Source of the DNA: a virus
Lineage: Duplodnaviria > Caudoviricetes
IMG/VR virus record: IMGVR_UViG_3300021399_000099
Location: 96,001 to 160,000 of that record
Length of the DNA stretch: 64,000 nt
Reading direction: 5' to 3' (one strand)
Below, one piece after another: positions 1-64,000 of the stretch. The position numbers were made by a program, and so were the translations under genes. The notes beneath the pieces are model-generated. The model was not told the origin of the DNA. It did no database searches and was given only the letters and a program-made list of their open reading frames with translations. Every line of letters starts with the position of its first letter. The first letter of the stretch is position 1.

Positions 1-182
1 TAATTGTTGGTTGCTGGCGTTTGAATGTCCTTCAGGTTATCCGGATTACCAGCATATGTTTCGCAATCCATATTAACAATGAACCAGTCCTTGTGTTCAT
101 TGACCAAGTGTCTTACGATGTGACTACCGATAAAGCCAAGCCCACCGGTAACAAGAATTCTTTTAGCGTAATTTTTTTTCAT
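1..182 (-). CDS. rfbB: dTDP-glucose 4,6-dehydratase-like NAD-dependent epimerase/dehydratase, N-terminal part (runs off window edge)
   Basis: Not in the ORF track. Manual translation from ATG at 182 gives MKKNYAKRILVTGGLGFIGSHIVRHLVNEHKDWFIVNMDCETYAGNPDNLKDI, with the TGGxGFIGS Rossmann motif and the RmlB D..TYAGN motif. Confidence 0.85.
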   Translation of the reverse strand, partial: MKKNYAKRILVTGGLGFIGSHIVRHLVNEHKDWFIVNMDCETYAGNPDNLKDIQTPATNN

Positions 183-244
183 ATTTTTATTCTTTACTTA
201 CAATATACGAAAAAAACCCGAGATATCAAAATCACGGGTTTCTT

Positions 245-1423
245 TTACTTATTATGCTCTTGTTTGTATTTTTCGAGTTTTGACTGTTTTGGTTTCGGGT
301 CCCTCTTCTGGAAATAGAGTTCAGCCACCTTCATTGCCCTTCTAAATAATATATCCAAAAGTTGTTCGGTTCTTGAAATAAAACGTTCCTTTACCTTTTC
401 ATTGAATCTCTCTCCGTTATAGGCATCGCCTCTGCCTCTTGGTCGCATATTCATTACGTCTGCGGCTGAGGCCCAAATGGCTGAAGTTGCTGGGACTTTC
501 CTTAAGTTATCCAACAATATGTTCAGTTCTTTTATGTTTCTGGCGACCTGTGTCTTAGGGTACAGCGTCTTGAAGTTCTCTCTGGTGGCCCCAAGTTCTT
601 TAAGGTCTCCATATATGGATTCAGCCCGGGCGTTTCTTTCGGTCCTTTCCCATACCGAATAAAAAATAAAGTTCATATTGCGAAAAGCTTCTTCATCGCT
701 CCCAAAGCTAATTCTTCTCAACATATCCAGCGCCGGGTCTTGTTGATAACCATAATGGACCATTTTGTGCGGATGATTAGAGGCGCGGCGTGACATCGTA
801 GTTAAATCAAGACGGTCTAACTCATTGTCCGGCAAATCCTTTCTATTCTTTTTAATCTGCAAGCCGGTAAAAGCGTGATTCAGCTCGTGGTATAAGGTCG
901 AATGGAAATTTTTTGTTTGAAGTTCTCCCAGGATAGCCGGTACGGTTAGGTCAATCCTTCCGTTTTCCATTTTGAACGTGGTTTTATTGAAGCGGCTGTA
1001 TTGACCCCCACCCTGCCATGTAGCTGCTTCGGTGCCTCGCTCGTTGTCCCCGAAAAGAGGTAGATACTTGGTGTCAAAAATAAAGTTTTCTATCATTACA
1101 TTGATTTGTAGATGGTCGGCAATATCAAGTTTTTCGGTTATGGTTTCGGGTATTAAAAGGACATAATATTCGACTTTTCCACCATTTGCATCACCATCTT
1201 TAAAATCGTCCTTAAACTCGAACGTACCAACATCAACTGGAGGTTTGTTGAACAGTTTAAATAAATCCCACTTTTTCTCTACATATTGGACTATTTCATC
1301 GATGGCGTCTTCTTTATTTGACATTGCACTGCTCATAACCTCCTGGACAGACTCATTCAGGACAGCATGAACAGTGCGTTGAATCATTTCATTAATATCT
1401 TTATGTGTTAAACGTATTACCAT
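245..1423 (-). CDS. Probable virion-associated protein with HExxH zincin-like motif
   Basis: LYHELNHAF plus downstream ERNARAE; N-terminus MVIRLTHKDINEMIQRTVHAVLNE; preceded by ACTATTTAT motif. Confidence 0.5.
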   Translation of the reverse strand: MVIRLTHKDINEMIQRTVHAVLNESVQEVMSSAMSNKEDAIDEIVQYVEKKWDLFKLFNKPPVDVGTFEFKDDFKDGDANGGKVEYYVLLIPETITEKLDIADHLQINVMIENFIFDTKYLPLFGDNERGTEAATWQGGGQYSRFNKTTFKMENGRIDLTVPAILGELQTKNFHSTLYHELNHAFTGLQIKKNRKDLPDNELDRLDLTTMSRRASNHPHKMVHYGYQQDPALDMLRRISFGSDEEAFRNMNFIFYSVWERTERNARAESIYGDLKELGATRENFKTLYPKTQVARNIKELNILLDNLRKVPATSAIWASAADVMNMRPRGRGDAYNGERFNEKVKERFISRTEQLLDILFRRAMKVAELYFQKRDPKPKQSKLEKYKQEHNK

Positions 1424-1444
1424 TGTCTAATAACGACTATTTTG

Positions 1445-1765
1445 TTATAAATAGTCCTTGGTAATCGTTTTGTCCGGGTAGATATAAAGTTTTCTCCCAC
1501 CAGTTTGTTTAACACCGACAGCAAAATAGTCATATCCGTCTTTTGCCTCTTTGACAAGATTCTTGGGAAAACGGTAGCCGAAAAGTTCATCTATGTTATC
1601 GGCATTTTCCATAGTGATTCTTTTAAAGGCTTCGACCGGCGTATCCAGAAAAATCAGTTCATCGCCTTCTTTACTCTCGTACTCGGTGAAAACGAAAGCT
1701 TTTTTCTTATCTCTGGACATCACAATGTTGCTTTCAAATCTATATGTGTTTTGGTTCTTAAACAT
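1445..1765 (-). CDS. hypothetical protein
   Basis: ORF tiles the minus-strand operon. Confidence 0.7.
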   Translation of the reverse strand: MFKNQNTYRFESNIVMSRDKKKAFVFTEYESKEGDELIFLDTPVEAFKRITMENADNIDELFGYRFPKNLVKEAKDGYDYFAVGVKQTGGRKLYIYPDKTITKDYL

Positions 1766-1767
1766 TT

Positions 1768-2037
1768 TTAATCATTTAAGATAGTTTTTGTACCCTGATT
1801 GTATTTCTCATTGAACTCATTATCGGTCATGAAAAGGATAGAGAAACAATCAACAATCTTTTTAACCCATAGTACAAGTAACGGAATAAGACCGATTACA
1901 AGCCAGGAAGTCAAAATACCAAGGATGCACCAGAAAAGATATTTCTTTCCTTCCGCCTGTTCATTGAGATAAAACTTGTGAATTCCCCACTCTCCGAGGA
2001 AGAACGCCAAAAGCGCTGCGATAATTTTTTCTTTCAT
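1768..2037 (-). CDS. TM2/NINE domain membrane protein
   Basis: K..AALLAFFLGEWGIHKFYL, hydrophobic helix and M.D.EFNEKYN tail. Confidence 0.85.
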   Translation of the reverse strand: MKEKIIAALLAFFLGEWGIHKFYLNEQAEGKKYLFWCILGILTSWLVIGLIPLLVLWVKKIVDCFSILFMTDNEFNEKYNQGTKTILND

Positions 2038-2110
2038 ATTCTTTAATTGTTTATTTAAGTATTATTAATATTAATAATATTATATATATAATAAATATTA
2101 ATATATATCT

Positions 2111-2482
2111 TTAGAATGAAACCGCCAAATCTATCTTTAAGGGAACATCGGCGCACTTCAACTCCGGGAACATACTTTCCATAATTTTTGGTATTCGTAT
2201 ATTAACTTCCCCCTCAGACAAGAGAAACGGCTGGCCAGATGACGCGTTAATGTATTTCTTTGGTCGCTCGTTTGAAAGATACTTGGCACCTGTTTCCGGG
2301 TCTTTAAAATACCACAAACTCATTGTCTTCCCTGTGGGCTCAAACGGTGCATTATCTGCCAATAGCTTAATAACCAGAATATCAATCAGTTGCTCTTTGG
2401 TCAGCTTCTTGAGCATTTTTTCGTAATCGCTAGCTTCACTGAGAGTTTCCGTTATATTTTTAAAATCTTCAGTAACGTTCAT
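2111..2482 (-). CDS. hypothetical protein
   Basis: ORF tiles operon. Confidence 0.65.
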   Translation of the reverse strand: MNVTEDFKNITETLSEASDYEKMLKKLTKEQLIDILVIKLLADNAPFEPTGKTMSLWYFKDPETGAKYLSNERPKKYINASSGQPFLLSEGEVNIRIPKIMESMFPELKCADVPLKIDLAVSF

Positions 2483-3146
2483 CTCTTTCTTTTCTATATT
2501 CGTTCAATATTTTTTTTATCTCCTTATAGGACCCTTCTGGCATTGGGGTGTAAAAGCCATAGGTACGTTCCCAAACATATTTCTTTTTCCTCTCGTAGTA
2601 TTCTTCCTTATCAATTTTTCCTGCAAGGTACTCGTTTCTGGTTGTTTTATATGATAGATTGTCTTCAAGACGGTAGTCAATCTGTTCATAATCATATACA
2701 TACAAATCAACATCAGTAAGCTTCTCTTCAAGGAGTTTCATTATTCTTTCCCTGTCGCCGCCCCCTTCAAAGTCTGCGTATCCAATAATCGTCGTTGCCA
2801 CCCGCTTTCCATTGAACTCCTTGTTAATCAGTTCTAAACAGTTCGCAAGTGCTTCATAATCAACGGTATCCGGTATCTTGTCCGGTCTATATCTTCCCCG
2901 GCTTATATAGCATAGGGCAAACAATGGGGAAGCAAGCGGTGCCTTACCCCTGACGACCCTGACTGTGCCAAGTTTCCTGGGGTCTCCATATGCCGTTTCC
3001 TTATTGCTCATTGCGACGTTTTTAAAACTGAGTGCGACTTTATGCTGAAAGCCGTTTCCCATTGTGTTCATAATATTTACGCCGACGAGCACGACATCAT
3101 AGCCATTGACGTCATAAATCAGGTCCTTGTCTTCAATGATTGTCAT
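2469..3146 (-). CDS. Macro domain (Appr-1-p processing-like) protein
   Basis: DLI..DVVLVGVNIMNTMGNGF, KLGT and DYEALANCL pattern of phage macro domains; start moved to MTIIED just after the upstream stop. Confidence 0.65.
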   Translation of the reverse strand: MTIIEDKDLIYDVNGYDVVLVGVNIMNTMGNGFQHKVALSFKNVAMSNKETAYGDPRKLGTVRVVRGKAPLASPLFALCYISRGRYRPDKIPDTVDYEALANCLELINKEFNGKRVATTIIGYADFEGGGDRERIMKLLEEKLTDVDLYVYDYEQIDYRLEDNLSYKTTRNEYLAGKIDKEEYYERKKKYVWERTYGFYTPMPEGSYKEIKKILNEYRKERDERY

Positions 3147-3153
3147 GGCATTT

Positions 3154-3684
3154 TTATTCATACATTTCTTCCTTTGCTTCAAGGGCAAGACCCTTCTCAA
3201 TTAAGCCACGATAATCAAAATGATGAGCATTGAGCCAATCGTATATTTCGGAGAACTCACTTATTTCAATTGAACCAATGTCTGGATGTTGTGCTTGCAA
3301 TCCATAATAATAAGGCGGCTCTTGTATGAAAAAGTATGCGATGTTTCCGTACTTCTCATTCAATTCTTTTAACTCTTCCTCAGTCATACTTGACATTGGA
3401 CGGAGATAAGGTTTGAAATCATCTATGGTATAGGGGTCTCCCCAGGCCTGTTGCTCTTCTATGAAATCAACGGTATCTTCATTACCGATAGCAACCACAT
3501 GTATTTCTTCTGTTGAAGTGTTGATATCATCCAGTATCACATCAAATGGTGAGTTAAAAAATATCATGTCTCCATTTATATCATATTCCCCATTTGTGGT
3601 TTCAGCATACACTCTGCCTTTTACATCATACGGCAATCTTGCACAAAGGTCCTTAAGTAAAAGTTGTTTTTCTTCTTGTGTCAT
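3154..3684 (-). CDS. Phage hypothetical protein, paralog family A (LLLKDLCARLPY...KPYLR.MSSMT...DYRGLIEKGLALEA)
   Basis: Termini shared with 62624..62968. Confidence 0.8.
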   Translation of the reverse strand: MTQEEKQLLLKDLCARLPYDVKGRVYAETTNGEYDINGDMIFFNSPFDVILDDINTSTEEIHVVAIGNEDTVDFIEEQQAWGDPYTIDDFKPYLRPMSSMTEEELKELNEKYGNIAYFFIQEPPYYYGLQAQHPDIGSIEISEFSEIYDWLNAHHFDYRGLIEKGLALEAKEEMYE

Positions 3685-4067
3685 TTTTCTTTAACTTTTA
3701 ATGGTACAAAAACATCATATCCATCATCATCCTGGAAATGGTTTATATCCTCATCATATGTGCAGCCGAACTTGGTACGCTTATAAGTAAAAACTTTGCC
3801 ATTCCACACCGCTTCGCTTGCATTCCGGCAGTTTCCAATATAGGTCTCTCCAACGACTAACTTATCCTTTGGAATAGCCCCGCAACGGATAAAGTTAGGG
3901 ATTACATACTTGTCATACAGTTCCTTGTCAAGAACCGGTGGCTCGGGTATGAACTCCTCCGTAAAAGGCTCCATCTCCTCCAACCGCTTGATAATCTTTG
4001 GAATACGGTTTTCTCTTTCTTCCCGTAGCTTGTCATATATTTTCTGTATGTTTTCTGGTGTTGTCAT
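3681..4067 (-). CDS. hypothetical protein
   Basis: ORF tiles operon (ATGA overlap). Confidence 0.7.
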   Translation of the reverse strand: MTTPENIQKIYDKLREERENRIPKIIKRLEEMEPFTEEFIPEPPVLDKELYDKYVIPNFIRCGAIPKDKLVVGETYIGNCRNASEAVWNGKVFTYKRTKFGCTYDEDINHFQDDDGYDVFVPLKVKEK

Positions 4068-4070
4068 AAT

Positions 4071-4256
4071 TTACTCAATATTTATATAATCAAAATCCGG
4101 TCGGTTCCACGGATAATTAGTATCCACCCACGTCCTCTGTGATATCTCAAGCTTGTTGTAATCAGCTTCCGGGGGCCACATAATATTCATATCAACGGCG
4201 ACCGGCATATCCTGTGGGCACTTCTTCAGTTCATCAATCAGTTCTCTTACCGTCAT
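4071..4256 (-). CDS. Small phage hypothetical protein (MTVRELIDELKKCPQDMPV type)
   Basis: ORF tiles operon. Confidence 0.7.
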   Translation of the reverse strand: MTVRELIDELKKCPQDMPVAVDMNIMWPPEADYNKLEISQRTWVDTNYPWNRPDFDYINIE

Positions 4257-4259
4257 ATG

Positions 4260-4514
4260 TTAATCCTCATTAAACTTCGGTATCGGCATCCAAGCGACTA
4301 TCCCGTGGCATATTTGCCCCTGGTACCATCCACGTTTCTCGCTTCTCCACTCGCCATTCCTCGTATAATCTATTATCGCGCCATATATCGAGTCCCATGC
4401 TAAGACCCTCTCGCTTTCAGTCCATTCGTGGTGTCCCTGCATATTGTCGGATTCGTACTTATGTTCTTCCGGCATCCGTTCGCTACACTTAATCCATTCC
4501 ATATCACTTCTCAT
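4260..4514 (-). CDS. DUF551-like protein
   Basis: WIKCSERMPE...VLAW...IVAWMPIP. Confidence 0.75.
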   Translation of the reverse strand: MRSDMEWIKCSERMPEEHKYESDNMQGHHEWTESERVLAWDSIYGAIIDYTRNGEWRSEKRGWYQGQICHGIVAWMPIPKFNED

Positions 4515-4683
4515 TATTTTCTATCCAGCTTTCGATTTTCAAATCCACACTGGTACAATTTTCCTTATCGGAACCGTCATAACCACCCCATCCGTAGATT
4601 GCAAGCGCCTTGGTCACATAATCGCTGTCAATGATGCAAAGCTCAGCCTCCGGGTTAAATTCAAATAAATCCTTTACTTTCAT
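4504..4683 (-). CDS. Small hypothetical protein (59 aa, MKVKDLFEFNPEAEL...)
   Basis: Manual translation; fills the gap between dnaJ and DUF551. Confidence 0.6.
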   Translation of the reverse strand: MKVKDLFEFNPEAELCIIDSDYVTKALAIYGWGGYDGSDKENCTSVDLKIESWIENNEK

Positions 4684-4686
4684 ATC

Positions 4687-5784
4687 TTATTTCTCCTTCT
4701 TGTATTCTTCCAGTGCCTTTCTCTGTTCCTTGCTTAGCTTGGTCGGCACGTCATATTTTATAATAACAATGTAGTCTCCTTTCATTGCCGCGTATCCATT
4801 TGTGTTTAAAAATCCGCCCCTGTTTTTTGTGAAACGCTCTTCTGGTGCAGTGCATTCGTGGATGTTTATGGTCCAGTCACTTCCGTCCGGGCATTTTACT
4901 GTGATTTTTCCACCAAGCAAAGCATCAACAAAGCTGACCGTTTCTTCGTGGTAGATGTTTAAATCATTAGCGTCTCCAATTTCGAAATAGCCAGGGGTTT
5001 CTTGGACGACAGTTAGATGGAGCAACAAATTTCCCTTTGGATACCCAGGAGTTCCGTCTTCACCCATTTGGCTGTAAATAATTGTCATTCCATCACGAAG
5101 CCCTCCGGGTATATTCAACGTTACCTTCTCTTCTTCTTCAACGAAGCCGGTACCGCCACATTCTTTGCAGGGTTTATCTATCTGCTTACCGGTTCCGTGG
5201 CAATGCTGGCAAGGCGTCTGGTACATCGTAAATGCGTTACCCTGTCTCTGTGTCTTTGTTTCCATCCCGGTTCCGTGGCAGTATGGACATTCATGCTTCT
5301 GTCCGTCCTCACTTCCTGTGCCATTACAATGATGACAAGAAACACTCTTTTTAATAGTAACTTCCTTTTCAAGTCTTTCTTTAAGTGACTCAGCAAAAGT
5401 AATTGTTACGTAAGCATCTACATCCCTACCTGCATGACCACTTTGTCTTCTATGACTGCCAAAACTACTGAAGAAATCGCCGAAACCACCCATTCCAGCA
5501 GCCTGTCGCATAGCCTCGAACGGGTCAAAACCACCACCCATATCCTGCCATTGCTCATCTGCGCCACTGTCATATTGCTTACGTTTCTCTTCATCACCGA
5601 GAACACCATAAGCCTCGGCGACCTTTTTGAATTCGTCTTCAGCTTTTTTCTTCTCGTCTTCGGTGCCATTAACCCAACGGTCCGGGTGCCATTTCATGGC
5701 CAATTTCCTATATGCGGATTTTATTTCTTCCTGGCTTGCATTCTCGGCAACCCCAAGTGTCTTATAATATCCTTTAATGTCCAT
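4687..5784 (-). CDS. dnaJ: Molecular chaperone DnaJ
   Basis: J domain with HPD, G/F-rich linker, four CxxCxGxG repeats, C-terminal domain. Confidence 0.95.
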
Positions 5785-5810
5785 TATTTAATCTCTTTTC
5801 CTTTCTATAC

Positions 5811-5830
5811 TACAAATATCGTGTTAAACT
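5811..5830 (-). promoter_or_regulatory. Degenerate sigma54-like motif upstream of dnaJ (AGTTTAACACGATATTTGTA)
   Basis: Same frame as other copies but GG replaced by AA. Confidence 0.4.
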
Positions 5831-6089
5831 AAATTAAACCCATGTGAATATCCTCACACATCTCCTCATACCACGCCAGCCAAGCCTTGTACGACTTGAA
5901 ACCGGCTTCCTTCCACTGTGGTGTCTCCTTCGGTGGCTTCTCCATAGTCTTCTTGACCTCATAGTGGAGACCGAGTTTTCCCTCAATGGATTTGGCAATC
6001 TTGTGGTACATAGCCTTCTTAACCTTCTTGTGGGAATGGTAGGTAGCAATAAGCTCACCATTCTCGTATAAGTTCCAAATAATTTTCAT
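5829..6089 (-). CDS. hypothetical protein
   Basis: ORF with upstream sigma54-like motif. Confidence 0.65.
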   Translation of the reverse strand: MKIIWNLYENGELIATYHSHKKVKKAMYHKIAKSIEGKLGLHYEVKKTMEKPPKETPQWKEAGFKSYKAWLAWYEEMCEDIHMGLI

Positions 6090-6114
6090 ATCACATCCGT
6101 TTTACCCCCTATAC

Positions 6115-6134
6115 TACAAATACCGTGCCAAACT
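6115..6134 (-). promoter_or_regulatory. sigma54-like -24/-12 motif (AGTTTGGCACGGTATTTGTA)
   Basis: TGGCACG-N4-TTGYA, intergenic, upstream of 6089. Confidence 0.7.
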
Positions 6135-6262
6135 TCAATGCGTTTTGCACTATTATACAAGGCATATATAACAGTGCATTTTATACATATGGCTCCACTA
6201 AGCCTTAATATAATATTACATAAATCTTTGGAAGAAAACAAGCATTATTTCTCAGTCCTCGT

Positions 6263-6271
6263 ACTATTTAT
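6263..6271 (+). promoter_or_regulatory. Putative late promoter motif ACTATTTAT
   Basis: Recurs upstream of structural genes. Confidence 0.55.
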
Positions 6272-6295
6272 GTACGGAATAATGTATAACAGATA

Positions 6296-8431
6296 ATGCC
6301 TCAAAATATTAAGATAAACAATGTCCGTAGCTTAGATGCCAAAATCCGCCTTGATGAGTATTATGACTTCATGCTCTATAAGGGAGAGGCTTATGGTGCC
6401 GATACGAGTGATGAGTGTCTTGTAGCTGATTTTAGTAAGTTTGACATAGACGAGGCCGGCAAGCTGCATTCCCTTGTGTCGTGGTCAGGTGCTTCCAATG
6501 AGGGCGTCGAAATGAATGACATAGGTTTTACGGGCATTGACAACGGTTTTATCAAATATCGCAAGGATATGATATCAAACCAGGACTTTATGAACATACT
6601 GACCGGTTCGACATACGACATATCTTCCGCGGATACCAGGTTTTTCCTCTCACCGATAACCGGAAATACCCTTGACTACAAGTACCCTATGAGTGCTGTG
6701 ACAAACGACGAGGGTAATGTTGAATATCTTTCATTTAACGGTGGTTTCTACCAGGGCTTCTACAAACTCTTCGGTTTTGATTATCAAACACTTCCAGTAG
6801 GTCTTGGCTATGGCTGGACGCTTAACTTCAAACTCAGGCCCAGATGTGACTACGAAACGGTTCCTGGGACAATAAATTACAAGCACCCTGAAAACGAGGG
6901 GATGTTCTTCTATATGGGTACCAGGGCGGAAAACAAGTTCTGGGAGTATTATCCTAACAGCTCAGCACTTATGGAAGAGTTCAGGGTCGTTGATGCTGAC
7001 AGCGAAGGATATATGAGTAATGAGTGTGGTGAAGGTGAGATTTACGATATCTATACAAATCACGTCGCAGAAAGTGAGTGGTTGCAAGATGAACTCCCAG
7101 AAGAGCCGGAACCCGGATATTTCATTGACGGTTACGCTGCCAGTGCAATAACTCCGGATTGCCCTTGTATTCAAGACCTTATGAAAAAGGATTGTAATTA
7201 CTTCCCGCTTGAATATTTCCAGGATGATTATTTCTATTTTAGTGATGCAAGGATTCCAAATCCGTACAAGTATGACGGAAGCTATGTAAAACAAACCGTA
7301 TCATATCAGGAAGTAGTACAAGAAGTAAAGAAAAGTGGGTGTGGATGTTCTCAGGCTAGCGTTATAAAGAAAACAATTACAAAGACTTATAATGTTCCTA
7401 AGACATCGAAGTGTGGCTGCCTCCCAATTGAAGAAAACAATTATGCCGAGGTTTGTAAGACGTGTGAAGACTACTTTGCCGATGCCTACTACAATGATAT
7501 GTGTGTCGATAGCCCGAAAGCAATCGAGCTCGACTATGTGATGGAAGACATAAAAATTGACAAGACCGGCTCAGACATCACTGATTCAATCGGCCACCTT
7601 TTCGCAAGGACCGGCTATTACGAAATCACGACCGACAACAAGTTCCTCTTCTTTAACCGGACAAAGACGGGTTTCACCACCTGCAACTGGACTGAGGGTT
7701 CGCTTGTGACTTTTACCGGCAGGACAAACTGGAGCAACGCCAACTATTTCCTTCTTATGAACAGGACCTGCACCGGCTTTACGACATCAACTATTGAAAA
7801 ATACAACGAGGCCCACGAAAAGCCTTATGACATCTATAAAGACATTAAGAACAACGCATTTGGATTAAGGATTACCAAGGGCGGGGCCATAGGCTATCGT
7901 TACGGTGTCCTTGACTGTGAAACATCAGCCAGCAACCATTACTCTGTCATCGAAGAATATAGCAAGGACGGAATGGTGAAGTGCAACGAATGGAACGACA
8001 TCACAGTAAAGATTGCGGTTCTTAACCCGTACTATTCACAGATTCAGACGTCATATAAGCTTAACGGTCTTCTCAGTGGGGTTACGATATGTAACAATAC
8101 CGGAGTTACCGGGTCTCACAGAATTAAAATATATGTGTATGTGAATGGTTACCTCAAACTTGTTTCAAAGGAACTGCCGGAGTTTGCATTCAGGGAACTC
8201 AACGACGTTTATCAAAAACAGGAGGGCGTCCCATTCAACATTTCACTTGGTGGTGGAACACAGGGGCTTATGGAGACAATCGGTCCGGATTATATGAATT
8301 CGACCAAATATGTCCTACCGCTTGAACGCGATTTTGGTGGTTCGTTTAACGGTGATATAAAATCATTTAAAATGTATTCCTGTCCGCTCGATTATTCCAC
8401 AATCAAAGACTATTTATCTAAAAATAACTAA
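6296..8431 (+). CDS. Probable virion structural protein; C-terminus resembles LamG/ConA beta-sandwich, Cys-rich middle
   Basis: YVNG...ISLGG...FNGDIKSFKMY..PL; upstream ACTATTTAT motif; first gene of the plus-strand structural block. Confidence 0.5.
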   Translation: MPQNIKINNVRSLDAKIRLDEYYDFMLYKGEAYGADTSDECLVADFSKFDIDEAGKLHSLVSWSGASNEGVEMNDIGFTGIDNGFIKYRKDMISNQDFMNILTGSTYDISSADTRFFLSPITGNTLDYKYPMSAVTNDEGNVEYLSFNGGFYQGFYKLFGFDYQTLPVGLGYGWTLNFKLRPRCDYETVPGTINYKHPENEGMFFYMGTRAENKFWEYYPNSSALMEEFRVVDADSEGYMSNECGEGEIYDIYTNHVAESEWLQDELPEEPEPGYFIDGYAASAITPDCPCIQDLMKKDCNYFPLEYFQDDYFYFSDARIPNPYKYDGSYVKQTVSYQEVVQEVKKSGCGCSQASVIKKTITKTYNVPKTSKCGCLPIEENNYAEVCKTCEDYFADAYYNDMCVDSPKAIELDYVMEDIKIDKTGSDITDSIGHLFARTGYYEITTDNKFLFFNRTKTGFTTCNWTEGSLVTFTGRTNWSNANYFLLMNRTCTGFTTSTIEKYNEAHEKPYDIYKDIKNNAFGLRITKGGAIGYRYGVLDCETSASNHYSVIEEYSKDGMVKCNEWNDITVKIAVLNPYYSQIQTSYKLNGLLSGVTICNNTGVTGSHRIKIYVYVNGYLKLVSKELPEFAFRELNDVYQKQEGVPFNISLGGGTQGLMETIGPDYMNSTKYVLPLERDFGGSFNGDIKSFKMYSCPLDYSTIKDYLSKNN

Positions 8432-8449
8432 ACGAGAAATATTATAAAA

Positions 8450-10699
8450 ATGGCTGAAATAGTACCTAACAAAGTGCCTTGCAGTAAGAAATCTACTCCG
8501 ACTCCGACACCGGAACCTACGCCTGTTGCCCTATGCGACTTGACTGGCATTAAATATTTTAAACTGCATAGCGACATTTCCGGCGACTACACAAAGAACT
8601 GTGGCCTGCTTGGTAATGAAATCGACGAAAACTTCTATTTCCTCCGCAGTATGGATATCAAATCTGCCTACACAATTGACGAGTCAGGCAGAAAAATACT
8701 TGTGCTTGAAAGAGTCAATTGTAACAGGGACATCAAGGTTGATATTACCGATGATGATGCTTATCAGTTCAGGCTTGAAGACGGCTACATGTACATTCTT
8801 TTCCCTGATGGGCATGAGCAGAAACTTGGAAGATTCCTTGTGGAGGGCGATAACGTACATATTGTTACCGAAGCTTCATTGCAGGGTGACGGTTCGTACG
8901 GAAAGCCCATCGGCATCGACCTTGCATACCGCACCGGAACATATATGCCGGCTGATTTCTACGCTGACCTCACTTGCACGGCTGCTACACTTGATTCCCT
9001 CCCTCCTATCGGTCACGGTCACGCTGTCGTCACAAAGGAGAACGTGAGTCGTTTCGGGGCTCTTTATACTTGGGACCAGGCGGACAAACTTGACAAGGCT
9101 CTTGATAAGGAAGGACACGGCTGGAGGCTCCCTAGCAAGGAAGACTGGGCTGTACTACTTAACTGGGCTGAGGAAAAGGACGAAAACAGAAACCACGACA
9201 CCAATAAGTCCGGTAACTTCGGTTGTATCGCCGGTAACCGCTTGAAATCAACAGAATACTGGATGGTTGAAAGTCCGGCCACTGACCCTGTTGATGATTT
9301 TGGTTTCACAATTTACCCTGTTGGCGTATGCCCTGAGAATTACAATGCAAGAGAACCCAAGGAATACGGCTTCACGGGACTTTACAAGACTACATCATTC
9401 TGGACTTCAAGCTCAGCCGAAACCGGTGAGCACTACGTCCGCACCTTCTCATATGCCCACGACGATGTTGCTCAATTTACCGAAAGCAAGAAAAAGAGAC
9501 TAAGCATTCGTCTTGTAAGGGACGTTGATGCTGACTTCGACATTGACGGCTACGCTGACATTCTTGGTAACCATGTGCCTGTCGTTATCACTTCTGACGG
9601 AAAACAGTTATGGACCAGCATAAACGTAAGCATTAAAAATTATGATGGTTACAACCAGAACGAAGTTACAATACCGGAAGAATGGAATGACATTGAAACC
9701 GATATCAACACTGTCGGTTACTTCACAACTGGGGTAACAACCGGAGGTGTATTATATTATGATTTTGAACACGTCTATGATATATATGACCTTCCATCGT
9801 ACATTGACCCGGAAAGTATTGAAGAGTACGATTCGTTTGATGATGTACCTGAACCAACAACCGCATCACCGGAGTATGTAGCTGTAAAATATATCATCCA
9901 TCTCGATATGGTCACCGAAGCAAAGTTCTACTTCAATGCTTGGGACGGAAACGAGTGGCACAAGAAACTAATCCGTGAAGGTGAGTCTGTTGTTTTACTC
10001 CAGGAAGATTTTGAAACCGGTTGTGATACCGCAGCTACTCCTTATGTGACCAGCGCGAATACAAATCATGAATGGAGACTGTTCGTAAATCCTCAGACCG
10101 GACTTGACGAGCTCATTGATACGGCAGATGCTCTCAAGCGTGAATTTGACGAAGAGTTCAAGAAGATTGAAAGAGATATCTCTGGCCTTACTGAAGATGT
10201 AACGACACTAAGTGGTTTCGTTGGTGATATGTACGACGAGATGCAGAGTGGTTTTACCAGTGCATTCACTGCAATTGCGGAACTCCAAGAAGAATTGGAT
10301 GACGAGATTTCTGCCCGTACCATTGCCGATGAAGAACTCTGGGAGGCCATTGAGGCACTTGATGTTGCATTGAGTGCAGAAACAGCTGAAAGGATTGCTG
10401 CTGATGAAGAACTCTGGGATGCCCTTAGTGCAGAAACCGCCGAGAGAATTGCCGCCGACGAATATCTCCAAGAACAGATTGATGAACTTAAGGACAGAAG
10501 TATCGAAGCTTTGGACGATTCAATCATAGTCGAAATTTCTGGAAACACAACTTCAATTGGTGTTCAGATTTCCGAAGCAGAAAAGCAACTTAAACTCAGT
10601 GATGGCACCGAAGTTGAATACTATGATTCAGCCGGTCACCCAATCTACATACCTAAGGGTCTTTACCTTGATATGGATTTCGGGGAGTTCGAAGACTAA
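8450..10699 (+). CDS. Structural protein with FISUMP (Fibrobacter major paralogous, C-type-lectin fold) domain and C-terminal coiled-coil repeats
   Basis: LYTW..A...GWRLPSKEDW...GF.IYPVG...FWTSS...LSIRLVRD; ETAERIAADEEL repeats. Confidence 0.7.
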   Translation: MAEIVPNKVPCSKKSTPTPTPEPTPVALCDLTGIKYFKLHSDISGDYTKNCGLLGNEIDENFYFLRSMDIKSAYTIDESGRKILVLERVNCNRDIKVDITDDDAYQFRLEDGYMYILFPDGHEQKLGRFLVEGDNVHIVTEASLQGDGSYGKPIGIDLAYRTGTYMPADFYADLTCTAATLDSLPPIGHGHAVVTKENVSRFGALYTWDQADKLDKALDKEGHGWRLPSKEDWAVLLNWAEEKDENRNHDTNKSGNFGCIAGNRLKSTEYWMVESPATDPVDDFGFTIYPVGVCPENYNAREPKEYGFTGLYKTTSFWTSSSAETGEHYVRTFSYAHDDVAQFTESKKKRLSIRLVRDVDADFDIDGYADILGNHVPVVITSDGKQLWTSINVSIKNYDGYNQNEVTIPEEWNDIETDINTVGYFTTGVTTGGVLYYDFEHVYDIYDLPSYIDPESIEEYDSFDDVPEPTTASPEYVAVKYIIHLDMVTEAKFYFNAWDGNEWHKKLIREGESVVLLQEDFETGCDTAATPYVTSANTNHEWRLFVNPQTGLDELIDTADALKREFDEEFKKIERDISGLTEDVTTLSGFVGDMYDEMQSGFTSAFTAIAELQEELDDEISARTIADEELWEAIEALDVALSAETAERIAADEELWDALSAETAERIAADEYLQEQIDELKDRSIEALDDSIIVEISGNTTSIGVQISEAEKQLKLSDGTEVEYYDSAGHPIYIPKGLYLDMDFGEFED

Positions 10700-10718
10700 T
10701 TACTAAATAAAATATTTT

Positions 10719-10753
10719 AAAAACACGGGTAACTTCAATTACTCGTGTTTTTT
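10719..10753 (+). terminator. Intrinsic terminator
   Basis: aaaacacgggtaa / ttactcgtgtttt stem plus T-tract. Confidence 0.75.
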
Positions 10754-10765
10754 AGTGTCTTTCTG

Positions 10766-10774
10766 ACTATTTAT
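10766..10774 (+). promoter_or_regulatory. Putative late promoter motif ACTATTTAT
   Basis: Right after terminator, upstream of the tail fibre-like gene. Confidence 0.55.
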
Positions 10775-10792
10775 AACAAAAATACTAGAAAA

Positions 10793-13700
10793 ATGAAAAA
10801 CAGATTACAGTTCAACAGACATTTTGCCTTGTATAACTCAAGAGAAGAGGCAATAACCGCACTTAATAACCGAATTGCTGACCCTAGTTTTATTCCTCTC
10901 ATTGGCGAACCTATCGTTCTTCGCTATAAGGACGAGGATGGTAATATCCAGTTAATCCTCGCTATTGGTAAAAAAGCCGGCACTACACTTAGTGAAAGGG
11001 AATATCACGTTGTGGATACCGCAGAGCTCGACGAAAAGATTGCTGCTGAAGTTGTCGCACGCGAAGAACTTGATGCTGAGACTATTAAGAAGATTTTTTT
11101 CGACGGAATTGAATCTGATTTCGCCGAAAATGTTGCTAGCTTAAGTGTCAGTGCAAATGTTATTCCTGTGGGCGAAGATTATGAAAGCCATGTTATACCG
11201 AGTAACCCAGAAGGAAAACCGCACCCGATTCATGCAAATTACACAGTAACAGACGCCATAAAACAACTCGACATTAATTTCATCGATTTCAAGGGAAAAG
11301 CCGAGGAAAAATTCCAGGAGCTTGATGAAAAGATAGATGCCGAAACGGAGAGAGCTACCGCAGCTGAGGATTCTATAAGCGGACAAACTAGCGCTTTAAG
11401 TGGTGCAGTCATTGCTTTTAGTGCTGAAACCGTCGATGAACTTGCTGAGTTAAGCGGCACTGCGAAGAGCATTCAGGAAGAGCTCGATGCTACCCAAGTA
11501 GGTGCCGGACTTGGAAACGATGGGAAATATACACCGGTAGAAAACTCGAATTATATATCTGAAGCATCTTCATTAAGAGACGCCGACGCAAAACTTGATG
11601 TAGCTGTTGGGTCTTTAAGTGGGGTTGTAGGCTCTTTCAGTGCAAATACTGCCGCTGAAATCGAGGGACTTAAAGCCGATATCGCCGCCGAAACTGAAAG
11701 GGCTACCGCAGCTGAAAACTCAATAAGCGGGAGCGTTGCTGCATTCAGTGCCAAAACTGTTTCTGAAATATCAAGACTTGATGGAAAAATCGATACTGAA
11801 ACCGAAAGGGCAAGTAATATTGAAAATATATTAAGCTCACTCACCCAAGGACTCAGTTCATCTACTATGAGCGAAATAGAAAGAATCGATTCAGTAATTA
11901 CCAGGAACAAAGTTAAATCAACTGGTAACACTGTCGTCGTATCTGAGGCCGCAGAGGGTACAAATCTTGAAGCCAATATCGACAGAAAAACGATTTTAAG
12001 TAACAACGGTGTTTTAAAAACCGGACTTAAAGTTGCACATGTTTCGGACCTCGAAGCTAATGTCAGAGAAGCTTTTAGACTTGTTGATAACGAGGGCAAT
12101 CCTGTAGATAATACAATCATTAAGATTTACAAGAGCAGTTCGCTTGTAAATGTTGAACTTGTTAATGTTAGTGGTACTGATTACGTAAGAATCACATACA
12201 TTGATAATGAGGGTGTAACAAAAACAATGGACCTAAACATTCAGCAACTTATTTTTGAAGCTGAATTTAAGGATGGTTTGACTGTTGATGCGGCTGGTGA
12301 AGTTAAGGTATTGATTGACCCTCTTTCGGAACCTTATTTAAGCGTAAGTTCTAATGGTGTAAAACTTGACGGTATTTCTAATGCAATAACTTCTGCAGTA
12401 GAAAACGAAAAACTTCGTGCTACGTCCGCCGAAAACGCATTAAGAACTGATTTGAACAGTGAAATAGCAAATCGTACAAATGCTGATACAGTACTTAACA
12501 ATGCTATAACAGCCGAAACTGCAAGTAGAATAAGTGCAGATAATGTTCTTGACAGTAAAATTACAACTGAAAGGGAACGTGCAATTGGTGTTGAAAACGA
12601 AATTAAAAATAACTTTAACTCATTTACTGCTTCAACACAGAGTAGTCTTACAAGTCTTAACGAAGCCATTAACACTGAAACTACAAACAGAATAAATGGT
12701 GACACCGCTCTTGATAATAAGATTTCTGTCGAAAGAGAACGTGCAATTTCAGCTGAAACAGCACTTAGAGCTTCAATCCAAGCAGAAGCGTCAGCAAGAG
12801 AAAATGCAGATAATGTTCTTGAAGAAAAAATTGCACATGAAATAACGCGTGCAACAGCTGCTGAAAACAGTCTCAACACCAAGATAGAATCAGAAACAAC
12901 AAGAGCTACCGCTGCTGAAAACAGTCTCAATACCAAGATAGAATCAGAAACAACCCGCGCTACTGAGGCTGAAAATAGTCTTAACACCAAGATAGAAGCC
13001 GAGATTACGCGTGCTACTGGGGCAGAAAATTCGCTTCGTACCTCAATCACGACGGCAATAGATGATTTGACGTTAGCTTACACCCAGGCTGACCAGGCCA
13101 TTGTGGATGCTTATACCGCCGCAATCGCCCAGGAAAGCGAAAGTCGAATTGACACCGATAATATGCTGTTAAATTTAATTAACGGTGCTACGGGAGACAT
13201 AACAAACCTTGAAACGAGGCTCAATAACGAGATTACTCGTGCAACAAATACAGAAAACCTCATAAGTGGAAGCGTCATTAACGTCAATAATAACGTAACA
13301 AACCTTAGCGGGCAGCTTTCTACATTCAGTTCAAGTACTGTCAATGAAATTAATAATATTAACAACAGGATTAATAATCTTGACAGTAAAACAATTAGTG
13401 GGGAAAATGCAATAAAGACAAACGTAAGTGGCTCTGACACAAAGGTTTCTCTTTTGATAAACGGTTCTGACAAGGTTCTTTCACAAGATAACTCCGGTCT
13501 ATACACCCAATTAAGTATCGAACTTAGCAACGATGGAAAGGCCCTTTACCTCAAGGGAAAGAACGGGGCCACCATTTCTACAATAGACACCACATCGTTT
13601 GTTAAGGACGGTATGCTTGATAACGTTGTATTCGACGGTAGTTCAAAAACACTTAAATTTACCTTCAATACAGACTCCGGAAAGCAGCAAATTGATGTCC

Positions 13701-14686
13701 CTCTTGGCTCGCTCGTAGATATCTATACGGTATCTGCCACTTCGACCAGCTATATGGTAATTGACAACTATAAGATTGGCCTTAATGTTGATGTAACCAA
13801 TGGTCTTGCAAGCTATAGTGCTTTAAGAGATGTTGATAATAAACTCAGCTACCTCAGCGGAACTGTTCAGACAATAGACGGAAGGGTTACAGAAAATACC
13901 ACCAAGATAAACAATATTAGCGGCAGTGTGATTAATTTAAGCGCCGTAACCGTTGAACTTAGTGCAATGACATCAAGCATGTCGGGTAAGACCAGCGGCA
14001 TTCTAACATTGAAACTTAACGGAGTTGAACAGGGTAAATATTGTCCTTCCGCTAGTACTTCAATTAATATTGATACTGGTCAGGACGTATCAAGTCTTTC
14101 AGCTGCAGTTGTGACAAACAAGACGAACATTGAACTTTTGTCCGCATCAACGGTAAATATTAAGAATATTGTTGATAACCTTTCCGGTAACGTTGTAAAT
14201 AATATCAACAAGATATCGTCACTTTCATCGGCTACGGTTAATATCGAAAATATCGTAAATAACCTTTCCGGAAGTGTTGTTGAAAATAGGGAGTTAATCA
14301 ACAATATATCAGCAAACACGTATAACAAAAATGAAATAAACCAGTTGATTTCTGGTGCCACACAGACAAAATATACGACTGCTGGTACGTTGGCTAATTT
14401 GACGTTGAACGAATTCCTTACGATTGCGAAGATTGCCGGAGATACAACGTTGAGTATCGCAACTACAGGACTTCCTACCTTGCCGGCAAATGGTGTAGCA
14501 GAAAGGCATGTTATAATTGAAAATACCGGAAGTACCGATGCGGTTGTAACAGTTTCGTCCGACTCAAGAATTAAATTTACATTGGGAAACAAGATTGCAA
14601 TCGACCGTAACGGTGGTATTGGAGAACTTAACGCCCTTATCACTTATGACGGAAGTTCATACACAATCTACGTTATAACAATCTAA
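10793..14686 (+). CDS. Long coiled-coil tail fibre-like protein
   Basis: Many E..RA.AAE..L repeats; start set at MKNRLQF downstream of the late motif at 10766. Confidence 0.7.
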   Translation: MKNRLQFNRHFALYNSREEAITALNNRIADPSFIPLIGEPIVLRYKDEDGNIQLILAIGKKAGTTLSEREYHVVDTAELDEKIAAEVVAREELDAETIKKIFFDGIESDFAENVASLSVSANVIPVGEDYESHVIPSNPEGKPHPIHANYTVTDAIKQLDINFIDFKGKAEEKFQELDEKIDAETERATAAEDSISGQTSALSGAVIAFSAETVDELAELSGTAKSIQEELDATQVGAGLGNDGKYTPVENSNYISEASSLRDADAKLDVAVGSLSGVVGSFSANTAAEIEGLKADIAAETERATAAENSISGSVAAFSAKTVSEISRLDGKIDTETERASNIENILSSLTQGLSSSTMSEIERIDSVITRNKVKSTGNTVVVSEAAEGTNLEANIDRKTILSNNGVLKTGLKVAHVSDLEANVREAFRLVDNEGNPVDNTIIKIYKSSSLVNVELVNVSGTDYVRITYIDNEGVTKTMDLNIQQLIFEAEFKDGLTVDAAGEVKVLIDPLSEPYLSVSSNGVKLDGISNAITSAVENEKLRATSAENALRTDLNSEIANRTNADTVLNNAITAETASRISADNVLDSKITTERERAIGVENEIKNNFNSFTASTQSSLTSLNEAINTETTNRINGDTALDNKISVERERAISAETALRASIQAEASARENADNVLEEKIAHEITRATAAENSLNTKIESETTRATAAENSLNTKIESETTRATEAENSLNTKIEAEITRATGAENSLRTSITTAIDDLTLAYTQADQAIVDAYTAAIAQESESRIDTDNMLLNLINGATGDITNLETRLNNEITRATNTENLISGSVINVNNNVTNLSGQLSTFSSSTVNEINNINNRINNLDSKTISGENAIKTNVSGSDTKVSLLINGSDKVLSQDNSGLYTQLSIELSNDGKALYLKGKNGATISTIDTTSFVKDGMLDNVVFDGSSKTLKFTFNTDSGKQQIDVPLGSLVDIYTVSATSTSYMVIDNYKIGLNVDVTNGLASYSALRDVDNKLSYLSGTVQTIDGRVTENTTKINNISGSVINLSAVTVELSAMTSSMSGKTSGILTLKLNGVEQGKYCPSASTSINIDTGQDVSSLSAAVVTNKTNIELLSASTVNIKNIVDNLSGNVVNNINKISSLSSATVNIENIVNNLSGSVVENRELINNISANTYNKNEINQLISGATQTKYTTAGTLANLTLNEFLTIAKIAGDTTLSIATTGLPTLPANGVAERHVIIENTGSTDAVVTVSSDSRIKFTLGNKIAIDRNGGIGELNALITYDGSSYTIYVITI
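12839..13036 (+). repeat. Tandem 54-bp (18-aa) coding repeats, about 3.7 copies (EITRATAAENSLNTKIES)
   Basis: Near-identical DNA units such as gctgaaaacagtctcaacaccaagatagaatcagaaacaac. Confidence 0.85.
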
Positions 14687-14697
14687 AAAAACTAAAA

Positions 14698-17600
14698 ATG
14701 AGTAGAAGAAGATTTTTCAAATCCTTTTTTTACATAAACTATGGCGGAACAGCACATGGTGAGACAGTTATCGTCTCACCATTTGTTGCTGGAGGCGCGT
14801 CTGATACAATAGAACTCGTCTCGTGGAAACCATGGGTCATAACAAATGGCTTATCGTGGCTTACCGTCAGTAGTTTAAGTAACAAAAGTGGAACATATAC
14901 AATTACGCTGACGGCATCACAAAATACAGAGCATAGCCAGCGTACCGGTTCTTTCACCGCAAAGACGCTTGACGATAAATACTCAATCGTCATATCCGTA
15001 TCGCAGGAAGCAGCTCCGAGTGAGAAGTACCTCCGTATTGAACCTACATCCGTCAATATGGCGGCTGTTGGAACATATAATGCTTTAAAGTGCTATTTCT
15101 CTTATAATGGCAGTGAAACAGAAGTTACACCTACGTGGTCTTCGAACAATACCGCTGTAACAATATCAACATATGGAGTATTGGCTAGTAACAACACCAC
15201 AACAAACCCGCTGACTGTCACTATAACAGCTACTTATGTTGATGGTGGTGACACTCTCACTGCAACATCGATTGTAAATGTTGCTGCTGCCGGTGCTTAT
15301 TTCTATATCGGTAGTAGTGTGGCAAATGCTCTTTCAACTTCTGCAACAACATATGCATATCCTACAACTGTTGCGTCTGCTGATACTGCAAGTAAAACTG
15401 TTTATTTTGCCACTAATTATAGTGCTTCAGAAGTAGAGGCATTAGCTGTTAATTATCCTTCAAGTATAAGTAATGTCAGTGTTAATACTTCAAACAGTTC
15501 TATTACTTTTAACTTTATCGCGAGACCGATAGTTACAGGCGATACTGCAACAACAAGAAACGCAACCATTACTGTCGGTACGGCAACAATTACGGCAACA
15601 CAAGCAGCACCAGCATACTTTAAATGGAATAGTCCAAGTGTAACAGTTGGTTCTGCTGCTGGTTCTGTGGGCTCAAATACCTATTCTTCAAATATTGCTT
15701 ATAGTGACATAACGCCAAGTAAAAGTTCAACAGGAACATTTATTACTACTGGTCCGACAATGAACAATACGGGTGTTACCTTCTCGGTTGCCGCTAATAC
15801 AACAACAGAAGATAAAACATGTACCATCACCGCAAGTCTTGGTTCAACAACACTTGATACATTCACAGTTACACAAAACGGTGCAGACGCTTATTTCTGG
15901 ACAGGTTCAATGAATGTTACTGCTGCGACAACATCTGTTGATTCAACCGGACAAACAGGCTGCGAAGTACAATGTTATTCAAATAGGTCTTCTTCTTACC
16001 TTAACGCTATAACAGTTTCAGGAGATTCAAGTTCTTGGATTACTAATATCTCTTGGAATCCTTCAACTCAAAAAGTTACTTTCAATGTAAGTAGCTATGG
16101 CGGGACCGATTCAAGAAGTGGTGTTATTGGTATATATAATAGTACTGGAACTATGATTGGTAGTATTAATGTCAATCAAGGTGCTGCTGCTCCATATTTT
16201 AGATTTGTACCAAATAGTTCTACTGCATATACTTATAATACAGATACAAGTGCCGCAACAGCATTTACTGTTGCAATTGATACCAACTATAATTTAAGTG
16301 ATATCAAAACGACACGAGCCGGCAGTGGTATAAATACTCATACTTATTCATCAACAACTGAAGTAGGTGTAACTACATCTAGTAACCCTTATGACTACCC
16401 AAGAACTGGTTATATATATTTCTATACAGGTGCAACTTATAATACTGGTAGAATAGGCGTGCTAACTGTTACACAAGATGCAGGACCATATGCTAGAATA
16501 ACAGGTGGTGGTAATTATTCTACAGGTGCTACTGCTGGTACTGTATATTTTGAAACTAATTTTGATAGTTTTTCACTTAGTTATCTTAGATTAGAAGTAA
16601 GTGGTGATACTTGGTTGTCACTTGATAGTTATTCAACACCGTTAGTTGATAGTACAAATTATACGTATAGACTTTCAAGTAACACTGGTACATCACAAAG
16701 AACTGGATATATTTTACTTAAAGATACTTATAGTAACCAAACAATTGATTTTGCAACAATAAATCAAGAAGGACAAGGGTTACCAACCTATTACCTTTAC
16801 TTTACTAATTATAGTTCAGTTACCGCTAGAACAGTAACTGTTAATTCGACAGATACTAGTTATAGTGAAGCAATTACTTATAATTATCCTAGTTTATCAA
16901 CAGAAAAAACAGGCAATATTTCATCAGTTTCATATAGCTATAATTCAATGACAGCAAACTTTGATGCTAATACTTCAAGAGACGAAAGAACTGTTGGTAC
17001 TGCAACTGTTACTGGAACAGGTGGTGCTGGTGCTCCTATTACACTTACGCTTGAAATTAAACAATATGGTGTTCCAGCATATCTTACTTGGGATGATGGT
17101 ACTACTTCAGCCAGTGTAAATGCAAGCAGTACTGGTGGTAGTAACACAAAAACTGTTCGTACTAACTGGACAACCGCAGAACTTAATGCTTTAACTGTAA
17201 GTAGTAGTGTTGATTGGCTAACAGGCGGTAGTATTACCACAGCTTCTGCAAGTTACTCTGTTGGCGGTAATCCTGCCGGCGGCTCTTCACGTAATGGAAC
17301 TATTACCTGGAAAAATGGTTCTACTACTGTTCTTACGCTTACAGTAAATCAAGAAGCCGGTGAAAGTTATTATTTCAATTGGAGTGGTGGAACATCTGCT
17401 GCTTCAACAACAAATATATCTTCTGCAGCAACGAGTGCTGGAAATAAGTACAGTACTAATTATCCAAGTATTACATTTGAACATAGTGGTATGACAACAG
17501 GTGTAACAACAGGCGCTAGTTCTTCTGTAACAGCCAATTTTACAACCAATCCAGCCGGCTCTTCATCAAGAAGTGGATGGATAATTGCCTTCTATGGTTC

Positions 17601-18603
17601 AACAGTTGTTGGCGTTTGGTCATTAACTCAAAATGCAGGGGCTAGTTATGAGTTTTATTGGGAAAATAGCAGTAGCACTATATCAGTTAATGTTACTTCA
17701 AGTGCTACAAATACAACTGTAATAAAATATCATTCAACATATCCAAACACAACATTTGACTATGGTGGAATGGTAACAGGTGTGACTGATAATGGTAATA
17801 ATGGTGTTGTCGCAAGATTTACAGCCAATTCAACCACATCAGAAAGAACTGGCTATGTTTATGCTAAATCTAATGGTACAACTATTGGTACTATGACAAT
17901 TACTCAAGCTGGAATGTCATATTACTTTACTTGGGAGAGAGGTGATAGTACTAGTGTTGCATATAATAGTATAGCAGCGACTAACACTTATTCTACAAAT
18001 TATTCATCAATTACATTTACAACATCGGGAATTGTGACCAGTGTATCAACAGGTTCAAGTTCTTCTGTAACAGCTAATTATAGTAATAATACCACAAAAT
18101 TCGAAAGAACTGGTTGGGTAATTGCTAAATATGGCTCAACAACAGTTGGAACTTGGACAATTACACAACAGGCACAGCCATCTAGAACCATATTCATCTA
18201 TGGCATACAGCCCTTTAATTGTAACTATAATTCTGGCCCGACAATAAGCGAAAGAACGGCGATTGCGTTAGAATTTAATGGCGGTGCTGCTGGAACCGGT
18301 CAATTAGTTTGGATATCGGATAATGTTGGTTCTCCGGGGGGGTCAAAACAATTTACACCGGCGGGAAGCACCCAATATATTACTCTTGAAGACGTCACGT
18401 TTGAATCTTTTACCATCACAGTATCTTGTGTGGCTGTATATACTGATAGAATATACGGAGGACAAGGAAGTATAAATACTAGTAGTGGTACTTATACTAT
18501 TACAGTACGTTCAGGCACCGATGACGAGAGTATTTATTTTGACGCTGACCATTTTAGAGATTTCCCAAATCCTACTGTAAATTTTACTTTACCGAATAAT
18601 TAA
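14698..18603 (+). CDS. Multi-BACON (Ig-like) domain adhesin / tail-associated protein
   Basis: Repeated W.T....N.....R.G.I......TV.Q modules; S/T-rich; N-terminal MSRRR. Confidence 0.75.
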   Translation: MSRRRFFKSFFYINYGGTAHGETVIVSPFVAGGASDTIELVSWKPWVITNGLSWLTVSSLSNKSGTYTITLTASQNTEHSQRTGSFTAKTLDDKYSIVISVSQEAAPSEKYLRIEPTSVNMAAVGTYNALKCYFSYNGSETEVTPTWSSNNTAVTISTYGVLASNNTTTNPLTVTITATYVDGGDTLTATSIVNVAAAGAYFYIGSSVANALSTSATTYAYPTTVASADTASKTVYFATNYSASEVEALAVNYPSSISNVSVNTSNSSITFNFIARPIVTGDTATTRNATITVGTATITATQAAPAYFKWNSPSVTVGSAAGSVGSNTYSSNIAYSDITPSKSSTGTFITTGPTMNNTGVTFSVAANTTTEDKTCTITASLGSTTLDTFTVTQNGADAYFWTGSMNVTAATTSVDSTGQTGCEVQCYSNRSSSYLNAITVSGDSSSWITNISWNPSTQKVTFNVSSYGGTDSRSGVIGIYNSTGTMIGSINVNQGAAAPYFRFVPNSSTAYTYNTDTSAATAFTVAIDTNYNLSDIKTTRAGSGINTHTYSSTTEVGVTTSSNPYDYPRTGYIYFYTGATYNTGRIGVLTVTQDAGPYARITGGGNYSTGATAGTVYFETNFDSFSLSYLRLEVSGDTWLSLDSYSTPLVDSTNYTYRLSSNTGTSQRTGYILLKDTYSNQTIDFATINQEGQGLPTYYLYFTNYSSVTARTVTVNSTDTSYSEAITYNYPSLSTEKTGNISSVSYSYNSMTANFDANTSRDERTVGTATVTGTGGAGAPITLTLEIKQYGVPAYLTWDDGTTSASVNASSTGGSNTKTVRTNWTTAELNALTVSSSVDWLTGGSITTASASYSVGGNPAGGSSRNGTITWKNGSTTVLTLTVNQEAGESYYFNWSGGTSAASTTNISSAATSAGNKYSTNYPSITFEHSGMTTGVTTGASSSVTANFTTNPAGSSSRSGWIIAFYGSTVVGVWSLTQNAGASYEFYWENSSSTISVNVTSSATNTTVIKYHSTYPNTTFDYGGMVTGVTDNGNNGVVARFTANSTTSERTGYVYAKSNGTTIGTMTITQAGMSYYFTWERGDSTSVAYNSIAATNTYSTNYSSITFTTSGIVTSVSTGSSSSVTANYSNNTTKFERTGWVIAKYGSTTVGTWTITQQAQPSRTIFIYGIQPFNCNYNSGPTISERTAIALEFNGGAAGTGQLVWISDNVGSPGGSKQFTPAGSTQYITLEDVTFESFTITVSCVAVYTDRIYGGQGSINTSSGTYTITVRSGTDDESIYFDADHFRDFPNPTVNFTLPNN

Positions 18604-18605
18604 AT

Positions 18606-18639
18606 AAAGGAGGGACTTAAAAATCCCTCCTTTTTTTTT
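18606..18639. terminator. Bidirectional intrinsic terminator
   Basis: aaaggaggga / tccctccttt between convergent genes. Confidence 0.85.
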
Positions 18640-19393
18640 ATTTAATGCACTCATATATCGTAAGCAACGTGTCGTCCGGCAGTGGTTCGATGAAAATCGG
18701 GTAGAAGTTCCTTACCCAAACAAACTGGTCCATTTCATCTTCCAGCTCAGCCCAACCGTTTTTACTTACAAAAGCATAACCCCAGAAAGCTGTATTGCCA
18801 AGCACATAATTTTCCTTCGTTCCGAACTTCTCGAAGTAAGCTGTGCGTGCCTTCATGTTATCGTAAATCTGTTTCTCATAGTCATTCTGCGGTTCTGAGC
18901 CTTCCATGACCATTTCCCAGGCCCGTTCATAAATCTCTCCACCGTGTAAGTGCATCAGCTCCCAATTTATGTCTCCCTTTCTTGCTTGGAATGTTTCGGT
19001 CCCATCTTTGAGTATAAAGGGGACCGAGAATAGTTTCCCAAGCCGGTAGGAAGACCAAGCACCATCAGGATTTTCTTTCGTTAATGCATCTCCTGTCTCC
19101 GGGTCGTGGTCATAATCCATCGTAAGGTCAAGGTAAAAATCTTCGGCCGTCTGATTCTCAATGACCGCGAGCTTGTCCTTGGCATCCTCCTTGAATGGTC
19201 CATCAGGTATTTTGTTGCTGGAAACGATTGACCTATAAACATTTATGTACTGGTCTCTTAGTTTCCCCGCATCCTCATACTTATAAACCACCCTGGGCTC
19301 AGTTTCTATGTTCTTGTCATATGGCGACATAATGACTTCCGGGTTATCCCCAGCCACAATCGCCACGAAGTGATTATATTGGTCTATGGCCAT
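18638..19393 (-). CDS. hypothetical protein
   Basis: 251-aa ORF ending at a bidirectional terminator. Confidence 0.75.
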   Translation of the reverse strand: MAIDQYNHFVAIVAGDNPEVIMSPYDKNIETEPRVVYKYEDAGKLRDQYINVYRSIVSSNKIPDGPFKEDAKDKLAVIENQTAEDFYLDLTMDYDHDPETGDALTKENPDGAWSSYRLGKLFSVPFILKDGTETFQARKGDINWELMHLHGGEIYERAWEMVMEGSEPQNDYEKQIYDNMKARTAYFEKFGTKENYVLGNTAFWGYAFVSKNGWAELEDEMDQFVWVRNFYPIFIEPLPDDTLLTIYECIK

Positions 19394-19613
19394 TGTTATA
19401 TTCGTAAAAATCCATTATTCTTTGGAACGCCAGCTGGTTTGCCTTTTTCTGACCAAGAGCTTTCCTATTCACCTCCGAGATTATGAGGTACATTTCCTTG
19501 TAGGTCATCTTCTTTATGGGTCTGAATGTAATGAGGCAGAACAAGAAATACATAAAGTTGTTTTTCGGCAACTTTTTAAGGCGTTCGTTTGTCCATTCTA
19601 AATTGGCTTCCAT
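19374..19613 (-). CDS. hypothetical protein
   Basis: ORF tiles operon. Confidence 0.6.
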   Translation of the reverse strand: MEANLEWTNERLKKLPKNNFMYFLFCLITFRPIKKMTYKEMYLIISEVNRKALGQKKANQLAFQRIMDFYEYNNGHRPI

Positions 19614-19614
19614 A

Positions 19615-19818
19615 CTACAATACTATAACACCGGCCCAAGCGATAGACATTACAAGTCCAATGATGAGCCTGAACTTTGCCTTGCTGTTATCTTCTATCT
19701 GGTCATCGTTTGACGGAAACCTGAAAGCATTAAAAGATATGCTGGTCAAAATACTGCTAACATATAAAGTCGTCGCATAAATCGCAATGACCGCACATAT
19801 GAACTTTAAAAAGAGCAT
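19615..19818 (-). CDS. Small two-TM membrane protein
   Basis: Two hydrophobic segments. Confidence 0.6.
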   Translation of the reverse strand: MLFLKFICAVIAIYATTLYVSSILTSISFNAFRFPSNDDQIEDNSKAKFRLIIGLVMSIAWAGVIVL

Positions 19819-20150
19819 TACTTGTTCCTCTCAAAAAAACTAACGAGGTCCGCCTTCGGCTGATTTCCTTGCACCCTATCAACTTCCTCACCGTTCTTGT
19901 AGGCAAAAAGGACCGGAATACCCCTTATTTTTAATTCATCGAGCTTGTCTTCAAACCACTCGTCATCAACATTTACTTCCGCAATGAGAACGCCTTTAAC
20001 TTCTTCCTGGGAAAGGCTCTGGATTGTGTTGCTTAAAATCCTGCAAGGGCCGCACCAATCAGCAAAGCACTTGATTACGTTCAAAGTGCCAGGTGAGTTA
20101 ATGAAATCGTTATATTCTTCAATACTATTCAGTTTCTTAATGTCTGCCAT
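19818..20150 (-). CDS. trxA: Thioredoxin
   Basis: FADWCGPC active site and IRGIP cis-Pro loop. Confidence 0.92.
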   Translation of the reverse strand: MADIKKLNSIEEYNDFINSPGTLNVIKCFADWCGPCRILSNTIQSLSQEEVKGVLIAEVNVDDEWFEDKLDELKIRGIPVLFAYKNGEEVDRVQGNQPKADLVSFFERNK

Positions 20151-20175
20151 TATTTATCCTCTTATAATTTTATTG

Positions 20176-20304
20176 TTAATCGTCCCAATAATCTGCAAGC
20201 TCACGAAGAACCTCTGCAACGCTACTATCTCCTACATAGTACCCGTTCTTTACGAGACATTCTTTAAGCTGTTGGGAAAGAGCGTTTTTCTCAAGTTCAG
20301 TCAT
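20176..20304 (-). CDS. Small hypothetical protein (42 aa, MTELEKNALSQQLKEC...)
   Basis: Manual translation; fills gap. Confidence 0.5.
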   Translation of the reverse strand: MTELEKNALSQQLKECLVKNGYYVGDSSVAEVLRELADYWDD

Positions 20305-20327
20305 AATATCTAATTTTTATTCGATAA

Positions 20328-20363
20328 TGGGCCAATATCGAGTTTTTATTAGATATTGGCCCA
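20328..20363 (-). terminator. Hairpin / probable terminator after ssb
   Basis: tgggccaatatc / gatattggccca. Confidence 0.6.
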
Positions 20364-20371
20364 CATTTATT

Positions 20372-20878
20372 TTAGAAAGGAAGGTCGTCACCGGTATCCC
20401 AACTTGCCGGGGCTGCTGAAACACTTACCTGCTGCTGGGGCTGGGTTGCAGGGGCTGTATTCTCGCGAACCTCCTGGACCTGGGGAGTCTGTGGCTTTGC
20501 AACCTCTTCAGACTTTGTTCCGCCAGTAAAGGTAGAAACCTGTACCTCATTGTTCTCCTCCTTCTTTGTTCCAAGAGAAGGGAGCTCGATGTTGTTTGCG
20601 GTTACGTAGTTGTTGAGGTAGATTTTACCGTTCTTGTTCGTTACCTCACTGTTAAGTGTGCCTTGTACAATGATGTAGCGGCCCTTGGTGAGGAACTTTG
20701 ATTGGTTCTCTACTACAAACTGGTCAAAAGAAGTGATATCAAACCACTCGGTCTTATTTGCTCCGTTTATAAAAGTGTCGTTTGCAAGACTGAAGCGAAT
20801 GTAGTTCTTACCCTTTGCTGTCTGAAAGGTCTTTGCACCATCCTTACCGATGCGTCCGTCCAATGTAATGGTTTTCAT
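20372..20878 (-). CDS. ssb: Single-stranded DNA-binding protein
   Basis: L.GRIGKD, FSLA, TEWF, L.KG..I.V.G.L OB-fold motifs; acidic tail DDLPF. Confidence 0.9.
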   Translation of the reverse strand: MKTITLDGRIGKDGAKTFQTAKGKNYIRFSLANDTFINGANKTEWFDITSFDQFVVENQSKFLTKGRYIIVQGTLNSEVTNKNGKIYLNNYVTANNIELPSLGTKKEENNEVQVSTFTGGTKSEEVAKPQTPQVQEVRENTAPATQPQQQVSVSAAPASWDTGDDLPF

Positions 20879-20935
20879 AATTCTAAAAAAATTAAGTTTT
20901 AATAATTCTTATACATAATAATTTCTTCTATTTCT

Positions 20936-20964
20936 AATATACACACTTTTTTATTCCAAAACAA
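20936..20964 (-). promoter_or_regulatory. sigma70-like promoter TTGTTT-N17-TATATT upstream of ssb
   Basis: Matches recurrent motif. Confidence 0.55.
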
Positions 20965-20986
20965 AATATTTATAGAAAAAGTAAGT

Positions 20987-21430
20987 ATGAAAAAAACATT
21001 TTTAGAATGGGTAGCCTACTGTCTGTTGTTTATCTGGCAGCTCCCACAGAATATTGTTGGACTTTTCACTATGTTATATTTTTTGATAGTAGGAAAAGTG
21101 AGAAAAATAGATGAAACAAAATGGTCTGCGGCCTATGAATCAACAAAGATGCTTGGCGGTATTTCTCTTGGCTGTTTCTGTTTTGTAAGCGATTTAAGTT
21201 CCAAGAGAAAAGAGTATGTAGCCCACGAATTAAAAGGGCATACCGTTGATAGCCGTATTATGGGTCCGTTTTATCTCCTCATTATTGGTCTGCCTTCATT
21301 ATTAAATGCGATGTTCGGTTTCACCAAGTGCTATTACGACTTCTATACCGAGGTAAGAAGTAACCGGCATGCAGGGCTCGGGGTTGATGAAAATTGCAGA
21401 CTTTATTTTTTAAATGACAAGGAAAAATAA
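20987..21430 (+). CDS. Hypothetical membrane protein with HE..GH motif
   Basis: WQLPQN..G, GISLG, AHELKGH; own TATTTAT motif and terminator. Confidence 0.65.
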   Translation: MKKTFLEWVAYCLLFIWQLPQNIVGLFTMLYFLIVGKVRKIDETKWSAAYESTKMLGGISLGCFCFVSDLSSKRKEYVAHELKGHTVDSRIMGPFYLLIIGLPSLLNAMFGFTKCYYDFYTEVRSNRHAGLGVDENCRLYFLNDKEK

Positions 21431-21435
21431 TAAAC

Positions 21436-21467
21436 AAAAAGCCACTGTTAAAGTGGCTTTTTTTTTT
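21436..21467. terminator. Bidirectional intrinsic terminator
   Basis: aaaaagccact / agtggcttttt between convergent genes. Confidence 0.85.
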
Positions 21468-21708
21468 AAATCATCGACTTGCCTACTTTTGGATTAGCCG
21501 GCACGACATAGTTCCAGCCATTTGCAGCCTCCCGCTTTAAAAGCTCACGGAAATCGTACTGATAATCCGGACTAAGCAAAATGCTGTCCAGATAAAACAC
21601 GCCATTGGTTAGATAGAGCTCACGCCCCTTTTGAATCATTTTCTCTCCCTTAGGGTCAAGTGGAATATCCTTCGCTATAAGGTATCTTCCGTCTTTTACT
21701 TCTGCCAT
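21466..21708 (-). CDS. hypothetical protein
   Basis: ORF ending at terminator. Confidence 0.65.
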   Translation of the reverse strand: MAEVKDGRYLIAKDIPLDPKGEKMIQKGRELYLTNGVFYLDSILLSPDYQYDFRELLKREAANGWNYVVPANPKVGKSMI

Positions 21709-21729
21709 AATATATTGATTGTTAATTAG

Positions 21730-21909
21730 TTATTCTTCAACTTCTATCGGTTTTCTCAACTCTTTTTCGCGTTTCTCGTTGCGGCTTAGTTTATCGTCTA
21801 TCTTGCCGCACTTCCTGTCAAAATACTGATTTACAACGGCTGGAACATCGTCGCCATAAACGCCTCGTCTGGTTTTACCCTTTTCTTTGTGTAATTTACT
21901 GTCTGACAT
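21730..21909 (-). CDS. Small hypothetical protein (59 aa, MSDSKLHKEKGKTRRG...)
   Basis: Manual translation; fills gap. Confidence 0.55.
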   Translation of the reverse strand: MSDSKLHKEKGKTRRGVYGDDVPAVVNQYFDRKCGKIDDKLSRNEKREKELRKPIEVEE

Positions 21910-21913
21910 ATAT

Positions 21914-22786
21914 TTAACTGTTTATCTTCAATGCAAATCTTAATCTTCCAACCTCGTCCTTCATCTTTATCTTTTCATATGAGCCATCCGGAAGCAGCCA
22001 TATAATCCGTCTGCCGATTACTTTAAGACCCAATTTTTCAATAGGGATAGAGTAAAGAGAGAGCTGGAGCTGATAATGTGAAAGCGATTCTTCCACCAAA
22101 TCATCAAACGGGGCTTTCATCATCTTTCCGGTATCCCTGCAATAATCGTTCGACAAGTCTTTATTCGTTTTATAATCAAATACGACCAGTCCATTTTTCG
22201 GGTCATTCTTCCCCTTATAGTAATAAAACAATATATCAAATGTTCCGGCATATGGGGTTCCCTCCTGGTTGAATACCTTTGTCTCGGCAAGTACCGGAAC
22301 GAAACTCTCCGGGATATCCTTCCAAAACTGTATAACTGCCTCTTCGTGCTTATTCTTTGCTACTGGTTCGTCTCCGGCAAATTGTTCCTTATATTCGGGC
22401 AAAATCTTATCGTCCTCCCCAATCATCCAATAGAACATACTCTCACCAAACCCATGAACCAATGTACCGAAATCACACGCCTCTTTCGCATTTTTATCCC
22501 AGAGTTCCCGGATTTCGTCCTTTGACATTCCGTAATATTTGTAATCCTTCTTCCACTGGGCTTTCTTGGCACACCCTTCAAGCATCGCCTCGCGGTCATT
22601 GTTTTCCCACCTCTTTATTATATCGCTCACGCAGGTATATTCAACTCCGTCAAGGAAATACTGGTGGGTCTCTTCAATGAACTGAAGTCTGTTTGAGTAC
22701 GCCTCGACTATCTGTTTCCTTATCTTCTTTATCTCCGGCAGGTCATAGTAATCAGCCCATTTCCTCCTCGTCTTTTTTATCATCAC
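21914..22786 (-). CDS. PD-(D/E)XK family exonuclease
   Basis: F.EETHQY, GTLVH, AE..V, AGTFD, DYKTNK, YQLQLSLY. Confidence 0.85.
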   Translation of the reverse strand: MMIKKTRRKWADYYDLPEIKKIRKQIVEAYSNRLQFIEETHQYFLDGVEYTCVSDIIKRWENNDREAMLEGCAKKAQWKKDYKYYGMSKDEIRELWDKNAKEACDFGTLVHGFGESMFYWMIGEDDKILPEYKEQFAGDEPVAKNKHEEAVIQFWKDIPESFVPVLAETKVFNQEGTPYAGTFDILFYYYKGKNDPKNGLVVFDYKTNKDLSNDYCRDTGKMMKAPFDDLVEESLSHYQLQLSLYSIPIEKLGLKVIGRRIIWLLPDGSYEKIKMKDEVGRLRFALKINS

Positions 22787-23072
22787 CTTCTTTCTTATCT
22801 GTTATGAATGACCACAATGATTTCGCTATCATCCCCTCAACATTAGTCTTGTCTATCTCAGCCACGAAGAGAGTATCACAATCATAGTTCTCGAAATGTA
22901 AATGCGGTATTAGAAGTTGGGATATTTCCTTCGCTGTCTTATCACTATTTACTATCCAGGCAGACTCTATAATATGTTTGTTCTCCGGGAAATTGACCTT
23001 AATTGCTTCATAAAACGGAGAATAGTCTCTTGAATTATTGCGAAAATGGTATGTTATAATATATTTCTTCAT
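22752..23072 (-). CDS. Small Cas2/SinR-like ferredoxin-fold protein
   Basis: YIITY......DY...YEAIK......IESAWIV pattern. Confidence 0.45.
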   Translation of the reverse strand: MKKYIITYHFRNNSRDYSPFYEAIKVNFPENKHIIESAWIVNSDKTAKEISQLLIPHLHFENYDCDTLFVAEIDKTNVEGMIAKSLWSFITDKKEGDDKKDEEEMG

Positions 23073-23224
23073 TTCTTCTTTCTGTTCGCTTTATATTCCC
23101 CGGCATTAAACAGCCATTCGTCAAGCTCATCGGTGACATACAAGGGGTTTTTCCTCCTTTTCTTTATTATGTCCCGGTTCATTTCACGTATTTGCAAGTG
23201 AAGTTTCCAGGTCTTACTTGTCAT
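23069..23224 (-). CDS. Small hypothetical protein (51 aa)
   Basis: Manual translation; overlaps both neighbours. Confidence 0.5.
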   Translation of the reverse strand: MTSKTWKLHLQIREMNRDIIKKRRKNPLYVTDELDEWLFNAGEYKANRKKK

Positions 23225-23429
23225 TCCCTTTGGCTTTTTCATTGTTTTTGTACGCGATTATCTCATCAACCAATTTAGCTGCCTGGACATATATCTTCGA
23301 CTGCTCAAACGGATTACTGCCAACAGAAAACCTGAAGCTCTTGTCATTTATAACGAGTACCGGGTCTCCATCTGGTAATCTGTATCCATCTAAAACCGTA
23401 TCTCCGTCGCCTGAAATTATCTTAATCAT
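23214..23429 (-). CDS. hypothetical protein
   Basis: ORF tiles operon. Confidence 0.6.
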   Translation of the reverse strand: MIKIISGDGDTVLDGYRLPDGDPVLVINDKSFRFSVGSNPFEQSKIYVQAAKLVDEIIAYKNNEKAKGNDK

Positions 23430-23435
23430 ACCTAT

Positions 23436-23816
23436 CTATTTCGCTATGTTTGTAATTGTTGCCCAATCCTTAATCCAATAAACTTTGTCATCATCTTTCA
23501 TATAAAGAACAGACTTTGGTAGCCAGAAAAGAATATCGTGGTCAAGGCTTGTTTCGACACTCCTATCAACCCTAAATAAAATAGCTTTTTCTGTTTTCTT
23601 CACAATGATGCAGACGTACGTAAAACCCGTCCTTTTTAAAACCACACTATCCCCTTCCGGATAATCGTGAATAGGTTTAAAACGAGCTGGACGATACGTC
23701 CTTATGGTCGGGTATCCATATATATCATCAAAATCATATTCGTAGTAATACCCATCAATGTCATCGATGTAGTCATTGAAACCCGCCTCAATTGACATTT
23801 CTGCATACTCACCCAT
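23436..23816 (-). CDS. hypothetical protein
   Basis: ORF tiles operon. Confidence 0.65.
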   Translation of the reverse strand: MGEYAEMSIEAGFNDYIDDIDGYYYEYDFDDIYGYPTIRTYRPARFKPIHDYPEGDSVVLKRTGFTYVCIIVKKTEKAILFRVDRSVETSLDHDILFWLPKSVLYMKDDDKVYWIKDWATITNIAK

Positions 23817-24189
23817 TACCGTTCCTCCTTTCCTTTGCTTCTTTAATCTTTTCTTTCATCAACCTCTTTTCCAGCTTATCTTTGATGACATCGCAATGGC
23901 ACCGCTCTGGCTTGCAATAGCACTCCAGGTAGATATCCTCTCCGTTCTTGTATTTTTCATATATTTCGTCAATGATGTACTTGAACGGGGCGTTTCCTTT
24001 GTACATGCGGTCAAAATAGGCATCATATCTGTCTATGGCTTCGTCCCTATTTTTAACAACAAACATTGCCAGCGTCTTCTTATCCTTTATGTGAGTATAA
24101 GGATTTGAGAGCAAGCTGGGTCTATAACACGGATAATTGCCATCCCTATCGCTGTAGTCTTCCTTTGTTCTGTTATACACGTAAATCAT
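23809..24189 (-). CDS. DUF4326 domain protein
   Basis: RPS.L.NPY...R.EAI..Y...L.CYCKP.RCH.DVI. Confidence 0.8.
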   Translation of the reverse strand: MIYVYNRTKEDYSDRDGNYPCYRPSLLSNPYTHIKDKKTLAMFVVKNRDEAIDRYDAYFDRMYKGNAPFKYIIDEIYEKYKNGEDIYLECYCKPERCHCDVIKDKLEKRLMKEKIKEAKERRNGNG

Positions 24190-24434
24190 TTTCCTGGCAC
24201 ACCTCCAATTTGCTTTCCCGTTTTAATCTCTTCTATCATTACGCAGCTTTCATAGCATTTCTTGCAAACATACGGAACTGCCTGATAACCAGGGTGATGT
24301 ACCATCGGAGACGGGTCTAGGAAATCATAGTCTTCACCGCTGTATTCCTTATAGAACTCCCTGGCAGGAACCCAATTATGTTTGCATTTGATTATTCCTT
24401 TTCGGTATAGCCACCTTTTAAAATTATTCCACAT
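24186..24434 (-). CDS. Hypothetical zinc-ribbon-like protein
   Basis: CKH.W ... CKKC. Confidence 0.55.
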   Translation of the reverse strand: MWNNFKRWLYRKGIIKCKHNWVPAREFYKEYSGEDYDFLDPSPMVHHPGYQAVPYVCKKCYESCVMIEEIKTGKQIGGVPGK

Positions 24435-24657
24435 AAAAATCGTAAATCATAAGTTCAACTTCTCCCGTATCTGGGTTTATGTCAAGGATAAACGAGGTAC
24501 TATCCCCGTTGCCCTTAGCATCCCATGAACCGCTGTTTTCTTCGACCGGGATTTCCCTTCCAAGGTTAAGTAGTTGTCTTATAAGAAGTTGCGGAATTTC
24601 AATGTCGGTTTCATATTCCTCGCCCCTGTTTGATGCTCTAGATACTGTCACTTTCAT
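24424..24657 (-). CDS. hypothetical protein
   Basis: ORF tiles operon. Confidence 0.6.
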   Translation of the reverse strand: MKVTVSRASNRGEEYETDIEIPQLLIRQLLNLGREIPVEENSGSWDAKGNGDSTSFILDINPDTGEVELMIYDFYVE

Positions 24658-24851
24658 AGTTTTATTACTCCTTCTTTTTTAAGTGTATGAAAAATAAACA
24701 AAACCGTAACCACACCGGCAACGATAACCCCTAACGGACTGCCAAAATATATCGTTCCGGCCACAAAACAATACTTAATCCCATAATAGCCAACCAGAAA
24801 TAGGGCTATATATTCTATGGCTACCAGTATTTTTCTTAAAAAATCTCTCAT
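24654..24851 (-). CDS. Small two-TM membrane protein (probably leaderless)
   Basis: Start MRDFLRK 6 nt after TATAAT; hydrophobic segments. Confidence 0.65.
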   Translation of the reverse strand: MRDFLRKILVAIEYIALFLVGYYGIKYCFVAGTIYFGSPLGVIVAGVVTVLFIFHTLKKEGVIKL

Positions 24852-24857
24852 ATACAA

Positions 24858-24886
24858 ATTATACAAAAAATTATGCAGAAAAACAA
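24858..24886 (-). promoter_or_regulatory. sigma70-like promoter TTGTTT-N17-TATAAT
   Basis: Representative of about 12 copies; ATG 6 nt downstream. Confidence 0.65.
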
Positions 24887-24930
24887 AACCCACGCACTTG
24901 ATTGCTCAAAGGTACGTGGGAATAAAAACC

Positions 24931-25554
24931 CTAAAACATATATAGGAACATAGCCCCGACCGAATGCTGATTTAGTTTCGTGTTATATTGATACTGCAAA
25001 CCAAAACCCGCGTCCTGCCGGAAGAACATACCTCCCTGGGCCATCAAGGAGCCATCAGTCGAAAGACCAGCACCGATATAAGGCAAGTATTTCCTCGTTA
25101 CCGTGACAGTTTCCGTGACCTGTCTCTGCATCGGCTTGAAAGTATATTCAAAACTCGCCATTCGGTTATATTTGACGGTCGCATCATACGAGAACCGTCC
25201 AAGGGTATCGTTGTCAAACAATACCTCGCCGTAGTATCTCTCTGTCGCCCAGTCCTTTAAAACCTTAACGGTGTCATCAGCGGTTATATAAATCGTATCT
25301 TTCTTTTCTGGAAACAATTCACTATATAAACCTTCCTTGATGCAGGTCATAATTATGTTCAACGTGTCAGCCGGCTCTACAACCTTATATGGTACCGGCT
25401 TAGGAATACTGTCATGTATGGGCGGCAATTCAATATATTCTATCTTGGGTTTCACATTCACCTCTCTTTGCCGACCAATGAAAAATCCGCCAAAGAAAAG
25501 AGCCAGTGCTACCAATGCCATAAAAGCTATTTTCCACCAATTTGTTTGTTCCAT
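24931..25554 (-). CDS. Membrane-anchored protein, possibly a lysis accessory (spanin-like)
   Basis: N-terminal TM, Pro-rich linker, beta-rich C-terminus ending in F; upstream TATTTAT motif. Confidence 0.4.
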   Translation of the reverse strand: MEQTNWWKIAFMALVALALFFGGFFIGRQREVNVKPKIEYIELPPIHDSIPKPVPYKVVEPADTLNIIMTCIKEGLYSELFPEKKDTIYITADDTVKVLKDWATERYYGEVLFDNDTLGRFSYDATVKYNRMASFEYTFKPMQRQVTETVTVTRKYLPYIGAGLSTDGSLMAQGGMFFRQDAGFGLQYQYNTKLNQHSVGAMFLYMF

Positions 25555-25583
25555 CAGTTAAAGTGTTTCTTTAAATAAATACA

Positions 25584-26021
25584 TCAAAGGAGTCTTTTCT
25601 CAACCATTTTGTTATGGAACTTAACGACCTTGGACATTTCTTCCTTCGTTATCTTTCGTACGACCTCGAGAGCTGTTTCATTAAGAACACTGGCCCCGAA
25701 AGAAAAACCGTTGTGTTCATCATAAGTGGTATAGACGCTGTCGCCATCATTGTCAGTTTCACCATCGAGCGGATTAAAGGGAAGGGTCAAAGATGGACCC
25801 TGCAGGTTTATTGACTTTCCGTGATTGCGTATATTCTGGTATTCAACTTTCATAAAGATATAGTCTTCTCCGTCATAATACACAACATATGAATCTTTGA
25901 AGTCGCCTCCGTTGCCAACTATAATCTCATCCATTTCACGCTGGCAATCGTCAAGCTCCTTATTCAAGCGGTCCATTTCCTTTCTAAGTTCGTCGATTTT
26001 GTTTTCTACTTTTTCATTCAT
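25584..26021 (-). CDS. hypothetical protein
   Basis: ORF tiles operon. Confidence 0.65.
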   Translation of the reverse strand: MNEKVENKIDELRKEMDRLNKELDDCQREMDEIIVGNGGDFKDSYVVYYDGEDYIFMKVEYQNIRNHGKSINLQGPSLTLPFNPLDGETDNDGDSVYTTYDEHNGFSFGASVLNETALEVVRKITKEEMSKVVKFHNKMVEKRLL

Positions 26022-26578
26022 TTCTCGTAAGCATGTTTTATTTGACTTATTTCGGTATAGTTTTCAACGGTTGTAAAAAAAGAACTAAGTGTCTTATAAA
26101 CCATCTTGCCCCAAGTTCCATTACGGTAAAACTCTCCACCACAACGACCCAGGGTTCTTCCAAGTTTTATAACGCTGACATCATAATTCACATAAACATC
26201 GACTTTGACATTCAGTGGATTAATATAATCGAGGGTTCCATCTTCATTTACCGGCAGTCTCCAGTTGTCTTCGGGTCGTTTCACATATATTTGTACCACG
26301 GCATCATTCGTTTCGTTATTCAAACTCAAAAGGAAGAAAAGGTTCTGGTAAAAAATTACATGCGTACCTTCCATTTCCATTACTTTTATGAATATTGGCT
26401 CGGTATCGCAATCAACGGTGAGTTTTCCATTTCCGTCAAACGGTCCTGTTATATCTCCGGCAACCATATATACCTTCCCATAATCCTCAGCTGTCCCAAC
26501 ATAATGGAAAAGGTCTGTCTGGCGAAGTTTCTGGGCACTCAAAAAACCATATAATCTATCATTTAATCTATTAAACAT
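26018..26578 (-). CDS. hypothetical protein
   Basis: ORF tiles operon. Confidence 0.65.
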   Translation of the reverse strand: MFNRLNDRLYGFLSAQKLRQTDLFHYVGTAEDYGKVYMVAGDITGPFDGNGKLTVDCDTEPIFIKVMEMEGTHVIFYQNLFFLLSLNNETNDAVVQIYVKRPEDNWRLPVNEDGTLDYINPLNVKVDVYVNYDVSVIKLGRTLGRCGGEFYRNGTWGKMVYKTLSSFFTTVENYTEISQIKHAYEK

Positions 26579-26583
26579 ATCTT

Positions 26584-26769
26584 TTATTTAATTAAGTAAT
26601 CGTTGTACTCCATAATCCTTGCTATGTCGTTCTCGTCGATATCCGGCACTTCATAGGTAATCCCGTTCGCAAAAGATACGCGATATCCGCCATCATTCGG
26701 GTCTTTGTAGATTATTGTCACCCCCTCAAGATTTATGAGGTTATTTTCCTTCGTTCTGTAAAGTTTCAT
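26584..26769 (-). CDS. hypothetical protein
   Basis: ORF tiles operon. Confidence 0.6.
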   Translation of the reverse strand: MKLYRTKENNLINLEGVTIIYKDPNDGGYRVSFANGITYEVPDIDENDIARIMEYNDYLIK

Positions 26770-26998
26770 ATTCTTTTGCTAATTTCTTACAATATTCTTC
26801 TCTTTGCCTGTACCATTCCTCAAAGTCTTCAATAACTTCTCCGTAATGGTCTTTCGCTGGCCTGTATTCTTCACCTGGCATAAACCAAGGGGGAAGAATA
26901 TCAAACGGCAATGCCCTAATTTTTCCTAGGGTTCTGGGTACCGATGGATGCCATTTCTCTACCCATTCCCTCATATAGTCGAATCTATATTCTTTCAT
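26741..26998 (-). CDS. hypothetical protein (probably leaderless)
   Basis: ATG 6 nt after TATATT box. Confidence 0.6.
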   Translation of the reverse strand: MKEYRFDYMREWVEKWHPSVPRTLGKIRALPFDILPPWFMPGEEYRPAKDHYGEVIEDFEEWYRQREEYCKKLAKEYETLQNEGK

Positions 26999-27030
26999 AA
27001 TCTTAATATACAAAAACTATGCCTAAAAAC

Positions 27031-27061
27031 AAAAAATCCCGAGAAAAAATTCCCGGGATTT
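27031..27061 (-). terminator. Intrinsic terminator after ompA
   Basis: aaatcccg / cgggattt stem plus T-tract on minus strand. Confidence 0.7.
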
Positions 27062-27080
27062 ACGTTGGTTAATCTTTTTT

Positions 27081-28232
27081 TTACTGAACTGTAAGGGTTA
27101 CGATTGCACTCCTGGAGGTCTTGACATTATCAGTTGCGTCAAGCCTGCTGTCGGTTTCAATTCTGTCTCCGGAAATGCCGCATTTAATAAGAGCATTTTT
27201 AACTACGTTGGCTCTATTTCTTGCAAGGGCATAGTTTCTCGGTTCGGTACCGGTCTTGCTGTCAGCAGAGCCAACAACTTTAATCAAAGTACCATCAACA
27301 AGATTCTTTGCAAAAGCCTCTACCTTTGCAGCTTCGGTATCACTCAAAACACAACTGCCAATAGGGAATGTAATAATATTGCTGCCAACAAGAACCTGCG
27401 TCTCCTTGACAATAACTTCTTTCACCTTAGGGTTCCTATTGTTGCAATCAATAAGCTGGTTCTTAAGGTCGCTATTTTCAGCCTCGAGGGAACCGACACG
27501 CTTATTAAGTTCGTTGTATTCATCAAGTGTGAAAGGCATTACAGGAGGGGCTACGGTTGAATATCGGTCAAAGTTCTTTTTCTTCCCGAGATTAAATGAA
27601 AGCCCTACGGTTGCACTAGGAAGAACACAAACTGGTCCAATAGCTGGATTACAGAACTGTGATTCCTTAGTAACAACAGCACCGAGTTCAATGTTCAAAT
27701 TGACAACCGGTCCAAGACGAAGTTCATTAATAAGACCGGCACCGACACCGAATTCTCTGTCAAGGTTTGCTCCTGCTTTGTTATGTACCATTAACAAACC
27801 AGCCTGTGCATAAGGAATGAAATCCCAGAATCTGGTTTCCTTATATCCACTAATTGAGTTTGAAATATTGAAAAGAACATCTCCATGCACATAATGCTGA
27901 TAGAACATTCCTTCAAACTTCGGGTTAGTCTTTACGTTGTTTGTCAAACCGTTATATCCTACACGAAGACCCATGGACGGAGTGAGCCACTTACCGACGT
28001 TTGCATTAACTGCGATACCAATATTTCCAACTTCGAGGTTGTTGTAAAATGTGTTCATTCCAACGCCTAAACCGACGAACCAATTTGCGCCACCACCATT
28101 TGTAAGGTAAGGGCCCTTTACTACGTAACCGTTTGCGTCGCGGTTTCCGTCTTCCTGAGCATACACATTGGTTGTGCCCAGGGCAAAAATCATTGCAACA
28201 AGTGCAACTAAAATAAACTTAAACTTCTTCAT
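27081..28232 (-). CDS. ompA: Bacteroidales-type OmpA family outer membrane protein
   Basis: Signal peptide, beta-barrel (NWFVG.G.G, VGKWLTP..GLR, R.WDFIPY), OmpA C-terminal domain GSADSKTG...N..LA..RA..V. Confidence 0.9.
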   Translation of the reverse strand: MKKFKFILVALVAMIFALGTTNVYAQEDGNRDANGYVVKGPYLTNGGGANWFVGLGVGMNTFYNNLEVGNIGIAVNANVGKWLTPSMGLRVGYNGLTNNVKTNPKFEGMFYQHYVHGDVLFNISNSISGYKETRFWDFIPYAQAGLLMVHNKAGANLDREFGVGAGLINELRLGPVVNLNIELGAVVTKESQFCNPAIGPVCVLPSATVGLSFNLGKKKNFDRYSTVAPPVMPFTLDEYNELNKRVGSLEAENSDLKNQLIDCNNRNPKVKEVIVKETQVLVGSNIITFPIGSCVLSDTEAAKVEAFAKNLVDGTLIKVVGSADSKTGTEPRNYALARNRANVVKNALIKCGISGDRIETDSRLDATDNVKTSRSAIVTLTVQ

Positions 28233-28310
28233 ACTTTAAATAATGTTTTTTAGTTTTATTAATATACATAAATATATTGAAACAAACAAATAAAGAAAGC
28301 GGGTTTTATA

Positions 28311-28319
28311 ACTATTTAT
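28311..28319 (+). promoter_or_regulatory. Putative late promoter motif ACTATTTAT
   Basis: Upstream of adhesin and amidase. Confidence 0.55.
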
Positions 28320-28340
28320 ATGATAAAATACGTAAAGATA

Positions 28341-29507
28341 ATGGAACATACTAACTTATTTTTCTACAGAGATAAAGCCGACCTTGAAGCTGCATACCCT
28401 GACGGAAAGGTCGATGTCGTACCTGGCGTAGCATATGCAAGGGGTGCAGCCGGAGAAAACGGAACAACCCTTTTCAATAAAAAACTTGTGAAATACGAGG
28501 TCACACTCCTGCTTAAGAACAAGAGCGGGGAGACTGTCGGTGACTCGGAGTCCGTATTGACAAAAGACGTCCTTGAAGGCCAGAGCATTAAGGTTAATAT
28601 CGTTGCTCCTGAGGTTGAAAACTATAAACCAAGGCTTAAAGTTGAAAAGATTGAAGTTTCCGCAGACACAGAGCATACAGTAATATACCTTGGAAAGACA
28701 GCATATACCGTTACGGTTCATCACGTATTTGACGGTGAGCCCATTGCCCCAGATACTGAAATAGAAATCGACGACGTATGGGACGAGAGTTCGGTTGTCG
28801 TAACTGTCGAACCTGCATCGGTTGTCGGTTATACTGCTGAAACTCACACGATTACCGTATCTGGCAGCTGCGAATATACACTTGAATATGAAGAGCCCAG
28901 CTACAAGGCAATCGACCTTGGTCTTCCTTCTGGCACATTATGGTGTTCTTGTAATGTAGGTGCTTCATCACCAGAACAATATGGTGATTACTTTGCTTGG
29001 GGAGAAATCGAGCCAAATAAGGCTACCGCTTATACCGAAGAGAACTATAGATTTTACAATGGCAGCGGAAACGAGTATTCTAAATACAATTCTAACGATG
29101 GACTACAAGAACTTGAACTTGCCGATGACGCGGCTAATGTTATGATGGGCGGTGATTGGCATATACCGACCGATTCACAGGCGAATGAACTTTTCGAAAA
29201 CACTACCTCTTCCTGGACAACTGACTATAATGGTACTGGGGTTGCCGGTCTTATTCTAACATCAACTGCGAATGGTAATTCAATTTTTATTCCGGCTGCA
29301 GGCGACTATTTGCTGGGAGGACTGGATGGTGTTGGCGAGTATTCTGACCTTTGGTGCCAGGGACTTTTAAATGTTTATTCTGCTTATGAGTTTGGATTTG
29401 ACAATTCTGGGGGTGGCGTGTGGGACAAGAATAGGTTTGGAGGTCTTACAATTCGTGGTGTTATCGGTGAAGGGCCAGAACCAGGACCAGGTCCAAAGTT
29501 AGCTTAA
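28341..29507 (+). CDS. Adhesin-like protein: N-terminal adaptor, two MucBP-like repeats, C-terminal DLGLPSGTLW C-type-lectin-fold domain
   Basis: IDLGLPSGTLWCSCNVGASSPEQYGDYFAWGE...WHIPT...IFIPAAG...IRGV; start set at MEHTNL after the late motif. Confidence 0.7.
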   Translation: MEHTNLFFYRDKADLEAAYPDGKVDVVPGVAYARGAAGENGTTLFNKKLVKYEVTLLLKNKSGETVGDSESVLTKDVLEGQSIKVNIVAPEVENYKPRLKVEKIEVSADTEHTVIYLGKTAYTVTVHHVFDGEPIAPDTEIEIDDVWDESSVVVTVEPASVVGYTAETHTITVSGSCEYTLEYEEPSYKAIDLGLPSGTLWCSCNVGASSPEQYGDYFAWGEIEPNKATAYTEENYRFYNGSGNEYSKYNSNDGLQELELADDAANVMMGGDWHIPTDSQANELFENTTSSWTTDYNGTGVAGLILTSTANGNSIFIPAAGDYLLGGLDGVGEYSDLWCQGLLNVYSAYEFGFDNSGGGVWDKNRFGGLTIRGVIGEGPEPGPGPKLA

Positions 29508-29522
29508 AATATTTTTAAAACA

Positions 29523-30341
29523 ATGTGTGCAATATTAAACTTTTTAAAAAATGTCTTCGTTAAAAATGAAGATATTGAAGAAGAAGTTGTCAGTGAGATG
29601 ATTTCGAACGAAGAGACTATACCGGAAACAAATGATAATCCGGTTGATGATACGGTTCCAGCTGTTATTGATGAACCAATCAGTGCCGGCAATAACACTT
29701 ATTCCGGCAGTAACTTCGTCGTTCTCCTTGACAATGGCCACGCCAAATCTACTCCAGGCAAGAGAAGCCCCAAACTTGATGACGGCAGAATATTCTATGA
29801 GTGGGAATTCAACCGAGACATTGTGTCCAGGATTGCTGACGGACTTACAAAACTCGGTATAAAGCACCATATCCTTGTGCCGGAGATTGAAACTGACGTG
29901 GCATTAAGTGAGAGGGCAAACCGGGCAAACAAATATTGCAAACAGTACGGTGCAAAAAATTGTTTCTTCATATCCGTACATTCAAACGCATTCGGCAAGG
30001 AAGGAAAGTGGGAAGACCCCGGAAGATGGTCTGTATGGACTACCGTCGGTGTTACAAAAAGTGACGAATACGGCAAGATTTTCTACAAGGTGGCAGAAGA
30101 GATGCTCGAGCCGTACGGATTCGCTTGCAGGGACGGAAAAGTGCAAGGAAACGGCAATGACGGACCAGACTACGAGAGCAACTTCACTGTAATCTACAAA
30201 ACCTGGTGTCCGGCAATCCTCACCGAAAACCTGTTCTACACTAACAAGAAAGAGTGTGAGTGGCTTATGACCGATGAAGGCAGGCAGGTAATAGCCGATA
30301 TACACATAGAGGCAATAAAGAGGATAATCGACAGCCTTTAA
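29523..30341 (+). CDS. N-acetylmuramoyl-L-alanine amidase (Amidase_3), probable endolysin
   Basis: LDNGH..TPGKRSP, EWEFNR, L.ER..RAN, SVHSNA, PAILTENLFYTN. Confidence 0.92.
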   Translation: MCAILNFLKNVFVKNEDIEEEVVSEMISNEETIPETNDNPVDDTVPAVIDEPISAGNNTYSGSNFVVLLDNGHAKSTPGKRSPKLDDGRIFYEWEFNRDIVSRIADGLTKLGIKHHILVPEIETDVALSERANRANKYCKQYGAKNCFFISVHSNAFGKEGKWEDPGRWSVWTTVGVTKSDEYGKIFYKVAEEMLEPYGFACRDGKVQGNGNDGPDYESNFTVIYKTWCPAILTENLFYTNKKECEWLMTDEGRQVIADIHIEAIKRIIDSL

Positions 30342-30348
30342 AAAAGAG

Positions 30349-30376
30349 AAACCCCGTGGATATGTTCCATGGGGTT
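30349..30376. terminator. Bidirectional terminator
   Basis: aaccccgtgga / tccatggggtt between convergent genes. Confidence 0.75.
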
Positions 30377-30381
30377 ATTCT

Positions 30382-30732
30382 TTACTCATTGACCGGGTCT
30401 TTTGAAACCATCTGGCGATACAGAAATTCTGCTATATCAACACGTACCTTGGGTTCTTCTCCCTTGGCATAACGGAGAGCCTGACGAGCCAGATAACTTG
30501 CTTGCATATGGAGTGCATCGCGGAGTTTTTCCTGCTTGTATTCCTCCCATTCAGCGTCCATATCGATTATTTCGTCGGCAGTTTCGTTAGCCTTGAAAAG
30601 CAGGTCGGTCCTTGTAATCTCTTTCCCGGTCGCTTTTTCATACATTCGTTGGTCGCCGCTTAGCAATACGTCGAACCATTCATTTTCCGGCGCGTCCTTA
30701 TAACGAGCCATAACTAACATATCTTCTTCCAT
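30382..30732 (-). CDS. hypothetical protein
   Basis: ORF ending at terminator. Confidence 0.65.
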   Translation of the reverse strand: MEEDMLVMARYKDAPENEWFDVLLSGDQRMYEKATGKEITRTDLLFKANETADEIIDMDAEWEEYKQEKLRDALHMQASYLARQALRYAKGEEPKVRVDIAEFLYRQMVSKDPVNE

Positions 30733-30762
30733 ATTCTTTAATTAATTCTCTAACTGTTTCTA

Positions 30763-31233
30763 TTACAGCAATCCACTTTTTACCCACTCCTCACTGAAGT
30801 AGATATTGTCTGGGTAGTTTCCCGTATAGTCGGTCGCAGCAACAAACATCTTCATAAGGTCCCTTCCAGCATACCCGCAAAGTGTCACCTCGTCCGGGCT
30901 ATTTCTGTATGCGACCTTGAATTTCTTGTCCGGGTGTTCTTCTGCGCACTTGTAAAGTTTCTTTATACTTTCAACAATGGTATCGAACGGGAGCGACTGC
31001 CTTGCGTAGTTACTTACACGGGGGTCACTGGCATCTACCTGGTTTTTGTAACGTAATTCTGTTGTTGGTAGCGCATAAGCATTTCCCTGGAGTCCCTCAC
31101 CTTGTCCATAAATCGCACCGAACTGTAATCTTGCTACCTTTGCAGAGCCCGAGCCGTGTCTCCCTTCCGGATTTGAACCGAATACGAATATTGTATCTGG
31201 CTCTGGCGTGATGTTTCCTGTATAGTTTTTCAT
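30763..31233 (-). CDS. A1S_2505-like (macro-like) phage protein
   Basis: IFVFGSNPEGRHGSGSA..A...FGAIYGQGEGLQG.AYALPT. Confidence 0.75.
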   Translation of the reverse strand: MKNYTGNITPEPDTIFVFGSNPEGRHGSGSAKVARLQFGAIYGQGEGLQGNAYALPTTELRYKNQVDASDPRVSNYARQSLPFDTIVESIKKLYKCAEEHPDKKFKVAYRNSPDEVTLCGYAGRDLMKMFVAATDYTGNYPDNIYFSEEWVKSGLL

Positions 31234-31415
31234 CAGCAATTGATTTTTATTTTGTATCCTTTGTCTATCAAGCCCTTAAGTCCATCCATATCAACATCTA
31301 CTTCCTGCCAGTGTTCAATATTGCTTTTGGTACTGTGTTCATACCATCCGTAATATGGATTGTAATGGTCTTTGTTGGCAAATTCATCCCAAGGGTCATT
31401 AATCTTTACTTTCAT
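31233..31415 (-). CDS. hypothetical protein
   Basis: ORF tiles operon. Confidence 0.55.
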   Translation of the reverse strand: MKVKINDPWDEFANKDHYNPYYGWYEHSTKSNIEHWQEVDVDMDGLKGLIDKGYKIKINC

Positions 31416-31896
31416 TGGTCATAAACTTTTCAAGCGGCGTCCAGTCATCACACCTTTCGTCATAATCTCCACGTACGTACCACTTGTCTCCCTTGAACAT
31501 GTAGTCGTACTCCTCCTCCATCTTATGATTTTCACTGATGGGCTTCGGCTTGATGCTTTCCCAGTCCTCGCACTTCCTTGTCGCATATGGAGTGTATGTC
31601 CCGTTGATACTTGAGCAGTCTCCGCCAAGTACAAGGTTCAGTGCGTCCTCATAACTGTTATACTTCTTATAAAGCGTTTTGCCAACACCTTCAATGTAGC
31701 CGTCCCAGTGATGATAAATCATAAGTGCTTCTGCTCCTTCAGGATTTACGGTTTCCCACATTCCTTCTTCCAGCTGGTCCTCTCCCCATTCGTTTTCCAA
31801 AAGGTCCTTAGACTGCCTTTCATTCGGTACAAACTTCAAATCCTTGTTCCGGTCCTCCTCCCTGAGAATGACTCGGATATTGCTTCTTGTTGACAT
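31399..31896 (-). CDS. Conserved phage hypothetical protein (MSTRS...Y.HWDGY..GVG..L type)
   Basis: Recognisable motif, function unknown. Confidence 0.7.
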   Translation of the reverse strand: MSTRSNIRVILREEDRNKDLKFVPNERQSKDLLENEWGEDQLEEGMWETVNPEGAEALMIYHHWDGYIEGVGKTLYKKYNSYEDALNLVLGGDCSSINGTYTPYATRKCEDWESIKPKPISENHKMEEEYDYMFKGDKWYVRGDYDERCDDWTPLEKFMTNESKD

Positions 31897-32270
31897 TATT
31901 GTATATTTAAAATTTCTTTAGGTATCTTAATTTTAAAAATGTCTTCCGCCTTGAACGGTATATTGTGTAGTTCCCTGTAATATTGTATATGATTTACCCA
32001 CATACAGACAAGCTGGAAACGGAAATCATCCTTCCTCGTTATTTCGTGGGTTTTAATATATTCCCTGAGGTGTTTCATTAGGGACTTTGTGCCGACATAC
32101 TTAAGATATAGCGGCATGAAGTCCCTGTTAAACTCCATCGCTTCCTTATCACGGTAACTTTCCGGTTCCCTGTCAAGATACTTAGCATAGTGCTCCAGAT
32201 ACCATGGAAGCTCACGCACATTCTTATCCTCCATAGTACAGAATGGTTGGGTTATCCTTATGTATTTCAA
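31896..32270 (-). CDS. hypothetical protein
   Basis: ORF tiles operon. Confidence 0.55.
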   Translation of the reverse strand: MKYIRITQPFCTMEDKNVRELPWYLEHYAKYLDREPESYRDKEAMEFNRDFMPLYLKYVGTKSLMKHLREYIKTHEITRKDDFRFQLVCMWVNHIQYYRELHNIPFKAEDIFKIKIPKEILNIQ

Positions 32271-32850
32271 TACCAGGCCACTTCTTTTTGAAGTCCCTCA
32301 CATCAAACGGAGACACAAGTAAATGAGTGCCGTTAGGGGTAGGAACAACCAGAATTTCTCCGCTAGTCTTCCCTCGCCCCTCATTATATTCGTTCATAAT
32401 GAAGTCGATATATGGCTGAATTTCCTTGTCGTCCTTAATGTCGTCCAGGTCCATAACCCACCTCTTGTTGATTCCGCACCCGCCAGGCACACTGTATTTA
32501 CCGGCACAAGTCTCTGGCAGTGAAAGCAGGGCCTTGTAGTTACCATTTTCGACAATATCTGCCAGTTCCTTAAATGCCTTGATAGCACACACCTTGTAAG
32601 AGGAAGGGTTTGTGGCAATATAAGCCCTGGCATTGAACGTCTCACAAAGTTTGACAATAATATCCTTATGAGACAACAGATATTCCCTGGACTCAATGAA
32701 CATCGTACGGATAATCTTCGGCTTCTCGCCGGTATCCTTCGTACGGGTCATAATCTGGAGCATATAGAACACGTCACCTGCTAGCTCATCAACCAAATCC
32801 TCCTTAAAAAGGAAAGTATTTGCAATCAAATCAAAATTATCTACTTTCAT
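32224..32850 (-). CDS. Possible AEP (primase-polymerase superfamily)-like protein
   Basis: WVMDLDD (hhhDxD) and PTPNGTHLL (sxxGxH) motifs. Confidence 0.45.
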   Translation of the reverse strand: MKVDNFDLIANTFLFKEDLVDELAGDVFYMLQIMTRTKDTGEKPKIIRTMFIESREYLLSHKDIIVKLCETFNARAYIATNPSSYKVCAIKAFKELADIVENGNYKALLSLPETCAGKYSVPGGCGINKRWVMDLDDIKDDKEIQPYIDFIMNEYNEGRGKTSGEILVVPTPNGTHLLVSPFDVRDFKKKWPGIEIHKDNPTILYYGG

Positions 32851-32894
32851 AACTTAATGATAATATACAAAAAAATATTCAAAGTACAAAACTG

Positions 32895-33101
32895 TTAGCG
32901 GTAAAGCTCCCAGTCGTCCGCAGTTACGTCGTCCAGGGAGAAACACTTGTCGGTAAAGCAAAAAGACGCATACTTACCGGCAATATCTGTCATTCCCCAG
33001 ACCTTATCACCGTTTGACATAATATATACGCCATCATTCCAAGACGTACGCCTGACCTTCTTCCCGTAAATCAGTGGCTGAATAATCTCTTCAAAAGTCA
33101 T
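32895..33101 (-). CDS. DUF2829 / Tad2-like (Thoeris anti-defence sponge) protein
   Basis: MTFEE....L..GKKVRR.SW....YI ... DV.ADDWE, the terminal signatures of DUF2829. Confidence 0.65.
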   Translation of the reverse strand: MTFEEIIQPLIYGKKVRRTSWNDGVYIMSNGDKVWGMTDIAGKYASFCFTDKCFSLDDVTADDWELYR

Positions 33102-33106
33102 AACTC

Positions 33107-33481
33107 TTACTTATTATACCATTTAACATATTCGAAATCCTTCCTTATATATCCGGCACAGATTTGACTTGGAACAGCATGGATGGTACTTTCCTTATCC
33201 TTTGTGGCATAATACCCTTCCCCGTCACTATCACAGAAACCGCCAACCTCACAACACCCGATAAACTCCTTGAGTGGCATAAGGTCGCCAAAGCTCAAAT
33301 GGTCGTGCAGCTCGTATTCATCGGTAATCATATTCAGCTCGCCCATAATGGGTATGACCTCTTTATTCAACTTTTCCACCTCTTTACGCCACTCTTCAAA
33401 CGGTAGTCCGGCGTTCCACAGCTTGTCAAACTCCTTATCCCACTTTTTAAGCTGTTTCTTTAACTCTTTTTTCCTTTCCAT
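33107..33481 (-). CDS. hypothetical protein (probably leaderless)
   Basis: ATG directly after overlapping promoter motifs. Confidence 0.7.
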   Translation of the reverse strand: MERKKELKKQLKKWDKEFDKLWNAGLPFEEWRKEVEKLNKEVIPIMGELNMITDEYELHDHLSFGDLMPLKEFIGCCEVGGFCDSDGEGYYATKDKESTIHAVPSQICAGYIRKDFEYVKWYNK

Positions 33482-33487
33482 AACTCT

Positions 33488-33516
33488 AATTTACAAAAAA
33501 CGTGCCAATCTGTCAA
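33488..33516 (-). promoter_or_regulatory. Nested promoter: TTGACA-N17-TAAATT containing TGGCACG-N4-TTGTA
   Basis: TTGACAGATTGGCACGTTTTTTGTAAATT then 6 nt then ATG (33481). Confidence 0.7.
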
Positions 33517-33534
33517 AAAATGAAGAAAAATAAC

Positions 33535-33568
33535 AAAAAACCCCGGAAATGTCATTTTTTCCGGGGTC
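33535..33568 (-). terminator. Intrinsic terminator ending the NAD cluster transcript
   Basis: accccggaaa / tttccggggt plus T-tract. Confidence 0.75.
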
Positions 33569-33575
33569 TTTCCCT

Positions 33576-33818
33576 TCAGTGCGTGGCCTTATATGCGATG
33601 TATCTCACAAACCAACCGAAATTACTGTCCTTAACTCGGTTGAAAAGGTAGATGCAAAGGAATACTGGCCAACAGATTACCTGCCAGAAAGACTCAATAG
33701 TGGGAAACAGATTGACCGACTTAGCAGACATACCGAACATCAGCCCGGTATATGCATAAAACCAAATGATTAAAAAAACTGCAGTCATATATCTAAACAT
33801 TTTTAAAGTGCTGAACAA
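33576..33818 (-). CDS. Small membrane protein
   Basis: Hydrophobic; overlaps nadE end. Confidence 0.5.
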   Translation of the reverse strand: MFSTLKMFRYMTAVFLIIWFYAYTGLMFGMSAKSVNLFPTIESFWQVICWPVFLCIYLFNRVKDSNFGWFVRYIAYKATH

Positions 33819-34561
33819 CCACCCTTTGGAACAAACATCTGGCCGAGCCCCATCTTGAATTTCGTTTTCTGGTGCATAGATTCGATTGCTTCATCAACCT
33901 TCTTATCGCCACTTGTTCCTTTTACAAGATAAGTGTCAATGGCAGCGTAACTGAAACCCCACTTGGCGAATTTCTCATCATCAGGTGCGGAATTTGGAAG
34001 CCCGTCATCTGGAATCTTATCAACCCATTCAGCAGGAAGACCAAGAGCATAACCAACTCCCTTAACCTGGCGGACCGTAAGATTACCAATGGGTTCTACG
34101 TCGCTGGCTCCATCACCATAACGAGTGAAATACCCTACATAGTTCTCGCTGGCATTGCATGTACCAATCACACGACCGTTATTGGACTGGGAAATAGCAT
34201 AGAGGACGGTCATTCTAAGCCTCGGGGGAATATTCTGCTCGGTCTGTTTGCTCATATGTCCCGGAAAAACCGTCTTAATCTCATCAGTAAGACTCCCGAT
34301 AGGGAACTCAAGAAACTTGATACCAAGATATTCAGCAATCTTGTCAGCATCGTTAAGTCCTTGCCCAGTGTCCGGAATACCAACGCCAATAACCCTATCT
34401 TTACCAAGGGCTTCCACACAAAGAGCTGCCACGATGGTGCTATCCTTACCGCCAGAAAGTCCGATTACGGCATTGCAATCTGGACCGTTCTTTTCAAACC
34501 AGTCCTTAATCCACTGAACCAGTTCGTTTTTCAAACCATTAAATCTTTCCGTCATAACCAT
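33803..34561 (-). CDS. nadE: NH3-dependent NAD+ synthetase
   Basis: GLSGGKDS PP-loop, NI.PRLRM..LY, GTCNASE.YVGYFT.YGDG; no glutaminase domain. Confidence 0.93.
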   Translation of the reverse strand: MVMTERFNGLKNELVQWIKDWFEKNGPDCNAVIGLSGGKDSTIVAALCVEALGKDRVIGVGIPDTGQGLNDADKIAEYLGIKFLEFPIGSLTDEIKTVFPGHMSKQTEQNIPPRLRMTVLYAISQSNNGRVIGTCNASENYVGYFTRYGDGASDVEPIGNLTVRQVKGVGYALGLPAEWVDKIPDDGLPNSAPDDEKFAKWGFSYAAIDTYLVKGTSGDKKVDEAIESMHQKTKFKMGLGQMFVPKGGCSAL

Positions 34562-34808
34562 AACGATTTTTAGTGATATAATCCTTCATAATAACGGCAT
34601 GAACCGTCAATGACAGTTTAAATAAACTCCCAATGCACTCTTCTGGCAACTTATACCCTTCCTTTAAATAAACAACGTTATCTATTAAGACTGAATCATA
34701 TAAGTCCAAAAAGTCTTCCTTTTGACAAATATCGGGGAATCCTACGCATTTCTGGTATAAAGCCTCCCGGTATTTTTCCGGGAGGTCTGTCATTGGCTTC
34801 TGTTCCAT
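34539..34808 (-). CDS. hypothetical protein
   Basis: ORF overlapping nadE start. Confidence 0.55.
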   Translation of the reverse strand: MEQKPMTDLPEKYREALYQKCVGFPDICQKEDFLDLYDSVLIDNVVYLKEGYKLPEECIGSLFKLSLTVHAVIMKDYITKNRYGYDGKI

Positions 34809-34838
34809 ATGCTCTTAATCTGCATTTCTATTTGTTTG

Positions 34839-35747
34839 TTATAAACTTTTTACTTTGTTCCACTTTCTTTCTAAAAAATCGACATCATCACAAAAAGTTG
34901 CAATTTTCTTAATGTCATCTCTATTACCGATGACTAAAGCGGCCGTTCCTTTTTTTGTTATTTTTGTTGTTACTGAGGATACGCCATAGTCTCTTTTTAA
35001 AATTTCGGCAAAAAAATCAAGGTTTCCTTTCCACGAACTATGAAGTTCAATTTTAAGTTGTGGATAACCTTTTGATAACCATATGCAACCGTCTCCATCT
35101 ACAAATCCTATGAAAAAATAAACAAAATCATTTTGAAAAATCTCTAACTTTGGAGGGAAGTAGGTTTTTGCGGTTTCTTCCATACAAAGAGTTTCCCTCC
35201 AAGATTCAATCCTTGGTTTGTCATTCCCTTGTATCTTTACAAAGCCTTTATTATCTTCCTTTACTGTGACTGATAATCGTTTTGCTATTTTTTCAAGGTG
35301 TGCTCTATCAACATTTTTCAATGATATTATCAGCGTATTAGTTTTTGAAAGGTGCCCATCGGCCATAATAAATCCCCACCAATATAGACTTTCTTTTGTT
35401 AGTGCATTCAAATCTAAAAAAGACAAATCACATTTCCTACTTCGGTCTATTTTTGCCCGATATCCAAGCCAATGCGCGTGTAGTTCTATTTTTTGGTAAG
35501 TTCTCCCAGGAAACGCTTTCAGTAAGTCTTCCATGGAGTATGTTTCCCAGGCTTCTTTCAACTTTGCATTTTCTTCGGCGGTCCAACGGTCATAGTGATT
35601 TGACTTTATATGGAGAGCATCTATTTTAGCCTTTATCTGTTTTCTTGTTTTTCCCGGAAGGAGTTCAATACATTTGTAAATCCCTCCTTCCGGAAAATTT
35701 TCATAAAGAATCTGTTTTTCTTCGTCTGTCCAAGTTCTTTTACCCAT
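34839..35747 (-). mobile_element. Free-standing LAGLIDADG homing endonuclease with two N-terminal Myb/HTH-like repeats
   Basis: YWWGFIMADGHL and FFIGFVDGDGCI motifs; WT.EE...L repeats; visibly more AT-rich than flanks. Confidence 0.8.
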
Positions 35748-35802
35748 GTTATATAGTGCTTTAATATAAATATATAACATTTAGTAAAAAAATCAAGGCA
35801 TA

Positions 35803-37353
35803 TTAAAACTTTCCGTCATTAAGGCGATTTCTAATATCGGCAAGACTCTCTTCTTTTATCATTTTACCGTCTTTGAAAACTGTTTCCATAAGGGTGTTCT
35901 GCATTGATTCTTCCCAAGTTAAACCGTCCTTATAGGTGATTTTCTTGTTCCACTTATCTCTCCAAAACACGGCACAGCATCCCTTCTGGGACTTTTTGAA
36001 ATTACCGCCTCCGGCTTCCCTATCAGTTTTAGGGTCCTTATAGATTGGAATCTTCGTAACAACGCCATTCTTGTCTGTGAATTCAGCGTAAATCGGCTTA
36101 ATGGCCATCGAAAAAGTGTCCCTCGTGAAAGGTTTGAGCATTCCATCTTCCTCAATACAATGCATGGAGAAGGAGCCCACACCCAGAGAAACATTGTTTG
36201 CGGCGAAACCGTTTTCCTCAAGAATTCGGTAAATCTCCTCGGCTCTCTGCACTGTAATAGAATCGCCATAAAGGGCCTTTACGTGCGGATTAAGGACCTT
36301 GTAACCCTTGGAGTTAGTTGTACCTCCAAAAATCTTCCAGAGTTCAAATACGGTCTCCGTAACCACCTTTACACAGTCGCCAGAGTCACCACGGACAAGC
36401 AGGCATCCGTTATGGGCAAGGATTTCGTCTTTAAGCGTAGGAAGAATGTTCTTTACCACATTCCAGTAATCATACGAATCGGAGACGCAGCTGAACGAAG
36501 TGTTGGGGTAAAGTTCGGTAAGGGCACGCTTGATAAAGATACGCTCGCGGTGAGGGTCAATGTCGGCGTACTCGTAATCCGGGTTATCGACCGTATCCTT
36601 TGCAGAATTGGAGCACATAACGAAATGCTCGGTGGAGACGGCGCCAAAGGCAACCTCTTCCTTTTCACAGTCGCAGTTGTAATAGTGCTCGAGATAGGGT
36701 ACGACGGGAACAGTGGCGCTATTCACGAAGGACAGACACCATGCTGAACCGGCCTTAAGTGCCGCGTCAAGGCCCTGGTCGCCACGGAAATCAAAGTTAC
36801 CGAGGGCGCGACGGCGAGGTACATTATCATCGCATGTCTTGTCATACCAATAATTTACAATCTCACGGTAAGTATGACCTACGGTAGCACAGACCATAGG
36901 ATACCACATCTCAGCGGAAATCAACGACTCCAGTGCCTGACCGAGCCAAGCGAAATCCGGATGGGTGTTGGTGATACCGAAAATGGGGCAATGAATTGGA
37001 ACGATGGTACCTTCCGGCAGGGAAACTACCTCAATGGGGAGATAGCCGAGACGATGAAGGTTTCTAATCTTTCCATAGTCACAAAGGTCTTTTCCAAGGG
37101 TATTATCCATAACCCTGGCATATTCGGCGACCACTTCTTCCTCAGTCTTTTTGAAGAAGTTCTCGTTGAAGTAGTCGATGAGCCAGGTCTTGCAGAATGC
37201 CTGGAGACCAAAATTAACCACTCCGTCCCAGCGATTAACGCGGGAACTTCTGGGGGTGAAATACGATACGCTCTTCGTCATACCCGGGTCAAGCATTTCG
37301 CTATGAACTGCCTTGTAGAAATCTTTGAGTAGTAATGCGTTACAATTAAACAT
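35803..37353 (-). CDS. NAMPT-family phosphoribosyl/ADP-ribosyl transferase (Namat-like), predicted nicotinate-preferring
   Basis: DFYK..H, NFDFRG, TEH (phospho-His), VSDSYD, LVRGDSG, LYGDSIT, GVGS, KDPKTD, KKSQKG. Confidence 0.9.
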   Translation of the reverse strand: MFNCNALLLKDFYKAVHSEMLDPGMTKSVSYFTPRSSRVNRWDGVVNFGLQAFCKTWLIDYFNENFFKKTEEEVVAEYARVMDNTLGKDLCDYGKIRNLHRLGYLPIEVVSLPEGTIVPIHCPIFGITNTHPDFAWLGQALESLISAEMWYPMVCATVGHTYREIVNYWYDKTCDDNVPRRRALGNFDFRGDQGLDAALKAGSAWCLSFVNSATVPVVPYLEHYYNCDCEKEEVAFGAVSTEHFVMCSNSAKDTVDNPDYEYADIDPHRERIFIKRALTELYPNTSFSCVSDSYDYWNVVKNILPTLKDEILAHNGCLLVRGDSGDCVKVVTETVFELWKIFGGTTNSKGYKVLNPHVKALYGDSITVQRAEEIYRILEENGFAANNVSLGVGSFSMHCIEEDGMLKPFTRDTFSMAIKPIYAEFTDKNGVVTKIPIYKDPKTDREAGGGNFKKSQKGCCAVFWRDKWNKKITYKDGLTWEESMQNTLMETVFKDGKMIKEESLADIRNRLNDGKF

Positions 37354-37387
37354 ATATCTTTCTTTTAAGTTTTATTGCATATTATCT

Positions 37388-37407
37388 TGCAAATACCGTA
37401 CCAAACT
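37388..37407 (-). promoter_or_regulatory. sigma54-like motif upstream of the NAMPT-like gene (AGTTTGGTACGGTATTTGCA)
   Basis: -24/-12 spacing conserved. Confidence 0.7.
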
Positions 37408-37657
37408 AGAGCTCCTCGGTCTCAACATAGGTCGTTTTTACAATCTTTTCGATTTTAACGACGTTGGACTTGGCCCAGTAACCGGGTGACGGATGTCTTT
37501 CCTTGATATCTTGGAAACTTGGCATGTACCATTTGAAGTAGCCATTTTTCTTAATGGTATTCAGTTTCCGTTTTTCATTTGCACCAAGCTGAAGGGTGTG
37601 GAAGTCGTCGCCGGTAATCAGGTAGTACTCCTGAGTTTCTTTCGTAATATTTGCCAT
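37406..37657 (-). CDS. hypothetical protein within NAD cluster
   Basis: ORF flanked by two sigma54-like motifs. Confidence 0.65.
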   Translation of the reverse strand: MANITKETQEYYLITGDDFHTLQLGANEKRKLNTIKKNGYFKWYMPSFQDIKERHPSPGYWAKSNVVKIEKIVKTTYVETEEL

Positions 37658-37688
37658 AATTAAATCTTTATTGTTACAGCATTAACTG

Positions 37689-37708
37689 TACAAATATCGT
37701 GCCAAACT
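37689..37708 (-). promoter_or_regulatory. sigma54-like motif (AGTTTGGCACGATATTTGTA)
   Basis: -24/-12 spacing conserved. Confidence 0.7.
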
Positions 37709-38549
37709 ATGCATTCAGCACGATAACTTTTTCATTATACCCGGTATAGAGGCTGTCCGTGGTATAAATGTAATCCACAGTACCGTTCTCGAGGCGTTTA
37801 AGCAGGGTTCCCTTCTCCGGGTCAAGCACACTGTTCTCCGTGTGGGTAGCATAAGCGTAGATATGTTCAAAGCCAAACTCCTTAAGCTTATCGGCGCTGT
37901 ATGCCAGGGTTCCACCGTAGGAAATAATGTCGTCAATCATAATGACGCTGCGACCAGAGCACTGGGAAGCATCAGGTTCATATCCTTCCGGTGTAGTTAT
38001 TCGGAGGCCTTTGATTTTCCCGGTCTCCCAATCACGAACCTTATGACCGATTAAGACATTTTTCTTGTTCGGGAAAAGGTCGCCGTAACGCTTGTAGGCA
38101 CCCTCGTCCGGGAAATAGAGATAATCATCGTTACCAAGGCCAATCCGTCTCACTGTATCGAGAATGAAATCCATAGGGCTCATAACCCATACGTTCTTGA
38201 TGAGTGCCGGGGTAACATTGGAGTGCGGGTCAAGTACATACACCCGATAAAACTCGAGGCTGTTGATTATGTCACAGAAGTATTTAAGTGTGAATACCTC
38301 GCTACTGTCCTTAATTCTGTCCATTCTGGCGTTGGGGACATAAAAGAGGTTAAGTACGAACAGCATATCCGGGTGAAGGCCCTTTAGATGCTTGGTAATA
38401 TAAATAAGGGTCAAAAGTTCCCCATCGTTCTCATAACGCCAAGTGATATGGTTGGCAGATGCAACGTTGAGGTAAAAATCTTGTTTCAGCAGCTGTGTTC
38501 CGTCCGGAAAGTGCTGAACTTCAACTTTTTGATTATTTACTAGAATCAT
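37707..38549 (-). CDS. Ribose-phosphate pyrophosphokinase-like protein (PRS family; possible ADPR-PP synthetase Adps)
   Basis: FPDG, PNARMDR, DPHS, FPDEGAYKRY, K.RDW.TG.I, DDIISYGGT, YATH. Confidence 0.88.
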   Translation of the reverse strand: MILVNNQKVEVQHFPDGTQLLKQDFYLNVASANHITWRYENDGELLTLIYITKHLKGLHPDMLFVLNLFYVPNARMDRIKDSSEVFTLKYFCDIINSLEFYRVYVLDPHSNVTPALIKNVWVMSPMDFILDTVRRIGLGNDDYLYFPDEGAYKRYGDLFPNKKNVLIGHKVRDWETGKIKGLRITTPEGYEPDASQCSGRSVIMIDDIISYGGTLAYSADKLKEFGFEHIYAYATHTENSVLDPEKGTLLKRLENGTVDYIYTTDSLYTGYNEKVIVLNA

Positions 38550-38563
38550 ATCTTAATGTTTTT

Positions 38564-38740
38564 TTAAAAACCCATTCCTTCCCAAGGTTCGTCAAGGAGG
38601 CTTTCAACGGAACAATTATTCAGTGATGCTATTTCCTCGAGTTCCTTAATCCGCTCACTGGCCTTCTCTGCATCGACATAGGCCCATTCGCCGCCACCGT
38701 TAATGGCATCATAATAATCTTTATAAGGGTTATTGCTCAT
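38564..38740 (-). CDS. Small hypothetical protein (58 aa, MSNNLIKDYYDAINGGG...) within NAD cluster
   Basis: Manual translation; fills gap between pncA and the PRS-like gene. Confidence 0.55.
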   Translation of the reverse strand: MSNNPYKDYYDAINGGGEWAYVDAEKASERIKELEEIASLNNCSVESLLDEPWEGMGF

Positions 38741-38752
38741 AATCTTGTCTTT

Positions 38753-39304
38753 TTAGATAACGTCAATCTGGCACATCTGCATGGTCTTGCAGGCAGCGAA
38801 ATGGGTCTCAGGGGTTACACCGGCGCAGCAGTCCTCAACGACCTTGACAGTGGCCTTGTCATAGAACGCAGCCTTAACCATCAGAGCATTGGAAACCACA
38901 CAGATATCGGTACAGAAACCGACAAACTCAATGTCAAGGTTGGCCCAAAGAGAAACACGCTTGATTTCGTCAATGAGGTCAAAGGAGCCAAAGGTAGGTT
39001 TCTCTACACGAACAACATTGATATTACGAATCTTTGCGTCATCAAGGGCTGCCTGGACGTTGGCTTCAATGTTCCAACCGTCAGTACCCTTTACGCAATG
39101 CACAACGGGAAGCTTCTGCCCCTCGTTAGTCTGGAGATAATCTTCTTCGTGGGTGTCCATGGTGTAAAAGATTGCATCACCGTTGAACTCACGAATCTTT
39201 TTGACAATGTTTGGAACGTTCTTGATAGCCTTTTCGTTCCTGAGGGCGCCAGTAATAAAATCGTTCTGGCAGTCGATAACGACCAAAATTTTTCTTGTTT
39301 CCAT
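38753..39304 (-). CDS. pncA: Nicotinamidase (isochorismatase family)
   Basis: VIDCQNDF, DTH, HCVKGT.GW, EKPTFGS, GFCTDICV (Asp-Lys-Cys triad and metal ligands). Confidence 0.88.
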   Translation of the reverse strand: METRKILVVIDCQNDFITGALRNEKAIKNVPNIVKKIREFNGDAIFYTMDTHEEDYLQTNEGQKLPVVHCVKGTDGWNIEANVQAALDDAKIRNINVVRVEKPTFGSFDLIDEIKRVSLWANLDIEFVGFCTDICVVSNALMVKAAFYDKATVKVVEDCCAGVTPETHFAACKTMQMCQIDVI

Positions 39305-39340
39305 ATTTTTGAAATTGAATGTTGTATTTTTAATGATATA

Positions 39341-39360
39341 TACAAATACCGTGCCAAACT
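39341..39360 (-). promoter_or_regulatory. sigma54-like motif upstream of pncA (AGTTTGGCACGGTATTTGTA)
   Basis: Identical 20-mer to the 6115 copy. Confidence 0.7.
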
Positions 39361-39367
39361 TACTTCC

Positions 39368-39793
39368 TTATTTTAACGGGTCATCACATTTAACCCACTC
39401 CCTTCTTTCTTTTTCGTACATTTTCCACCCCTTCCCATCCTCATAGTAATAGGAAAGAACGTTCCAGTCGGTATTATCTGTACCTGGAATATACTCCTTA
39501 ATGTATGCACTGATTCTCCAGAGCTTGATGATTCCTTTATCGTACATATCCAGGAAAATCTTCTTGCACGTATCATCAGCGAAACTGGCGTGTAGCGTTC
39601 CCCAATCTCCATAACTTGATAGAGATAAGCCATCCAACCCCTTTGCATTATAGGAACAATCACTGGCCATTTCCGGTTTATATCCAAGTTTTTCAATGTA
39701 CCTATGGTCTTCACCGGAACATTTATAGTCTATTGAATGCCCCTTCTCAAACGCAACATTAAACGGGTAAGGTAAATTATTCTCCATTTTCAT
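39368..39793 (-). CDS. hypothetical protein
   Basis: Start trimmed to MKMENN. Confidence 0.6.
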   Translation of the reverse strand: MKMENNLPYPFNVAFEKGHSIDYKCSGEDHRYIEKLGYKPEMASDCSYNAKGLDGLSLSSYGDWGTLHASFADDTCKKIFLDMYDKGIIKLWRISAYIKEYIPGTDNTDWNVLSYYYEDGKGWKMYEKERREWVKCDDPLK

Positions 39794-39935
39794 CCTCTTT
39801 ATTGTCCTCTTCTTTGTAATACCACTCCAGATAGACAGAGTAGTTCCAGTCAATTTTGTCATAGTTCTCCTCTATCCATTTCAGCAGAGCTTTCTTGGAT
39901 GCAAACTCCTGGCCATACAGTTGTCTATTCATCAT
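39777..39935 (-). CDS. Small hypothetical protein
   Basis: 3' part of track ORF 39777..40094; fills gap. Confidence 0.5.
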   Translation of the reverse strand: MMNRQLYGQEFASKKALLKWIEENYDKIDWNYSVYLEWYYKEEDNKEDENGE

Positions 39936-40584
39936 CTTCCTCTGCCTCCTCTCTGTCAATCTCTTCCCAAGTATCGGTCCAGTATTCGTCCGGTGGAAGT
40001 TTAAAGTCCGGGTCCCCATGTTCATGCCACCACCTCTCGACGGTCTCCCTATTGCTGCAGGGGGCGTAGTTGCTGACATTGAAATAGAAGACATTCAAGT
40101 CCCGGTTCCAGTTATAGAAACTGTTGGCCATATCCATAAACTTCTCGACGGTCTTGTAGGTTTCCTCGTCCATCGGTTCCGGGTGGTCATATCCTCTGTG
40201 TCCCGGGTCGTTTTCATTCTTACCCTCAATCCATTTATCCACAATGGGTTCCTTAAAATAACCCTTAAGGACCTCAATGATATCTGGTAGCTGGGATTTC
40301 ATCTGGTATGCATCGACAAAGTCTTCCTCGATAGATTCGTATGCTTTCCGAGGCAGGTAGTGGGCATTATAGAGATGGGCCTTCTCCCTTTCCTCCTTTG
40401 TCATCTTGGCGTGCTGTTCCTTGTACTCCTCAAAGGTAATGGAGGGATACGACGCCCGGAACATAAGGTCAAGACAGTCGTCAATGGCCCTTTCAATAAG
40501 CCCATCGTGCGAAATTACGGGTCTGGACAGATATTGTTTCCCGTTTTCCTTAAAAATCTCATTCATCGTCTTTCCTGTTTTCAA
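39925..40584 (-). CDS. hypothetical protein
   Basis: ORF tiles operon. Confidence 0.7.
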   Translation of the reverse strand: MKTGKTMNEIFKENGKQYLSRPVISHDGLIERAIDDCLDLMFRASYPSITFEEYKEQHAKMTKEEREKAHLYNAHYLPRKAYESIEEDFVDAYQMKSQLPDIIEVLKGYFKEPIVDKWIEGKNENDPGHRGYDHPEPMDEETYKTVEKFMDMANSFYNWNRDLNVFYFNVSNYAPCSNRETVERWWHEHGDPDFKLPPDEYWTDTWEEIDREEAEEDDE

Positions 40585-40897
40585 GTTCTTTTAAAATCAT
40601 TTCTCGTAATGTTGGGGTGTCCCTTACGATGTAGCAACCGTGATAGTTCCCCAGGTGAAACTTTGCGTGGTGCTCCGTTTCCAGTCTTTTAGCCACCGTT
40701 TCTAATAGCATCCTGTCGGACTGGCGTGTTCCATAATGGTCATAGGCATATATCTTGGTGCCCATCGGCTGTGTAAAAAACTCTTGTATCGTCCTGTCAG
40801 CCAATCTTGTTGTTTCCCCGGTCGCCCTGCTCAATAATTCTTGCAACTCTTCGTCTGTTTTACTTTTTAAGAAGTTGTCATAATATTCGCTGTTCAT
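40559..40897 (-). CDS. hypothetical protein
   Basis: ORF tiles operon. Confidence 0.65.
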   Translation of the reverse strand: MNSEYYDNFLKSKTDEELQELLSRATGETTRLADRTIQEFFTQPMGTKIYAYDHYGTRQSDRMLLETVAKRLETEHHAKFHLGNYHGCYIVRDTPTLREMILKELENRKDDE

Positions 40898-42009
40898 TAT
40901 GTTGTAAGGTCTTTATCACTTATAGCCACATCAAACGGTGCAAACAAATCACGTTCCAAGTCTTCAGTGGTCAAGTATCCACGCTCGACAAATTCGTCAC
41001 GCAGGGGGTTTGCCAGCTGAATGGACATCGGGTGGGCCTTACCGGTGGCTGCTATATCGCTACGGAGGCGGAAAAAGTGTATCCACGCGTCCTTGAAACC
41101 GCAGAGAACCAGTTCAGTCTTTGTAGATAGCGGGAGAACGCCCCTTGCCTGGTCCGGTATCCACGGCTTCTTTTCCTCTTCGGCAATCCCCTCTATATGG
41201 CTCCAATCGTTTGTAAGCCCATTGTATGCGTTTTCGGCAGAATTAAGTGCAATGAGCCATTGGTCAATCCTGTCATTTTTAGGCCTACCGCCGTACTTTA
41301 CGATTCGCATAGGGACTCGAGTCGGGGGGTCATCTTCCGTTGCTTTTTCAAAAAGTTCATTTCCCCCAACATCAACCCAGTCTCCGTCCCACCATATGAC
41401 ATTTTCTCCCTCGGCAAGCTTATCTTTTCCAATCCACGGCGGTATAACGAAACAACACTGGTTGCCATATTTCTTTCTGTTGTAATTCACATACCTGGTG
41501 CTTTCCTGGACCATTGACATCACCCTATGACGCAGGAAGTCTCGTCCAAGTCCAATATCGGTAATGAACTTCACGGTATAACGCTTCTCGTGGTATTCAG
41601 TTGGCTCACAGAGATACTTCAGGTCGTCAAGGCGGTTGTTCTCCACAAGGACACGATAGTTGGTGGTGATGTACCATTTAGAATTATAAAGTGCTCCTAT
41701 CTTGCTGTATTTATTGTTGCTGTAAAATCGTACGATGCTTTGGGTGGCTCCCCAATCTTTAAGTCCTGTCGGGTGTCCATTCTCATCAACATCTACTGGC
41801 GGCTCTTCAATACACAAATACACCGTCCCGAACTCCAGCACCGCACCGTGCCCTTCCTTCACCCTATTTTCTACAAACTTTCTGGCGGTCTCTCCACCTT
41901 TCACTTCACTCTTATAGGAGGTCTTGCCACAGCGTTCTATAATGTCATAGATACCCTGTAGTCCCGGCCCCTGTTCAATAATTTCGTAACTTGGTCTAAC
42001 TAATTTCAT
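40897..42009 (-). CDS. thyX: FAD-dependent thymidylate synthase
   Basis: IERCG..SYKSE, GH.AVLE, RHR..S..QESTRY, AR.VLP...KTEL, W.HFF.LR, AHP. Confidence 0.93.
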   Translation of the reverse strand: MKLVRPSYEIIEQGPGLQGIYDIIERCGKTSYKSEVKGGETARKFVENRVKEGHGAVLEFGTVYLCIEEPPVDVDENGHPTGLKDWGATQSIVRFYSNNKYSKIGALYNSKWYITTNYRVLVENNRLDDLKYLCEPTEYHEKRYTVKFITDIGLGRDFLRHRVMSMVQESTRYVNYNRKKYGNQCCFVIPPWIGKDKLAEGENVIWWDGDWVDVGGNELFEKATEDDPPTRVPMRIVKYGGRPKNDRIDQWLIALNSAENAYNGLTNDWSHIEGIAEEEKKPWIPDQARGVLPLSTKTELVLCGFKDAWIHFFRLRSDIAATGKAHPMSIQLANPLRDEFVERGYLTTEDLERDLFAPFDVAISDKDLTT

Positions 42010-42030
42010 GATACTATACTTTATAAATTA

Positions 42031-42059
42031 AAAGTACAAAAATTCCTGGACTTTGCCAA
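42031..42059 (-). promoter_or_regulatory. sigma70-like promoter TTGGCA-N17-TACTTT upstream of thyX
   Basis: Matches recurrent motif. Confidence 0.5.
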
Positions 42060-42078
42060 AAATCTTTGTACTTTCTTT

Positions 42079-43008
42079 TTACTTAAGGTTGTCAATCCCG
42101 TTTTCGGCGTACCATTCGCGGAATTTCTTGTATTCCTCCTCGCCTACTTTGTTGATGGCCACCTGCAAGTCGTTGTAATCGCAGTGCTTAATCTTGACGA
42201 TAATCCGCTTGCCGCGAGGGTCCTTGATAGGAACGACCGGTCTGGCTACAATGCCTTCCTCAAGATAGTCGGGGTTTGAAACATCCGGCACGAGGGTCTT
42301 AAATCCCTTCTTAACCATCTCTTCTGCCTCCTCAATGGTCATCTGGCCAATGTAGGGTGCAACTGTGAGACCAAGTTTCTCGGCATAGTCGTTCAGCATA
42401 TCAATGGGAACCCACCAACCCTGCACACAGATGTCGAAGATGGAGAAACGGTTCTTATCCTTGTCATAGTTGCCGCCAGACTGAATCTTCTTACCGAAGA
42501 ACTCACCATAGATATAAACGGGAACCTCTTCTACGTGGATAACGCCATACTGTGGGTGTTCTCTGTATTCGTTGATGGTGATGGGGTTCGGGTCAGGGTC
42601 ACCAGCAGAAGAATCATACAAAAGAATCTGGTTCTTATCATTCATTACAGGAGCAAACTTAGCACTCTCAGGCGGGAACAGCTCAGCAAGAATGGGCTTA
42701 ATCCTTTCAATCTCAGCATCAAGGAATGCCTTCTGCCCGGTACCTACGATGTCAGCATTGTCAGTCTTGCCACCAGGGAAACATTCTCCAGTGGAAGGGA
42801 AATAAACAATCTTACTATTGGTACCGTCTATTTTACTAAAACAATCAAACTTCAAACCCTTGATGTATTCCATAAAATCGTCAGAGTATTCATCGACAAT
42901 GATTTTATTCATAAACACCTTCCAGTCCTTGTTAGGAAGAGTGACCTTTCCAAGATTTTGATATCTTTTATACAAAGTGTTGATTTTTGTGTAAGTTTGT
43001 GTCTTCAT
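42079..43008 (-). CDS. RNA ligase (Rnl2-like nucleotidyltransferase)
   Basis: KIDGTN (motif I), YGEFFG, F.IFDI, EEGIVARP, VKIK. Confidence 0.8.
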   Translation of the reverse strand: MKTQTYTKINTLYKRYQNLGKVTLPNKDWKVFMNKIIVDEYSDDFMEYIKGLKFDCFSKIDGTNSKIVYFPSTGECFPGGKTDNADIVGTGQKAFLDAEIERIKPILAELFPPESAKFAPVMNDKNQILLYDSSAGDPDPNPITINEYREHPQYGVIHVEEVPVYIYGEFFGKKIQSGGNYDKDKNRFSIFDICVQGWWVPIDMLNDYAEKLGLTVAPYIGQMTIEEAEEMVKKGFKTLVPDVSNPDYLEEGIVARPVVPIKDPRGKRIIVKIKHCDYNDLQVAINKVGEEEYKKFREWYAENGIDNLK

Positions 43009-43020
43009 AACTTTTGTATT

Positions 43021-43401
43021 TTAAATTAACTTTTCTAAACAATACTTAATAGCTGCTTCACAAGCTTGTTCATATGTGCTGTTTCCAACGATAGCAATAT
43101 AATCATCTCTTTCGTACGCGGTTTCTCTTCTTCCATCATATATTCTTCCAGTATAGTCACCACCGTAGAAATCATACTTTGGAACAACATGAATATTATG
43201 CACTTCCCTCAACCACTTCATTGCCATTTGGAGAGTTGGCGCTGTGACGTAATTATTTTGTTCAAGGTTCGTGCTACAATTCGTGTTAAAACGACACAGT
43301 TCTCCATTGTCTAATCTATAATGGCTATATGATGGGCAATCAAACCCCTTTTTCTTCAATAGTTTCGCTGTTTCAAAACTAACGTAATCTTCTGTAATCA
43401 T
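43021..43401 (-). CDS. Phage hypothetical protein, paralog family B (MITEDYVSFETAKLLK.KGF...PTLQMAMKWLREVH)
   Basis: Termini shared with 62088..62450. Confidence 0.8.
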   Translation of the reverse strand: MITEDYVSFETAKLLKKKGFDCPSYSHYRLDNGELCRFNTNCSTNLEQNNYVTAPTLQMAMKWLREVHNIHVVPKYDFYGGDYTGRIYDGRRETAYERDDYIAIVGNSTYEQACEAAIKYCLEKLI

Positions 43402-43432
43402 ATTGTTTTTTTTTATGTTTCATCCAATATAT

Positions 43433-43452
43433 TACAAAAACCGTGCCAAACT
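43433..43452 (-). promoter_or_regulatory. sigma54-like motif (AGTTTGGCACGGTTTTTGTA)
   Basis: -24/-12 spacing conserved. Confidence 0.7.
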
Positions 43453-43843
43453 ATTTCGAATCCACAAAATCAAGGAACTCAATATTCTTAAACCTGCAGT
43501 AGAATACAAACCATTCCTTGTTTTCGATAGTTTCTCTGTTGTTGTTCAAGTAATATATGTTATCGTAGCTTTTCCAAGAATTATAAAACATGCGACCAAA
43601 CTTATCGATTTCGTCACCTTTTCTCGTAAGCACCGCCTGCCCATTATTCAACAGGTCATAAAGCCGGTCATAATCCTTGCTGACCTTGTAATCAAAGCAC
43701 ACTGTCGTAACGTCATTTTTATCCGCAGATTTAATGTTTTTCCTTGCAACATCGTTTATTAAGATGCCAAGCCCAAGGCCCAAAACAAAAATTAAGAAAA
43801 TCACAAAAATGGTAGAGACATAACTAACATTTAACATATTCAT
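43451..43843 (-). CDS. hypothetical membrane-anchored protein
   Basis: N-terminal TM. Confidence 0.6.
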   Translation of the reverse strand: MNMLNVSYVSTIFVIFLIFVLGLGLGILINDVARKNIKSADKNDVTTVCFDYKVSKDYDRLYDLLNNGQAVLTRKGDEIDKFGRMFYNSWKSYDNIYYLNNNRETIENKEWFVFYCRFKNIEFLDFVDSK

Positions 43844-43885
43844 AAAAAAAATTAATAATTATTACCTTTATAATAAAAATGATAT

Positions 43886-43912
43886 AAAAACCAACGAACT
43901 TAATCGTTGGTT
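43886..43912 (-). terminator. Intrinsic terminator
   Basis: aaccaacga / tcgttggtt. Confidence 0.6.
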
Positions 43913-43919
43913 ACTGCCA

Positions 43920-44114
43920 CTAATTCTCCTCAAATAATTCCAGCAAATACATAAAAACGTCAGCTATTGCGTGATACCTGGTACAACGGTAAGTATCTAC
44001 GTTGTAATTGGCATAGCCGAGTTTCCTGTATTCATTAAACTTCTTTTCGAGTTCTTCCTTTGTGATGGTCAATTTATCGCCATTAACCTCGTAACTCTCT
44101 ATATCAAAAGTCAT
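43920..44114 (-). CDS. hypothetical protein
   Basis: ORF tiles operon. Confidence 0.55.
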   Translation of the reverse strand: MTFDIESYEVNGDKLTITKEELEKKFNEYRKLGYANYNVDTYRCTRYHAIADVFMYLLELFEEN

Positions 44115-44434
44115 TGGGCGGTCTCCTCCGTATCTATTTTTCCATCATCGTCCTTCCACATATATTCCGGGTCGTCATAGAGCACAATCGGTCCGTCAGG
44201 ATAGTATGGAAGTGCCCTGATGGTGTTATACTCAATCCATTCCATCGCATCTTCGTATGACATTTCGTCCTCTGTCATCAGGCACTCAATCATTTTGTCA
44301 AAACTATATACGGCACGGCCATCACTCGACATACCGATATAGGCATCGACATAGGCCTTATCATCAAACACTATAACGTCCTCATATCCAAGGTCGCACA
44401 GGTGGTCCTTTAATGCTTGCAGTTTGTCTTTCAT
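44111..44434 (-). CDS. Conserved phage hypothetical protein (A.IG...RAVY...M...EA.EW..YN)
   Basis: Recognisable motif. Confidence 0.7.
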   Translation of the reverse strand: MKDKLQALKDHLCDLGYEDVIVFDDKAYVDAYIGMSSDGRAVYSFDKMIECLMTEDEMSYEDAMEWIEYNTIRALPYYPDGPIVLYDDPEYMWKDDDGKIDTEETAQ

Positions 44435-44440
44435 ATTGTC

Positions 44441-44662
44441 TTATCGTTTTCTATATTCTTCAATCAACTTGTTGGCGTCTTCGAGACTCATTTCCATCAG
44501 TTCCTTGTGTCTTCCGCCCTTCCACCCATTACAGAACTCGCAGGGGTCTTCCAGCTCGTCCCAGTCGTCATCGTTGTTGGGGTGTTTGTGGCATCCGTCT
44601 GGTCTTCCAGGGTTCTCATAATAGAGGCAGACCGGCAATGTATCGTATTCTTCGCGTGTCAT
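44441..44662 (-). CDS. hypothetical Cys-containing protein
   Basis: ORF tiles operon. Confidence 0.6.
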   Translation of the reverse strand: MTREEYDTLPVCLYYENPGRPDGCHKHPNNDDDWDELEDPCEFCNGWKGGRHKELMEMSLEDANKLIEEYRKR

Positions 44663-44667
44663 ATCGT

Positions 44668-44964
44668 TTATTCATTATTGTGTTTCTCGTTCCACTCTTT
44701 TAATCTTTCCTTCAGGCGTGATAGTTTGCGCTCCTTTTCCTCGCGGAACTCGTCAAGACCGAAATAAACTGCCATTTGTTCCATCATAATCGAAACATCA
44801 ACGAGTTCGGTAATGATTTCGTCCTTTGTTACCCTTCCCCTTCTTGCTTTTGCCAGGGCGGACAACATCTCCCCGGTTTCTTCCATAACCATTGCGACCT
44901 GGGCTTCAATACCCCAGCTGTCAAGTGCTTTCGTGTAAAGTAAAACTTTCTCTGTATCAGTCAT
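44668..44964 (-). CDS. MazG-like nucleotide pyrophosphohydrolase
   Basis: EETGEML.ALAK...I.TELVDV.IM.EQ (ExxE...ExxD). Confidence 0.7.
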   Translation of the reverse strand: MTDTEKVLLYTKALDSWGIEAQVAMVMEETGEMLSALAKARRGRVTKDEIITELVDVSIMMEQMAVYFGLDEFREEKERKLSRLKERLKEWNEKHNNE

Positions 44965-45079
44965 ATCTTCTTAAAACTTAAATCTGTATCTCTATAGTAC
45001 AAAAAATAATAGTGATTTCAAAAACAAATTGATGTTTTGTCTCCGGGAAGATATTTATGATAGATAAAATATACAGAAT

Positions 45080-46303
45080 ATGGGAAAATACTTAACACTA
45101 TTTGGCACACATAGTTCTTACGAGGAATATATTGACGGACCGGATGCAATACTGCCGAACGTATCTTATTGTAAAGATGTAAAGGATGTACATTTTAATC
45201 CTGTACATCATTATTCTAAAGATTATTTAACTTTTAAAGTTATATCTGCAGGAACCATTGTTTGGAAAGCACAGAATTCCGCTTATACGACAACAATCGA
45301 ATATAGTTTAGATAGTGGGGAAACCTGGGCCGAGATTACTTCAAATACGGGGGATTCAGCACCTAGTATCTCTGTAAGTGCTGGAGATGTTGTTCAATTT
45401 AAAGGAGATAATGCAACTTATAGTTCCGGTTTTTCAAGGTGTAATTCTTTCAGTGCCTCGACAGCGAAGTTTGAAGCCGAAGGTAATATTATGTCACTTA
45501 TAGATAGTACTGGATATACAACAGCTACAACTCTTGCAAATAGTTATACATTCTATTATTTATTCCGTGAATGTACTGGTTTAACTTCTGCTGAAAATCT
45601 TGTATTACCTGCTACTACATTGGCAAACAATTGTTATCAAAATATGTTCATTCGTTGTACTGGGTTAACATCAGCACCTGAACTTCCTGCAACAACATTA
45701 GCTAATAATTGTTATGATGGTATGTTCTTTGGTTGTACAGGGCTAACATCAGCACCGGAACTTCCTGCTACTACATTGGCAACACAGTGTTATAATAATA
45801 TGTTCTATGGTTGTACAAGCCTCACAACAGCGCCCGAACTTCCTGCTACTACATTGGCAAACAATTGTTATCAAAGTATGTTCAAAGGTTGTACAAATTT
45901 AACTTCAGCGCCAGAACTTCCAACAACTACATTAGCACGTGCTTGTTATAATAGTATGTTCGGTGATTGTACATCATTAACTAAAGCACCTGAACTTCCC
46001 GCTACTACATTGGCAAGTAGTTGTTATGCGGTTATGTTCCAAGGTTGTACATCTTTAACTACCGCACCTGAATTACCCGCTACTACATTGGCAGAGAATT
46101 GTTATAGATATATGTTCAATGGTTGTACAAGTTTAAATTATATCAAGTGTCTTGCAACAGATATCTCTGCAACTGGTTGTATAACTAATTGGGTGAATGG
46201 CGTTTCATCAACAGGTACCTTCGTAAAAGCCGCCTCTATGTCATCTTGGACAACTGGCGTAGATGGTGTTCCTACAAACTGGTCAGTACAAGACGCATCG
46301 TAA
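45080..46303 (+). CDS. BspA-like leucine-rich-repeat adhesin
   Basis: Seven CTxLTxAPELPATTLAxxCYxxMFxG repeats; own late motif and terminator. Confidence 0.8.
   Translation: MGKYLTLFGTHSSYEEYIDGPDAILPNVSYCKDVKDVHFNPVHHYSKDYLTFKVISAGTIVWKAQNSAYTTTIEYSLDSGETWAEITSNTGDSAPSISVSAGDVVQFKGDNATYSSGFSRCNSFSASTAKFEAEGNIMSLIDSTGYTTATTLANSYTFYYLFRECTGLTSAENLVLPATTLANNCYQNMFIRCTGLTSAPELPATTLANNCYDGMFFGCTGLTSAPELPATTLATQCYNNMFYGCTSLTTAPELPATTLANNCYQSMFKGCTNLTSAPELPTTTLARACYNSMFGDCTSLTKAPELPATTLASSCYAVMFQGCTSLTTAPELPATTLAENCYRYMFNGCTSLNYIKCLATDISATGCITNWVNGVSSTGTFVKAASMSSWTTGVDGVPTNWSVQDAS
45572..46140 (+). repeat. Tandem 78-bp (26-aa) LRR coding repeats, about 7 copies
   Basis: gaacttcctgctactacattggca recurs at 78-bp spacing. 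Confidence 0.9.
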
Positions 46304-46327
46304 AAATACAAATAAGCAGTAAAAAAC

Positions 46328-46356
46328 AAGGACCTGAAACAAAATCAGGTCCTTTT
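46328..46356. terminator. Bidirectional terminator
   Basis: aaggacctga / tcaggtcctt between convergent genes. Confidence 0.8.
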
Positions 46357-46366
46357 CTTATTTTAT

Positions 46367-47029
46367 TTATCCATTTCCGGAAATCGCATTAAGCTTTTCA
46401 ATTGCTTCACGTCTGGTTCTTTCCTCGTTCTTGGCCAGTTGCATCTTCTCCCTTATCTGGGCCCATGAAACCGGTGTGTATCCATTGTTATCAACACCCA
46501 CGTCGTACTGGTTCCATTGGAGTTCCTTTCCGCCGGTCATAACGTTTCCAATCCCGTCAGGACCTGAGTGAATGTGCCCGAACAACTCTAAAACCTTGTG
46601 GTCCAGGTTGTTAGAGAAACTTAGGAACGGGAAGTGGTTAAGGATTACCGTCCATCCCTCAATGATAAGGATTTTTTGAAAGTCAATGCTGTCAAACCTT
46701 TCAACGAGCGTTCCTTCCCTGAATACTCTGTCCGGGTCGTGGTTTCCAAGAATGAGGTGGATATGCCCGTTAAGCCTCCCGGGTTCAAGACACCAGTTCC
46801 ACTTCTCAACATTACCGAAGCAGAAATCCCCGAGATTATATACATGGTCTTCCGGCCCAACAACGCTGTTCCAGTTATTTACAAGTGCCTCATTCATTTC
46901 CTCAACCGACCCGAAAGGCCTGTTGCAATACTTAAGGATGTTCTCGTGCCAGAAATGTAGGTCGCTAGAGAAGTAAATCTTTCCAACCTCTTCCGGTCTA
47001 ATCTTTGTTATGTAATCACTCTTGTTCAT
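46367..47029 (-). CDS. Calcineurin-like metallophosphoesterase
   Basis: SDLHF.H, LGDF, LGNHD, NHFP, FGHIH, DVGVD. Confidence 0.88.
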   Translation of the reverse strand: MNKSDYITKIRPEEVGKIYFSSDLHFWHENILKYCNRPFGSVEEMNEALVNNWNSVVGPEDHVYNLGDFCFGNVEKWNWCLEPGRLNGHIHLILGNHDPDRVFREGTLVERFDSIDFQKILIIEGWTVILNHFPFLSFSNNLDHKVLELFGHIHSGPDGIGNVMTGGKELQWNQYDVGVDNNGYTPVSWAQIREKMQLAKNEERTRREAIEKLNAISGNG

Positions 47030-47034
47030 AATCT

Positions 47035-47523
47035 TTAAACTTTTCTGTTCTTGTAATTGTCAATGGCCGCAGGAAGTATCCTCTTGTAATTCTCATCCTT
47101 AAAGAGCGGTGATGTAAGTATCATATCTGCTGTTGTCCTGTTCGTCGCAAATGCTATGTTATATAATGATGCAAGTCTTGTAAGAGCGGACACATCATTT
47201 TGATGCCCTTGCATAATAAGATTGTCACAGAAGAAAAACAATACATCAATCTTTCCTTCGGCAATCATTGCGCCAATCTGCTGGTCGCCACCGAGAGGCC
47301 CGCTGAGCAAACAAGTAACCTTTTCACATAATGGTAGTTCATATTGGGTGGGATTACCCCATTGGTCTCTTTCTATCGGCTGTGGGACTTTTATATTTTT
47401 AATTAATCTACCCGTTGTTCCTGTTGCAAACAAATTGTGGTTTTTTAACTCATTTATGTTGTACTTAACCCACTCAATCAACTCTTTCTTCCTTCCGTCG
47501 TGTGCTACTAATGCTATATTCAT
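47035..47523 (-). CDS. mgsA: Methylglyoxal synthase
   Basis: IALVAHD..K, ATGTTG, LSGPLGGDQQIG, FF.D......H..DV.AL.R; start trimmed to MNIALV. Confidence 0.9.
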   Translation of the reverse strand: MNIALVAHDGRKKELIEWVKYNINELKNHNLFATGTTGRLIKNIKVPQPIERDQWGNPTQYELPLCEKVTCLLSGPLGGDQQIGAMIAEGKIDVLFFFCDNLIMQGHQNDVSALTRLASLYNIAFATNRTTADMILTSPLFKDENYKRILPAAIDNYKNRKV

Positions 47524-47536
47524 ATCTAATTTCTCC

Positions 47537-47662
47537 TTATTCAATGTAAATGTACCACCACATAAACTGCCTTGTATATCCATTGTTAAACCACCAACAG
47601 AAATCGCGGCGCATTCCAAACTCTACCTTCCCAATCTTAAAACTAAAAAGATAATCACCCAT
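47537..47662 (-). CDS. Small aromatic-rich hypothetical protein (41 aa)
   Basis: Manual translation MGDYLFSFKIGKVEFGMRRDFCWWF...; fills gap. Confidence 0.45.
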   Translation of the reverse strand: MGDYLFSFKIGKVEFGMRRDFCWWFNNGYTRQFMWWYIYIE

Positions 47663-47663
47663 A

Positions 47664-48239
47664 TTATTTTATGCAATTTTTAAAAATCGATACCATTATG
47701 GAACTGTCAGTGAAACCGGACCGCCCATATGCCTCAATCTCAAACTGGGAGGTGGTCTTTTCAAGTTCGTTCAGTATTGCGGCAACGTTCTTAGGCGTAT
47801 ATTCAATCTTCTCCCCATGACCATTATATGTCACATACGCATACTTGGTCTTAATCTTCTTGCCAATGTATCCAAGAACGTCCTTCTGGGTGCCATATTC
47901 AGTGGTAACCTTTTCGCCCGTGTAGTCATATACCTTATACACGTACTTGGTGTCTGATTTGACTGAAGCCGGGAGCTTAATCTCCTCAACATAAACGTCG
48001 TCACTGAAAAACGCATTGCTGGCATTCCTTGTACCCTGGTCAGCGAGAATGGACTTTACATTGTCGGCATATTTCTTCTCGTGCTTCCAATATTCCTTCT
48101 GGTCCATATTCGTGATTACCTTTTCGGCCTCGTCCTTCTTGCAGACAAAGTTATTAAGGATTTTTATGTTACGATAGTCCCAAGTTGAATTGGGCTCCAC
48201 AACTTCCAGGGATATTATTTTTTCCTTTTTTCTGGGCAT
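47664..48239 (-). CDS. hypothetical protein
   Basis: Start trimmed to MPRKKEK. Confidence 0.7.
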   Translation of the reverse strand: MPRKKEKIISLEVVEPNSTWDYRNIKILNNFVCKKDEAEKVITNMDQKEYWKHEKKYADNVKSILADQGTRNASNAFFSDDVYVEEIKLPASVKSDTKYVYKVYDYTGEKVTTEYGTQKDVLGYIGKKIKTKYAYVTYNGHGEKIEYTPKNVAAILNELEKTTSQFEIEAYGRSGFTDSSIMVSIFKNCIK

Positions 48240-48284
48240 TTTTATTATTTCCTTATATTTATGTATGATAAAAAGTTTTAACCT

Positions 48285-48437
48285 ATGGCATGTGCATGTA
48301 AAAACAAAGCTGCTAACAACGCCCAAGTAACAAAGGTAAAGCAGGTCGTAAAGACCAAGAACGTTACCCCTTCGGCTGCAGCATCTCAAACCGGTCATAA
48401 AGTAACGAAGAGAGTAATCTACCGCCGCTCTGTATGA
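48285..48437 (+). CDS. Small basic protein (50 aa, MACACKNKAANNAQVTKVKQVVKTK...RVIYRRSV)
   Basis: Manual translation; TATTTAT motif at 48256 just upstream. Confidence 0.65.
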   Translation: MACACKNKAANNAQVTKVKQVVKTKNVTPSAAASQTGHKVTKRVIYRRSV

Positions 48438-48457
48438 AGGGGTGAGGACCCACGCGT

Positions 48458-48835
48458 TTAATCCTGGGTCTGGTCAAACAAGGCCTCGTATTCTTCCTTT
48501 GTTATCTCATTCCCATCGGCGTCATAATATGCCTCGCCGTACTCGTATGAGTTGTCGTCTCCAATAGATGCCCAAGAACATTTCGAAGGCGTCTTTTTTA
48601 TTTCTCCCTCAATCCAAGCCGATGGAATATTGATTGTTTGTTCCGGCAGGGCATCAAGAATACAGGACAACTGCTGAAGTGTTCCAACCATAAGTCCTTC
48701 CATACGGAATAAAGCCTTCCTTTCACCGTCCTCGTCTTTTTTTCCCGGAGTCCTGGCGTTTATTAGGTCGGTAATGCAGGAATCAATATCATTGTAGAGT
48801 TCCTGAGTTGATTGTCTTAATTTAATAAGTTCCAT
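48458..48835 (-). CDS. hypothetical protein
   Basis: ORF tiles operon. Confidence 0.65.
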   Translation of the reverse strand: MELIKLRQSTQELYNDIDSCITDLINARTPGKKDEDGERKALFRMEGLMVGTLQQLSCILDALPEQTINIPSAWIEGEIKKTPSKCSWASIGDDNSYEYGEAYYDADGNEITKEEYEALFDQTQD

Positions 48836-48838
48836 ATG

Positions 48839-49597
48839 CTACAACTTTTCAAGGTCATCGTGAAGTTCTGCAATCCCGTCAGCCACCATAACATATCCAA
48901 ATTCTCTTAATATTGCTTCGGCGGTCGATAAATCATCCATCTGCACCTCGCTGGGCTTCCAAGAAGGATAGAGGGCTTTGAGCCAACCTATTAGTTTTTC
49001 CTTTTCCTCCCTGCTAATCAATCGTTCCGTTCTCCACCAATTTTGTACATATGACGCTTCGACAAGAATTGCAGCGATTCTGTTAAGATTGTTTATATCC
49101 TCCTCGCTCCACTCTTGCTTTGACTGAGGGCGGAGAGATTTTAATTTTTCAAGTATGCCATTTCGTGTAATGTTATATTTCGCAAGTTCTTCTTCTGGTA
49201 TCCAAGCCGTAAATCCCCATAGCATCTTCTCATCCTCCTCGCTCCACTCTGCAGGCTGCGGGTCAATAACATTGATATGCTTTTTCAGCCAATTGTCAAT
49301 CTGGTATTGAGTAATGCCAAAATGAACAACCCCATCGCGAATTGCCTCGTCTGAAATAACGGGCTTCTGCTCTTTCAGTCTTTCAAGATAAGCACGAATT
49401 GCAGGAACATCTTCTATTGCCACACAACTAGACCGGCCTTTATCCCAATCGTAACAGCAGCGGAGTATTATCTGTCTTATTCTCTCATCTTCGCTCTCCT
49501 TCAATTCAATGACAACCTTACCACCTTCAATTCTGGCTTCGTAACCTTCGGGAATTTCATACTCGTATCTCTTGGGTATATTTGTATTGTTATTCAT
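48839..49597 (-). CDS. Phage hypothetical protein, paralog family C (EIPEGY.ARIEG.KV..E.KESEDE..R; EWSEED repeats)
   Basis: N-terminus shared with 61429..62085. Confidence 0.75.
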   Translation of the reverse strand: MNNNTNIPKRYEYEIPEGYEARIEGGKVVIELKESEDERIRQIILRCCYDWDKGRSSCVAIEDVPAIRAYLERLKEQKPVISDEAIRDGVVHFGITQYQIDNWLKKHINVIDPQPAEWSEEDEKMLWGFTAWIPEEELAKYNITRNGILEKLKSLRPQSKQEWSEEDINNLNRIAAILVEASYVQNWWRTERLISREEKEKLIGWLKALYPSWKPSEVQMDDLSTAEAILREFGYVMVADGIAELHDDLEKL

Positions 49598-49599
49598 AT

Positions 49600-49995
49600 C
49601 TACTTTTTTCTTTTAAAATCCTCTTTTAGTTCTTCCAGCTTTCGAAGTTCCTTAATGTGGTCCGGCTTGAGAAACTCTTCCATAACTTCAGATTTGCAAA
49701 TCAATGTCGAAATCAAATCCTCACTCATTGCAAGAAGCTCAAACATTTCATCACCGAAGTCATCCCAATCAACTTCGTGCGGATAGTTCTCCGACTCGGC
49801 AATCTTGCTCTCAAAATATTTCAGCCGCAAAATCAAAAGACGGCTTAGGATTACCGCACGATAGGAAATGCTGTCCGTTTCGTGGTATAGTTTCCAGAGT
49901 TCGTCTTTTGACTTTTCTTGTTCATTGCTGCTGCAGCTTACGTGGGCCACCTTTAAAATCCTAGGAAATAATTTTCCCCATTTCCACCAACTCAT
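49600..49995 (-). CDS. hypothetical protein
   Basis: ORF with upstream sigma54-like motif. Confidence 0.6.
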   Translation of the reverse strand: MSWWKWGKLFPRILKVAHVSCSSNEQEKSKDELWKLYHETDSISYRAVILSRLLILRLKYFESKIAESENYPHEVDWDDFGDEMFELLAMSEDLISTLICKSEVMEEFLKPDHIKELRKLEELKEDFKRKK

Positions 49996-50019
49996 AATTT
50001 TAACTTTTCTTATTGCATA

Positions 50020-50039
50020 TGCAAATATTGTGCCAAACT
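50020..50039 (-). promoter_or_regulatory. sigma54-like motif (AGTTTGGCACAATATTTGCA)
   Basis: -24/-12 spacing conserved. Confidence 0.7.
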
Positions 50040-50257
50040 CAGTTTTTCAAGAAGAAAATAAGCAACGCAATTAAAATGAGTACGACCAAACCACCGGTAA
50101 TCCAAAGCGGAGACAGGACCCATAACCAAGACCACTCAATTATATGACAAAGTTTCAGTACAATGAACGCAATTGTCAAAAGACCGATAAACCCAATGCC
50201 ACCGGAAGCTGATGCGTGGCTGGTGCTGCTACTACTGTTGTTAATATAGGTTCCCAT
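50039..50257 (-). CDS. Small phage transmembrane protein (GIGF.GLLTI.FIVLKL...I.WSW.WVLSPLW)
   Basis: Common phage membrane-protein signature. Confidence 0.75.
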   Translation of the reverse strand: MGTYINNSSSSTSHASASGGIGFIGLLTIAFIVLKLCHIIEWSWLWVLSPLWITGGLVVLILIALLIFFLKN

Positions 50258-50258
50258 A

Positions 50259-50933
50259 CTATTTCTTTGTTATGATTTTATCTACTAGACCATAATCAAC
50301 AGATTCTTGGGCATTAAACCAATGGTCTCTGTCAGCATCCTTCTCAATCTCCTCAAAGGACTTGCCGGTATTTACAGCAAGAATGTTGTAAAGGGTATTC
50401 TGTATCTTCTGGCTTTCTTTTGCGGCAATCTGAAGGTCGGCATTCTGTACGCGACCAGTAGCCGAGCTCACCTGGTGTATCATCACACTACCGTTTGGAA
50501 GGATAAAACGCTTACCTTTTGCACCGGACGACACAAGGATTGAGCCCATAGAGGCACACATACCCATACAATAAGTGGAGACATCCGGGTCAATAAAGTT
50601 CATTACGTCATAGATTGCAAGTCCGTCGATGCAGCTGCCGCCTGGAGAATTAATGAACATCTTAATATCCTCTTCCTTATCGGTAATTGAATTAAGATAG
50701 AGAAGCTGGGCGTTAATGATATTGGCCACGTCCTCGTTAATTTCGCTCCCAAGAAAAATTATCTTGTCATACATTAATCGGGAAAACACAGACATCGGGG
50801 CGCAATTCAGTGTCCTTTCCTCAAGGATATATGGTTCAATAATTCCGTTTCTCAGGTTATATTTTGCATAACCGTCAAGTTTGTTGGTGCCAATGCCCTG
50901 CGACATGGCGAATTTTTCAAAATCTGTCATCAT
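50259..50933 (-). CDS. clpP: ATP-dependent Clp protease proteolytic subunit
   Basis: VFSRLM.D.IIFLG, INSPGG, GMCASMG (Ser), MIHQ (His), DRDHW (Asp). Confidence 0.95.
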   Translation of the reverse strand: MMTDFEKFAMSQGIGTNKLDGYAKYNLRNGIIEPYILEERTLNCAPMSVFSRLMYDKIIFLGSEINEDVANIINAQLLYLNSITDKEEDIKMFINSPGGSCIDGLAIYDVMNFIDPDVSTYCMGMCASMGSILVSSGAKGKRFILPNGSVMIHQVSSATGRVQNADLQIAAKESQKIQNTLYNILAVNTGKSFEEIEKDADRDHWFNAQESVDYGLVDKIITKK

Positions 50934-50946
50934 AATTTATTGTTTT

Positions 50947-51783
50947 TTAAGGATTTAATAAAATTTCTTCGTTATTATCTACTGCATCAAGGTCCGTGAT
51001 GGTATATTTATAAAAGCACGTCGTCTTGTTCGGGGTCTCAACGAATTCAAAGCCACCCGTCTCAACATCATATAACACAAATCCGTGGCCAGAAACCGTT
51101 TCACCGTAGTTTTTCTGCTTAAGACTTGAACAATACACGATATTCGTTCCATTGCCCGGGATTACTTGCTGTTTATGTATATGTCCGGCAATCACAAAAT
51201 CCGTACCATCGAATAGATTGACATTTAACGCGTTCTCGGAAACCATATTGGTAGGTGTTGTGGCCCCGTTTATTTCGCCGTGAATGAGACCGATATATTT
51301 CACATTGCTATCTTGCCTTGTCTCCTTGTCCGCTACGAACCCGGGCTTTTCAAAACTGGTAAATGTTGAATAAAGGCACCACACCACATTATCGTCCTTT
51401 ACAAACCCAGACTTATATCCAAACTCCATATCCAGGTATCTTGTGTGCTTGAAAGTCGCCATTTCAAATATTGGAGTTATGCTGTCCATCTTTGAAAGGT
51501 TTTGCAGGTTAAGGTCGTGGTTTCCGGCGATTACAATGGTGGGGCATATATCATCAAGCTCCTGTAAGAACCAGTATCCGGCAAGAAGCCCCTCATTTGA
51601 TATCGTTATCTTATCATCAAAGAGGTCTCCCCCGACTACAATCCTTACATATTCTGGACCTCCGGCTTCTTCCACAATCTTCTTTGCCTGACCGAAAAAT
51701 GTCTGTGCAACATCTTTTAAGTCATCCAGCCCCTTAAAATTAGGGATATGAATATCAGCTATGCCTATTATCTTCTTTATCAT
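50947..51783 (-). CDS. SbcD/Mre11 (T4 gp47)-like recombination nuclease
   Basis: IADIHI, GGDLFD, AGNHD, HG, AGHIHKQQ, Y.SSL.Q.NYGE. Confidence 0.82.
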   Translation of the reverse strand: MIKKIIGIADIHIPNFKGLDDLKDVAQTFFGQAKKIVEEAGGPEYVRIVVGGDLFDDKITISNEGLLAGYWFLQELDDICPTIVIAGNHDLNLQNLSKMDSITPIFEMATFKHTRYLDMEFGYKSGFVKDDNVVWCLYSTFTSFEKPGFVADKETRQDSNVKYIGLIHGEINGATTPTNMVSENALNVNLFDGTDFVIAGHIHKQQVIPGNGTNIVYCSSLKQKNYGETVSGHGFVLYDVETGGFEFVETPNKTTCFYKYTITDLDAVDNNEEILLNP

Positions 51784-52148
51784 TGTTTTTCTTCCTTACT
51801 TTTAAAATAAGTTATTAATTCATTGATGGCTTTTTCAACTATAATTTTAGTGATTTCCGGTTTAACTCCAAATAACATATCAAAAGAAATCTGTCTTTGG
51901 GCCATTAATGGGACTTTTTCTAATGGGGTGTTGATTTTGGTTTTCCCTACAATAAGTAAAAAACAAAGTTCCCAATCCCACGAAAAACGCACCTCATAAT
52001 TTTTATTCCCGTCTTTGATGCTTGTCCATGGGCCGGTTTCTATTTCTTTGCCATTATAATCAATCATTTTTTTGTAATATATGTCATAACCGAAAAGCTT
52101 CCCATCTTTGGATATATTGTCTAAGTCAATCGTTATCATAATTACCAC
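51780..52148 (-). CDS. hypothetical protein
   Basis: ORF tiles operon. Confidence 0.6.
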   Translation of the reverse strand: MVIMITIDLDNISKDGKLFGYDIYYKKMIDYNGKEIETGPWTSIKDGNKNYEVRFSWDWELCFLLIVGKTKINTPLEKVPLMAQRQISFDMLFGVKPEITKIIVEKAINELITYFKSKEEKQ

Positions 52149-52462
52149 TTGTCGTCAAATATGCAACCCCTGATACCATAAAGATTATGATAGTGAGTAC
52201 ATGCTTCTTCGAAATTTTTCTGACTTTTCTCCTTGTCCCCAGAAACTTCCCAAAAGAAACACGCCTTATTTTCGGTGTTCTCAAAATCAACGAATTCTTT
52301 TTCGTTGTCCTTAACAGTTTGCAAATTCGTGTTAAGATACGGACAACCCAAAAGGTTTTCACCGAGCGGGTCTCCACCATCTATGACTTCCATCAGCCGA
52401 AGTGTTTTTCCTTCGCGTTCTATTTCAATGCCATAAGCATCATCGTTTTTATAAATTGCCAT
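52142..52462 (-). CDS. hypothetical protein
   Basis: ORF tiles operon. Confidence 0.6.
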   Translation of the reverse strand: MAIYKNDDAYGIEIEREGKTLRLMEVIDGGDPLGENLLGCPYLNTNLQTVKDNEKEFVDFENTENKACFFWEVSGDKEKSQKNFEEACTHYHNLYGIRGCIFDDKW

Positions 52463-52464
52463 AT

Positions 52465-53472
52465 TTAAACTAATAACTCTATCTCGCTGAACTCCTTGAC
52501 TTGTCTGAATGCCTTAATCATCCCCTGCTTGCCCGCGGCTTCGTATATCTCACCGAAGTCCTTGTATGGTATCTCGTCCGTCCCAAGTCTCAAGTATCTT
52601 ATTTTTCCACGTAACCTACCGATATTCAATAAGTTATATATCCTCTTCGTTTCACTCAGTTCTGTATCTCCATCAAGGCAGATTACTATGTTCGCCCGGG
52701 CCCTATCATATAACTCCTGGAATATTTTCGTGTCCTTTGAGAGCGTCTTTCCTAAAAGTGCGATTGAATTCGGGTAATAAAGGCAGTCAAGGGCGCCCTC
52801 ACACAGATATATTGTTGCATCCCACTGTATAAGACTCTCCTGGAATACGATTTCGTTCTTGTCGTTCTTTGAGTTCCAGTATTTCATCTTTTTGGGGTTG
52901 CCGCTGAAATCTCTTCCAACCCAATAGTTAAGGTCTCCAGCACTATCGTATGAGGGTATTATAATCCGGTCCCTCATCTGCCATTTCTCTTCATCCCAGG
53001 TTGTATAGCCGATATTATGCTGGTCTATAATGTCTTGCGTAATGTGTCGCTTTTTAAGATATTCAACAAGCTTTTTCTTACGACATTTTGACAGGTCTAT
53101 CTTCGTAAATGTATCGGGTAACTTAATGTAATCGTTCAAGTAAGCATTCTCAGCCATATCCTTGAACAACCCGATATTGTAGTACTTACTTTCCTTGATG
53201 TCCTTTACGGCAGCATAATAGTCCTTGAGGGCTTCAGTACCGCCATATTCTTTTACCAGACGAGATATTGGACCGGAAAATCCGCACCGCCAACAATGAC
53301 ATTTACCCAACGAGAATGAGGTTTCCATATTTTTCTTCCCGTCAGGTACGCCACCGTTTTCCTCGGCACACTCCGGGCAATCCCATTGATACTGTGAGGT
53401 ACCGTTGTCAAAGAACCCCTGTTTGCTCTCTCCAAGGAAACCGGCTAATATGTTGTAAATCCTGCTAAACAT
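52465..53472 (-). CDS. DnaG-type DNA primase
   Basis: CPEC...CHCWRC zinc finger, YL.KR.I, RIIIP, GR, CEG.LD, LDGD Toprim, KD.GE; start likely MFSRIY. Confidence 0.88.
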   Translation of the reverse strand: MFSRIYNILAGFLGESKQGFFDNGTSQYQWDCPECAEENGGVPDGKKNMETSFSLGKCHCWRCGFSGPISRLVKEYGGTEALKDYYAAVKDIKESKYYNIGLFKDMAENAYLNDYIKLPDTFTKIDLSKCRKKKLVEYLKKRHITQDIIDQHNIGYTTWDEEKWQMRDRIIIPSYDSAGDLNYWVGRDFSGNPKKMKYWNSKNDKNEIVFQESLIQWDATIYLCEGALDCLYYPNSIALLGKTLSKDTKIFQELYDRARANIVICLDGDTELSETKRIYNLLNIGRLRGKIRYLRLGTDEIPYKDFGEIYEAAGKQGMIKAFRQVKEFSEIELLV

Positions 53473-53482
53473 ATACAACATA

Positions 53483-53510
53483 ATAATACAAACAATTATT
53501 GTAAAAACAA
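53483..53510 (-). promoter_or_regulatory. sigma70-like promoter TTGTTT-N16-TATTAT upstream of primase
   Basis: Matches recurrent motif. Confidence 0.55.
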
Positions 53511-53556
53511 AACGAGCCGCACTTTCGTGTAGCTCGTCGTTAGGTATGTGTAAATA

Positions 53557-54027
53557 TTAATATTCCCCGCAGTTTCCGTCATCGTAAGTCCTGAAGCCCT
53601 CGTTCTCGGTCATCTGGTAGGTCTTATAGAGTTTTCTTCCACCGATACGGACAGATACACCCATTTCAAGGAAAGTGACCTGGAAACGACCATCAACCCT
53701 CTTTTCAAGTTCATAGTAACCTGTATAATCGGCAGGATATTCAAGCCCCTGCATCTCCTTGCTCTCATCATGCACGATGTACCTGGTCTTGCCTGCGGTC
53801 ATGGCCTCCTTGATAGCGGGGGTCAGTTCAGCAAATTCAAGGAGTTCCTTTGCTGGCATAAGCTGACCAGACCTGGATATAATAATCTGTGGGCCATAAA
53901 AATATGACCATCTACCATCTTCTTCCCTTACCGTATAATATGTATTCGGGCTGGTATTATCACCAAGGGCGTTATATTGGGCCCTGGTACCTCTCCAAAA
54001 TGAAATTTTATTGTTTGTTAATGCCAT
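53557..54027 (-). CDS. Probable virion/tail-associated protein
   Basis: FWRGTRAQYNAL....PNTYY tail-fibre-type motif; in operon behind late motif 55439. Confidence 0.5.
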   Translation of the reverse strand: MALTNNKISFWRGTRAQYNALGDNTSPNTYYTVREEDGRWSYFYGPQIIISRSGQLMPAKELLEFAELTPAIKEAMTAGKTRYIVHDESKEMQGLEYPADYTGYYELEKRVDGRFQVTFLEMGVSVRIGGRKLYKTYQMTENEGFRTYDDGNCGEY

Positions 54028-54048
54028 AAGTATCAATATATTAGCAAT

Positions 54049-54393
54049 TTATTCTATTCCAGCGTCTTTCCAGTCCTCATAATCCGCAGCGCCAGGCTCT
54101 CCACCGTCTTCCCAAGTTCCTGGATAATTTTTAGGATTCCATCCGGGTGCAACCGAAGTGTCATAGGTACCGGTTTCCTCGTCATATGGGTAATAGTACC
54201 AGTAATCAACCGGATTATGCTCTCCACCTTCGTTGAGTACGGTTACAACCATACCAAGTTTAAGCTCGTTTCTGTTGGTGAATTTGGCTTTCAGCTCTTC
54301 TACTGTTTCAACTGGCTGCATCTTATGGTCAAGATAACCTTTACCAGTGTATTTGAGCTGTTTTGTCATGTTTGTCACGTTTGCTTCTGCCAT
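54049..54393 (-). CDS. Probable virion-associated protein
   Basis: G.G.LD....V.T.EEL......GM.VTV motif; late-motif operon. Confidence 0.45.
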   Translation of the reverse strand: MAEANVTNMTKQLKYTGKGYLDHKMQPVETVEELKAKFTNRNELKLGMVVTVLNEGGEHNPVDYWYYYPYDEETGTYDTSVAPGWNPKNYPGTWEDGGEPGAADYEDWKDAGIE

Positions 54394-54406
54394 AGTCCGT
54401 GTCTAA

Positions 54407-55381
54407 TTACTTCTTTATGTTTAATATATATGTAAGTTCGTAGTCGTCGCAAGGGTCTGGTTCAATGGAATAAGGACATTGTGCCCCAGAAAGGTCCCTA
54501 CGCATCCACTTTACGAATTTTTTTCCACTAACGGTGATGTCTCCCTTTTCCCAGTTATCTGTGTCTGTGGTAAAGTCTTCCTTAATCTCAGCGATGGCCT
54601 TCTTGGTAATGAAGACGAAGTCATAAGAGTGTTCGTTAAAGTACTGTTGCTCAACATCTTCCGGCATATATTGTTCAACTACACTACCAAGGGCGACGAA
54701 ACCCACTTCAGCGCTGTCCTGGTCGGCAAAATTAGCCTCGTCATAAGATGCGACATAATCAAAGCCTTGGCCCTGAGCATCTATAATTGCCTGGTAATCA
54801 TCTCCTGTAAGGGTGTCTGTTTTCGTGCATAGTATAGAGAAGGCATAGACCGTTCCGTCCTCGTCTCCGCCACCGCCGCCATAAGTTACTGAATATTCAT
54901 ATGATTTATCCTCAGCTGTCTTGCCGGCATCACTTCCATCTTCCTTGAAACCGACATTCACTTCGTCAATACTGTATGGAAATGCGGTTGTTAAGGTAGA
55001 AACGTCGAATGTAGCGTTGTCAGAACCCTCATCAACTTTTACTTTGAAAGAGTATTCGTCGCCGTTATCATCTGTAAAGGTAACAAATACATAAAGAGGT
55101 GATGCTACCGGTAAATCGAATGACACAGAAAACAGTCCGTCATTTTCAATATTGGCTGAACCATTGTTTTTACTGATTTTACCACCGCCACCGCATTCGC
55201 CACAGTTCTGTATGGTCTTGACTGTAACTGCGGTAGAATTCTTATATTCCTCGGGTGAAAGACCGCAAAGGTCGAGAACCTGTGCCCCCCATTGCCATCT
55301 TTCTTCAACCCTATTATCGGCTTCCCATACTCCAGGTGCTTCAAAATCCACCAAACTTTCTCTTGGGTCTCCTAAATACAT
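54407..55381 (-). CDS. Acidic probable virion protein
   Basis: Very acidic, beta-rich; ACTATTTAT upstream. Confidence 0.5.
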   Translation of the reverse strand: MYLGDPRESLVDFEAPGVWEADNRVEERWQWGAQVLDLCGLSPEEYKNSTAVTVKTIQNCGECGGGGKISKNNGSANIENDGLFSVSFDLPVASPLYVFVTFTDDNGDEYSFKVKVDEGSDNATFDVSTLTTAFPYSIDEVNVGFKEDGSDAGKTAEDKSYEYSVTYGGGGGDEDGTVYAFSILCTKTDTLTGDDYQAIIDAQGQGFDYVASYDEANFADQDSAEVGFVALGSVVEQYMPEDVEQQYFNEHSYDFVFITKKAIAEIKEDFTTDTDNWEKGDITVSGKKFVKWMRRDLSGAQCPYSIEPDPCDDYELTYILNIKK

Positions 55382-55438
55382 AATCTATATTTCTTTATCC
55401 TGTTATTCGTTTAAAGTGCCTTTGACACTTTTTATTAC

Positions 55439-55447
55439 ATAAATAGT
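55439..55447 (-). promoter_or_regulatory. Putative late promoter motif ACTATTTAT
   Basis: Upstream of three virion-like genes. Confidence 0.5.
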
Positions 55448-55481
55448 TTAAATAATGGAAATATACTGGGAAGATAAAGAT

Positions 55482-55506
55482 AAAACCAGGCTTGTGACCT
55501 GGTTTT
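55482..55506 (-). terminator. Intrinsic terminator
   Basis: aaaaccagg / cctggtttt. Confidence 0.7.
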
Positions 55507-55511
55507 AACAA

Positions 55512-56261
55512 TTATTCAATATGTCCCTCCATTTCAAAAACATATGGAGGATAAAGTGGGTAATAATTTTCATCAAGCAATGATACACAACGAAGCTTGG
55601 TGTCCTTCTTGTACATCTTTGTTAGGGTATGGTTAGAGCTATGTATATGTCCGTAAAGGCACACTTTTGGTTCGGCTCGCTTAATCGCCTTTGCCAGGAC
55701 TTTATTTCCGGCGTCTTCTCCAGCCCACCGCCCCATGGTAATCTTTCCATGTCCTTGGATTGCAGGGGCGTCATGGGTTAAAAGAATATCAAGACCTTCC
55801 GGAATATTATCATAGTGCTTCTCCAAAAAATTGTCACTACGCATAAATGCCCAGTTACCAAAAATCTTACACCATGGCGTGCCGTATATCTTAAGCTTTT
55901 CAACGTTTCCGTCATCATTTACCTTTTCAAAGATATACTCGTCATCTTCCAGATAAACAAGGCGACCATCGCAAGGTTTTAAAACATCAGTATAAATAGA
56001 AGAATAACCTTGATTCGGGTTCGGCTCCTGTTCCAGATAAAAGTCGTGGTTGCCGCCGATAAACACTACTCGGCTAAATCGGTCCGCAAATGGAAGAGAC
56101 CTTACCCATTCAGCAAAAGCCGTTGATAGCCAGTTTCGCTGATAGGCGTTGTAATGGTCGTGTGCCGGACAAATATCTCCGCCGATTAACATTAGGTCAA
56201 AAGGTTCCGTAATCGTCGGCAAATTCCCATGCGGGTCACTAAAAGCTATAATTTTAATCAT
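55512..56261 (-). CDS. Metallophosphoesterase
   Basis: SDPHG, GGDI, GGNHD, GTPW, LLTH..P, YGHIH. Confidence 0.88.
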   Translation of the reverse strand: MIKIIAFSDPHGNLPTITEPFDLMLIGGDICPAHDHYNAYQRNWLSTAFAEWVRSLPFADRFSRVVFIGGNHDFYLEQEPNPNQGYSSIYTDVLKPCDGRLVYLEDDEYIFEKVNDDGNVEKLKIYGTPWCKIFGNWAFMRSDNFLEKHYDNIPEGLDILLTHDAPAIQGHGKITMGRWAGEDAGNKVLAKAIKRAEPKVCLYGHIHSSNHTLTKMYKKDTKLRCVSLLDENYYPLYPPYVFEMEGHIE

Positions 56262-56303
56262 TTTTCATCTAATATATTTTCAAGTTTATACCGTGCCATA
56301 ATA

Positions 56304-56522
56304 TTAAGAATAAAAATTAGTTATGAACTCATAAACCTTCTCTATGTGGTTCCAATCAAAATCCATCCAACAATGATAAGTTTCACTCCAAACCTGCACA
56401 TCCTTTGAATCTGAGCGTATAATTCTCTTCTCAAGGTGCAATTCGTCTTTGAATGGATGCCGATACCAGCAAAGTGCCTTAGCTTTGTTCCATACCCTTT
56501 TATTTTTTTTAGATTTTGCCAT
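56304..56522 (-). CDS. hypothetical protein
   Basis: ORF. Confidence 0.55.
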   Translation of the reverse strand: MAKSKKNKRVWNKAKALCWYRHPFKDELHLEKRIIRSDSKDVQVWSETYHCWMDFDWNHIEKVYEFITNFYS

Positions 56523-56622
56523 ATTTTAATTATTTTATTCGGCATCAAATGCGAATCCGTTTTCTTTAAGGTACTTTACGTATTCTTCATAAGAAGAAAA
56601 CCTTTCAGGATAAAAATTCCAA

Positions 56623-56916
56623 CTATTCATATTTCCAATAAGTTATGATATATGCCTTTGTGGTGTCAGCATTGTTTATGGTAATCGTGCTGTCAATCCT
56701 ATATTCAACAACATCACTAACTACTGTTGATACCGGCTCATTCTTTTCTTTTGCATGAGAGTCATCTATGGCATTTTTCAATGGATAAAGATTAAGGATG
56801 CCCAGTACAAGAAGAGCTAAACCGTGGCCAAAATTTTCCATCACAAACTGTGCAATAGCCGCAATACAGCAAAGCACGATTGTTAAAACCGCAAAAATAA
56901 TCCTAACTGTAATCAT
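56623..56916 (-). CDS. Two-TM membrane protein
   Basis: Hydrophobic N-terminus. Confidence 0.6.
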   Translation of the reverse strand: MITVRIIFAVLTIVLCCIAAIAQFVMENFGHGLALLVLGILNLYPLKNAIDDSHAKEKNEPVSTVVSDVVEYRIDSTITINNADTTKAYIITYWKYE

Positions 56917-56960
56917 AATTTTTATTCTTTGGTGATTGTTAATTTAATCTTGCCCCCGTA

Positions 56961-57491
56961 TTATTTTTCGTAAGGCCATGCAAAGCCGTCCGGAGATGTG
57001 GGTATCAGCATATAGTGAGTGGGCATATTAGGAAGATAGCCCTCTACCGCCTCACCATATTCATACTTGCACCAAGTTTTACGCGTTCCGTCCGGCTGTA
57101 TCTGGTACGTTTCATAATCATCCCCCTCTTCGAGACAAGTGGCATAACAATCCTGGTCATTAACCCATTTGGCCGAGAAAAACCCCGTATCGGAAAGAAA
57201 ACCAATCCTTGTTCCGGCCGGGTTAAAGTCTTCATTAACCCACTCTTTATTGTAACCAATTACCTCCTGTCCATAAGGCAGCGGATGGTCTTCATCAACT
57301 TTAATCCAAGTACCAGGCATATTATCCTGTAAAGAATGAATAATGGAGACGACTTTAGTATATCCACTTAATTCTGCCACCCATTCTTTATAATTGGCTG
57401 CATAATAAAGTTTATTCATTAATGATATAAGCTCGTCTTTCAACTTTCCTATCTCGGCAATCAATTTATCTGCATCGATGTATTTGTTCAT
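56961..57491 (-). CDS. Hypothetical protein (KYIDADKL N-terminus, DUF551-like C-terminus)
   Basis: WIKV....LP ... PTHYM.IP. Confidence 0.6.
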   Translation of the reverse strand: MNKYIDADKLIAEIGKLKDELISLMNKLYYAANYKEWVAELSGYTKVVSIIHSLQDNMPGTWIKVDEDHPLPYGQEVIGYNKEWVNEDFNPAGTRIGFLSDTGFFSAKWVNDQDCYATCLEEGDDYETYQIQPDGTRKTWCKYEYGEAVEGYLPNMPTHYMLIPTSPDGFAWPYEK

Positions 57492-57525
57492 AATTTTTAA
57501 TATTTGTTAAGGAACATTAATCTTG

Positions 57526-57969
57526 TTATCTTTTAACATACTTAGAAAAGATTTCATCACGCATTTTCCCGGTAATGAAAACACTATCCGTAATAGGCAC
57601 CGCTTCGTTACCGTCTTGTGAGATTATCAGTCCCATAAAAGTATCCGAGGTCATAACGGCCCTGGAAACGGTATTTATAACGGTGTCTTTATTTATTACA
57701 AACACGCTGGACCCATGCTCAACAAAACACCTGGAAATAGTTTTACGGGTCTGTTTTGCTACTTGTGTCTCAATGCTGTCAGTCCTCACCCTGCAGTCGA
57801 TAAAATAGGTCGTTGAATCATCCGGAACATATACATCACGGAAAAAATCTATGCCATATGAATGGATATCCAGTGACGTTCTGCTACAAGAGCCGACAAT
57901 CACCATAAACGAGAGGGCGATAAGACTAAGCTTCGCCATCTTTAATGAAAGCAATTTCTTCTTCATCAT
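57526..57969 (-). CDS. Probable lipoprotein
   Basis: Basic N-terminus, hydrophobic stretch, VGSC lipobox-like. Confidence 0.55.
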   Translation of the reverse strand: MMKKKLLSLKMAKLSLIALSFMVIVGSCSRTSLDIHSYGIDFFRDVYVPDDSTTYFIDCRVRTDSIETQVAKQTRKTISRCFVEHGSSVFVINKDTVINTVSRAVMTSDTFMGLIISQDGNEAVPITDSVFITGKMRDEIFSKYVKR

Positions 57970-58246
57970 ACCAATATTCAAGTTTAAGCGGTTTAAAACT
58001 AAAAAGCATCCTCTCATACGAATACTTGTCACATATCTTATTTACCATTTTTTTCTTCTCTCGATACTCTCCCCATCTCTGCTTCAGCTCGTTGTCATCT
58101 TTAATCCCATCGAGCCAGTGAATAATGTTATCGTAGGCCCCATCACTGATTTTTGTCTGGAAGTGAAAAACCTGAGTGTTCCTCACAAGGAAAAAATAAA
58201 TCGCAATGCCCAATGCGGTAAATAAAAAAATGTTAGCTACGTTCAT
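57926..58246 (-). CDS. hypothetical membrane-anchored protein
   Basis: N-terminal TM; tandem promoter motifs upstream. Confidence 0.6.
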   Translation of the reverse strand: MNVANIFLFTALGIAIYFFLVRNTQVFHFQTKISDGAYDNIIHWLDGIKDDNELKQRWGEYREKKKMVNKICDKYSYERMLFSFKPLKLEYWYDEEEIAFIKDGEA

Positions 58247-58279
58247 AATACTTAATTTTTAATGTTTCACGTTCTATAT

Positions 58280-58299
58280 TGCAAGAATCGTGCCAAACT
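58280..58299 (-). promoter_or_regulatory. sigma54-like motif (AGTTTGGCACGATTCTTGCA)
   Basis: Exact match to TGGCACG-N4-TTGCA consensus. Confidence 0.75.
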
Positions 58300-58331
58300 G
58301 ATTAAAATATACAAAAAAGATAGAAAAAAAC

Positions 58332-58356
58332 AAAACCCCAGGTTTCCCCGGGGTTT
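58332..58356 (-). terminator. Intrinsic terminator after fimbrillin
   Basis: aaacccc.gg / cc.ggggttt plus T-tract. Confidence 0.65.
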
Positions 58357-58378
58357 CATAGAATAGAAGGTGTTCGCA

Positions 58379-60109
58379 TTAGATTTTAATAATCTGAGTG
58401 TGACCCTCAGTGTAATCGGTAACATCAATAGTTACCTGGATAGGGTTGTTCGTGATGTCAATATCGTCTTTCTCACCATTTGCGTCGCCAGGATTGTCTT
58501 TGCCATTACCTGTTGAAGTGATATTAATAATGTACTTGTAATACTTACCAGCTTCAAGCCCAGCAGCGGGGAGTGCGATAGGAACCCTTACATCATAAAC
58601 CGTGGTACCTTTATAAGTATAGCTAAGTTTTACGACAAAGTGTGTAAGGCCAGTATCACCAGGTATTGCATAGAATGTAGTAGGCGAATAAATAGCTTCT
58701 GCCTCTGTAGTGCCAACAGGAACATTTGATGTGGGAAGCGAGAACTGAATAACATCGGTTACAGCGACACGATTATCAAATGTGAGTCCGGTAGATACTG
58801 TTGCATCAGCAGTCTTGGTGTGTGCAAGATGAGCATAACCATTTGTTGCATCTGCCTTTGCTGAGAATACACGGATTCCATCAATGCCAGTAACTGCAGG
58901 CTGATAAGGAGTACCAGGAGTAATAGTGCAAACCTGAGTAGATGCTTCAACATTGCTTGAAAGGAATACAAGCACCTGATTAGCATTAGCATCGCTTACG
59001 TTAATACGGACAACTCTCCATCCTTCATTATAAGCTTTTTCAAACATTGACCAAAATGATTCAGCAGGAGAACCACCATACCAATCTGTTTGATGTGCTT
59101 TTAGTGCGGTTGAAAATGCATCATTACCAGCGGCAAATTCAGCCTTATCAACTCCATCAGCAAGCTTCATCATAAAGATGTTCTTATTAGAGGCAGCACT
59201 TTCCCAATCTTCTGTTGTTTCAGTCTTTGAAGTGCTATTGACAACTTGATTAAGTCTATAATATACAAACTGAGCATTTACGGCGTCTTTGATAGAAAGA
59301 AGCCAATCCTTAGCCATGTAATTAAGAGTGGCATTATTAGAGCCAACATAAAGAGGATTTGGCTGATTCTTTGTAAGCTTAGGAGAATTAGCACCATAAA
59401 AACCGATAGCAACCTGAACCTCACTACCTGCAGCAAGTTCATCAATAAACTTAGTGGTCTTCTTGGTATAGGTCTCTGTATCAGGTGTTGCTGGAACCTC
59501 AGGAGTAGTAGGTGTATAATCTAAAATCTTTGTATTAGAATCATCACTAATAAACCCAAGATAAAGGAGTGCATTACCGTGTTTGAACGGAAGATTTACC
59601 ACACTACCATAATTAACCTTTGCAACATCAGTCCTTGCCCAAAGGAACTCCTTAGGTGAATCAGCTGTAAGCGTTCCGGTAACTCTATTGTCATCAGCCA
59701 CAAAGGATTCAACACCGACCTTAACAGCACCGTTATTTACCTTGGCATCAGTAGTAGGAATAATACCAATGAAAGAGTATGAATCGGCATTGTTCTTAAA
59801 ATACTGAAGTTCTTGCCCATTTACGCCTTCATATACATATGAATTAGTATTGTTGGCCTGTACAGTGAAAGGATTCATAACCGTCTCGTTAAGTGTATTC
59901 CAAGCGTAAAGACTGAACTCGTCGTAGCCGTTACCGGCGGTTGTAGCAACACTAGCCTTGGTTTCGAGGGTACGGTCACCAAAAAGGATGGCGTACTCAC
60001 CCTTAGAATTGGTTGGGGTTCTATTGGTAAATGTGCTTTCAATTTTTGCACATGAGGCAATCGTCATAACTGTTGCAACGATTGCGAGGAAAATGTTTTT
60101 GTTTTTCAT
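58379..60109 (-). CDS. Fimbrillin (type V pilin)-like lipoprotein
   Basis: Lipobox IASC, propeptide ending ETKA, V.L.F.H, L.AGKYYKY.I.I, C-terminal I.V...V.DY strand. Confidence 0.78.
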   Translation of the reverse strand: MKNKNIFLAIVATVMTIASCAKIESTFTNRTPTNSKGEYAILFGDRTLETKASVATTAGNGYDEFSLYAWNTLNETVMNPFTVQANNTNSYVYEGVNGQELQYFKNNADSYSFIGIIPTTDAKVNNGAVKVGVESFVADDNRVTGTLTADSPKEFLWARTDVAKVNYGSVVNLPFKHGNALLYLGFISDDSNTKILDYTPTTPEVPATPDTETYTKKTTKFIDELAAGSEVQVAIGFYGANSPKLTKNQPNPLYVGSNNATLNYMAKDWLLSIKDAVNAQFVYYRLNQVVNSTSKTETTEDWESAASNKNIFMMKLADGVDKAEFAAGNDAFSTALKAHQTDWYGGSPAESFWSMFEKAYNEGWRVVRINVSDANANQVLVFLSSNVEASTQVCTITPGTPYQPAVTGIDGIRVFSAKADATNGYAHLAHTKTADATVSTGLTFDNRVAVTDVIQFSLPTSNVPVGTTEAEAIYSPTTFYAIPGDTGLTHFVVKLSYTYKGTTVYDVRVPIALPAAGLEAGKYYKYIINITSTGNGKDNPGDANGEKDDIDITNNPIQVTIDVTDYTEGHTQIIKI

Positions 60110-60114
60110 CTTTC

Positions 60115-61341
60115 TTATTTTTTAAAATGTTTCTTATTTATACAAAAGTCTCTCTTAATGGTTATTCCAACATAAGTCGGTCCAATATAAAACGCTTTGT
60201 AACTATTTTCAAAAAATTCTTTATTAATGGTCTTGCTTATTGCAATCACCTTTGGCTCATCATTACTTATCTGTTCATTATTTGTGCCGCTATTTATCTT
60301 TCCGTTTTGATACTCACCAAAAACGACATTCATACGACCCTGCTCACTATAAAAGTAATCTGCATAGTAAGACCTCTCAAAAAGACCGAACCGTATTATC
60401 GGGCAAATCTTCCAGTGCGGCCATAAACTGAAAGCCCAACCAACGCCTAGACCCCCTCCATAAAATACACCAATCTTTCCAACATCAGTAAATAGCTCAG
60501 TATCAAAATATCCAGCATTTCCAAAAGCTTCAATAAATAGTTTATCGTAGTTGTTATTGAAGTACTTCCTAATCCCAATGTGCCATGAGTCTGTATCGTA
60601 TTCTCGACCTGTAATCTTCCATTTTGAAAAAGACCCTTCAACAAAGAAAGACATCCGGTTAAAATATACTTCAGCTCCTATATTGGCCCGTAACAACATG
60701 TCCGAAAGGAGGTCATTATAGACCGCAAAAACCGGTTTAACATGAATATCGTTAGCGTAATCTGTTGTATTATTAACGTAGTCAGTCGTATTATTAGTGT
60801 GGTCAGTCGTATAATAATTATATGTATTATAAACATTGTTTATTACCTGAGTAACCACGGTATCTTTACGTGATGGTTCGGGTTTGTTCGGCAGTTCCTC
60901 TGGCTCCGGTCTATGGAAGTGTATTTCAACATATGTGGCCCTAAGCTTCTGATAATCAGACTCATCTAAGCCAGTCTTTTCCAAAAATAGAGAGTAATCA
61001 TTGTTCTTTACAATCTTTTCTCTCGGGACGATATTCGATATATAAGAATAAATCTTACCGGCTCTCATATCCGCCAAACGAACATTATTCTGCACATTTC
61101 CCTCTGGTGACGCCGAACCAATGAGTAAAATACGGTCGACTAAGACTTTTTTACTACGTATAGCTGGTACAATATCAGTAATGTAGTTATAATAGTTGTC
61201 GTTCTTTATTATCTGGTCTGTATTTACCCTAAATTCAATTGTAAAGGACATGACTTCACTATCCTTGTCCTGGCTCGCAACACTAAACGAGCTAAGCAAG
61301 AAAATAGCCAAAATAAATATTACATTTTTTATAAAATTCAT
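60115..61341 (-). CDS. OmpA-like + DUF3575 beta-barrel protein (fimbrial operon accessory)
   Basis: GSASPEG...N..LA..RA; N.L.D..L..NIG.E; C-terminal Y.GPT..GI; start trimmed to MNFIKN. Confidence 0.72.
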   Translation of the reverse strand: MNFIKNVIFILAIFLLSSFSVASQDKDSEVMSFTIEFRVNTDQIIKNDNYYNYITDIVPAIRSKKVLVDRILLIGSASPEGNVQNNVRLADMRAGKIYSYISNIVPREKIVKNNDYSLFLEKTGLDESDYQKLRATYVEIHFHRPEPEELPNKPEPSRKDTVVTQVINNVYNTYNYYTTDHTNNTTDYVNNTTDYANDIHVKPVFAVYNDLLSDMLLRANIGAEVYFNRMSFFVEGSFSKWKITGREYDTDSWHIGIRKYFNNNYDKLFIEAFGNAGYFDTELFTDVGKIGVFYGGGLGVGWAFSLWPHWKICPIIRFGLFERSYYADYFYSEQGRMNVVFGEYQNGKINSGTNNEQISNDEPKVIAISKTINKEFFENSYKAFYIGPTYVGITIKRDFCINKKHFKK

Positions 61342-61428
61342 ATCCTTATATATAGAGCATAAACTCAAGCTTTCTTTTTTAAAAAAAATACAAAAATTTT
61401 TTAAACAAGCCAAATCAATAGCAAAAAT

Positions 61429-62085
61429 TTACTTAATATTTCTTGGCTCCTTCAAATTGTCCCACCACTCTTTAACATATGATGGCATTGTTTCAATGAG
61501 CTGTTTTATTTCATCTGCTGTCGCCCTAAAGAAGGAAGAGCAGCCGGGAGCCCAGTCACCGTAAGCCGTGCCGTCTATGGCTGTTATCCCCCATTTACAC
61601 CTGGGGGCTGATTTTGACAAGTCTCCATCACCATAATCAAACGAAGAGACGAGCATAATGCCCTTCTTGCCGTTGCGATAATACGTAACGACGTCACCCA
61701 CAGAAACAAAGTCAATCGGTATTCTTTTTTCTTCGTCTGGAACATCCGGGTCGCTCCTATAAATTTCAGCAAGTTTCCCATTTTCATCCATAATACCCGC
61801 AGATTTAAGAAACCTTATAGCTGATGTCCTATTTTTGGTCACCTCCTTTGCAATCTCTTCCAGAGACTTTTGCTCTTTCTTTTTATTAAGATACTCAACC
61901 CATTTTGCGTATCTATGCGACGTTTTCACCTTATCAATGGCTGTTTTATGCCATATTCCATCGACAAGAAATTCAATAATCTCTTTCCTTGTTTTCTCAT
62001 CCTCGCTCTCCTTCTCCTCAATGATAACCTTGTTTCCTTCAATCCTGGCTTTGTATCCTTCTGGTATTTCAATTTCTTTTATCAT
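61429..62085 (-). CDS. Phage hypothetical protein, paralog family C
   Basis: EIPEGYKARIEGNKVIIEEKESEDEKTR. Confidence 0.75.
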   Translation of the reverse strand: MIKEIEIPEGYKARIEGNKVIIEEKESEDEKTRKEIIEFLVDGIWHKTAIDKVKTSHRYAKWVEYLNKKKEQKSLEEIAKEVTKNRTSAIRFLKSAGIMDENGKLAEIYRSDPDVPDEEKRIPIDFVSVGDVVTYYRNGKKGIMLVSSFDYGDGDLSKSAPRCKWGITAIDGTAYGDWAPGCSSFFRATADEIKQLIETMPSYVKEWWDNLKEPRNIK

Positions 62086-62087
62086 AA

Positions 62088-62450
62088 TTAAATCAAATTT
62101 TCAAGGCAATATTTTATAGCCTCTTCGCAGGCTTCTTCATATGAATTTGTTTTATATGGCTTTTCTCCATTATGAGCAAATATATACCAAATATACGGAA
62201 ATGCTGAATTGTTATAACGAAAAACTACAATATGTAAATTATGCACTTCCCTTAACCATTTCATTGCCATTTGAAGTGTTGGGCATGCATAGCAATCCGC
62301 ATTCAAAACGGTATTATAGTAACTATCAACATCCAGCCCGAAGAATATCTTATCCTCTCCATTATGGTATAGGGCGTGACACGGTTCGTCAAACCCTTTC
62401 TCCTTCAAGAGTTTTGCCGTTTCAAAACTGACGTAATCTTCTGTTATCAT
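62088..62450 (-). CDS. Phage hypothetical protein, paralog family B
   Basis: MITEDYVSFETAKLLKEKGF. Confidence 0.8.
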   Translation of the reverse strand: MITEDYVSFETAKLLKEKGFDEPCHALYHNGEDKIFFGLDVDSYYNTVLNADCYACPTLQMAMKWLREVHNLHIVVFRYNNSAFPYIWYIFAHNGEKPYKTNSYEEACEEAIKYCLENLI

Positions 62451-62623
62451 ATTTGCTACTCAATTTTTTTCTTTATCCTGTTTGTGTCTAAATGACATGT
62501 TACAAATGTTTTTGAAAGAGCGACTTTGTATTCACATTGTTTGCAAATTTCATAAGATATTTTCCCAATATCTTTATTACAGCATTTTTCGCCGTATAAA
62601 GTATCAACTAATACTGCCATAGT

Positions 62624-62968
62624 TTATTCATTTTTATACATATCTTTAGGTGCTTCAAGAGCAAGTCCTTTTTCAATTAATCCACGATAATCAAACATGT
62701 TCTTATTAAGCCAATCAACATCTTCGCCATAATTTCCTAATCTTATATTATCCAATTCATCTTGTTCATCATCTGTCATGGAAGACATTTGACGGAGATA
62801 CGGTTTAAAAATCTCACCTTCTGAATATTCAAGGAAATGAGCAAAATCGTCTAACTCGTTTTGTTTGAAAGTAATATCACAATTGTCACAATATCTATGT
62901 ACAATAAAACCATACGGCAACCTTGCACAAAGGTCTTTAAGCAATAGTTCTTTATCTTCTTGTGTCAT
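62624..62968 (-). CDS. Phage hypothetical protein, paralog family A
   Basis: MTQEDKELLLKDLCARLPY. Confidence 0.8.
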   Translation of the reverse strand: MTQEDKELLLKDLCARLPYGFIVHRYCDNCDITFKQNELDDFAHFLEYSEGEIFKPYLRQMSSMTDDEQDELDNIRLGNYGEDVDWLNKNMFDYRGLIEKGLALEAPKDMYKNE

Positions 62969-62971
62969 ATT

Positions 62972-63124
62972 CTAATAATATTTTACAAATGAGGAATTCG
63001 CGCTTATTTCTTCCCCTTCTAATAAAATTCTTACGCCAAGATACGTTTCATCACAACTTTTATAAGGATAAAATTCTATTTTAAGATTTTCAGAAATATA
63101 TTTTTTAATATCTTCTTGTGTCAT
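62972..63124 (-). CDS. Small hypothetical protein (50 aa)
   Basis: Manual translation MTQEDIKKYISENLK... Confidence 0.5.
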   Translation of the reverse strand: MTQEDIKKYISENLKIEFYPYKSCDETYLGVRILLEGEEISANSSFVKYY

Positions 63125-63534
63125 GACTTTTCGTATTTCTTTATTTGCTCTCTAATTTCCTCACATTTCGCATTAGTGAGGTTTCTGGCCGCAGGGTGAG
63201 GAACAAACATAATTGGCTTCCCCTGCGCTTCAATTTCCGTCATATATTTATTTACTGTTTCCTTCGCCTGTTTTCCACATACGAGGACCATGTCAAAGTA
63301 CTTTATCCTTTTTATCACCTTTTTAAAGTGTTCGTAATTGGGCTTTGGTTTTTCCCTTGAGGTCTTCGTTACCACATCGGTTGTGTTGGAAAACATAAAA
63401 AAGTTGTCGCCCACCATTTTCCTGATGGTTTTTGCACTTTTATTGAAAGGGTTGGGAACAAATGTAATGGGTAGTTCCCTGTCACCCCATGCGTTTTGCA
63501 GTATGCATAATATTCTCATCGTGTTATTTATCAA
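63121..63534 (-). CDS. Uracil-DNA glycosylase-like fold protein
   Basis: N.S.K.I, VLVCGKQA, FVPHPAAR. Confidence 0.5.
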   Translation of the reverse strand: MINNTMRILCILQNAWGDRELPITFVPNPFNKSAKTIRKMVGDNFFMFSNTTDVVTKTSREKPKPNYEHFKKVIKRIKYFDMVLVCGKQAKETVNKYMTEIEAQGKPIMFVPHPAARNLTNAKCEEIREQIKKYEKS

Positions 63535-63889
63535 ATTCGGCTAGCCATTTTTGCTTGTCGGCTTCAATTTTTTCTATGTCTTTTGTTAAAACTTCTTGAA
63601 GTAGGTTTTTTACTGCTTCCTTGGACGTGCCGAAAATTTTATATTCATGACCATCACATCCATAAACAAATGCTTCGTAGTTGCTTTCGTCGTTGCGTAT
63701 TACATATTCGCCGTCACCGTTTAAAGACATTAACATTTCTCCTGACGGTTTCAGTTCTACTTTCCCATCATCGGTAAGCAAAAATATCTTAGCAGAACGA
63801 ATTTCGTGAAGTCCATATTCGTACAATTCACTATACCACCAAACCCATACAGAGTCGCCCGCCTTCAACTCTGAAAATTTCTTACCCAT
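63524..63889 (-). CDS. hypothetical protein
   Basis: ORF tiles operon. Confidence 0.6.
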   Translation of the reverse strand: MGKKFSELKAGDSVWVWWYSELYEYGLHEIRSAKIFLLTDDGKVELKPSGEMLMSLNGDGEYVIRNDESNYEAFVYGCDGHEYKIFGTSKEAVKNLLQEVLTKDIEKIEADKQKWLAEFDK

Positions 63890-64000
63890 AATTTAATAAT
63901 ATTATATTTTTGAATATATTATAAGACTATCCAGTTCATCTAACTCTTTTAATGCCAAATATGCCTCCTGAGCCTTTCGGTTACGCAGACTTGTTGCTGC

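Follow-up and report, generated by a model that had tools for sequence, protein, structure and literature searches.

Results

A Cluster of Four NAD Enzymes in a Large Phage

The window analyzed here, a 64,000-nucleotide stretch of the genome of a large ruminant-gut phage, carries a set of four NAD enzymes on the minus strand at 33803-39304 (Table 1). The cluster consists of PncA, an Adps-family kinase, a Namat-family transferase, and an NH3-type NadE, with three small ORFs and a homing endonuclease interspersed. Profile matches confirmed all four of the co-oriented NAD enzymes that the original prediction, made from the DNA alone, had placed here, and the strong terminator that it located at 33535 was also found.

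Table 1. Features of the NAD cluster, from the upstream motif to the terminator
Feature	Position	Strand	Evidence or comment
Sigma54-like -24/-12 motif (TGGCACG-N4-TTGT)	39342..39356	-	38 nt ahead of PncA start; motif-level evidence only
PncA-like nicotinamidase, 183 aa	38753..39304	-	PF00857, 3.7e-21; triad and metal site conserved
58-aa ORF, no assigned function	38564..38740	-	No Pfam/PHROG match; not conserved in related loci
Adps-family PRS-like pyrophosphokinase, 280 aa	37707..38549	-	phrog_619, 1e-61; phmmer to validated Adps
Sigma54-like motif	37690..37704	-	Ahead of 83-aa ORF; motif-level only
83-aa ORF, no assigned function	37406..37657	-	No Pfam/PHROG match; not conserved
Sigma54-like motif	37389..37403	-	36 nt ahead of transferase start; motif-level only
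Namat-family transferase, non-Asp (putative nicotinate) type, 516 aa (P0001)	35803..37353	-	PF04095, PF18127; phrog_448, 3e-152
Free-standing LAGLIDADG homing endonuclease, 313 aa	34839..35780	-	PF14528, 4e-10
89-aa ORF, no assigned function	34539..34808	-	No Pfam/PHROG match; not conserved
Single-domain NH3-type NAD synthetase NadE, 252 aa	33803..34561	-	PF02540, 2.5e-49
Intrinsic terminator closing the unit	33572-33535	-	15-pair stem, 6 GC pairs, then T-run

Small ORFs (58, 83, 89, and 80 aa) had no family match in Pfam or PHROG and no tblastn homolog in related loci, and we therefore do not count them as parts of the pathway. The LAGLIDADG endonuclease is a mobile insert that lies outside the pathway, as three DNA runs, from three studies, gave contigs that pass directly from 34805 to 35799, omitting exactly this gene. 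No meaning attaches to the stretches that contigs of runs X5, X7, and X20 leave uncovered. In X20, an RNA-library run, contigs at 85-95% likeness cover parts of NadE and the transferase; since these contigs may stem from relatives or from contaminating DNA, we do not claim expression. Sigma54-like motifs are more frequent in the window than in shuffled sequence (13 versus 2.6 expected), which is again evidence at the level of motifs only. A near-identity DNA search of a phage collection gave no match to the window, and a PHROG scan of ten of its large ORFs returned only a primase and unknown families.

The nearest solved relatives of the PncA-like protein are the nicotinamidases 1ilw, 3o90, and 3pl1. 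Of 74 homologs linked to such clusters, at least 95% keep the triad (D11/K102/C135) and the metal site (D50/H52/H69) of this protein. Its score against the NCBIfam PncA model is 20.8, under the cut-off of 174. NadE matches PF02540 (168 bits) and TIGR00552 (166 bits, cut-off 64), and its SGGxDS ATP pyrophosphatase loop (S36-S41) is conserved across 68 homologs. The protein lacks a glutaminase domain. One relative has a NADAR (NAD/ADP-ribose) domain fused to its NadE.

The Kinase Resembles Adps

By phmmer, the kinase scores 79 bits to the validated Adps of ICP1 and 138 bits to the Adps of Bacillus phage Nemo, versus 39 bits to the best solved PRPP synthetase (PRPS). Its score against the NCBIfam Prs models is 65 bits (cut-offs 113-296), and Pfam Prs matches are likewise sub-threshold. 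When mapped onto the ICP1 Adps gene product, which has the same length (280 aa), the kinase conserves residues F18, R87, H121, D161, K185, D212, and D213. The comparison of Adps and Prs affinity that had been proposed as a check thus sides with Adps, as judged by phmmer bits. From its sequence, the kinase is Adps-like and not a canonical PRPP synthetase, with ADP-ribose (ADPR) as its putative substrate. As the catalytic residues of Adps are common to PRPS, use of ribose-5-phosphate cannot be excluded in this way. We also considered the PP-loop as a discriminating rule and rejected it, since the loop does not tell the two gene contexts apart.

The Transferase Is a Namat with a Remodeled Pyridine Pocket

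The transferase scores 337 bits to the solved phage chains 9w5x/9w5w, of which 9w5x matches the SPbetaL1 Namat paper in numbering and motifs, versus 126 bits to human NAMPT. It matches NF006629 with 403 bits, as well as PF18127, as expected for the NAMPT/Namat type; a PncB-type NAPRT was not supported, with only 18.8 bits to TIGR01513 (NAPRTase; cut-off 297).

In Namat, Asp215 hydrogen-bonds the amide of nicotinamide (PMC12774641), and the equivalent Asp219 of NAMPT sets substrate specificity (PMC7096376). The window enzyme has A213 in place of Asp215, S240 for Ala242, N211 for a Gly, and G185 for a His. It nevertheless retains the catalytic residues of NARP1 Namat, namely the catalytic His, Arg306, Asp308, Phe189, Arg192, Asp13, and Tyr15 (here H243, R321, D323, F187, R190, D11, and Y13). 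The position of Asp215 is occupied by Ala, Ser, or Val in 121/121 aligned non-Asp sequences (118 tree tips); the other 98 Namat and the 4 Nampt have Asp or Glu there without exception. The changes occur jointly across the clade: Asp to Ala/Ser, Ala242 to Ser, Gly to Asn/Lys, His to Gly/Ser, and Ser to Gly. In other Namat these positions are near-invariant, and 3-4 of the 4 Nampt references share the same residues. Among the best 150 matches are 114 cluster representatives (50% identity) of suitable size, and 40 of these carry the switched pocket. The nicotinamide-binding Asp is lost from the transferase and its pyridine pocket is remodeled; use of nicotinate may be inferred from these changes.

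In a tree rooted on four NARP2-type Nampt (with Sinorhizobium phage phiN3 and Erwinia phage pEa_SNUABM_47 as NARP2 references), the 118 non-Asp tips all group into a single clade (support 0.999) that is nested in Namat, outside Nampt, and sister to canonical Namat including that of Bacillus phage Nemo. The question of Namat versus Nampt descent raised with the original prediction is thereby answered in favor of Namat.

The window transferase also differs from NARP1 Namat in its clamp-helix motif (GS-X-Phi-X-Phi-X-Phi-TRD), in which 15 rather than 6 residues separate GS and TRD, an insertion of 9 aa. The clamp-loop Arg (Arg40 of Namat) and the GSF and TRD elements are kept. In a Ser-type subclade, Met or Tyr replaces the clamp-loop Arg. 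Because of the insertion and these replacements, recognition of adenine is not assured. The canonical adenine-clamp motif is intact in 13 members of the non-Asp clade; the pocket can thus switch while this motif stays unchanged.

Pocket Type and Gene Context Are Linked

PncA and/or NadE is encoded beside the transferase in 80 of 81 non-Asp loci from phages and bacteria, and an Adps-family gene is close by in 78. These loci comprise 60 with PncA, Adps, and NadE, 14 with PncA and Adps, 6 with NadE with or without Adps, and 1 at a contig end. In contrast, none of 22 loci of the Asp/Glu type (canonical NARP1) contains PncA or NadE, and 19 of the 22 have only Adps. The association between gene context and pocket type has a Fisher p of 1.5e-21, uncorrected for shared ancestry; since the switch arose once, the correlation reflects one evolutionary event and its later retention, and should not be counted as a series of independent events.

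Gene order varies among the loci (P-R-N-E, R-N-E-P, and P-N-E-R for PncA, the PRS-like kinase, the NAMPT-like transferase, and NadE), with identities of 43-77%. The operon is also present in bacterial chromosomes, including those of Ruminococcus, Lachnospiraceae, and Elusimicrobia. Since dozens of phage and bacterial loci share this gene set, the arrangement is far beyond chance, and the suggested survey for co-occurrence found the four genes together in many phages and bacteria. What these results show directly is which genes the four are and which families they belong to, that their linkage is conserved, and that the pocket changes are coupled.

Is an Adenylyltransferase Required?

The original prediction held that the cluster operates with no adenylyltransferase. 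This stands for the window and the cluster, as no HIGH-type nucleotidyltransferase was found within the window or the gene module, and does not strictly stand for the genome. When the entire 216,910-bp record was scanned for PF01467, a single match (32 bits) was obtained, at 65771-66220 of the record, ~30 kb before the window. The protein is a weak NadM-like candidate, with the NadM-like motifs GRFQPFHLGH and ISGTAIR. Its best structural matches include NadM, NadD, and archaeal NMNAT, with PPATs about equal and TM about 0.5. It has no phmmer similarity to NARP2 Nmnats, and an Atlas look-up returned only "viral cytidylyltransferase-like" clusters. PF01467 is absent genome-wide in 5 of 7 relatives that are at least 94% complete, and no adenylyltransferase occurs within 8-10 kb of the module in about 80 loci.

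It is possible, if doubtful, that the cluster performs Preiss-Handler salvage with unusual parts. In this case, PncA would supply nicotinate, the PRS-like enzyme PRPP, and the transferase NaMN, with a host NadD or the phage NadM-like protein adenylating NaMN ahead of the final step by NadE. Canonical Namat retains PRPP use in vitro (PMC12774641), and the insertion disrupts the clamp helix of the window transferase. The residues shared by Adps and PRPS and the NadM-like motifs of the candidate would also fit such a scheme. Since Namat has this activity with PRPP and, to our knowledge, NadD is near-universal in bacterial hosts, a PRPP/NaMN route would also work and is not excluded. However, the kinase resembles validated Adps far more than it does any PRPS, and the transferase is of Namat descent and not PncB, the ubiquitous NAPRT normally used in such clusters. 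The reported Preiss-Handler cluster of "NAD-jumbo phages" carries pncB, nadD, and nadE, with pncA also mentioned (Li et al., 2024; PMC11662467). The modules examined here lack an adenylyltransferase, yet usually carry NadE, which is also expected in hosts. Moreover, most of the complete relatives have no candidate, and that of the window genome is distant from the cluster, dissimilar to NARP2 Nmnats by phmmer, and about as PPAT-like as it is NMNAT-like.

We regard as very improbable a Francisella-type route, in which nicotinate and PRPP would yield NaMN, NadE would convert NaMN to NMN, and the phage NadM-like protein would form NAD+ from NMN. The NadM-like motifs would again be in its favor, as would the score of NadE to Francisella 3fiu (95 bits), which exceeds that to B. 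subtilis 1ee1 (84 bits); we take 3fiu, the second-best solved relative, to be an NaMN-amidating form. The best match, however, is P. horikoshii 2e18 (102 bits). We sought to assign NaAD or NaMN specificity from these solved relatives and abandoned the attempt, as the scores fail to discriminate and the papers found were of no help. This route also shares the unsupported assumption of PRPP use, its candidate NMNAT is missing from most complete relatives, and the same operon occurs in Bacillota, whose NadD prefers NaMN.

Discussion

NAD+ depletion is a frequent result of bacterial anti-phage defense, and three routes by which phages rebuild NAD+ have been described to date. NARP1, which consists of Adps and Namat, is present in phages SPbetaL1, Bas63, and ICP1 and in Paenibacillus foliorum (bioRxiv 10.1101/2024.02.11.579819; PMC12774641; PMC13586617). 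As in NARP1, the Adps-family kinase of the window adjoins a Namat-family transferase and the module lacks an adenylyltransferase. Unlike NARP1, the set includes PncA and NadE; NARP1 needs neither, and PncA would destroy its substrate. The predicted product of the transferase is NaAD, rather than NAD+ as in NARP1. NARP2 (Nampt and Nmnat, as in Vibrio phage KVP40) likewise salvages the pyridine with a phosphoribosyltransferase of the NAMPT fold, but its Nampt falls outside the Namat clade, keeps the Asp, and is adjoined by an Nmnat gene, without Adps, PncA, or NadE. In NARP3 (PnuC and NadR), nicotinamide riboside is imported and is then phosphorylated and adenylated (PMC13464706); this pathway also restores NAD+ in phage infection, through unrelated chemistry. 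The clusters of NAD-jumbo phages, also from gut and rumen, share a deamidated route that ends in NadE, although where these have PncB and NadD, the window has a Namat-derived enzyme and an Adps-like kinase in a module without NadD.

How might the four enzymes function together? When an NADase defense (SIR2, TIR, and the like) cleaves NAD+ into ADP-ribose and nicotinamide, PncA would convert nicotinamide to nicotinate and the Adps-like kinase would convert ADP-ribose to ADPR-PP. The Namat-derived transferase, lacking the amide-binding Asp, would then join nicotinate and ADPR-PP directly to form deamido-NAD (NaAD), which NadE would amidate to NAD+. Such a route would dispense with an NMN/NaMN adenylyltransferase. 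Each catalytic step is inferred, above all the use of ADPR-PP over PRPP, as is a role in counter-defense. Although there is no biochemistry for any step, we think it probable that the cluster is a nicotinate-type variant of NARP1 that rebuilds NAD+ via NaAD. The checks suggested with the original prediction that could be made in silico sided with this deamidated reconstitution of NAD+, as first proposed for the locus, subject to the weak NadM-like candidate elsewhere in the genome and to a phosphoribosyl donor (ADPR-PP or PRPP) that is inferred and not shown. We found no paper describing the pathway or the formation of NaAD from nicotinate and ADPR-PP.

There is also a slim chance that the pocket accommodates some other pyridine or base, or that these are auxiliary metabolic genes for general NAD supply, unlinked to NADase defenses. 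The presence of the operon in bacterial chromosomes suggests housekeeping recycling of ADPR/NAD, and general supply is also how NAD-synthesis clusters in jumbo phages of the gut have been interpreted (PMC11662467). Nicotinate is nonetheless the most economical substrate, given the strict linkage with an upstream nicotinamidase and a downstream deamido-NAD amidase, and the Adps partner points to ADP-ribose, a product of NADases. General supply and counter-defense are not mutually exclusive.

If a nicotinate-type variant of NARP1 is indeed encoded here, the reaction of nicotinate with ADPR-PP to form NaAD would be one that is absent from textbooks, and it would account for a nicotinamidase beside an apparent nicotinamide-using enzyme. 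The changes of Asp215 to Ala/Ser, Ala242 to Ser, and Gly to Asn/Lys would then provide a sequence rule for annotation of the variant, which is not rare among the best matches. The balance tips slightly toward a new activity, a nicotinate:ADPR-PP transferase ("Naat"), and with it a fourth route of NAD+ reconstitution (PncA-Adps-Naat-NadE) that occurs widely, in phages of the gut and rumen as well as in chromosomes of Bacillota and Elusimicrobia. Such a route would rebuild NAD+ where nicotinamide is quickly deamidated, possibly shielding the intermediate from NADases; the role of NaAD as an NADase-resistant reservoir, suggested in the original prediction, is purely conjectural. Finally, the occurrence of the operon in chromosomes of gut Bacillota hints at a housekeeping role in ADP-ribose recycling that extends beyond phages.

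Results

As the original prediction held, the four NAD enzymes (33803-39304) are encoded on one strand, the minus strand, in the order PncA, PRS-like protein, NAMPT-like transferase and NadE, and are closed by a terminator (33572-33535). The source, an IMG/VR virus record of 216,910 bp from which the window takes bases 96001-160000, is 61% complete by CheckV, and the stretch is also present in ruminant gut and rumen metagenomes from several studies. Motifs resembling sigma54 promoters (TGGCAC-N5-TTGY) occur 13 times in the window versus 2.6 expected; two of them precede the PncA and transferase starts by 36-38 nt, and a third precedes the 83-aa ORF.

Features of the NAD gene cluster, in transcription order
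Feature	Position	Strand	Remark
PncA-like isochorismatase-family protein	38753-39304	minus	first in transcription order
58-aa ORF		minus	between PncA-like and PRS-like genes
PRS-like protein	37707-38549	minus	
83-aa ORF		minus	between PRS-like and NAMPT-like genes
NAMPT-like protein P0001	35803-37353	minus	
LAGLIDADG endonuclease	34839-35780	minus	
89-aa ORF		minus	between LAGLIDADG endonuclease and NadE genes
NadE	33803-34561	minus	last gene of cluster
Terminator, 15-pair	33572-33535	minus	after NadE
Sigma54-like -24/-12 motifs	39342-39356, 37690-37704, 37389-37403, 33493-33507	minus	plus 9 other window sites

The cluster lies among nucleotide-metabolism genes (ThyX, RNA ligase), and the flanks containing them (40897-43008 and 27081-30341) also encode an Amidase_3 endolysin and an OmpA-domain protein, the latter suggesting a Gram-negative host. 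A transferase copy with 97% identity is on a 3.3-kb contig in a Bacteroidales MAG bin (L057). Upstream of PncA, a 164-aa ORF (39368-39862) has no family match; a 46% identical homologue lies between the transferase and NadE of a 411-kb relative (L040, around 9530).

Contigs from three DNA runs in three studies join 34805 to 35799, omitting exactly the LAGLIDADG gene; in these endonuclease-free alleles, the missing segment (34806-35798) sits precisely between the stop of the transferase gene and the start of the ORF that follows. The endonuclease gene is thus a free-standing mobile element that separates the transferase from the 89-aa ORF and is no part of the pathway. In a contig from sequencing run X5, the 5′ end of the transferase gene differs, with 144 bases (37245-37390) swapped for 1080 others, which may represent another mobile insert or a variant N terminus.

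The transferase, P0001, scores 337 bits against the solved phage chains 9w5x/9w5w, whose motifs and numbering match the SPbetaL1 Namat paper, compared with 126 bits against human NAMPT. In Namat, the nicotinamide amide is hydrogen-bonded by Asp215 (PMC12774641), and the equivalent residue of human NAMPT, Asp219, defines substrate specificity (PMC7096376). The window transferase carries Ala213 where Namat has Asp215, and its Ser240 replaces Ala242; it keeps the catalytic His, Arg306, Asp308, Phe189, Arg192, Asp13, Tyr15 and the clamp-loop Arg40. A D219S mutant of NAMPT reportedly accepts nicotinate. When 121 family members without the Asp (non-Asp) were compared with 98 of the Asp/Glu type, five pocket-region positions were found to switch jointly in the non-Asp set (window residues 185, His to Gly/Ser; 211, Gly to Asn/Lys; 213, Asp to Ala/Ser; 237, Ser to Gly; 240, Ala to Ser). 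The same positions are near-invariant in other Namat and identical in 3-4 of 4 Nampt references. Although this rests on no enzyme assay, a switch to nicotinate is very probable.

We built a FastTree phylogeny (219 sequences) and rooted it on four phage Nampt of the NARP2 type, two of which have a cytidylyl-/NMN adenylyltransferase gene immediately upstream. It groups all 118 non-Asp tips into a single clade (support 0.999) that is nested in Namat and has as its sister 28 canonical Namat, including that of phage Nemo. The switch therefore arose once, from a Namat-type enzyme.

Loci around transferase and NadE relatives were collected from IMG/VR, GenBank phages and species-representative bacterial genomes, and homologues of all window proteins were located in them. 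PncA, Adps and NadE all accompany the transferase in 60 of 81 non-Asp loci; a further 14 have PncA and Adps, six have NadE with or without Adps, and in one a contig end truncates the view. In contrast, 19 of the 22 Asp/Glu-type loci have Adps only, and none of the 22 has PncA or NadE (Fisher p = 1.5e-21, uncorrected for ancestry). Since the order and spacing of the genes differ among loci and identities are as low as 43%, we infer that selection maintains the linkage. Genomes of Ruminococcus, Lachnospiraceae, Oscillospiraceae, Clostridium and Elusimicrobia carry the same tight operon. NadE is absent from a complete 354-kb phage that has PncA, Adps and an Ala-type transferase, and from some bacterial operons; these loci presumably rely on the host enzyme. 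In the megaphage Lak-A2 of Prevotella (L003, MK250019.1; 7950-10466), the product of a Namat-like gene has Glu where Namat has Asp215, and the next gene encodes a LAGLIDADG endonuclease that shares 35% identity with the window's; Adps, PncA and NadE are absent near this gene, and NadE from the whole record.

The partner proteins retain their expected motifs. In PncA, the residues of the nicotinamidase triad (D11, K102, C135) and of the Asp/His/His metal site (D50, H52, H69) are intact; at least 95% of 74 homologues linked to the cluster share them, and the closest solved relatives of PncA are nicotinamidases. NadE, an NAD synthetase of the NH3 type, has a single domain, and its SGGxDS loop is intact. 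The PRS-like protein falls below every curated Prs cut-off (65 bits versus 113-296) and scores 39 bits against the best solved PRPS, 138 bits against the Adps of Bacillus phage Nemo and 79 bits against the biochemically validated ICP1 Adps (PMC13586617). It keeps ICP1 Adps residues F18, R87, H121, D161, K185, D212 and D213; as most of these are common to PRPS, their conservation indicates competence, not specificity. In a complete 156-kb relative (L026:11479-12660), NadE carries a NADAR (NAD/ADP-ribose) domain fused to its N terminus (PF08719, 1.2e-28), a small hint of an ADP-ribose context; the NadE of another relative (L005) is extended at the N terminus by a similar length, without a family match.

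The most economical pathway would comprise four steps, in which PncA converts nicotinamide to nicotinate, the Adps-like kinase converts ADPR to ADPR-PP, the Namat-derived transferase joins nicotinate and ADPR-PP to form NaAD, and NadE converts NaAD to NAD+. As these activities are inferred, we favor the complete route, in which ADPR-PP is the donor, only with some reserve. Conceivably, NaAD would also withstand NADases.

Could an adenylyltransferase also take part? The original prediction that none is recognisable in the window stands, as the window contains no PF01467 domain, but it does not strictly extend to the genome, as the whole record contains one weak NadM-like candidate. This 415-aa ORF (G000:C1:65159-66406; L001:889-2136), which lies about 30 kb upstream of the window, encodes a helical N-terminal half of unknown kind and a nucleotidyltransferase domain of the HIGH type, whose GRFQPFHLGH and ISGTAIR motifs resemble those of NadM. 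The protein belongs to a well-conserved phage family and has no similarity to NARP2 Nmnats by phmmer. Its modelled C-terminal domain (pLDDT 83.7) is about equally like NadM, NadD, archaeal NMNAT and PPAT structures (TM about 0.5). Its substrate is unknown, and a role as an NMN/NaMN adenylyltransferase cannot be excluded. PF01467 is absent from five of seven relatives' records that are at least 94% complete (ten records examined). A published phage Preiss-Handler cluster consists of pncB, nadD and nadE (PMC11662467).

The adenine-clamp helix of the window transferase (GS-X-Phi-X-Phi-X-Phi-TRD in canonical form) keeps GSF and TRD and carries a 9-residue insertion. Since this helix is altered, Namat retains PRPP activity and NadD is, to our knowledge, near-universal in bacteria, the main rival remains open: the transferase could use PRPP to make NaMN, with host NadD or the 415-aa candidate acting next. 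We consider this possible but unlikely. Thirteen non-Asp clade members retain the canonical clamp motif, so the pocket switch is also found with the motif unchanged. Three were seen in context (L102, L103 and L105, from Clostridium and Oscillospiraceae genomes); they combine a switched pocket (Ala/Ser) with the canonical motif and no insertion, and resemble intermediates of the nicotinate type that branched early. PncA and Adps adjoin the transferase in L102 and L105; that of L103 lies at the beginning of a contig, where no partner is visible.

Discussion

How does the proposed route through NaAD relate to described systems? The NARP1 preprint does not mention nicotinamidase, PncA, NadE, NAD synthetase, deamido-NAD or nicotinic acid, and we found no publication joining phage, nicotinamidase and NARP1. 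A search combining phage, NAD+ reconstitution and NaAD found only the paper on NARP3, whose subject is PnuC and NadR (PMC13464706), and Li et al. (2024) treat gut jumbo phage NAD genes at the KEGG level only (PMC11662467). Since we found no description of it in these papers, we regard the cluster as an undescribed variant of the known NARP1 system.

Follow-up and report, generated by a model that had tools for sequence, protein, structure and literature searches.

A Namat-like transferase with an altered pyridine pocket, linked to PncA and NadE genes in a gut phage, may rebuild NAD+ through nicotinate

Introduction

Depletion of NAD+ is a widespread bacterial defence, as in Thoeris, SIR2-HerA and DSR. 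Phage NAD+ reconstitution (NARP1–3) is a young field, and each new route has so far been notable. In NARP1, represented by SPbetaL1 (PDB 9w5x/9w5w), Bas63, ICP1 and FADO, the transferase Namat is encoded next to an Adps-family (ADP-ribose pyrophosphokinase) gene in a phage counter-defence setting. The SPbetaL1 Namat crystal structure has Asp215 hydrogen-bonded to nicotinamide and Ala242 listed as a nicotinamide-pocket residue; D215A lowers activity 8-fold, and the enzyme also takes PRPP in vitro (PMC12774641). SPbetaL1 Adps lacks Prs activity (10.1101/2024.02.11.579819).

Enzymes of the NAMPT/NadV type (human, Xanthomonas, Haemophilus ducreyi NadV [9ke8], and KVP40 NadV of NARP2) share the fold, the catalytic His and a chemistry in which a pyridine is coupled to an activated ribose and PPi is released; NAMPT uses PRPP as donor, and phage NAMPT/NadV is partnered by NMNAT. 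The human counterpart of Asp215 is Asp219, which is reported to set NAMPT specificity in passages of PMC7096376 and PMC4919578 citing Khan 2006, with D219S switching the substrate and D219A being inactive. In human NAPRT the corresponding residue is Ser214 (PMC4442680), and H191, G217 and A244 are known NAMPT inhibitor-resistance positions (PMC4919578, PMC7464552). Large gut 'NAD-jumbo phages' with Preiss–Handler gene clusters (pncB-nadD-nadE) are described (Microbiome 2024, PMC11662467) as carrying NAD salvage genes that include pncA, NAMPT-annotated genes and nadE. NARP3 was considered as a related route and set aside as unrelated, being a PnuC/NadR route.

Results

Organization of the cassette

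Our window—the whole stretch of 64,000 nucleotides analysed here—comes from a large gut phage that resembles the NAD-jumbo phages in its size and its NAD salvage genes. All features given with coordinates below lie on the minus strand. The cassette opens with a PncA-like nicotinamidase (38753..39304, 183 aa; Pfam Isochorismatase, E 3.7e-21), continues with a Prs-like protein that is probably an Adps (37707..38549, 280 aa; phrog_619, E 1e-61) and with a Namat/NAMPT-family transferase, P0001, whose pyridine pocket is altered (35803..37353, 516 aa; phrog_448, E 2.9e-152), and closes with a single-domain NAD+ synthase, NadE (33803..34561, 252 aa; Pfam NAD_synthase, E 2.5e-49), which at 166 bits exceeds the TIGR00552 cut-off of 63.65. 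The transferase is separated from NadE by an insertion, a free-standing LAGLIDADG homing endonuclease (34839..35780; Pfam LAGLIDADG_3, E 4e-10; phrog_4645); relatives have NadE immediately after the transferase. Two small frames from the ORF list, one of 83 aa in the interval from the Prs-like gene to the transferase (37406..37657) and one of 89 aa (34539..34808), gave no Pfam match, and a Pfam scan of the cassette found no NMNAT. A terminator-like hairpin of 15 pairs with a T run (33535..33572) stands about 230 bp past NadE. A Tad2-like anti-Thoeris gene is located 700 bp downstream.

The best PDB matches of the PncA-like protein include the nicotinamidases 1ilw/1im5, 3o90 and 3pl1. Beyond the Isochorismatase fold, alignment to solved nicotinamidase-type proteins revealed the Asp-Lys-Cys triad in its context (IDxQNDF, K before FG/YSAF, CTDxCV) and a DxH...H metal motif, features that together characterize nicotinamidases; the curated E. 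coli-type model matched weakly. No GenBank phage matched the cassette by megablast. At the protein level the single close record was an uncultured faecal phage (58%), all cultured phages being at most 41% identical.

Lineage of the transferase

P0001 is nearest to Namat and not to classical NAMPT: it matches PDB 9w5x at E 1.4e-99 (337 bits) and, far more distantly, human NAMPT at about 1e-36 (~126 bits for mammalian NAMPT). Namat is its best match in structure as in sequence, topping the Foldseek results (TM 0.87/0.92) for an AF2 model with a pLDDT of 96.3, and the two share the core of F, R, His, RxDSG and the partner-protomer D/Y. The residues that sandwich the adenine in Namat–NAD+ are also retained (Arg40′ as R38, Phe392 as F395 and Asp400′ as D412), whereas the PRPP-using HdNadV aligns Glu and Gln with Arg40′ and Phe392 (PMC12774641). 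The NAMPT/NadV features—Asp219, no adenine clamp and an NMNAT partner—contrast with those found here, namely Ala213, a clamp Arg and Phe, and a Prs-like partner gene. NAPRT/PncB (human NAPRT; TIGR01513/TIGR01514) has in common with P0001 the pyridine substrate proposed below and a small neutral residue at the Asp219 position, but forms another branch of the type II PRT superfamily; against the curated PncB model TIGR01513, P0001 scored 18.8 bits, below the cut-off of 297.4.

The adenine 'selectivity clamp helix' region (residues 393–412; 36118..36177) departs from that of Namat. Its GSF...TRD signature is present with Phe at position 3, but the aromatics at positions 5 and 7 are lost (M397 and C399) and a nine-residue insert, modelled by AF2 as a β-hairpin, has been added. 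The residue at position 38, the clamp-loop Arg40′ equivalent, is Arg in 48/48 viral loci of the Ala group; the Ser group has Met. So degenerate and interrupted a clamp helix would suit an NAMPT-fold nicotinate phosphoribosyltransferase, for which the Prs-like protein would make PRPP, nicotinate and PRPP would yield NaMN, NadD (from the host, occasionally from the phage) would form NaAD and NadE would act last, as a phage-boosted Preiss–Handler pathway. PRPP is usable by both Namat and NAMPT enzymes (PMC12774641; bioRxiv 10.1101/2024.02.11.579819), and the pocket and linkage evidence presented below fits this alternative equally well. Its weak points lie in the partner genes, to which we return.

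The pyridine pocket

From a by-eye comparison with human NAMPT, the initial annotation had placed Ala213 (codon GCC, 36715..36717) opposite the nicotinamide-selecting Asp219. A gap-free HMMER alignment of residues 186–252 with residues 188–254 of 9w5x bears this out: the register is identical, Ala213 faces Asp215 of SPbetaL1 Namat, and the local sequence N211-S212-A213-T214 offers no other acidic residue to fill the site. P0001 thus lacks the Asp that hydrogen-bonds the nicotinamide amide in Namat. Equally correct was the claim that the stacking residue, the catalytic His and RxDSG have been conserved, as these are present as F187, TEH with His243, and R321-G-D323-S-G; D11, Y13 (stacking, contributed by the other protomer) and R190 are retained as well. 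The equivalents of the Namat core (F187, Y13, R190, R321, D323 and H243) are invariant throughout the family. Because 121/121 close homologues (72–97% identity) carry Ala at position 213, this residue is no sequencing quirk. We also noted an Asp at position 188 in this subclade, corresponding to Ser190 of Namat, a phosphate contact.

The substitution is not isolated. Within residues 185–215 (36709..36801), the 31-residue segment quoted in the initial annotation, the pocket positions G185, F187, N211 and A213 correspond to human H191, F193, G217 and D219, and Ser240 (codon 36634..36636) is a pocket residue that covaries with position 213 and replaces Ala242 of Namat (Ala244 of human NAMPT); the equivalents of human S241 and V242 are altered, too. 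Column counts over 145 scorable representatives of 50%-identity clusters gave Ala/Ser at position 213 in 53 and Asp/Glu in 92, the two sets being parted by one tree branch. The residue change is thus the mark of a deep clade and not of a single sequence. The columns that overlapped least between the sets were 213, 185, 240, 211, 237 and 238 (human D219, H191, A244, G217, S241 and V242), all belonging to the nicotinamide pocket and the lining of its tunnel; position 240, for example, is Ser in 51/53 Ala/Ser and Ala in 91/92 Asp/Glu representatives. Changes in the pyridine pocket are, in other words, concerted across the clade. Many homologues are considerably longer than P0001 (575–1114 aa). 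Rosetta-stone evidence in the form of PncA or Prs fused to the N terminus was sought and rejected, the long homologues P0146 and P0163 having no such domain. In 8/8 long homologues scanned for inteins as a possible source of the extra length, the insert had no Pfam intein or endonuclease match.

That the tunnel residues (H191, G217, S241 and V242) changed along with the amide contact implies a reshaping or widening which might instead admit a different pyridine or base, or accept nicotinate and nicotinamide alike, and so lead to an NAD analogue or a non-defence role such as general ADP-ribose recycling in gut Clostridia, later borrowed by phages. The operon of Ruminococcus albus 8, which is chromosomal with non-phage flanks, is in keeping with the latter. 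However, the defined substrates of NadE and PncA match nicotinate chemistry exactly and no cassette gene suggests another base, so that we regard this explanation as highly unlikely.

Linkage to PncA and NadE

The initial annotation had proposed asking whether Asp-to-Ala homologues co-occur with pncA and nadE, and the answer was clear-cut. Among ~190 viral loci compared (98 Ala/Ser and 94 Asp/Glu), the Ala/Ser loci had PncA nearby in 94/98, the Prs-like gene in 96/98 and NadE in 93/98; the Asp/Glu loci had the Prs-like gene in 90/94, but PncA and NadE in 0/94 each. The co-occurrence of Asp-to-Ala homologues with pncA and nadE, which the initial annotation had linked to specificity, is therefore real, and it separates transferases of the P0001 type from classical NARP1. 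The same cassette recurred in four further Ala/Ser subclades from other collections, with a different gene order in one. Bacterial loci agreed, with Ala in 80/80, PncA in 71/80 and NadE in 69/80. This association goes back to one evolutionary event retained over a deep clade rather than to repeated independent switches.

The split also bears on a further alternative, that P0001 is an ordinary nicotinamide-using Namat despite Ala213, with PncA and NadE forming a separate, parallel salvage that feeds the host pathway. Its catalytic core is intact, D215A Namat retains roughly one eighth of its activity (PMC12774641), and specificity in the family is not fixed by one residue (PMC4442680). Yet the split is perfect, with PncA/NadE in 0/94 Asp/Glu loci versus 94–96% of Ala/Ser loci; a phage nicotinamidase would consume the transferase's own substrate; at least six pocket positions changed together and were then fixed; and PMC4919578 lists human D219A as losing activity. 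Taken with these points, we find the idea most improbable.

In bacteria, a cassette replacing a missing PncB was ruled out: 5/5 tested genomes with the cassette encode a separate, canonical PncB (540–580 bits) and a housekeeping Prs; most also have a long NadE. Because these carriers own all this, the cassette is not a Preiss–Handler stand-in, and a module for making NaMN from nicotinate and PRPP would be redundant in them.

The Prs-like partner and the adenylyltransferase

The Prs-like protein reaches the cut-off of no curated Prs model (64 bits versus 113). Its identity is 34.7% with FADO Adps and 33.7% with ICP1 Adps, the latter also being 280 aa long. When housekeeping Prs is used to root the tree, the protein sits within the phage Adps clade (SH-aLRT 100), sister to a group containing FADO Adps (SH-aLRT 99), with ICP1 Adps outside. 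Adps enzymes have a PRPS fold lacking the C-terminal α11–α12, which the shared length of 280 aa matches; the equivalents of Lys185, Asp212/213, Arg87 and His121 are kept, K, DD, R and H being conserved in 83–84/84 partners. Differences from ICP1 Adps concern the PP loop (DDIISYGGT versus DDICDGAAS) and the adenine contacts (Phe92 to Lys, Phe221 to Leu, Phe223 to Tyr), positions that vary among partners in Asp-type loci as well. A partner in the Adps clade, distant from housekeeping Prs, speaks against PRPP as its product, all the more as the SPbetaL1 enzyme has no Prs activity.

A route through NaMN would further need an adenylyltransferase, and PRPP-route phages (NARP2) bring their own NMNAT. 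Among phage genomes at least 90% complete, a cytidylyltransferase-like gene was present in 5/30 with Ala/Ser and 4/22 with Asp-type transferases; the rates are alike. Thus 25/30 near-complete cassette phages have no such gene, and there is no enrichment over Asp-type NARP1 phages. An adenylyltransferase as hidden fifth cassette member is accordingly rejected as a rule, although one Ser subgroup does have it, and with such genes this few (5/30) the cassette therefore covers every step but the adenylyltransferase. In that subgroup, which also lost the clamp Arg (Met38), an archaeal-type NMNAT directly follows NadE in 8/19 loci; one Ala-type phage has a NadD-like gene ~8 kb from its cassette. These NMNAT and NadD-like genes, and the presence of the essential enzyme NadD in every host, favour NaMN as intermediate. 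In the genome studied here, an ORF weakly resembling a cytidylyltransferase lies 30 kb upstream of the window. On balance we consider the phosphoribosyltransferase explanation unlikely, while still the most serious of the three alternatives.

Discussion

We slightly favour the interpretation that the P0001 clade arose from the Namat lineage of NARP1 by retuning of the pocket from nicotinamide to nicotinate, and that it works in a four-enzyme route via NaAD. PncA would convert nicotinamide released by host NADases to nicotinate; the Adps-like enzyme would pyrophosphorylate ADP-ribose to ADPR-PP; P0001 would join nicotinate and ADPR-PP to deamido-NAD (NaAD) in one step; and NadE would amidate NaAD to NAD+. 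Judged from residues and gene neighbourhoods, nicotinate is very probably the pyridine substrate of P0001. Should that be so, ADPR-PP is the likelier donor and NaAD the likelier product. NAD+ is most likely rebuilt through nicotinic acid because genes for a nicotinamidase and an NAD synthase consistently accompany the Ala version, and deamido-NAD is a more probable product than NaMN because P0001 belongs to the ADPR-PP-using Namat lineage. The specificity switch to nicotinate put forward in the initial annotation is thus strongly backed by comparison (known Asp219 mutants, co-occurrence and concerted pocket residues), but its setting has to be revised, as the lineage is that of Namat and not of classical NAMPT.

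Counting against ADPR-PP as donor are the non-canonical clamp helix, the PP-loop and Phe92 differences, and NMNAT or NadD in some cassette phages; Asp188 at the phosphate contact, the weak cytidylyltransferase-like ORF, the single evolutionary event behind the linkage and the use of PRPP by Namat also weigh against our preferred interpretation.

We found no paper describing the nicotinate-type cassette or its route. Among the papers searched, none combined NARP1 with PncA, NadE, nicotinamidase or NaAD, and the NARP1 preprint mentions none of the four. The annotation-based gene catalogue PMC11662467 has, in its passages matching a term search, neither an Asp-to-Ala/Ser clade nor an ADPR-based deamidated route, and the clusters described there differ from the present cassette in holding true PncB and NadD.

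The chances are about even that nicotinate + ADPR-PP → deamido-NAD + PPi is an undescribed reaction at the centre of a four-gene 'deamidated NARP1' (PncA, Adps, nicotinate ADP-ribose transferase and NadE) that dispenses with a mononucleotide intermediate and an adenylyltransferase. As part of the same joint reading, and held with equal reserve, such a cassette would be widespread among gut phages, and Ruminococcus and Lachnospiraceae would carry it on the chromosome. The cultured carriers Ruminococcus albus 8, AR67 and KH2T6 make the idea open to direct test. If true, it would add a new enzyme activity and reveal a natural NAMPT-fold specificity switch at a residue long discussed for human NAMPT. 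It would also supply a simple rule—Ala/Ser opposite Asp219, combined with Ser opposite Ala244—by which thousands of metagenomic 'nicotinamide phosphoribosyltransferases' would be re-annotated, and would give phages, and gut Clostridia as well, a fourth way of recycling ADP-ribose to NAD+.

A jumbo-size phage encodes a NAMPT/Namat-family transferase with PncA, Prs-like and NadE partners

The window (bases 96001–160000 of the 216.9-kb IMG/VR record; 61% complete according to CheckV, G+C 40.7%) derives from a jumbo-size phage. Seven minus-strand genes span window positions 39304 to 33803: an isochorismatase-family nicotinamidase (PncA; 38753–39304), a Prs-like gene (37707–38549), an 83-aa ORF, the gene for the 516-aa NAMPT/Namat-family transferase P0001 (35803–37353), a free-standing LAGLIDADG homing endonuclease (34839–35780), an 89-aa ORF, and NadE (33803–34561), 3′ of which lies a strong terminator-like hairpin (33572–33535). 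The endonuclease separates the transferase from NadE here; in most relatives, NadE comes immediately after the transferase or within ~1 kb. Upstream of the cassette (40897–43008, minus strand) are genes for a 370-aa ThyX-type thymidylate synthase whose N-terminus is extended and for a 309-aa RNA ligase, and the related locus L195 likewise carries RtcB and an RNA ligase immediately upstream. A gene for a 68-aa Tad2-like protein (an anti-Thoeris sponge type) lies ~700 bp downstream of NadE (32895–33101, minus strand; PF11195, 34.4 bits, cut-off 25), and loci L196/L197 also have a Tad2-like gene near the cassette, which suggests a counter-defence neighbourhood. As a weak hint to the phage host, a 97%-identical transferase copy resides on a 3.3-kb contig (CAMOVV010000216.1; L204) binned with an uncultured Bacteroidales MAG.

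Ala213 replaces the nicotinamide-binding aspartate

The initial annotation had aligned P0001 residues 185–215 by hand, placing Ala213 (codon GCC, window 36717–36715) opposite human NAMPT Asp219. This register was correct: P0001 residues 186–252 align without gaps (HMMER) to residues 188–254 of PDB 9w5x (‘Namat in complex with nicotinamide’ in Foldseek), and Ala213 therefore lies opposite Asp215 of Namat, the nicotinamide ADP-ribose transferase of the phage NAD+ reconstitution pathway NARP1 and the equivalent of Asp219. The stacking, catalytic and RxDSG residues described as retained were all found (Y13 and F187, His243 in TEH, and R321-x-D323-S-G), as was R190. According to the Namat structural paper (PMC12774641), Asp215 hydrogen-bonds nicotinamide in the crystal structure, and its exchange for Ala lowers NAD+ formation 8.1-fold. 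In reviews that draw on Khan et al. 2006, Asp219 is said to define NAMPT specificity, with D219S listed as switching substrate affinity and D219A as losing activity (PMC7096376, PMC4919578). In human NAPRT, the structural equivalent of Asp219 is Ser214, which helps steer the enzyme to nicotinate, although further determinants are required (PMC4442680).

The exchange is clade-wide and extends to the whole pyridine pocket

Ala occupied position 213 in 121/121 homologues of 72–97% identity. Among the best 150 representatives of 50%-identity clusters, we counted 36 Ala, 17 Ser, 90 Asp and 2 Glu, and one branch split Ala/Ser from Asp/Glu in an unrooted tree of 72 full-length representatives (SH-aLRT 99). 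Asp is found in SPbetaL1, in ICP1 and throughout the more distant NAMPTs, so that for this unrooted tree the derived state is most simply taken to be Ala/Ser. When alignment columns were ordered by least overlap between the two groups, 213, 185, 240, 211, 237 and 238 separated them best. The first four correspond to human D219, H191, A244 and G217, in register with both Namat and human NAMPT; columns 237 and 238 we take to be human S241 and V242. The Ala/Ser group carries Ser, Gly or Cys at the H191 position, Lys or Asn at G217, Ser at A244 (51/53) and Gly at S241. Namat Ala242 is among the nicotinamide-pocket residues named in PMC12774641, and human NAMPT mutations at H191, G217 and A244 block tunnel inhibitors (PMC4919578, PMC7464552). 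Since the group-separating columns coincide with known pocket and tunnel-inhibitor positions, the sequence comparison indicates that the entire pyridine pocket, rather than a single residue, is remodelled.

Within the P0001 subclade, the conserved Asp equivalent to human D192, just before the stacking Phe, is replaced by Asn, Ala or Ser (Asn186 in P0001; window 36790–36798, minus strand, for residues 186–188). Two residues on, this subclade has Asp at position 188, the place of Namat Ser190, which contacts the mononucleotide phosphate; from the alignment, loss and gain look like a paired swap. Many long homologues (575–1114 aa; P0123–P0270) carry inserts of 60–600 aa and therefore give two to five HMMER-matched stretches; in the eight scanned, the inserted part had no Pfam match to an intein or endonuclease.

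The Ala/Ser clade is linked to PncA and NadE

We retrieved 192 viral loci, each with flanks of at most 10 kb per side (two Asp-type contigs were retrieved twice), and scored their ORFs with profiles made from the window's PncA, Prs-like and NadE proteins. The proposed co-occurrence of the exchange with pncA and nadE was borne out: 98 Ala/Ser loci contained PncA in 94, Prs-like genes in 96 and NadE in 93 cases, whereas among 94 Asp/Glu loci, 90 had the Prs-like gene and none PncA or NadE. Ala/Ser loci lacking a partner were mostly on truncated or short contigs. The same four Pfam families also adjoined one another in four additional Ala/Ser subclades drawn from other collections, NadE coming first in one. 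Of 80 loci in bacterial genomes or MAGs—mostly Ruminococcus, Lachnospiraceae and Oscillospiraceae, including the cultured R. albus 8, AR67 and KH2T6—all had Ala, 71 PncA and 69 NadE. Because the switch occurred once, the 98 loci are not 98 independent trials; as judged from these loci, the linkage is a gene partnership retained across one clade diverged to ~40% identity. This clade moved between phages and bacteria, its gene order and spacing reshuffled and the partnership kept.

ADP-ribose pyrophosphate is the more likely donor

Sequence and model comparisons lead us to prefer ADP-ribose pyrophosphate (ADPR-PP) to PRPP as the donor. P0001 scored 337 bits against Namat versus ~126 against NAMPT, and its AF2 model (pLDDT 96.3) was likewise nearer to Namat. 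In the Namat–NAD+ complex, Phe392, Arg40′ and Asp400′ sandwich the adenine, and an R40A/F392G double mutant loses ADPR-PP-dependent activity yet retains PRPP activity (PMC12774641). All three are kept in P0001 (F395, R38 and D412), in contrast to PRPP-using HdNadV with Gln and Glu at the Phe392 and Arg40′ positions. The 280-aa Prs-like partner resembles in length Adps, the NARP1 ADP-ribose pyrophosphokinase, of ICP1 and fell below the cut-off of all curated Prs models. With five housekeeping Prs proteins as the root, the tree placed this partner inside one phage clade (SH-aLRT 100) as sister to the group that includes FADO Adps (SH-aLRT 99), with ICP1 Adps branching outside. ICP1 Adps has been validated by biochemistry and structure (PMC13586617), the FADO NARP1 operon by genetics (10.1101/2024.02.11.579819).

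The cassette contains no adenylyltransferase, and a cytidylyltransferase-like gene occurred in 5/30 Ala/Ser versus 4/22 Asp-type phage genomes at least 90% complete. Canonical PncB (540–580 bits) and housekeeping Prs above cut-off were present in all five cassette-bearing bacterial genomes tested, and long NadE in four; a second full PRPP-based nicotinate route would be redundant there. R. albus 8 carries a chromosomal three-gene operon of PncA, Prs-like and Ala-type transferase genes (L260:6621–9521) between non-phage flanks (DUF711, PHP, sigma factor, MFS transporter, GH2), with NadE and PncB encoded elsewhere.

Other features sit less well with ADPR-PP. The Namat clamp-helix signature, GS-X-phi-X-phi-X-phi-TRD, is altered in P0001 to GSFSMHC, a 9-residue insert (a beta-hairpin in the predicted model) and PFTRD. 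The Prs-like partner differs from ICP1 Adps in the PP loop and has Lys for Phe92; the partners encoded at Asp-type loci show variation at these positions too. In the Ser group, Met replaces the adenine-clamp Arg, and in one Ser subgroup (motifs SDFGMRG and DKTSTI), an archaeal-type NMNAT directly follows NadE in 8/19 loci (~200 bp after NadE in L016–L020, L100, L103, L104 and L107); PRPP may be the donor in this subgroup, with a mononucleotide as intermediate. In one Ala-type phage, a NadD-like gene lies ~8 kb from the cassette. Given the Arg-to-Met exchange and these neighbouring genes, part of the clade may run through mononucleotides. A 415-aa ORF lying 30 kb upstream of the window (G000:C1:65159–66406; L001:889–2136) weakly resembles cytidylyltransferases in its C-terminal half (PF01467, 30 bits; annotated ‘cytidyltransferase’ in phrogs; faint NMNAT-model similarity confined to the HxGH region) and might encode an adenylyltransferase with a bearing on the pathway.

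A predicted nicotinate-type Namat

The NARP1 preprint (10.1101/2024.02.11.579819) mentions neither nicotinamidase/PncA, NadE/NAD synthetase nor nicotinate/nicotinic acid, and NARP3 is a PnuC/NadR route. The Ala/Ser variant is absent from what the available portions of the Namat (PMC12774641) and Adps (PMC13586617) structural papers describe. A gut NAD-jumbo phage survey gives pncA, NAMPT and nadE by annotation only in its accessible text (PMC11662467), and our literature search pairing NARP1 with a deamidated route found nothing. The proposed switch of P0001 to nicotinate is well supported on comparative grounds, namely the pocket changes and the PncA/NadE linkage. P0001 is best described as a putative nicotinate-type Namat, its predicted product most likely being deamido-NAD. 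This reading is readily testable, and R. albus 8, a cultured organism with the operon, offers a possible setting for such a test of the pathway.
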